Origin: Bdellovibrionota bacterium
GTDB taxonomy: Bacteria; Bdellovibrionota_C; UBA2361; OMII01
Assembly (NCBI GenBank): GCA_044356215.1
Contig: JBIKWQ010000069.1
Span: 1-18,460 of the forward strand
Length of the DNA: 18,460 nucleotides
Direction: 5' to 3'
Shown: in pieces, positions 1 through 18,460 of the stretch
Layout: every line of letters begins with the position of its first letter
How positions within the stretch are numbered: position 1 is the stretch's first letter
The notes under the pieces: model-generated
The model's input: the letters and a program-made list of their open reading frames with translations, nothing else
The model's database searches: none
What the model was told of the DNA's origin: nothing
Position numbers and translations under genes: made by a program

Positions 1-127
1 CACTTTGGCTTTTGAATTTTCGGTGCTCACCCTGACGGTGCCAGGGTTGCGCTCCGAAAAATTCAAAAATCCTGCGTGCTTTTGAGCATCTGCACCATTT
101 TCATCCTCCTTAACTGCTCTTTTTAGG
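1..127. repeat. Partial copy (right part) of a palindromic MITE/REP-like element
   Basis: Highly similar to 15758-15919 (GGCTTTTGAATTTTCGGTG...GTGCCAGGGTTGCGC...AAAAATTCAAAA...CCATTTTCATCCTCCTTAACTGC...TAGG). Truncated by the window start. Confidence 0.85.
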
Positions 128-166
128 ATCATCAGCCGTCTATAAGCGACGAGAATCAGGGAAAAA

Positions 167-1960
167 ATGACCGTAAAACTTAAGAGCGTCTATCGCAGCC
201 ATACCTGCGCTGACTTACGCGCATCAGATGCGGGCGAAACAGTAACTCTATCAGGCTGGGTCCTCCGTAAGCGTGATCACGGGGGAATAGTATTCGTTGA
301 TCTACGCGATAATTACGGCCAAACGCAGGTCGTCTTTAATGATGCCGGATTAGCTGAGATTCAAAACATCAGGGTCGAGTCTGTCATCAAGGTAACCGGC
401 ATCGTTAAGCAGCGTGACGCGGCGATGGTAAACCCAAAGATCCCAACGGGAGAGGTTGAGATACACTGCACCGCGCTTGAGCTCTTATCTGCTGCTGACG
501 TTCTGCCGTTTCAGATCGCTGAAGATGACAAGGCACCTGAGCCAACAAGGCTTACATACAGATTTCTTGATCTAAGAAGGGATAAAGTTCACGAAAATAT
601 ACTCCTGCGATCAAAGGTGATCCGAAAGATCCGAGAGGTGATGCATGGCTTGGGGTTCTCTGAATTCCAAACGCCAATCTTGACCAGCAGCTCCCCAGAA
701 GGAGCCCGTGACTTCTTGGTCCCTTCAAGATTCCATCCGGGTAAGTTCTTCGCGTTGCCGCAGGCGCCGCAGCAGTTTAAGCAGCTCCTGATGGTTTCAG
801 GGTTTGATCGTTATTTTCAGATCGCTCCATGCTTTCGAGACGAGGACCCGCGCGCGGATCGTTCTCCAGGAGAGTTTTATCAGTGCGATATCGAGATGTC
901 CTTTGTTGAGCAAGAGGACGTATTCGCGGTAGGTGAGACGTTACTGCATTCTGTGTTTCAGAGCTTTGCAAATGAGCACGTAACTCCCGCACCTTTCGTC
1001 AGGTTCACCTATGATCAGTCCTTGAGTATGTTCGGATCTGATAAACCAGATCTTCGTAATCCTCTAAGGATCAAGGATGTCTCGGCTGCGTTCGAGGGAA
1101 CCGAGTTCCAAGTTTTTAAAAACGTGTTAGCTGAAGGGGGTGCTATTCACGCGATAGCTCTTCCAAAGATGACAGCTCCGCCAAGAAAATACTTTGATGA
1201 CACCATCGAGCTATTTAAGAAGTGGAGTGGGCAGGGGGTAGCTTACATCATCGTCGAGCAGGCCGGTTGGCGCGGTTCAGTGGCGAAGTTCTTCTCGCCA
1301 GATGAGCAGTCGAAGCTATCTCAGTTGCTCTCGCTTGAGGAAGGCCAGATAGTCTTCTTTGGTGCCGGCAAATCAAAGTTTATCCTGCCGCATTTAGGAA
1401 GATTGCTATCTAAGTTCGCCGATGATTTCTCGTTGCGTAGTGGCGGTTATCACCTCTGCTGGGTAACTGATTACCCGATGTATGAGTACGACGAGGATGC
1501 CAAGGGGCTGGTGTTTAGCCACAATCCATTCTCTATGCCTCAAGGGGGAATGAAAGCGCTTTGTGAGCAGGATCCGCTCTCAATTAAGGCATTCCAATAC
1601 GACATAGTTTGTAACGGCTACGAATTAAGTAGCGGAGCGATCCGCAATCATCAGCCGGAGATTATGTATAAGGCTTTTGAGCTCGTTGGATACTCCAAGG
1701 ACGAGGTAGACGCAAAGTTTGGCGGGTTGATTAAGGCCTTTAAATTTGGAGCTCCGCCCCACGGTGGGTTTGCCCCGGGGATAGACCGAATAGTTATGTT
1801 GCTCGCGCAAGAGCAGGCTATTCGGGATGTTATAGCTTTCCCTATGTCTCAGAGCGTCGAGGACCTAATGATGGGTGCTCCGAGTGTTCCAAGCGAGAAG
1901 GCGCTTAAAGAAGCGCATGTTCGGGTTGTGATGCCTGAGGTGCTTGGGAAGGTGGGGTAG
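167..1960 (+). CDS. aspS: Aspartate--tRNA ligase, probably non-discriminating Asp/Asn type
   Basis: 597 aa with YRSHTC N-terminus, OB-fold RDHGG-IVFVDLRD, class II motifs (LPQAPQQFKQLLM, FRDEDPRADR, GAPPHGGFAPGIDR) and a GAD insertion. His in RDHGG is typical of non-discriminating enzymes. Confidence 0.97.
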   Translation: MTVKLKSVYRSHTCADLRASDAGETVTLSGWVLRKRDHGGIVFVDLRDNYGQTQVVFNDAGLAEIQNIRVESVIKVTGIVKQRDAAMVNPKIPTGEVEIHCTALELLSAADVLPFQIAEDDKAPEPTRLTYRFLDLRRDKVHENILLRSKVIRKIREVMHGLGFSEFQTPILTSSSPEGARDFLVPSRFHPGKFFALPQAPQQFKQLLMVSGFDRYFQIAPCFRDEDPRADRSPGEFYQCDIEMSFVEQEDVFAVGETLLHSVFQSFANEHVTPAPFVRFTYDQSLSMFGSDKPDLRNPLRIKDVSAAFEGTEFQVFKNVLAEGGAIHAIALPKMTAPPRKYFDDTIELFKKWSGQGVAYIIVEQAGWRGSVAKFFSPDEQSKLSQLLSLEEGQIVFFGAGKSKFILPHLGRLLSKFADDFSLRSGGYHLCWVTDYPMYEYDEDAKGLVFSHNPFSMPQGGMKALCEQDPLSIKAFQYDIVCNGYELSSGAIRNHQPEIMYKAFELVGYSKDEVDAKFGGLIKAFKFGAPPHGGFAPGIDRIVMLLAQEQAIRDVIAFPMSQSVEDLMMGAPSVPSEKALKEAHVRVVMPEVLGKVG

Positions 1961-2037
1961 GTAGCGCCTGGGAGAGTACGGGATAGCGGCCCAAGGCGGG
2001 CTAGAAGCGTGAGCTGCGAGCAGGCTCCAGGTCACAC

Positions 2038-2060
2038 GGAGCGCGGCGCTCCAGCGCCGC
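2038..2060 (+). repeat. REP-like hairpin, GGAG type
   Basis: GGAG-C-GCGGCGCT-CC-AGCGCCGC: a conserved-style tetranucleotide followed by a GC-rich palindrome. Single copy in the window. Confidence 0.4.
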
Positions 2061-2104
2061 TAGTTGGTACTTTTGCGATGATTTAAAACTAGCTTTCTCG
2101 ACAC

Positions 2105-2133
2105 TTGGCCGGACCTGTAGATAGTGTTAGGAT
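2105..2133 (+). promoter_or_regulatory. Putative sigma70 promoter for tRNA-Leu
   Basis: TTGGCC-17 bp-TAGGAT with an extended -10 TG and a GC-rich discriminator (GTCGCCG). Confidence 0.45.
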
Positions 2134-2158
2134 GTCGCCGTTGTGAGTCCGAGTGATG

Positions 2159-2186
2159 ACCCACCTTCGCTAAAGCTACGGTGGGT
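2159..2186. repeat. REP-like bulged hairpin
   Basis: ACCCACC-TTCGCTAAAGCTAC-GGTGGGT followed by TTTT, in the tRNA leader. Confidence 0.45.
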
Positions 2187-2209
2187 TTTTACAGGGGTGA
2201 CACTCTTTT

Positions 2210-2292
2210 GCCCGAGTGATGAAATGGTAGACATACAGGACTTAAAATCCTGGGGGAGAAATCCCGTGTCGGTTCAAGTCCGACCTTGGGCA
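2210..2292 (+). tRNA. tRNA-Leu(TAA)
   Basis: Acceptor stem GCCCGAG/CTTGGGC, D-loop TGGTAGAC, anticodon arm CAGGA-CTTAAAA-TCCTG, long variable arm, T-arm GTCGG-TTCAAGT-CCGAC, discriminator A. CCA is not encoded. Confidence 0.96.
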
Positions 2293-2296
2293 GTCT
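2241..2296 (+). repeat. attL (3' half of tRNA-Leu)
   Basis: 56-bp direct repeat with 15954-16009 (53/56 identical), starting in the anticodon loop. Confidence 0.93.
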
Positions 2297-2441
2297 AATC
2301 AATCACTTACGGTCACTTTCTTTTAAGGCTCGTGTTACTGGTTTCATTCTCACCAAACCGTCCCGACGTTCAGACAATCAACTAACCATCATTCTCACTC
2401 ATTCTCATTAAGGTTCGCACAAATAACTCCGATGTTCTCAT
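2297..2441 (+). promoter_or_regulatory. att arm: IHF consensus site and putative integrase arm-type repeats
   Basis: AATCAATCACTTA (2297-2309) fits WATCARNNNNTTR. TCATTCTCAY occurs at 2344, 2389 and 2399, GTTCGCACAAA at 2413 and TGTTCTCAT at 2433. Confidence 0.6.
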
Positions 2442-2460
2442 CGTTGAGGAGCGAACTAAG

Positions 2461-3216
2461 ATGACTGAAGCTACGTTACATCATGTGTGCGAAGGGGCTG
2501 TCGTTCTCTATAAGCGAAACGGTAGCAATACAGAGTGCTGGTATGCACGATTTAAGAACCCCAAGACGGGTAAATGGAAGAAGTTCAGCACCAAGGTCAC
2601 CGACCTCGAAAAAGCGAAGCAGGTGGCTCAACGACAGTTCGATGTGCGAGTCGAGCTAATCAAGAACAACATCGACATCGACACGAAGCGGTTCTCATAC
2701 GTCGCTGATTACGTCACCAAACAGCATCAGGCTGATATCGAGGCTGGTACTGGCAAGAAGACCTACGAAGACTACATCCGTGTCATCAATCGCTTCAAAC
2801 AGTTCTTTGGAAACAAGTATATTGGCAATATCACCTATCAAGACCTCGTTGAGTACGACCAGGAACGTACTCGAAAGCTAGGCAGAAAAGCCAAACAATC
2901 AACGGTCAATCTCGCAAACGTCGCTCTTACCAAGGTATTCAAGACAGCCATTGAAAAGGGCTGGATGCACCAGTCGCAAGCTATATCGTTCAGAAACGAC
3001 GGGAAGAAAGGGGAGCGACGACCTTACTTTGAGCTGCACGAATATCAAAAGCTTTATAGGTTCATGCGTGAGTACGTAAAGCTCACAACCAAAGACAGCC
3101 CTCAAGGGGGCGTTAAGAACCAGACGCTCATGATTCGAGAGCTGATGCGAGATTACGTGCTGTTTCTGGCGAATACAGGCTTACGGCACGGCACAGAGAC
3201 CAAGAACCTTAGGTGG
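2461..3216 (+). pseudogene. Tyrosine integrase, N-terminal part (interrupted by IS21)
   Basis: Arm-binding-like N-terminus (WYARF...KKFST), core-binding domain and catalytic R in FLANTGLRHGTE. The frame continues at 6619 once the IS and one TSD are removed. Confidence 0.93.
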
Positions 3217-3242
3217 TGTTGACGCCGGCCAAAAACCGCATC

Positions 3243-3320
3243 TAAACGCCGACGATAAACGCCGACGATAAACCCCGACGATAAACCCCGACGATAAACA
3301 CCGACGACAAACGCCGGTGA
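3243..3320 (+). repeat. 6 x 13-bp tandem repeat (TAAACNCCGACGA) in the IS end, putative IstA binding sites
   Basis: Units start at 3243, 3256, 3269, 3282, 3295 and 3308 (last one degenerate). One copy lies within the opposite IR. Confidence 0.9.
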
Positions 3321-3358
3321 AGATGCTTTTTAATGACTTTGAGTTTGGCATGTGTGAA

Positions 3359-3679
3359 TTATCGAGAGCGAGGGGACGGCGGAAGTAAGGGGGTCGATTG
3401 TTCAGTGAGCATGGATGATAGCAAGTTAACGGTAGCAATGAATGAGAGGCGCTGCACCCGCATGACTATGTCGATAGTGTTATAATTTCGTTGACAAGTG
3501 AAGCAGCGAGCTAGGTTGGTGGCTGAGTTAATCGCTGTATTGAACTCTCCGCAGTCTGGGCAGACGAATCGAAGAAATCCCTCGCGATGTTTGGTGGGTA
3601 GTTCCAAGTAGTCGCTTATCACAGTCACTATCGAGACGTGATTGCGCAAACGATAGAGCTGAGAGGCTGATACCCGCAT
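3359..3679 (-). CDS. CHC2-like zinc-finger protein (DnaG zinc-binding-domain-like) within IS21
   Basis: 106 aa: FVCPDC...NLARCFTCQRNYNTIDIVMRVQRLSFIATVNLL resembles the primase ZBD pattern. ATG overlaps the istB stop (TGATG). Confidence 0.75.
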   Translation of the reverse strand: MRVSASQLYRLRNHVSIVTVISDYLELPTKHREGFLRFVCPDCGEFNTAINSATNLARCFTCQRNYNTIDIVMRVQRLSFIATVNLLSSMLTEQSTPLLPPSPRSR

Positions 3680-4443
3680 CAAGCTTTTCTTTCCTTAAGA
3701 GTATTTGTTCTTAGAGCCTCACGTGCTCGCGCGTCTTTGAGCCTAAATGACTCATTAACATCGATGGTGAAGATCTCGGAATAATGAATGAGCCTATCAA
3801 CCATCGGCACCAGACAAGCTGAGCTGGGGAAGACCCCATTCCATTGACTAACCCCTAGGTTTGAGGTCAACACTATCGGTTTGCTTTGATAACGACGTGT
3901 AACCAGCTCAAAAAGGTGCTCGGCGTTGGAGGTGCTTGGGTCAAAATACCCCAGCTCGTCAATCACTAAGATATCAGGACGAGCATAGTGCTTCAGACGA
4001 GCGGCAAGCGCGGAGCCGGTTCGCTGCTCAGCAAGATCATGTAACAGAGCGCTCGCTGAGATAAACAAGCTGGTGTATCCCTGTAACACCGCATGGTGGG
4101 CAAGGTTCTGCGCTATCATGGTTTTGCCGGCGCCACTGGGACCGACAAGGATTATGTTGGTTGCATCAGCTATGAACTCTAAGCTAAAGAGCTCCTCAAT
4201 TCGGGCGCGGTCGATCTCTTGTGGGTGCGACCAATCGAAGTCAGCCAGTGGTTTGAAACGTCCAACTCTGCTACGCTTTGTTCGTCGCTCGAGACCACGT
4301 TTTGCGCGCGCCTGCTCTTCGCACTCAATCAGCTTTGGTAACCAATCCGCCGCGCCAAGCTGTTCCCAGTGACTAAGTACACCGTAGAGTCCCAATGCTT
4401 TAGCTTTTTCCTTGAGTGAATCATAATTATTTTTTGCCGCCAT
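3679..4443 (-). CDS. istB: IS21 helper AAA+ ATPase IstB
   Basis: KPLADFDW, Walker A GPSGAGKT, Walker B ILVIDELGY, TSNL...W, DRLIH, ESFR. Confidence 0.95.
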   Translation of the reverse strand: MAAKNNYDSLKEKAKALGLYGVLSHWEQLGAADWLPKLIECEEQARAKRGLERRTKRSRVGRFKPLADFDWSHPQEIDRARIEELFSLEFIADATNIILVGPSGAGKTMIAQNLAHHAVLQGYTSLFISASALLHDLAEQRTGSALAARLKHYARPDILVIDELGYFDPSTSNAEHLFELVTRRYQSKPIVLTSNLGVSQWNGVFPSSACLVPMVDRLIHYSEIFTIDVNESFRLKDARAREALRTNTLKERKA

Positions 4444-4444
4444 A

Positions 4445-5947
4445 TTATTCCTCCCCGTTTTCTTTCTTGTTTGTTAATTGCTCATACTGTCCAAGTTCAT
4501 GTTGTTTTACCGGCGTAAGGTCATGCCTGAGCGCGTGGTCAGGTAATGCCAGAGGGAGAGCGGCTGCTTTTCCAGCTTTAGCTCTCCGGGTCTCTAAACG
4601 CTCGGTTATGGAAGAAATAGTGTATTCCCCTTGCTGTAGCGCATCCTGAATGGCGCTGGTGAGTTCTAAAGCCCCATACATCTCAAGCAGCTTGCGCAAG
4701 GAGCGCTTAGCATCCAGCATTGAGTAGTCTTGCTCACTCATGCCATCAAAGAGATCTTTTACTGATGAGCCGAGGCACCGCACTAAATCATCAATGCTGT
4801 TGTCGTTACTGGCGAGACGCTTATACTCCCGGAGTTCACTGATATGTGCCGGATTGTCGTAGCGTTTACCTTTGGTGTAGTGCCTTGCGTGAGTAGCGAT
4901 TGTTTCTGTTCCGGATACAATACGCACTGATTCCTCAGAGGCGAAGACGCTCACTATCGTATGCACGTAGTGGAACGGTACAGAGTAATCGTTTAGGTCG
5001 AACCTAACGTAGGGGGTCTTGCCTATAGAGACGTCTCTACGCTCTTCGCACGGGTAAAGAGGCTCAGAGAGGGGCACTAGTACCTCGCGCTCTGAGCGGA
5101 GCGCATCGTGGACCTTTAGTGTCTTGTCATCCTGCCAAGCACGCTCAAGCGATACAGTGTCGCACCAGACGAGCGCTTGCTGATTAAGATCCTCTATATC
5201 CTTAAACTTTCTACCGGAAAAAAAATTATCCCGCACGTATCGAATAGCTCTCTCCGTGCGCCCCTTCTCATTACCCCGAGCTGGTGCGGCTACCCTAATC
5301 GAGAACCTTCTGTGCTGGGCGTAGCTCACTATCTGGGGATTTAGCTTAATAGCGCTCCCGATCCTTTCAAGAACAACGCTTTTCAAGTTGTCGTACAGGC
5401 AGTGTTTCGGCGCTCCTTGAAACCAGCCGAATGCGCTTTCATGACCCCGAAGAAAGCAGCTCATGGACTGAGAGACAAAAAAACGGATAAAGATAGCTCT
5501 TGAGTAGGAAAGCGTCATGACAAACGCCACGAGGGGACGCCTATGCCCCTGGAAATAAATCGAATTAAAGTGCCCCCAGTCAACTTGAGCTTCCTCGCCT
5601 CTTATGCGGTCAAGCCGCAAAAATGCCTCTCTGCGCTTGGGGCGAATCTCTTTGATGAGGGAGCGAAACTGAGATATTTTCCCACGATATCCGCGAGAGG
5701 TAACCATCATAAAGAGACGCGTCGCGGTTAAGGTTGGATAGGTTTTGAGTGTGTGGTTGATAAACGGCAGATGCTCATCGATGAGCCGCGGCCGGGAAGC
5801 TTTCGTAGGGATACACCCGTCTTGCGTTAAGGCGCGTCTTACCGTGGTTGCGTGTAGGTTGAGTTGGCTAGCTATCGTTCCAACTCGCCACTTTTCGACG
5901 TGGTAGAGTCGAAGTATCTCAGCCTCTTGTTCTTTGGATATAGTCAT
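4445..5947 (-). CDS. istA: IS21 DDE transposase IstA
   Basis: N-terminal HTH, GEEAQVDWG, LSYSR, YDNLKS, KGRTERAIRYVR, and Mu-like C-terminal VRFDLNDYSVP. Confidence 0.95.
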   Translation of the reverse strand: MTISKEQEAEILRLYHVEKWRVGTIASQLNLHATTVRRALTQDGCIPTKASRPRLIDEHLPFINHTLKTYPTLTATRLFMMVTSRGYRGKISQFRSLIKEIRPKRREAFLRLDRIRGEEAQVDWGHFNSIYFQGHRRPLVAFVMTLSYSRAIFIRFFVSQSMSCFLRGHESAFGWFQGAPKHCLYDNLKSVVLERIGSAIKLNPQIVSYAQHRRFSIRVAAPARGNEKGRTERAIRYVRDNFFSGRKFKDIEDLNQQALVWCDTVSLERAWQDDKTLKVHDALRSEREVLVPLSEPLYPCEERRDVSIGKTPYVRFDLNDYSVPFHYVHTIVSVFASEESVRIVSGTETIATHARHYTKGKRYDNPAHISELREYKRLASNDNSIDDLVRCLGSSVKDLFDGMSEQDYSMLDAKRSLRKLLEMYGALELTSAIQDALQQGEYTISSITERLETRRAKAGKAAALPLALPDHALRHDLTPVKQHELGQYEQLTNKKENGEE

Positions 5948-6332
5948 TTGGTGCCTTTGGAATCTTCTGTAAAGTATTTAAGCGCGTGAATCCATTGCTC
6001 AATGCTCCACATCGGCAACACTGAGCTAGGCACTTCCCGCCATGCAATGGGGCAGACTCTGGATGAAGGCTAGGTTGATTGGAACCCTGATGAGTCACTC
6101 TTTGAGTTTTTTTTCTGTAATGCCGCTGTCTTTTGCAATGATTATCTCTGCCGGTAGGGGTCTCCTGGTAGCGCCTGGAAGCACTGCCAACTGTCTTGCG
6201 CCTGCTAACAAGGGAGCATTCCCGGGAGCAGTATCGATTGCCCCTGTCACAAGAGCGACAAATCACGCACATTTTGCCGCAGCGATGGCATGTAAATCGC
6301 CTAAAACTATTATCTAAATCGTCAGCGCTAAT
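5919..6332 (-). CDS. Cys-rich, basic putative zinc-finger protein upstream of istA (start uncertain)
   Basis: The frame is open upstream of the ATG at 6272 and adds a CHRC pair: FTCHRCGKMCVICRSCDRGNRYCSREC...CCRCG. An in-frame stop lies at 6368-6366. ATT at 6332 is a candidate start. Confidence 0.7.
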   Translation of the reverse strand: MSADDLDNSFRRFTCHRCGKMCVICRSCDRGNRYCSRECSLVSRRKTVGSASRRYQETPTGRDNHCKRQRHYRKKTQRVTHQGSNQPSLHPESAPLHGGKCLAQCCRCGALSNGFTRLNTLQKIPKAPNDYIQRTRG

Positions 6333-6354
6333 TTTCCCCCCAATATGCTGGATT

Positions 6355-6454
6355 AGCTCAGGGGTTCATGTATCCTTGTACCTACGTGGTCTTCTTGGCC
6401 CCGAGCTGGCGCGGCAGGGTTTATGCGTCCAAAATACACAAGCTCCGCCGCGCC
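6355..6454 (-). ncRNA. Putative structured RNA leader (two adjacent stem-loops) in the IS21 5' end
   Basis: Minus strand: GGCGCGGCGG/CUGCCGCGCC stem with inner UUGUGU/GCAUAA, then AGCUC-GGGG/CCCC-U-GAGCU stem with a 34-nt loop. G-U pairs form only on the minus (sense) strand. Confidence 0.4.
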
Positions 6455-6618
6455 CTTTTATTCTTACGCGCTTCGTGCCTGCTACTCAAAATTATTTGCC
6501 CCCTTCAAAGCCGCTGCGGGGTACGGCGGGGTACGGTTCTTACAAACCTTTGGCGGGGTACCGCTGTTCAATTGTCATCGGCGTTTAGATGCGGATCTTG
6601 GCCGGTGTTAACAGGTGG

Positions 6619-7233
6619 AAGCACATTTCTGAAACGACGATGAATGGACAGAAGTACATCGTCATCGCCCTTGAGAAGGGAAAGACAGGTAAACGCACCA
6701 TCGTCTGTCGTCACAGTGTCAGAAAGTACCTAGTTCGCATCAAAGACCGATTTGCACATCTCAAAGAGCGACAGCTAGGGCAGATGCTTGATATCGATGA
6801 GCTTGTATTTCGATGTCGTGATGGCTCAGTGCCGAAGGACTTTCACGGAGCGTTCAGAATCATGCTTGAGAAGGCGAAGCTGCTTAACGACGTCAATGGG
6901 TCTCGACGGTCTCTATACTCGCTACGACACACCTATGCGACCTTCCAGATTATCTACAACAGACTCGACCTGCATACCCTAGCGAAGAATATGGGGACGT
7001 CTATAGCGATGCTGGAGCGGCATTATTCGCATCTGGAGGTGCTGCATAGGGCTGAGGCGTTGGCCGGCAAAGCGGAGCAGGGGAAACCACGGGGTAAGGG
7101 TAGGGTAACGGAGACTCGAATCATTGAGCTTGGGGGCGAATCTGAGGGCTTTGGCGGGGATTTAAATGATTCTCCAGATAGAACGTGTGATGTTCTTACT
7201 GCTCAAAAATCCTTAAAGGCCTCAGACCGCTAG
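6619..7233 (+). pseudogene. Tyrosine integrase, C-terminal part
   Basis: KGKTG, LYSLRHTYAT, LAKNMGTS and catalytic Tyr in ERHY. Joins in frame to 2461-3216 (…KNLRW|KHIS…), giving 456 aa. Confidence 0.93.
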
Positions 7234-7235
7234 TC

Positions 7236-7433
7236 TCATCTAATGCCCCGCAGTAAACAGAAGTTCTCAAAGACTTTAGGCCCGACCCCCTTTATCGGAA
7301 GAAGCATTTCTTTTAGCTTTTCCTTGTTGCCTTCGGCACAAAACTGATCGAAGTTCTTCCCATTTTCCCCGGACAGCTTGGCCGCCATGTCAAAAAGCCA
7401 TATTCAGGTCGTTATGCTGAATTCCTCAATCAT
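7236..7433 (-). pseudogene. Small helix-hairpin-helix protein remnant at the end of the RM operon
   Basis: ATG at 7433 overlaps the helicase stop, with an in-frame TGA at 7406. From ATG 7388 the frame gives 50 aa containing LLPIKGVGPKV (HhH motif). Confidence 0.5.
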
Positions 7434-9951
7434 TCGATACAGCCTCAAAGATGGACCCAGCTACCTTCGTGTATTCTGTCTCATGCAGTACCGTATCAAA
7501 GAGACCAATGCTTTCTCCCTCATGACGATTGACACCGGCATAGGCGAGACTAGAATCTTCGTACCTTTTGAACTTGTAAACGGCATCATTCATGAGTGCG
7601 CTATTAAAGACCCCAAGGCTCACTAAAAGCTCGAAGTCTTTGATCGTCATTCCACACACCTTCTTGAACAGCCCTGGCTCAAGTTGCGTTATTACATCTT
7701 TTAGGGATCTCTCACGGTTGTCGGTGAGATACATGAATATTGGAATGCGAGTTGCAAATTTAATCAGCTTCTCCTGAATCTGCTTGCGAAGGTTTTTGTA
7801 CTCTTTCTCTTCTTCCGAAAGTTTTCTTCTCTCTCTCTCGGTTAAATCACGGTCATTTGATTCCTTCTTTATTTTTGAGACTGAATCGGATTTGTTAATA
7901 ATAGTCTCTATTTCCTGATTAAGATTTCTGAATCCCTCAATACTCATAAGAGCTTTCATTGCACGTTCATCATCCATCAGCCGCTGCAATGTTCTATTGT
8001 CAACATTTACCAGCAATGCACTTTCCCACCTTCTTGCAAGTAGAGTTGCAGTGGTGCCACTTAATGCCATGTCGAGGATGCCTGCCGCATCAACTTCTTT
8101 CATCGAACTGCCGTCATAGGCAAGAACAGGCAAGAAACTGATGAACTCCTCCACTTTCTTTTCGGGATTCTGCTCATCAATACTCAGTCTGCAGCTGTAC
8201 TCAGCGATCTGCCTGAGTGCTCTTTCAGGAGCGAAGTCGAAAACATAGCACTCCTCTTTGAGAATAATCTCTTTATTGGGATTCAATTTATCTGGATTCT
8301 TTATGGTCCATGGTGTCTGTACCCTGAACGCCGCCTGAAAATAGGTCTCAGGTGACGAACAGCTTCTTAGCATCAATATTCCAGACCACGGCTTGACGGA
8401 AATGCCAGTGGTGAGTTTTCCGCACGATAACGTGATCGTCTTGGTTTTGAGCGGATCTTCCATTTTCTTGAACAAAGGAGGTAAGGCTTTTGCTCCAATA
8501 CCGGCTTCTTTGCCAGCTGCAACGATAACTTCGTAGTCCTGATAAAACCTATTCTGACGCTCAAGAAGTAAATTCTTCATAGCATGGCATGATGCTACCG
8601 TTGGTAGGAACCAGAGAGTGTGAGATAGGACCTTCAAAAGTCGCACATCAGAAAATGGCATTGGGGGTTTTTTTGCTCCCAGCTTGAGATTATCGACCGT
8701 AGTCTCAAGGAACGAACCTCTAATAAGATCAAGCCACTTCTGCACCTCATTTTCGTAGGTGAATGCAGCCAAATCACCATCCCCCTCGGCAGAAAAGAAC
8801 GTGTTGAGGTCAAACTGGTTAAACTCCCCTTGCATCGCAACTTCTCGAATTGCATCGGGAAGCTGATAGGTGAGGAGTACCATTCGAGGGAGTGACGAAT
8901 ATGGATTGCCTGCACCATCCCAATTCTCTTTCGCACGTTGCTCGTCGGAATAAGTCCAGTTGAATATCTGCTCTTCGATGAACTCACCTGACTGCAACGC
9001 ACGGAAGGGCGTCCCAGAGAGATAGAGATAATGGTCCGTGGTTATCGGAAGAATCGACTCTTCAAAGTCAGCTACTCCTATTCCTTGCGCATAATCTTGC
9101 TCCTGCTTACTCTCCGCCTCAAAAAGATCTTTGGCATTCTCACGCCATGCACCATAGTGATACTCGTCAAAAATGACGCAGTCCCAGTTTATGGTATGGA
9201 CCCATTCATTCTTTGTCTTTAGGCCACCAGTGCTCTTATTTCTGCCTAAGTAGTCTTGAAAAGATCCAAAGCAAACAAACGCACGTCTTCGATCAATCTC
9301 CTCGTAGTGCAGACCCCCAGGAGAAATAAACTGCCATTTTTCAAAATCAATATGAGTTTTGAGATCTTCCTCCCAGGCACTTTGGACGGCTGGCTTAAAG
9401 GTAAGTACAAGAACCCTCTTCCAGTTCATTTTCTTTGCCAACTGGTATGCTGCGAAGGTTTTTCCGAAACGCATCTTGGCGTTCCAAAGGAAATGTGGTA
9501 CTTTATCAGAGTTCTCCTGCTTAAATCTTTTAAAGTACAAGGCTGTCTTTTCTACAGCTTCTATTTGCTCAGGTCGTAAGTCAAAGTTGAGATGTCTGCT
9601 CTCGTAGTTCGTTTGGCCATTGCGGACAGCAATTACTGCCGCTTTGACCTGTTTTACTTCACAGTGAAACCACTCACCGTCAGGATTCGCTATTCCCTGA
9701 CTTTTTAAAAATCTGTGAATGTCTCGGTCAGTGAAGGAACCACCATCGTTTCGCATGGCGGAGGCTTCAAAAACAATTTCATACGGTAAAGGTCCTGGTC
9801 TCTTAGTTGGGTACTGTTGAGCAACCCGCTCTCGCACATCTCCGGTTGTGTAACCGATCTTGAGCAGGCCTTTGTATTGGGGATTCGTATCCTGATACGC
9901 ATATACAGAGGGAGTTGCCTCGGGACGAGTAGGAAAGAAGTCTTTAGACAT
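7426..9951 (-). CDS. T5orf172/GIY-YIG nuclease fused to SF2 (ResIII-like) helicase; restriction subunit
   Basis: N-terminal VYAY...LLKIGYT...R...GEWF; Walker A AKMRFGKT, DEYH, SGT, QAAFRVQT; coiled-coil C-terminus. Confidence 0.85.
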   Translation of the reverse strand: MSKDFFPTRPEATPSVYAYQDTNPQYKGLLKIGYTTGDVRERVAQQYPTKRPGPLPYEIVFEASAMRNDGGSFTDRDIHRFLKSQGIANPDGEWFHCEVKQVKAAVIAVRNGQTNYESRHLNFDLRPEQIEAVEKTALYFKRFKQENSDKVPHFLWNAKMRFGKTFAAYQLAKKMNWKRVLVLTFKPAVQSAWEEDLKTHIDFEKWQFISPGGLHYEEIDRRRAFVCFGSFQDYLGRNKSTGGLKTKNEWVHTINWDCVIFDEYHYGAWRENAKDLFEAESKQEQDYAQGIGVADFEESILPITTDHYLYLSGTPFRALQSGEFIEEQIFNWTYSDEQRAKENWDGAGNPYSSLPRMVLLTYQLPDAIREVAMQGEFNQFDLNTFFSAEGDGDLAAFTYENEVQKWLDLIRGSFLETTVDNLKLGAKKPPMPFSDVRLLKVLSHTLWFLPTVASCHAMKNLLLERQNRFYQDYEVIVAAGKEAGIGAKALPPLFKKMEDPLKTKTITLSCGKLTTGISVKPWSGILMLRSCSSPETYFQAAFRVQTPWTIKNPDKLNPNKEIILKEECYVFDFAPERALRQIAEYSCRLSIDEQNPEKKVEEFISFLPVLAYDGSSMKEVDAAGILDMALSGTTATLLARRWESALLVNVDNRTLQRLMDDERAMKALMSIEGFRNLNQEIETIINKSDSVSKIKKESNDRDLTERERRKLSEEEKEYKNLRKQIQEKLIKFATRIPIFMYLTDNRERSLKDVITQLEPGLFKKVCGMTIKDFELLVSLGVFNSALMNDAVYKFKRYEDSSLAYAGVNRHEGESIGLFDTVLHETEYTKVAGSIFEAVSND

Positions 9952-11455
9952 TAATCGACTCCATCGGTCGTACTATTGAATCGATGAATGAAATTTCCTC
10001 GTTAGTAAGACCATACTTCTTCACCAGCTTTCGGTCGGTCCATTCGGAAGAGAAGTCCTGTAACGGAACAAACGAATAAACTTTCTTCATGCAGTCTTGC
10101 GTGTTCTTCTGAAGCGTTACAAGAAAATGAAAAAATTTCGTATTCACGTAACTAAGAACATTTTCACACTCACTCTTGGATCTGAAAGGCCCTACCAGTA
10201 GGTATGTTTCGGTGCAACATGAATTGGGTTCACAATATAGGGGCTTTATAATATCTGTCTTGCTATCACCTGTTCCAACCGCTTTTGGTACGATAAGTTT
10301 ATGCTCATCAACGCTGTCTAGTCGTCGTGTTATGTCTCCTCGGTTAACGTATTCAATTCTTCTGTTCCCATAGAGCTTTACGGCTCCAGCGAAGGGAGTC
10401 TTTGACCCACTATAGTTAGTCGTAAAACCGAAGGGCTTCTTGGTGCTGACAATCGAATCAAAAGTAGGTTCATTCCTAGCACGAATTTTATGCAATATCG
10501 GAATGGCATCATTGTATCTAATTACAATGTCACAGTTTTTCTCTTTCAAAGGTCGATCTGAGCTAGACACTACTTCATTGCCACTGTGCGTCAGGAAACA
10601 AACGTTGCCAGTGTAGTTTTTTTCCCATAAGAAGTAGCAAACTCCGCCCTTAATCTCGACTCCAGGAAAACAATCGGAGGCATTTGGGAAGTCGTGTAGA
10701 TATTTGATATGATTGTCGTTAATCATTCGCTCTCTAAACTCGTCTAGACCCCATCCCCCTGCAAACCATCGGGAGGGAATGATCATGGCAAGAAAGTTAG
10801 GCTTCATTTTTTTGGCTTGATCAACGAACAGATGATAAAGAGGCTTTGCTTGCGCACCATTATCTTCACCAGCCGTAGAGAGCTGATAAGGAGGGTTACC
10901 TATGATTACATCAAATTTCATGTTGAATATCTCCTGCGGGTTGATAGTGTGTACAAATTGGTATGCATGGGATTCAAATTCAGAGCCTCGCTCGTAACCT
11001 TTTTCGCTAGCTCCACAAAAGCTACACCTTCCGCTTTCCCAGGAGTGAAAGGTCGAGACGTAACGAATATTGCCCGTATCATCACTAAAATGACTGCACA
11101 CGGAATATTTTCCATTCGCCTTTTTGGAACAATAGACACTTCTCCTCGACAGTAAGGCCGTCAATTCGGTAATTGCAATTCCGTACAGCTGCTTTGTATA
11201 TATATGATCAAGCCGTGCTTGCAGGTCTGGAATCTCTTCACGCAAACCCTCTATAAGTCTCTTTGCAATCTCTCGAAGGAATACGCCGGACTTACAGGCT
11301 GGATCAAGGAACGTTGCTGTCTTGTCTTTCCAAAGTTCGGCCGGTAAAAGGTCAAGAATCTGGTTTGCTAACCCTGGAGGAGTGAAAACTTCATCATTGC
11401 TTAAGTTAGCAAGGCATGTGAGCACATCTGGATTATAGTTAGCCTCAATCTGCAT
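9944..11455 (-). CDS. N6-adenine DNA methyltransferase (Eco57I-like, gamma order) with C-terminal target-recognition region
   Basis: EVFTP (X), FLDPACKSG (I), YGIAI, DVIIGNPPY (IV), IIPSRW, FPGVEIKGGVCYF. Confidence 0.92.
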   Translation of the reverse strand: MQIEANYNPDVLTCLANLSNDEVFTPPGLANQILDLLPAELWKDKTATFLDPACKSGVFLREIAKRLIEGLREEIPDLQARLDHIYTKQLYGIAITELTALLSRRSVYCSKKANGKYSVCSHFSDDTGNIRYVSTFHSWESGRCSFCGASEKGYERGSEFESHAYQFVHTINPQEIFNMKFDVIIGNPPYQLSTAGEDNGAQAKPLYHLFVDQAKKMKPNFLAMIIPSRWFAGGWGLDEFRERMINDNHIKYLHDFPNASDCFPGVEIKGGVCYFLWEKNYTGNVCFLTHSGNEVVSSSDRPLKEKNCDIVIRYNDAIPILHKIRARNEPTFDSIVSTKKPFGFTTNYSGSKTPFAGAVKLYGNRRIEYVNRGDITRRLDSVDEHKLIVPKAVGTGDSKTDIIKPLYCEPNSCCTETYLLVGPFRSKSECENVLSYVNTKFFHFLVTLQKNTQDCMKKVYSFVPLQDFSSEWTDRKLVKKYGLTNEEISFIDSIVRPMESINV

Positions 11456-12125
11456 CTGCCACCTGCAGGAAATGAATTAAAGGATACTCTTTTGTTGGGC
11501 TGGGCATGAAAACATCGTCGCCAAGGTCGGAAAAAAGGGGCAGATCTCTCATTCCAGCGTGTTGAAGCAGATTTTTGAACGAGAAGTCTCTACGTTTCAG
11601 TTGACTGCCATTAAACGGAGACCATTCAGAGAAAACGATTGGCCTAGGGATAGGTCCAACTGTCATAAGAGTCAGAGCATCACCCCATTCGATGTTTCTA
11701 CCGAGAATAAATTCTGCGGACCGGATACAATCGCTCTTTATGGAAGCTCTAAACATGGCCCTATAGTGATCGATGAAAAGCGAGAGAAGTCGTTTCCGAC
11801 ACCGCTCCACATTATCTTCAAGAATATCGATCCCGTAGATGCTTGATACAGCAAGGATGGCGTACCGTTCGTAATCAAGTTGGCTTCTACTATATCGACT
11901 CTTTACTATTGCCAATTTGCGGCTTAAGACTTCCGCTAGGAAGTTGCCAGTGCCACAAGCTGGTTCTAAAAAGCGAGACTCAATACGCTCGGTCTCTTGA
12001 CTGACCAGGTCGAGCATCTTATTCACGATAGTCTTGGGGGTGTAGACCTCCCCGTGATCACTGACTCGTTGCCGCGAAACGACTAGTTGCTCTTCTTCTA
12101 ATTTTGCAGGCTGTTCGTCGGTCAT
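11445..12125 (-). CDS. Short SAM-binding MTase-like protein lacking the catalytic NPPY motif
   Basis: GEVYTP, FLEPACGTGNFL, IYGIDI and GDAL are present. No (D/N/S)PP(Y/F) in 226 aa. Stop overlaps the start of the next MTase. Confidence 0.8.
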   Translation of the reverse strand: MTDEQPAKLEEEQLVVSRQRVSDHGEVYTPKTIVNKMLDLVSQETERIESRFLEPACGTGNFLAEVLSRKLAIVKSRYSRSQLDYERYAILAVSSIYGIDILEDNVERCRKRLLSLFIDHYRAMFRASIKSDCIRSAEFILGRNIEWGDALTLMTVGPIPRPIVFSEWSPFNGSQLKRRDFSFKNLLQHAGMRDLPLFSDLGDDVFMPSPTKEYPLIHFLQVADAD

Positions 12126-12356
12126 TTAATTCCTACGTGCTTTCTTGGGTAATTCTGATGCGCCACCCGAAGTCACCCATGAATCAACTTCGGAGATCTT
12201 GAATCTCCATAGTCTTCCGACCTTGTGAGCTGGCATGTCTTTACGCTCTAGCCATTTATAGATGGTCAACGCCTTTACGTTGAGGTGGTGTGCTATTTGC
12301 TCAACCGAAACCCATTGTTCGACAGCTGTGTTGCGTTTTGCTTCCCTATTCAACAT
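12126..12356 (-). CDS. Excisionase-family (HTH_17) DNA-binding protein
   Basis: WVSVEQIAHHLNVKALTIYKWLERKDMPAHKVGRLWRFKISEVDSWV. Stop abuts the next ATG (TAAATG). Start taken at ATG 12356. Confidence 0.88.
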   Translation of the reverse strand: MLNREAKRNTAVEQWVSVEQIAHHLNVKALTIYKWLERKDMPAHKVGRLWRFKISEVDSWVTSGGASELPKKARRN

Positions 12357-12375
12357 ATAGGTCTTTGTCCAATTC

Positions 12376-12429
12376 GTACTATCAGGTACTACCTGGGTTA
12401 ATTGAAACACACGAGAAAAGACTTTACAA
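12376..12429 (-). promoter_or_regulatory. Putative promoter and operator of the HTH_17-RM operon
   Basis: Minus strand TTGTAA-17-TTCAAT with extended TG. Palindrome CAGGTA-C-TACCTG (12383-12395) and GTACTA repeats 10 bp apart lie near the predicted +1. Confidence 0.45.
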
Positions 12430-12472
12430 CGGGTAATCCATCAGATGGTATAGGTCTAGCGGCCTGGTCGAC

Positions 12473-12694
12473 CTACTGCTTAAGAGCCTTCTCTATCGCA
12501 GCCAATTCGTCTGCCACTCGATAGAGGAATTGCACGACCTCAAGGTGCTGTTCGTGCTTGGTAAGAACGATATTGATGTGGATCTCCATGCCGTCTTGGT
12601 TGATGTCGTATAGCTTTGAGAGAGACGGTGTCTGCGTGCTTTCATGGATGTTGGATTCTCGTTTATGGAACTGTTTGAACTTTAATAGGGCCAT
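12473..12694 (-). CDS. Hypothetical protein (73 aa)
   Basis: ATG ORF co-oriented with its neighbours, with an upstream GGAG and a helical C-terminus. No recognised family. Confidence 0.5.
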   Translation of the reverse strand: MALLKFKQFHKRESNIHESTQTPSLSKLYDINQDGMEIHINIVLTKHEQHLEVVQFLYRVADELAAIEKALKQ

Positions 12695-12744
12695 ACGTCA
12701 TCTCTCCGCTGTAAGGGTGGTCGCTCATCCAATCGAAACGTCAC

Positions 12745-12936
12745 TCACTGCTCCACAATAACAACTAGAACATCTCGATAATCTTTTATTGCTACATCAA
12801 GCTCTCGTATCACCTTGGCTCGCAATCGTTGCTTATTGGATGTATCCAATGCTCGCTCGATCTCATGCAGGTATAGTGCCTTGGGCTTTGTCTCTGAGAG
12901 CTTTCTGGCAGCTTCTTGTTTTGTGGTTTTTGACAT
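12745..12936 (-). CDS. Hypothetical small basic helical protein (63 aa)
   Basis: GAGG SD 4 nt before ATG. Co-oriented with the adjacent small ORFs. Confidence 0.55.
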   Translation of the reverse strand: MSKTTKQEAARKLSETKPKALYLHEIERALDTSNKQRLRAKVIRELDVAIKDYRDVLVVIVEQ

Positions 12937-12970
12937 AGATCCTCGTTTGCATTAAAGGCGATACCCCGCA

Positions 12971-13210
12971 CTAGTAGTCACGCTCATGAAGATATTTATC
13001 GAGCTTTCGTTTCGTGGCTTTCAGTGATTCCTGCTGTTGAAGGAAGGCGTCGAGACTAAGAAGCTCTTCATCAATCTTGGCTTTGAGAAACATTCTTATC
13101 AGGGCTAGTCGTGTAATGCGTCTTGATTGTGCCAGGGTGTTCAGATCTTCTATCCATTCAGGTTAAGGTAAGAGTCTTAGCTGAGTGAATTTGGGCTTCT
13201 TTATAGACAT
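12971..13210 (-). pseudogene. Ribbon-helix-helix (CopG/Arc-like) protein with an internal TAA
   Basis: MSIKKPKFTQLRLLP*PEWIEDLNTLAQSRRITRLALIRMFLKAKIDEEL...: 80 codons with a single stop at 13165-13163, preceded by AAGGTG. Missing from the ORF track. Confidence 0.65.
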
Positions 13211-13297
13211 CACCTTTGCTTCCTTAATCTCTTTTATTTTGTATCTTCACTGTATAGCTATTTATAGGGGCTAGAAGTTCAAAAGATATCCTAGAAG

Positions 13298-13423
13298 CAT
13301 CGTGATTCTCACGATGACGGTCTTCGCTCGTGGGTTACTTAGAGATCTATTTTTAAGATTCATTTAAACCGTCATAGCGTGCGGTAGTTTGGAGATACAC
13401 TTCGCCCGTTAAGGGCGAAGTGT
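13298..13423. repeat. Perfect inverted repeats in the island's central intergenic region
   Basis: CATCGTGA-TTC-TCACGATG (13298-13316) and ACACTTCGCCC-GTTAA-GGGCGAAGTGT (13397-13423). Confidence 0.7.
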
Positions 13424-14023
13424 TCGACGTGCGTATAGCTCATCGATACATTGTGTTTGCACGTAGCTCCTTGTGAGAGCGAGGGCGGTTGGGCGGTCTC
13501 CTCGTAAGTGCAGCTCGCTGGCATCCCAGCGGCAAGTCATCTCAAAGCTAACACAACGACCTTGAGAGCTTTGCGAGTTCCAAGTGTGAGGATAGCTCGC
13601 ATCGTGATGGAGGTAAGGGGCTCGATAGTCACACGCCTGTTTCTAACAAGGCCCACCTGCACTTCGCAGTCGTATGAGTTCAATCGGCGACGTTGCACGA
13701 TCAAGGGAGGTATGCCCGTGCGTTTGTATGGGGTCGCTATGTTTAGCAAAGAGCGTCGAGCTTCTTTGCCTCGTTCTTCCCTAGTTGAACTGATTCGTTT
13801 TGAGCGAGATCGGATTGAAGTCAAAATGTCCCGTGTCCCCGTATCTGGCTAGCAGTTGATCTCGAAAAAACTTATAGGGAAAGGGCTCAGGGCGCATCTT
13901 TAATAAATGGCTAAACCGCGCAAGAATGTAACCTATTGTTATCTGGTTGAGTTGCGGTCCGTTGTCGACGCAGTAATGAAGAGGCAACTCTCTAAGAGTT
14001 TTTCCGATTAACTAAGGGGAAAC

Positions 14024-14677
14024 ATGAACGAAGAGAAAGTTAAAAATCTGTTATTGTTCTTCGCGCAGAACATCACCTCGTTGCCTATAACGAAGGCTAT
14101 GAAGCTTTTGTTCTATGCCGACTTCGTATGCTTCGCGGAGACTGGAGCTTCGATCACAGGACTCGATTATCACGCATGGGATCAGGGACCAGTTCTGCCG
14201 ACAGTCTATAGACGAATAGCTAAGGGAAGGTTTGATTGTATCCATCTTGAGAAGTTAGGTCGAAGTCATTTGGTCAAGCCAGTGCCAGGATGTAAAGCGG
14301 ATCTTGCAGTGTTTAGTGCTACCGAGCGTGAGATCATCGAGCGCATTCTTAGACAAGGTCGCGATGTTGGTGCGGGTGTTCTGTCTGAGCAGACTCATCG
14401 AGAGCTACCGTGGACCAAGACAGAGCTATACGGAAAGATTAGCTACGAATGGGCGCCACTTCAGGCTACGGTAATGAGGGGTAGTGACACCCCCGCCGAT
14501 GATGAGATTATTATGGATATAATTGAAAGGAATCCTGCGCTGCAACACTGCTTCGAGGCAGGTTTAGAGGATTGGTTCGAGGCTACTGTTTCGGACGATG
14601 TCGATGATCTTTTGGATGATAGCGAGATGACCCCCGTGCATTGGGAAAAGGGTATTGGATGGGTCGAGGGTCGTTAG
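14024..14677 (+). CDS. Panacea (DUF4065/SocA-like) antitoxin-domain protein with acidic C-terminal extension
   Basis: TKAMKLLFYAD...G..IT...YHAWDQGPV..VY...LSEQTHRELPW; SD AAGGGG. Confidence 0.88.
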   Translation: MNEEKVKNLLLFFAQNITSLPITKAMKLLFYADFVCFAETGASITGLDYHAWDQGPVLPTVYRRIAKGRFDCIHLEKLGRSHLVKPVPGCKADLAVFSATEREIIERILRQGRDVGAGVLSEQTHRELPWTKTELYGKISYEWAPLQATVMRGSDTPADDEIIMDIIERNPALQHCFEAGLEDWFEATVSDDVDDLLDDSEMTPVHWEKGIGWVEGR

Positions 14678-14969
14678 TTAGGCGCGGATCGCAAAGGATT
14701 ACCATCATCTGCGCGCCTCGGCGCGTTATCTGTGCTGCTCTTCTTAAGTCTTGCCATTTATGCCCTGTTATTATTGAGCAATTACAATAAATTGCCTCGA
14801 CGTATTCTAATTAAGAGCATAAACCTAGAATAAGGCCAGTGCTTATTCTAAAGTCTTAGTATAAGAAAAAAGACCGGCAGTGATATGATAATTACAGATT
14901 GGTACAATTTAGGGATCGATCTTAGGGAAAGAGGCTCGTAGCGATAAGGGAGTCGGAGGACATCGCAGT

Positions 14970-15593
14970 ATGAAGAACGGGGCAGTTAGTATTATTTCAG
15001 CGATGGCGCTACTAATGACTTGTATCTCTGCTTCGGAGGCAGAGCCGCACACATTCACCTCAAGGGACTACATTGAATACTTCATATGGTTTTCCCCGCG
15101 TGGGTCGGAAACTCCGAAAAAACCCAAGCTACTAAACATCCGAGTCGGAGACATGCAGTACTGGTATGCGGAATACTTTCCATGGGTAAAGCGGGTTCCG
15201 TCGCAAAAACAGGAGTTATGGTTATCAACCCCACGCGGCTCGATCGATATCAATAGAAACGATAATGAGGGGCTGGTCGTGACGCGCGAGACTTACAAGC
15301 CCTTCGGTGCGGGAGGCACCAAGCTCCTTGATGTGCGCTTTGAGGGAGCACGTTGTCGTGACGCAGAAGGGGTGGAGTCCACATGCTCAGTCACGCTTTT
15401 GTTAACGACAGATGGACCTGATCGGGGCGTCAAACGCCGATCTCGCACACTGCGAATCACTTCCTCAACAGGCTTATCGTTTAGGTACAAAAGCGTCGGA
15501 TCCGACGGGGGGAAGCCACTTAATCTGCCCCTTTTGAACCGAACTCCATCCATAGTTAATTTCGCCTGGGAGGGGCGTCGGGGAGATGAGTAG
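14970..15593 (+). CDS. Hypothetical exported protein
   Basis: GGAGGA SD; Sec-type signal peptide (MKNGAVSIISAMALLMTCISASEA); beta-rich composition. Confidence 0.7.
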   Translation: MKNGAVSIISAMALLMTCISASEAEPHTFTSRDYIEYFIWFSPRGSETPKKPKLLNIRVGDMQYWYAEYFPWVKRVPSQKQELWLSTPRGSIDINRNDNEGLVVTRETYKPFGAGGTKLLDVRFEGARCRDAEGVESTCSVTLLLTTDGPDRGVKRRSRTLRITSSTGLSFRYKSVGSDGGKPLNLPLLNRTPSIVNFAWEGRRGDE

Positions 15594-15710
15594 TTAGCCT
15601 CAGATAGCCTTTGCTACGCCGCCACTGCGAGCCCTGTATCAGCGATACTTTAGAATCGTACTCATTGGCATGCTGTTCTCATTGAGGGAGTGCTCTTGTA
15701 GGTAGTTGAA

Positions 15711-15919
15711 CCTAAATCAGCAGGTGCGGGTCTGAAAATGGCGCATCTACTCAAAATCACTGCGGCTTTTGAATTTTCGGTGACTTCGGCGAGCTCAGTC
15801 GAGTCGAGCTCGCCGAAGTCAGTCGAGTCGTGCCAGGGTTGCGCCTCAGAAAAATTCAAAATCCTTTGTGCTTTTGAGTACCTGCGCCATTTTCATCCTC
15901 CTTAACTGCCGAATCTAGG
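15711..15919. mobile_element. Palindromic MITE-like element with nested hairpin
   Basis: CCTA...TAGG ends flanked by TTGAA direct repeats (15706-15710, 15920-15924). Internal stems TGAAAATGGCGCA/TGCGCCATTTTCA and TACTCAAAA/TTTTGAGTA. Second copy at 1-127. Confidence 0.8.
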
Positions 15920-15953
15920 TTGAAACGAGACTGGAATCAGTTCGCACAAACTT

Positions 15954-16009
15954 CTTAAAATCCCGGGGGAGAAATCCCGTGCCGGTTCAAGTCCGGCCTT
16001 GGGCAGTCT
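15954..16009 (+). repeat. attR (duplicated tRNA-Leu 3' half)
   Basis: CTTAAAATCCCGGGGGAGAAATCCCGTGCCGGTTCAAGTCCGGCCTTGGGCAGTCT, 3 differences from attL. Confidence 0.93.
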
Positions 16010-16147
16010 GATTTATACAAAGTCCTCATCTCTTTTCGCACAACTTCAGGCCACCTTCTGACTCTCGGTGCCTCACGCGGCTCATACAAACAGACCCCGC
16101 CGACAAGTATTCTCCGTAACCTGTGAGTTACTTGGGAAGAAGGGCTT

Positions 16148-16714
16148 ATGTTGACCTCAAGCATTAAACGTTCTGTTATAACGATCGCATCCTGTGCGGT
16201 GTTTCTGTTGGCTCTTTCAACGCAGGCACAAGCAGAGTCGGCAAAGGAGTTGCAAACCTCAGCTCGCCAAGCTTTGCAAAGTCTCTATAGAACCTCTCCT
16301 GGGGCTACTGCGTTGGGGCAGAAAGCGGCTGGTGTTCTTGTGTTCCCGCAGATCATGCGTGCAGGGTTCGGTGTAGGTGGGCATTATGGGAACGGAGTCC
16401 TGTTTAAGGGGAAATCAGCGGCGGGTTATTACAACACAACCGCGGCTTCATTTGGATTTCAGATCGGGGCTGAGACCTTCGGTTACGCGGTATTCTTTAT
16501 GAGTCAGAAGGATCTCAGGTATCTCTCAAACTCAGCGGGGTGGGAGATAGGCGCGGGCGCAAGTGTTACGGTGCTCGACCAAGCGTTAGCTGAGTCGATC
16601 TCATCTTCAACAATTCAAGAGGGTATCTATGCCGCAGTCTTTGCCCAGCAGGGGCTGATGGGAGGTGTTTCACTCGAGGGAACAAAGATTACTCGGTATA
16701 CGCCCAATAAATAA
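16148..16714 (+). CDS. SYLF/Ysc84-domain lipid-binding exported protein
   Basis: Signal peptide; AAGVLVFP, GGHYGNGVL, SFGFQIGA, QQGLMGGVSLEGTKIT. Confidence 0.88.
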   Translation: MLTSSIKRSVITIASCAVFLLALSTQAQAESAKELQTSARQALQSLYRTSPGATALGQKAAGVLVFPQIMRAGFGVGGHYGNGVLFKGKSAAGYYNTTAASFGFQIGAETFGYAVFFMSQKDLRYLSNSAGWEIGAGASVTVLDQALAESISSSTIQEGIYAAVFAQQGLMGGVSLEGTKITRYTPNK

Positions 16715-16866
16715 CGCGCAAAGGCAGTTGTGTAACCATCCAGATAATCTATTCCTGTGAAGATGCACAGCCTCGGGAATTGATCGTTATTCTCTATTAT
16801 ACCTAATTGATAGTCGTTGATGGCGTCCTAAACAGCTGAGCCGTGAGACTTTTAGTTGTAAGGAAT

Positions 16867-18006
16867 TTATTGCGTCCATGTCCGCTCCTCTAACTCCTGC
16901 TTTCCGTGGGTTTTTAGTAGATCGTCGATATACTCCCGGTAGTAATCTCCAACGGGGGAATATGCGCCAAGTTTATTTAGAAGAGCAGCCGGATCACATG
17001 GACGATTGAGCGGATCCAGCATCGCATGCACGATAGATCTCACCATCAATGGAATAAATATGCTGTAACTGCTGGATACGATATTCACTTTAGAAGTTAG
17101 ATAGACCGGAGGAGTATGACCGGTGTTGTCAGATTTAATTTTTTCTTCGCCTCTATCGTTTATGCCATACCACAGCCTTCTTAGAGGGGCGGTCACGGCG
17201 ATTCTCTTGCCGTTACTTAGATAGGATGCGTTCATTTTTACAGGCTTATAGGAAGAACCGGCTCTCAGTGTTGGGCCGGCGTAGATATCGCGAGTAGAAG
17301 CTACATGAATCGCAGGAATGGACCATTCTGCGGAGGCTGTATCGCTGCGTGCGCCTTCGAAAGCGACGTCTCCAATTGTTATGATCGCCAGATGACTCCT
17401 AAGTCGGGCCGACTCCTCAGATGAGAAACCTCGTCCGACTAACTCAAGCGCTAATTCTCGATCAAATGCGTTTAATACGATCGATCCAAAGCTGAACCCA
17501 AATAGCGTGATTTTCTTGAAACGATCTGCTGTCTGTGCCACAACTTCTTGACGCTCTGCAGCCTTGATTGATTGAGGGAGATTCAGATCCATTGGTAATA
17601 GGCGCTCCTGAATAAACGACCGCGCGACAAGCGCAGCCGCCTGCGCCAACTTGGATGATGCGCCATGTTGATAGAAATCAATCATGGTATCGTTAAACTG
17701 CGGATCCTCTAGTATCTTGCCATCGTAAAATGCCGAAGTGACGGGTGTGGAGTGTGTATGTAGCTCCTTTGTTACGAATCCGCAAAATCTCTCTGCTGCT
17801 TGCTGATTCAAGAGGTCCCTCCCTCCAAAGATAACTAGATGTGGAGGGTCGCCGGTGAGAGCGCGGGAAGGGGATGCAACTGCGCCTCGATCTAATTCAA
17901 AAAACTTCGTGGTCAAAGTCTGACAGTCGAATTGCGATGTCTCCTTTGCTGGCCTCGATTGGCCGTGAGAAGGAGAAATTTTCCCGAACTGATTCATGAT
18001 ACTCAT
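16867..18006 (-). CDS. Hypothetical protein with alpha/beta-hydrolase-like features
   Basis: 379 aa; ITLFGFSFGS nucleophile-elbow pattern (GxSxG), with candidate Asp (TRDI) and His (TGHT). Confidence 0.55.
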   Translation of the reverse strand: MSIMNQFGKISPSHGQSRPAKETSQFDCQTLTTKFFELDRGAVASPSRALTGDPPHLVIFGGRDLLNQQAAERFCGFVTKELHTHSTPVTSAFYDGKILEDPQFNDTMIDFYQHGASSKLAQAAALVARSFIQERLLPMDLNLPQSIKAAERQEVVAQTADRFKKITLFGFSFGSIVLNAFDRELALELVGRGFSSEESARLRSHLAIITIGDVAFEGARSDTASAEWSIPAIHVASTRDIYAGPTLRAGSSYKPVKMNASYLSNGKRIAVTAPLRRLWYGINDRGEEKIKSDNTGHTPPVYLTSKVNIVSSSYSIFIPLMVRSIVHAMLDPLNRPCDPAALLNKLGAYSPVGDYYREYIDDLLKTHGKQELEERTWTQ

Positions 18007-18460
18007 TTACTCGGACGCGGCATAATGTGTCGTTATCCGCCTGAGATGGCGGCGCATTACAATACTGCTATAAAGGTACCACAAAGGTTCGATCTTAATA
18101 AAACAACCGCCTGCAACATCAGCCAGTGGGCCACCAATTGACCAATTTATAGGTCATCCTTCTCGCCCAGGCCCAAGCCGTCTGAATCCCTCTCCGCTGT
18201 GTAGGCGGCCACACAACTCAATGCGCCGCTGCTGAATGAGTCAATTAATATGGCGATATCACGAGATATTTAGCGATTCGTCGTTTACGACCAAGCTGCT
18301 ATCAGTCAGATCCCTAAAGAGGATGGTTGGCCCTACTTTAGTCCGGAGCGGGGGTCTTCAATTCCAAAACGCAACACCCTACTTTCAAATAGCATTATAC
18401 CCCGCCATAAATTCTTAACATACCCCGCCACCCCGCTTTTTTTATTAGCCTGAGAATCGC

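Follow-up and report, generated by a model that had tools for sequence, protein, structure and literature searches.

Among transposases under the control of an AAA+ ATPase, IS21 serves as the structural model, and it is described as consisting of two proteins. The window analyzed here, a stretch of 18,460 nucleotides from a Bdellovibrionota bacterium, contains an IS21-family insertion sequence in which istA and istB are bracketed by two small genes, ORF1 and ORF4. This raises the question of what the two genes encode and whether they belong to the element's own machinery.

Ends, insertion site and mobility of the element

The insertion sequence occupies positions 3217–6613 of the window (3,397 bp). 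The features that define its ends and its site are:

2461–3216, plus strand: 5′ part of a tyrosine-integrase gene split by the insertion, with SAM-like integrase domains
3212–3216: left copy of the target-site duplication, GGTGG (a single 5-mer in the empty-site allele of genome G018)
3217–3258: terminal inverted repeat, gene-downstream end (pair I1), with gene-strand terminus ...CAACA; confirmed by the empty site, contig L005 and other flanks
3243–3311: five tandem 13-bp subterminal repeats, CGACGATAAAC.. (families D1 and D2), matching the inner portion of the inverted repeat
6516–6564: three copies of the 9-bp GCGGGGTAC, or GTACCCCGC on the gene strand (family D4)
6572–6613: terminal inverted repeat, gene-upstream end; the gene strand begins TGTTAACA...
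6614–6618: right copy of the target-site duplication, GGTGG, from the sequence and the G018 empty-site comparison
6619–7233, plus strand: 3′ part of the integrase gene, in frame with the 5′ part after removal of the element and one GGTGG

The host site is the integrase gene of a tRNA-Leu island. This gene is uninterrupted in the same-genus genomes G009 and G018 (98% identity; intact homologues are 473–480 aa long), and G018 has one 5-mer where the window carries two. Lake metagenome contigs of runs X3 and X17 also show the empty site, joining 3211/3212 to 6615/6616. The GGTGG duplication proposed in the initial annotation is thus backed by empty sites. The inverted repeats, called perfect there, turned out to be imperfect, with 36 of 42 nucleotides matching (86% complementary). 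The termini read TGTT...AACA, which are IS21-type TG...CA ends with repeated subterminal units.

Other flanks adjoin termini 3217 and 6613 in contigs of X3, X5, and X17, and no common site was evident among them; a contig from another assembly (L005) begins exactly at 6613. The element was present in 20 runs from 14 studies and is single-copy in its own draft genome. Target duplications differ among copies (GGTGG, GCAGG, CCCCA, GGCGA), with no single site. We conclude that the element is a mobile IS21-family insertion sequence with exact ends.

The 13-bp subterminal repeats are candidate IstA-binding sites; a relative of the element, L014, has fewer copies of this unit. Located between the upstream inverted repeat and ORF1, the GTACCCCGC repeats number four in L014 and may be protein-binding sites. 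A search of the gene strand of the element for a sigma-70-like promoter found none.

Four conserved genes within the ends

Four co-oriented genes, all on the minus strand, lie within the ends in the order ORF1, istA, istB, ORF4:

6358–6377, minus strand: mini-ORF consisting of AAGGA, 3 nt, and ATG AAC CCC TGA (3 codons); the ORF1 frame lies at +1 after CCC_UGA
5919–6369, minus strand: ORF1, a basic protein with eight cysteines (Cys8); listed as 5919–6272, with the conserved frame open from 6365
4445–5947, minus strand: istA, IS21-family DDE transposase, 500 aa; NF033546, 225.5 bits (cut-off 160); Pfam rve and Mu-transpos_C_2
3679–4443, minus strand: istB, AAA+ helper ATPase, 254 aa; PF01695, 180.8 bits (cut-off 24.1)
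3359–3679, minus strand: ORF4, a 106-aa free-standing DnaG-type zinc-binding domain; PF01807, 36.3 bits (cut-off 24.9), E = 5.1e-9

The tight coupling noted earlier was verified throughout: ORF1 and istA overlap by 29 nt, istA and istB are separated by 1 nt, and the istB stop overlaps the ORF4 ATG in TGATG. IstB also matches NF038214 at 194.4 bits, slightly below the cut-off of 200. As in canonical IS21 and IS5376, an IstA DDE transposase is followed by a tightly coupled IstB AAA+ ATPase, and a 5-bp target duplication flanks inverted repeats that end in TG...CA and carry repeated subterminal units; unlike in those elements, two further conserved genes are found inside the ends. IS21 is described in an excerpt of PMC11208146 as encoding two essential proteins. 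The gene content here departs from that canonical pair, and since four conserved genes lie inside the ends, we file the element as an IS21-family variant.

Wherever the limits of an element could be defined, both extra genes were located within them. One sister element has four copies that are 99.8% identical and carry all four ORFs within the ends, and three of the four copies have matching 5-bp duplications. Comparison with an 81%-identical relative gave dN/dS values of 0.10 for istA, 0.067 for istB, 0.125 for ORF4 (purifying selection), and 0.25–0.29 for ORF1, while an antisense ORF yielded no meaningful value. By this comparison, ORF1 is a real gene under purifying selection. The earlier view that both ORFs are genes of the element rather than passengers was therefore borne out, as ORF1 is conserved ahead of istA, and both genes lie inside the ends and are under purifying selection.

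When the ORF4 profile was compared with the PDB, it retrieved 1d0q (E = 2.8e-4) with the whole domain covered. The AlphaFold2 model of ORF4 (pLDDT 88.8) led to the same structure in Foldseek (E = 2.5e-5, TM 0.68–0.70). In an alignment of 37 sequences, C40, C43, C59, and C62 are invariant; the second ligand, aligned with the His of 1d0q, is Cys in 37 of 37. The label "CHC2-like" was thus right as to the DnaG-type zinc-binding domain (PF01807), but the ligand set is not Cys-His-Cys-Cys: ORF4 is a Cys4 variant, with Cys replacing His. As sequence and predicted fold match the DnaG zinc-binding domain (1d0q, 2au3, PF01807) over all of its ~90 residues, we conclude from the profile and the model that ORF4 is a DnaG-type zinc-binding domain. 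Unlike the bacterial primase DnaG, it stands alone and has Cys4 instead of Cys-His-Cys2. It covers only positions 4–89 of the 414-position dnaG model, has neither the TOPRIM polymerase domain nor the helicase-binding (DnaB-binding) domain, and does not qualify as a primase. Longer relatives of ORF4 were sought and none was found, which is weak evidence.

A solitary ORF4 paralogue without istAB is present in the same genome. In a sister clade whose IstA is ~45% identical, the ORF4 position is taken by an unrelated acidic ORF of 63–72 aa. ORF4 is absent from that clade, and hence is dispensable for IS21 chemistry.

ORF1 precedes istA at 8 of 9 genome loci of IstA relatives and in all six of the plasmid contexts that were inspected; 27 plasmid records had a match. 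The ORF1-bearing branch is multi-copy and extends to plasmids from cultured Proteobacteria (Burkholderia, Cupriavidus, Rhizobium, Aromatoleum, and Methylotuvimicrobium), in which the first gene is mostly unannotated. Judged by these gene neighborhoods, a broad IS21 branch has ORF1 as its conserved first gene. The proposed IS21 subgroup with both ORFs accordingly stands as far as ORF1 is concerned, but ORF4 is not a fixed component of it, given the acidic ORF of the sister clade. The ORF1 family comprises 3,765 cluster representatives at E ≤ 1e-3 and 2,526 at E ≤ 1e-10. Across an alignment of 19 sequences drawn from both IS21 and non-IS21 contexts, eight cysteines are invariant, enough for two putative zinc sites. 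No Pfam match was obtained among the 28 members tested, the ORF1 model had no PDB fold match at E ≤ 0.001, and neither ORF1 nor ORF4 matched TniQ in Pfam at E ≤ 1.

The start of ORF1 is unusual. Its conserved frame extends upstream of ATG 6272, taking in an invariant CxxC pair, and contains no ATG, GTG, or TTG ahead of 6272; a canonical start is also absent in L014. Translation could begin at ATG 6369, followed by a +1 shift, or at ATC 6353 or ATT 6344. A single +1 step opens the full ORF1 both in the window element and in L014. The 34-nt block at the mini-ORF is identical in L014, which is not significant alone, since we estimate that two sequences of 3.3 kb with 81% identity would be expected to share ~0.5 runs of this kind. 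CCC_TGA is given as prone to +1 shifts (>1%) in a portion of PMC10861913. Given the missing canonical start, and an ATG-AAC-CCC-UGA that follows an SD and is one base off the ORF1 frame, ORF1 may be translated by a +1 frameshift at CCC_UGA or by reinitiation, and it seems to be made at a low level. As in prfB-type programmed +1 frameshifting, a shift-prone codon would be followed by UGA and the product would go on in the +1 frame; unlike there, the shift would fall at codon 3, without a defined stimulatory element.

A module shared with other recombinases

A scan with ORF4 found at least 523 relatives, of which the best 80 metagenome loci were kept; because these are the top-scoring matches of one scan, classed by clusters on short contigs, the counts that follow are not an unbiased census. 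IstA and IstB are encoded directly upstream in 18 of the 80 best loci, IstB being divergent. An IS481-like rve transposase with an AAA_22 ATPase lies upstream in 17. Tyrosine recombinases (trios) without an ATPase partner lie downstream in 15. In 23, a c9/c2(/AAA_22) module, a fourth, transposase-like module, is found downstream, and the remaining seven fit no assigned architecture.

An ORF1-family gene is directly upstream of the ORF4 relative in 16 of the 80 best loci, as counted with a model (A2) built in part from loci in which ORF1 was then counted; in L014, the two are separated by istAB. One protein among the 150 best ORF1-family representatives (P0041) is a fusion of ORF1 to the zinc-binding domain, and this single case could be a sequencing or gene-calling artefact. 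Homology between ORF1 and other Cys-rich proteins encoded upstream (c4, c13, c14, and DUF6431) was weak or absent (hhalign probability ≤32%). In a quick tree, ORF4 relatives of like architecture fell together: 19 label changes were counted, where shuffling gave a mean of 50.8.

On this comparative evidence, relatives of ORF1 and ORF4 form a module, often adjacent, that is common to IS21 and three other recombinase modules. Their recurrence with several recombinase modules makes them look like element-borne helpers rather than passengers. The extra ORFs do mark non-canonical IS21 lineages, as first proposed, but are not specific to IS21, as their relatives are shared with other recombinase classes. 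We found no description in print of the four-gene IS21 form or of the shared helper module, and conclude that the element belongs to an undescribed four-gene form of IS21.

Possible roles of ORF1 and ORF4

Copy-out-paste-in is the presumed route of movement for IS21 and IS3/IS481-type elements; tyrosine-recombinase trios are not known to need replication, which counts against a shared replication-linked step. Considering the gene sets together, we think it somewhat probable that the ORF1 and ORF4 proteins of this four-gene form are element-encoded, nucleic-acid-binding helpers that would act at a step shared among elements, apart from the chemistry of any one recombinase. The version that we favor is tentative and may well be wrong in its particulars. 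ORF4 would bind single-stranded DNA, or dock onto the host primase, at a transposition intermediate needing DNA synthesis, and ORF1 would bind element DNA, for example, the subterminal repeats, and keep expression low. IS21 and IS3 are listed among the families with circular intermediates that require a replication step in an excerpt of bioRxiv 10.1101/2023.06.07.543989; RITs appear as untested in a table of PMC10214605.

Several known systems bear on this reading. IEE, a PrimPol-helicase acting on copy-out-paste-in IS, is likewise a primase-related protein at a replication step, and IS21 is among the families concerned in the same excerpt of bioRxiv 10.1101/2023.06.07.543989. However, IEE is encoded by the host or an island and is a catalytic protein of the archaeo-eukaryotic primase class that promotes excision, whereas ORF4 is element-encoded, of DnaG type, and without a catalytic domain. 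Srap (SEs), GinD (GInts), and TnpC (Tn554) are described in a part of PMC10214605 as small non-catalytic proteins beside recombinase sets, needed for recombination. Relatives of ORF1 and ORF4 are similarly encoded beside recombinase trios, a parallel in gene arrangement; the same part of PMC10214605 mentions no zinc motif for the three proteins (0 occurrences of "zinc") and describes RIT elements with RitA–C only. A more far-reaching proposal, which we rate as rather unlikely, is that a portable Cys8 DNA-binding protein and a free primase zinc-binding domain would be the common helper of elements whose intermediates need DNA synthesis. It would mark the intermediate, recruit or redirect the host primase, and be exchanged among IS21, IS481-like, recombinase-trio, and other elements, with ORF1 made by a programmed +1 frameshift at CCC_UGA, codon 3.

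Less probable than our favored version, but still to be reckoned with, is that ORF1, alone or together with ORF4, regulates the transposition genes through DNA binding. It would repress or time their expression from the subterminal repeats or an operator and take no part in the DNA reactions. Small size, basic character, and zinc binding are common to both proteins; ORF1 opens the IS21 operons, as the pair opens the tyrosine-recombinase and c9/c2 architectures, and the ORF1 start is weak or non-canonical. The conserved GTACCCCGC repeats between the element end and ORF1 also speak for it, and a regulator would be compatible with recombinases of every class, in keeping with the modular spread. 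For a repressor, however, the complete fold of a primase zinc-binding domain would be an odd choice, and the repeats might be no more than sites for IstA, which canonical IS21 has according to an excerpt of PMC11208146.

The initial annotation had likened the extra ORFs to Tn7 target selectors. ORF4, ORF1, or both would then dock on IstB, as TniQ/TnsD does on TnsC, and direct insertion towards certain DNA or structures, replication forks for instance. The position of ORF4 after the ATPase gene in the 18 IS21-type and 17 rve plus AAA_22 loci does recall that of tniQ after tniB, and TniQ/TnsD of Tn7-like and Tn5053 transposons is likewise small, contains zinc, and is encoded behind the gene for the AAA+ regulator in a DDE transposon, with a zinc finger in its core according to a section of PMC10293859; the window copy, moreover, sits in an integrase gene. 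We nevertheless regard this role as unlikely. ORF4 has the primase zinc-binding-domain fold and shows neither sequence nor fold match to TniQ/TnsD, the duplicated 5-mers vary between copies, and the other flanks of the window element show no evident common site. The section of PMC10293859 states that no target selector has been reported for IS21. The analogy is weakened by the 15 of 80 best loci in which ORF4 relatives accompany tyrosine recombinases without any ATPase.

Least probable, and in our view very doubtful, is that the ORFs serve the host or fight other elements (primase interference, anti-defence), or that ORF1 in this copy is decaying after start loss: the missing start in the window and L014, the solitary ORF4 paralogue (L002), and the replacement of ORF4 in the sister clade would fit, but both frames are under purifying selection between 81%-identical elements, lie inside the ends wherever these can be defined, are translationally coupled to istA and istB, and match no defence family beyond the primase-like zinc-binding-domain segment.

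The ORF1 family numbers thousands of clusters, none of those tested matching a Pfam model, and together with the possible +1 frameshift it represents a gap in annotation. A widespread IS21 branch with a conserved third, and often a fourth, protein would leave the two-protein model incomplete for much of the family. The occurrence of the same small proteins with DDE transposases and tyrosine recombinases points to a helper function independent of recombination chemistry, and the primase-derived domain would provide a concrete link, open to testing, between transposition and host replication.

Ends, gene order and mobility of the element

Between 3217 and 6613, four co-oriented ORFs are present, all on the minus strand:

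6272 (ATG) to 5919 as listed, minus strand: ORF1, a Cys-rich basic protein
5947-4445, minus strand: IstA, scoring 225.5 bits with the IS21 transposase model of NCBIfam (cut-off 160)
4443-3679, minus strand: IstB, matched by Pfam IstB_IS21 (180.8 bits)
3679-3359, minus strand: ORF4, matched by Pfam Zn_ribbon_DnaG (E 5.1e-9)

The gene junctions are those described in the initial annotation: ORF1 and istA overlap by 29 nt, istA and istB are separated by 1 nt, and istB and ORF4 overlap in TGATG. The GGTGG duplication is likewise present at both element ends, but the boundary repeats, described as perfect, are in fact terminal inverted repeats of 42 nt that are 86% complementary. Subterminal repeat units differ by end (13-mers at 3243-3311, 9-mers at 6516-6564), and their copy number is unequal in the window and in L014, an 81%-identical relative. 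No sigma-70-like promoter was found on the gene strand in a promoter scan, both terminator-like matches of which fall within the 13-bp repeats, and an Rfam scan of 3000-6900 (E<=0.1) gave no match.

The element splits a tyrosine-integrase gene located downstream of tRNA-Leu at 2209-2293. Among 41 related genomes searched, two of the same genus (G009 and G018) carry the intact integrase with 98% identity, and the empty site of G018 contains one 5-mer versus two in the window. When contigs were compared from four of the 20 sequencing runs that contain the element, the empty-site join (3211/3212 to 6615/6616) was found in X3 and X17, and in X3, X5, and X17 termini 3217 and 6613 run into other, unrelated flanks; these flanks could not be paired into target duplications. 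The first base of L005, a 3,219-bp contig from another assembly with 99.5% identity, lies exactly at 6613. We conclude that the ends of the element are exact and that it is mobile.

In its own draft genome, the element is present as a single copy. It also occurs in 20 sequencing runs (14 studies), every one of them a lake or freshwater metagenome; one is possibly the source sample, and no RNA run is among those listed. Plasmid sequences gave no megablast match to it, and a target duplication was looked for at L014 and not found. The L005 contig (3.2 kb, identical IstA) is binned into a Bacteroidota (Crocinitomicaceae) MAG, reflecting either mis-binning of a repeat or cross-phylum spread. The order of tRNA-Leu(TAA) at 2209-2293 and integrase at 2461-7233 is a mark of a tRNA-associated genomic island, the integrase of which has been inactivated by the IS insertion. 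Further along the island, downstream of the split integrase (7426-12125, minus strand), three ORFs match type IIG/type II restriction-methyltransferase models and resemble an R-M system that is either split or encoded by several genes.

Two small cysteine-rich proteins

The 117-aa version of ORF1 that starts at ATG 6272 is truncated: its frame is already open at 6365, and the added N-terminal stretch contains a CxxC pair that is invariant across the family. Across 19 aligned sequences, taken from non-IS21 contexts as well as from the element itself, its relatives, and the IstA sister clade, eight Cys are invariant and the middle is basic and helical. In both the window and L014, no ATG, GTG, or TTG precedes the first ORF1 cysteines. 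Each carries AAGGA-TAC-ATG-AAC-CCC-TGA, relative to which the ORF1 frame is +1, and a stretch of 34 nt that includes this sequence is unchanged between them (81% DNA identity overall). A single +1 step at CCC-U would produce a complete ORF from this ATG in both, the open frame alone not being evidence of such a step; PMC10861913 describes CCC_TGA as prone to +1 shifts at >1%. Alternatively, ATC 6353, which is conserved, or ATT 6344 may be the start codon, and homologue P0001 has Met at the ATT 6344 position. Fusion of ORF1 to IstA by programmed -1 frameshifting was ruled out by the frame of istA, which is +1 relative to ORF1.

A word-based search returned just one ORF1 homologue, versus thousands found by profile, so the low count is a sensitivity artefact; an exhaustive profile search yielded 3,765 representatives at E<=1e-3 among 1.84 billion. 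Informative names are absent from the family: ESM Atlas gave unnamed clusters only, and Pfam had no match for the 28 members tested. No PDB relative was found by sequence (chance-level bL35 matches only) or by fold, the model being mediocre (pLDDT 65.5; best fold matches YacG and the FCS finger, E ~2). In the host's class, the profile matched in 5 of 124 genomes, where related copies are fragments at contig ends.

For ORF4, a profile built from 37 relatives aligns across residues 4-90 with 1d0q, a primase zinc-binding domain (E 2.8e-4), and the AlphaFold2 model (pLDDT 88.8) has 1d0q (E 2.5e-5) and 2au3 (E 2.6e-3) as its best PDB matches. The ligands are four invariant Cys, the second aligning with the DnaG His. 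ORF4 has no TOPRIM part, a search for relatives of greater length found none, and PHROGs and PADLOC matches do not extend beyond the zinc-binding-domain part of primases and primase-fused proteins. The zinc-binding domain of DnaG acts in trans on a neighbouring primase. Prediction of an ORF1 + ORF4 complex scored 0.00 in two runs performed without controls, a value that counts neither for nor against such a complex. The same genome contains a second, solitary ORF4-type gene (locus L002, contig C49, 1402-1758; 118 aa, 54% identical), which is not accompanied by istAB and the 3' end of which overlaps a convergent IS30-like transposase gene.

Association with IstA and with other recombinases

A genome search for IstA relatives identified nine loci, four of which are copies in one assembly that have 3,446 bp in common at 99.8% identity and differ in their flanks. 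ORF1 is directly upstream in eight of the nine (IstA 44-100% identical); the ninth (30% identical) lacks it. The four copies belong to a sister clade, and all their ORFs lie within the ends; matching 5-bp duplications surround three, and no matching flanks were seen for the remaining one, L011. By tblastn, ORF1 was found in 27 plasmid records, and in 6/6 inspected contexts it is just upstream of an IS21 istA, which is truncated in one case and separated from ORF1 by a nested IS21 in another: in locus L130, a Rhizobium rhizogenes pTi plasmid, a second IS21-family element in opposite orientation lies between ORF1 and istA. ORF1 is mostly unannotated on plasmids, and one record annotates an antisense ORF in its place: at 3213-3431 of L127 (Burkholderia sp. 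PAMC 28687 plasmid), a RefSeq antisense "hypothetical protein" covers the unannotated homologue and is probably a mis-call.

ORF4 is less constant: L005, L014, L015, and L046, the closest relatives, are the only ones in which it comes after istB. In its place, the sister clade has a conserved acidic ORF of 63-72 aa overlapping the istB end (L094, 6754-6945; L095, 6651-6863; L007-L011), with the motif W-T-P-E...LLDDL, annotated as hypothetical only and without a Pfam or other family match. ORF4 is thus not a constant component of this lineage.

Scanning of metagenomes with the ORF4 alignment yielded at least 523 relatives, and the best 80 loci were classified by gene clusters and family searches. 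IS21-type genes are upstream of the ORF4 relative in 18 of these 80, 15 of the 18 representing a divergent IS21 branch in which a ParB-like gene and a Cys-rich ORF are also present. In 17, the upstream genes encode a DUF6431 protein, a transposase of the IS481-like rve type, and an AAA_22 ATPase (including L068, assigned by gene order and labelled as IS21 group in the tree). XerC/D-like tyrosine recombinases, up to three in a row, are downstream in 15, and 23 loci have a fourth transposase-like module downstream, made up of a c9 protein, a ~560-aa HTH protein, and often an AAA_22 ATPase; seven are unassigned. In 16 of the 80, the gene directly preceding the ORF4 relative is of the ORF1 family; 13 of these 16 fed the ORF1 profile, leaving L024, L058, and L061 as the only independent detections. 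One representative, P0041, is a fusion of both domains with all ligands intact. In a quick tree (104 columns), ORF4 relatives group by architecture, each architecture being split into several groups. Other upstream Cys-rich clusters could not be united with ORF1 in one family (hhalign probability at most 32%). A five-gene example of the divergent branch is found at 1305-5525 of Desulforapulum autotrophicum HRM2 plasmid pHRM2a (L096), where genes for a Cys-rich hypothetical protein, ParB, an IstA-like "HTH protein," an IstB-like "ATP-binding protein," and a CHC2 protein form an operon; it is a divergent IS21-type element, unrecognised in its record.

Proposed accessory role of ORF1 and ORF4

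Comparison with L014 gave dN/dS of 0.25-0.29 for ORF1, 0.10 for IstA, 0.07 for IstB, and 0.125 for ORF4; the antisense ORF over ORF1 had no meaningful value. Because the extra ORFs are conserved inside the ends, translationally coupled, and under purifying selection, the proposal that they are accessory factors rather than passengers is supported, and the recurrence of ORF4 and ORF1 with other recombinases fits such a role. In PMC11208146 and PMC10293859, IS21 is presented as a two-protein system, with no target selector reported. Searches of openly available full texts on IS21 extra ORFs and passenger genes, zinc proteins, DUF6431, CHC2 proteins, and recombinase trios found no description of these ORFs.

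The main rival to a direct helper function is that ORF1 and ORF4 act as a control switch. The suggested analogy to Tn7 target selectors is weak, since there is no likeness to TniQ, some loci with the pair lack an ATPase, and the duplicated targets vary. We favour the view that ORF1 and ORF4 are nucleic-acid-binding helpers acting at a step shared by these recombination systems. According to bioRxiv 10.1101/2023.06.07.543989, IS21 and IS3-type elements have a copy-out step requiring DNA synthesis. Given this step and the primase-domain identity of ORF4, our most specific guess is that the helpers would be linked to priming or to single-stranded DNA.
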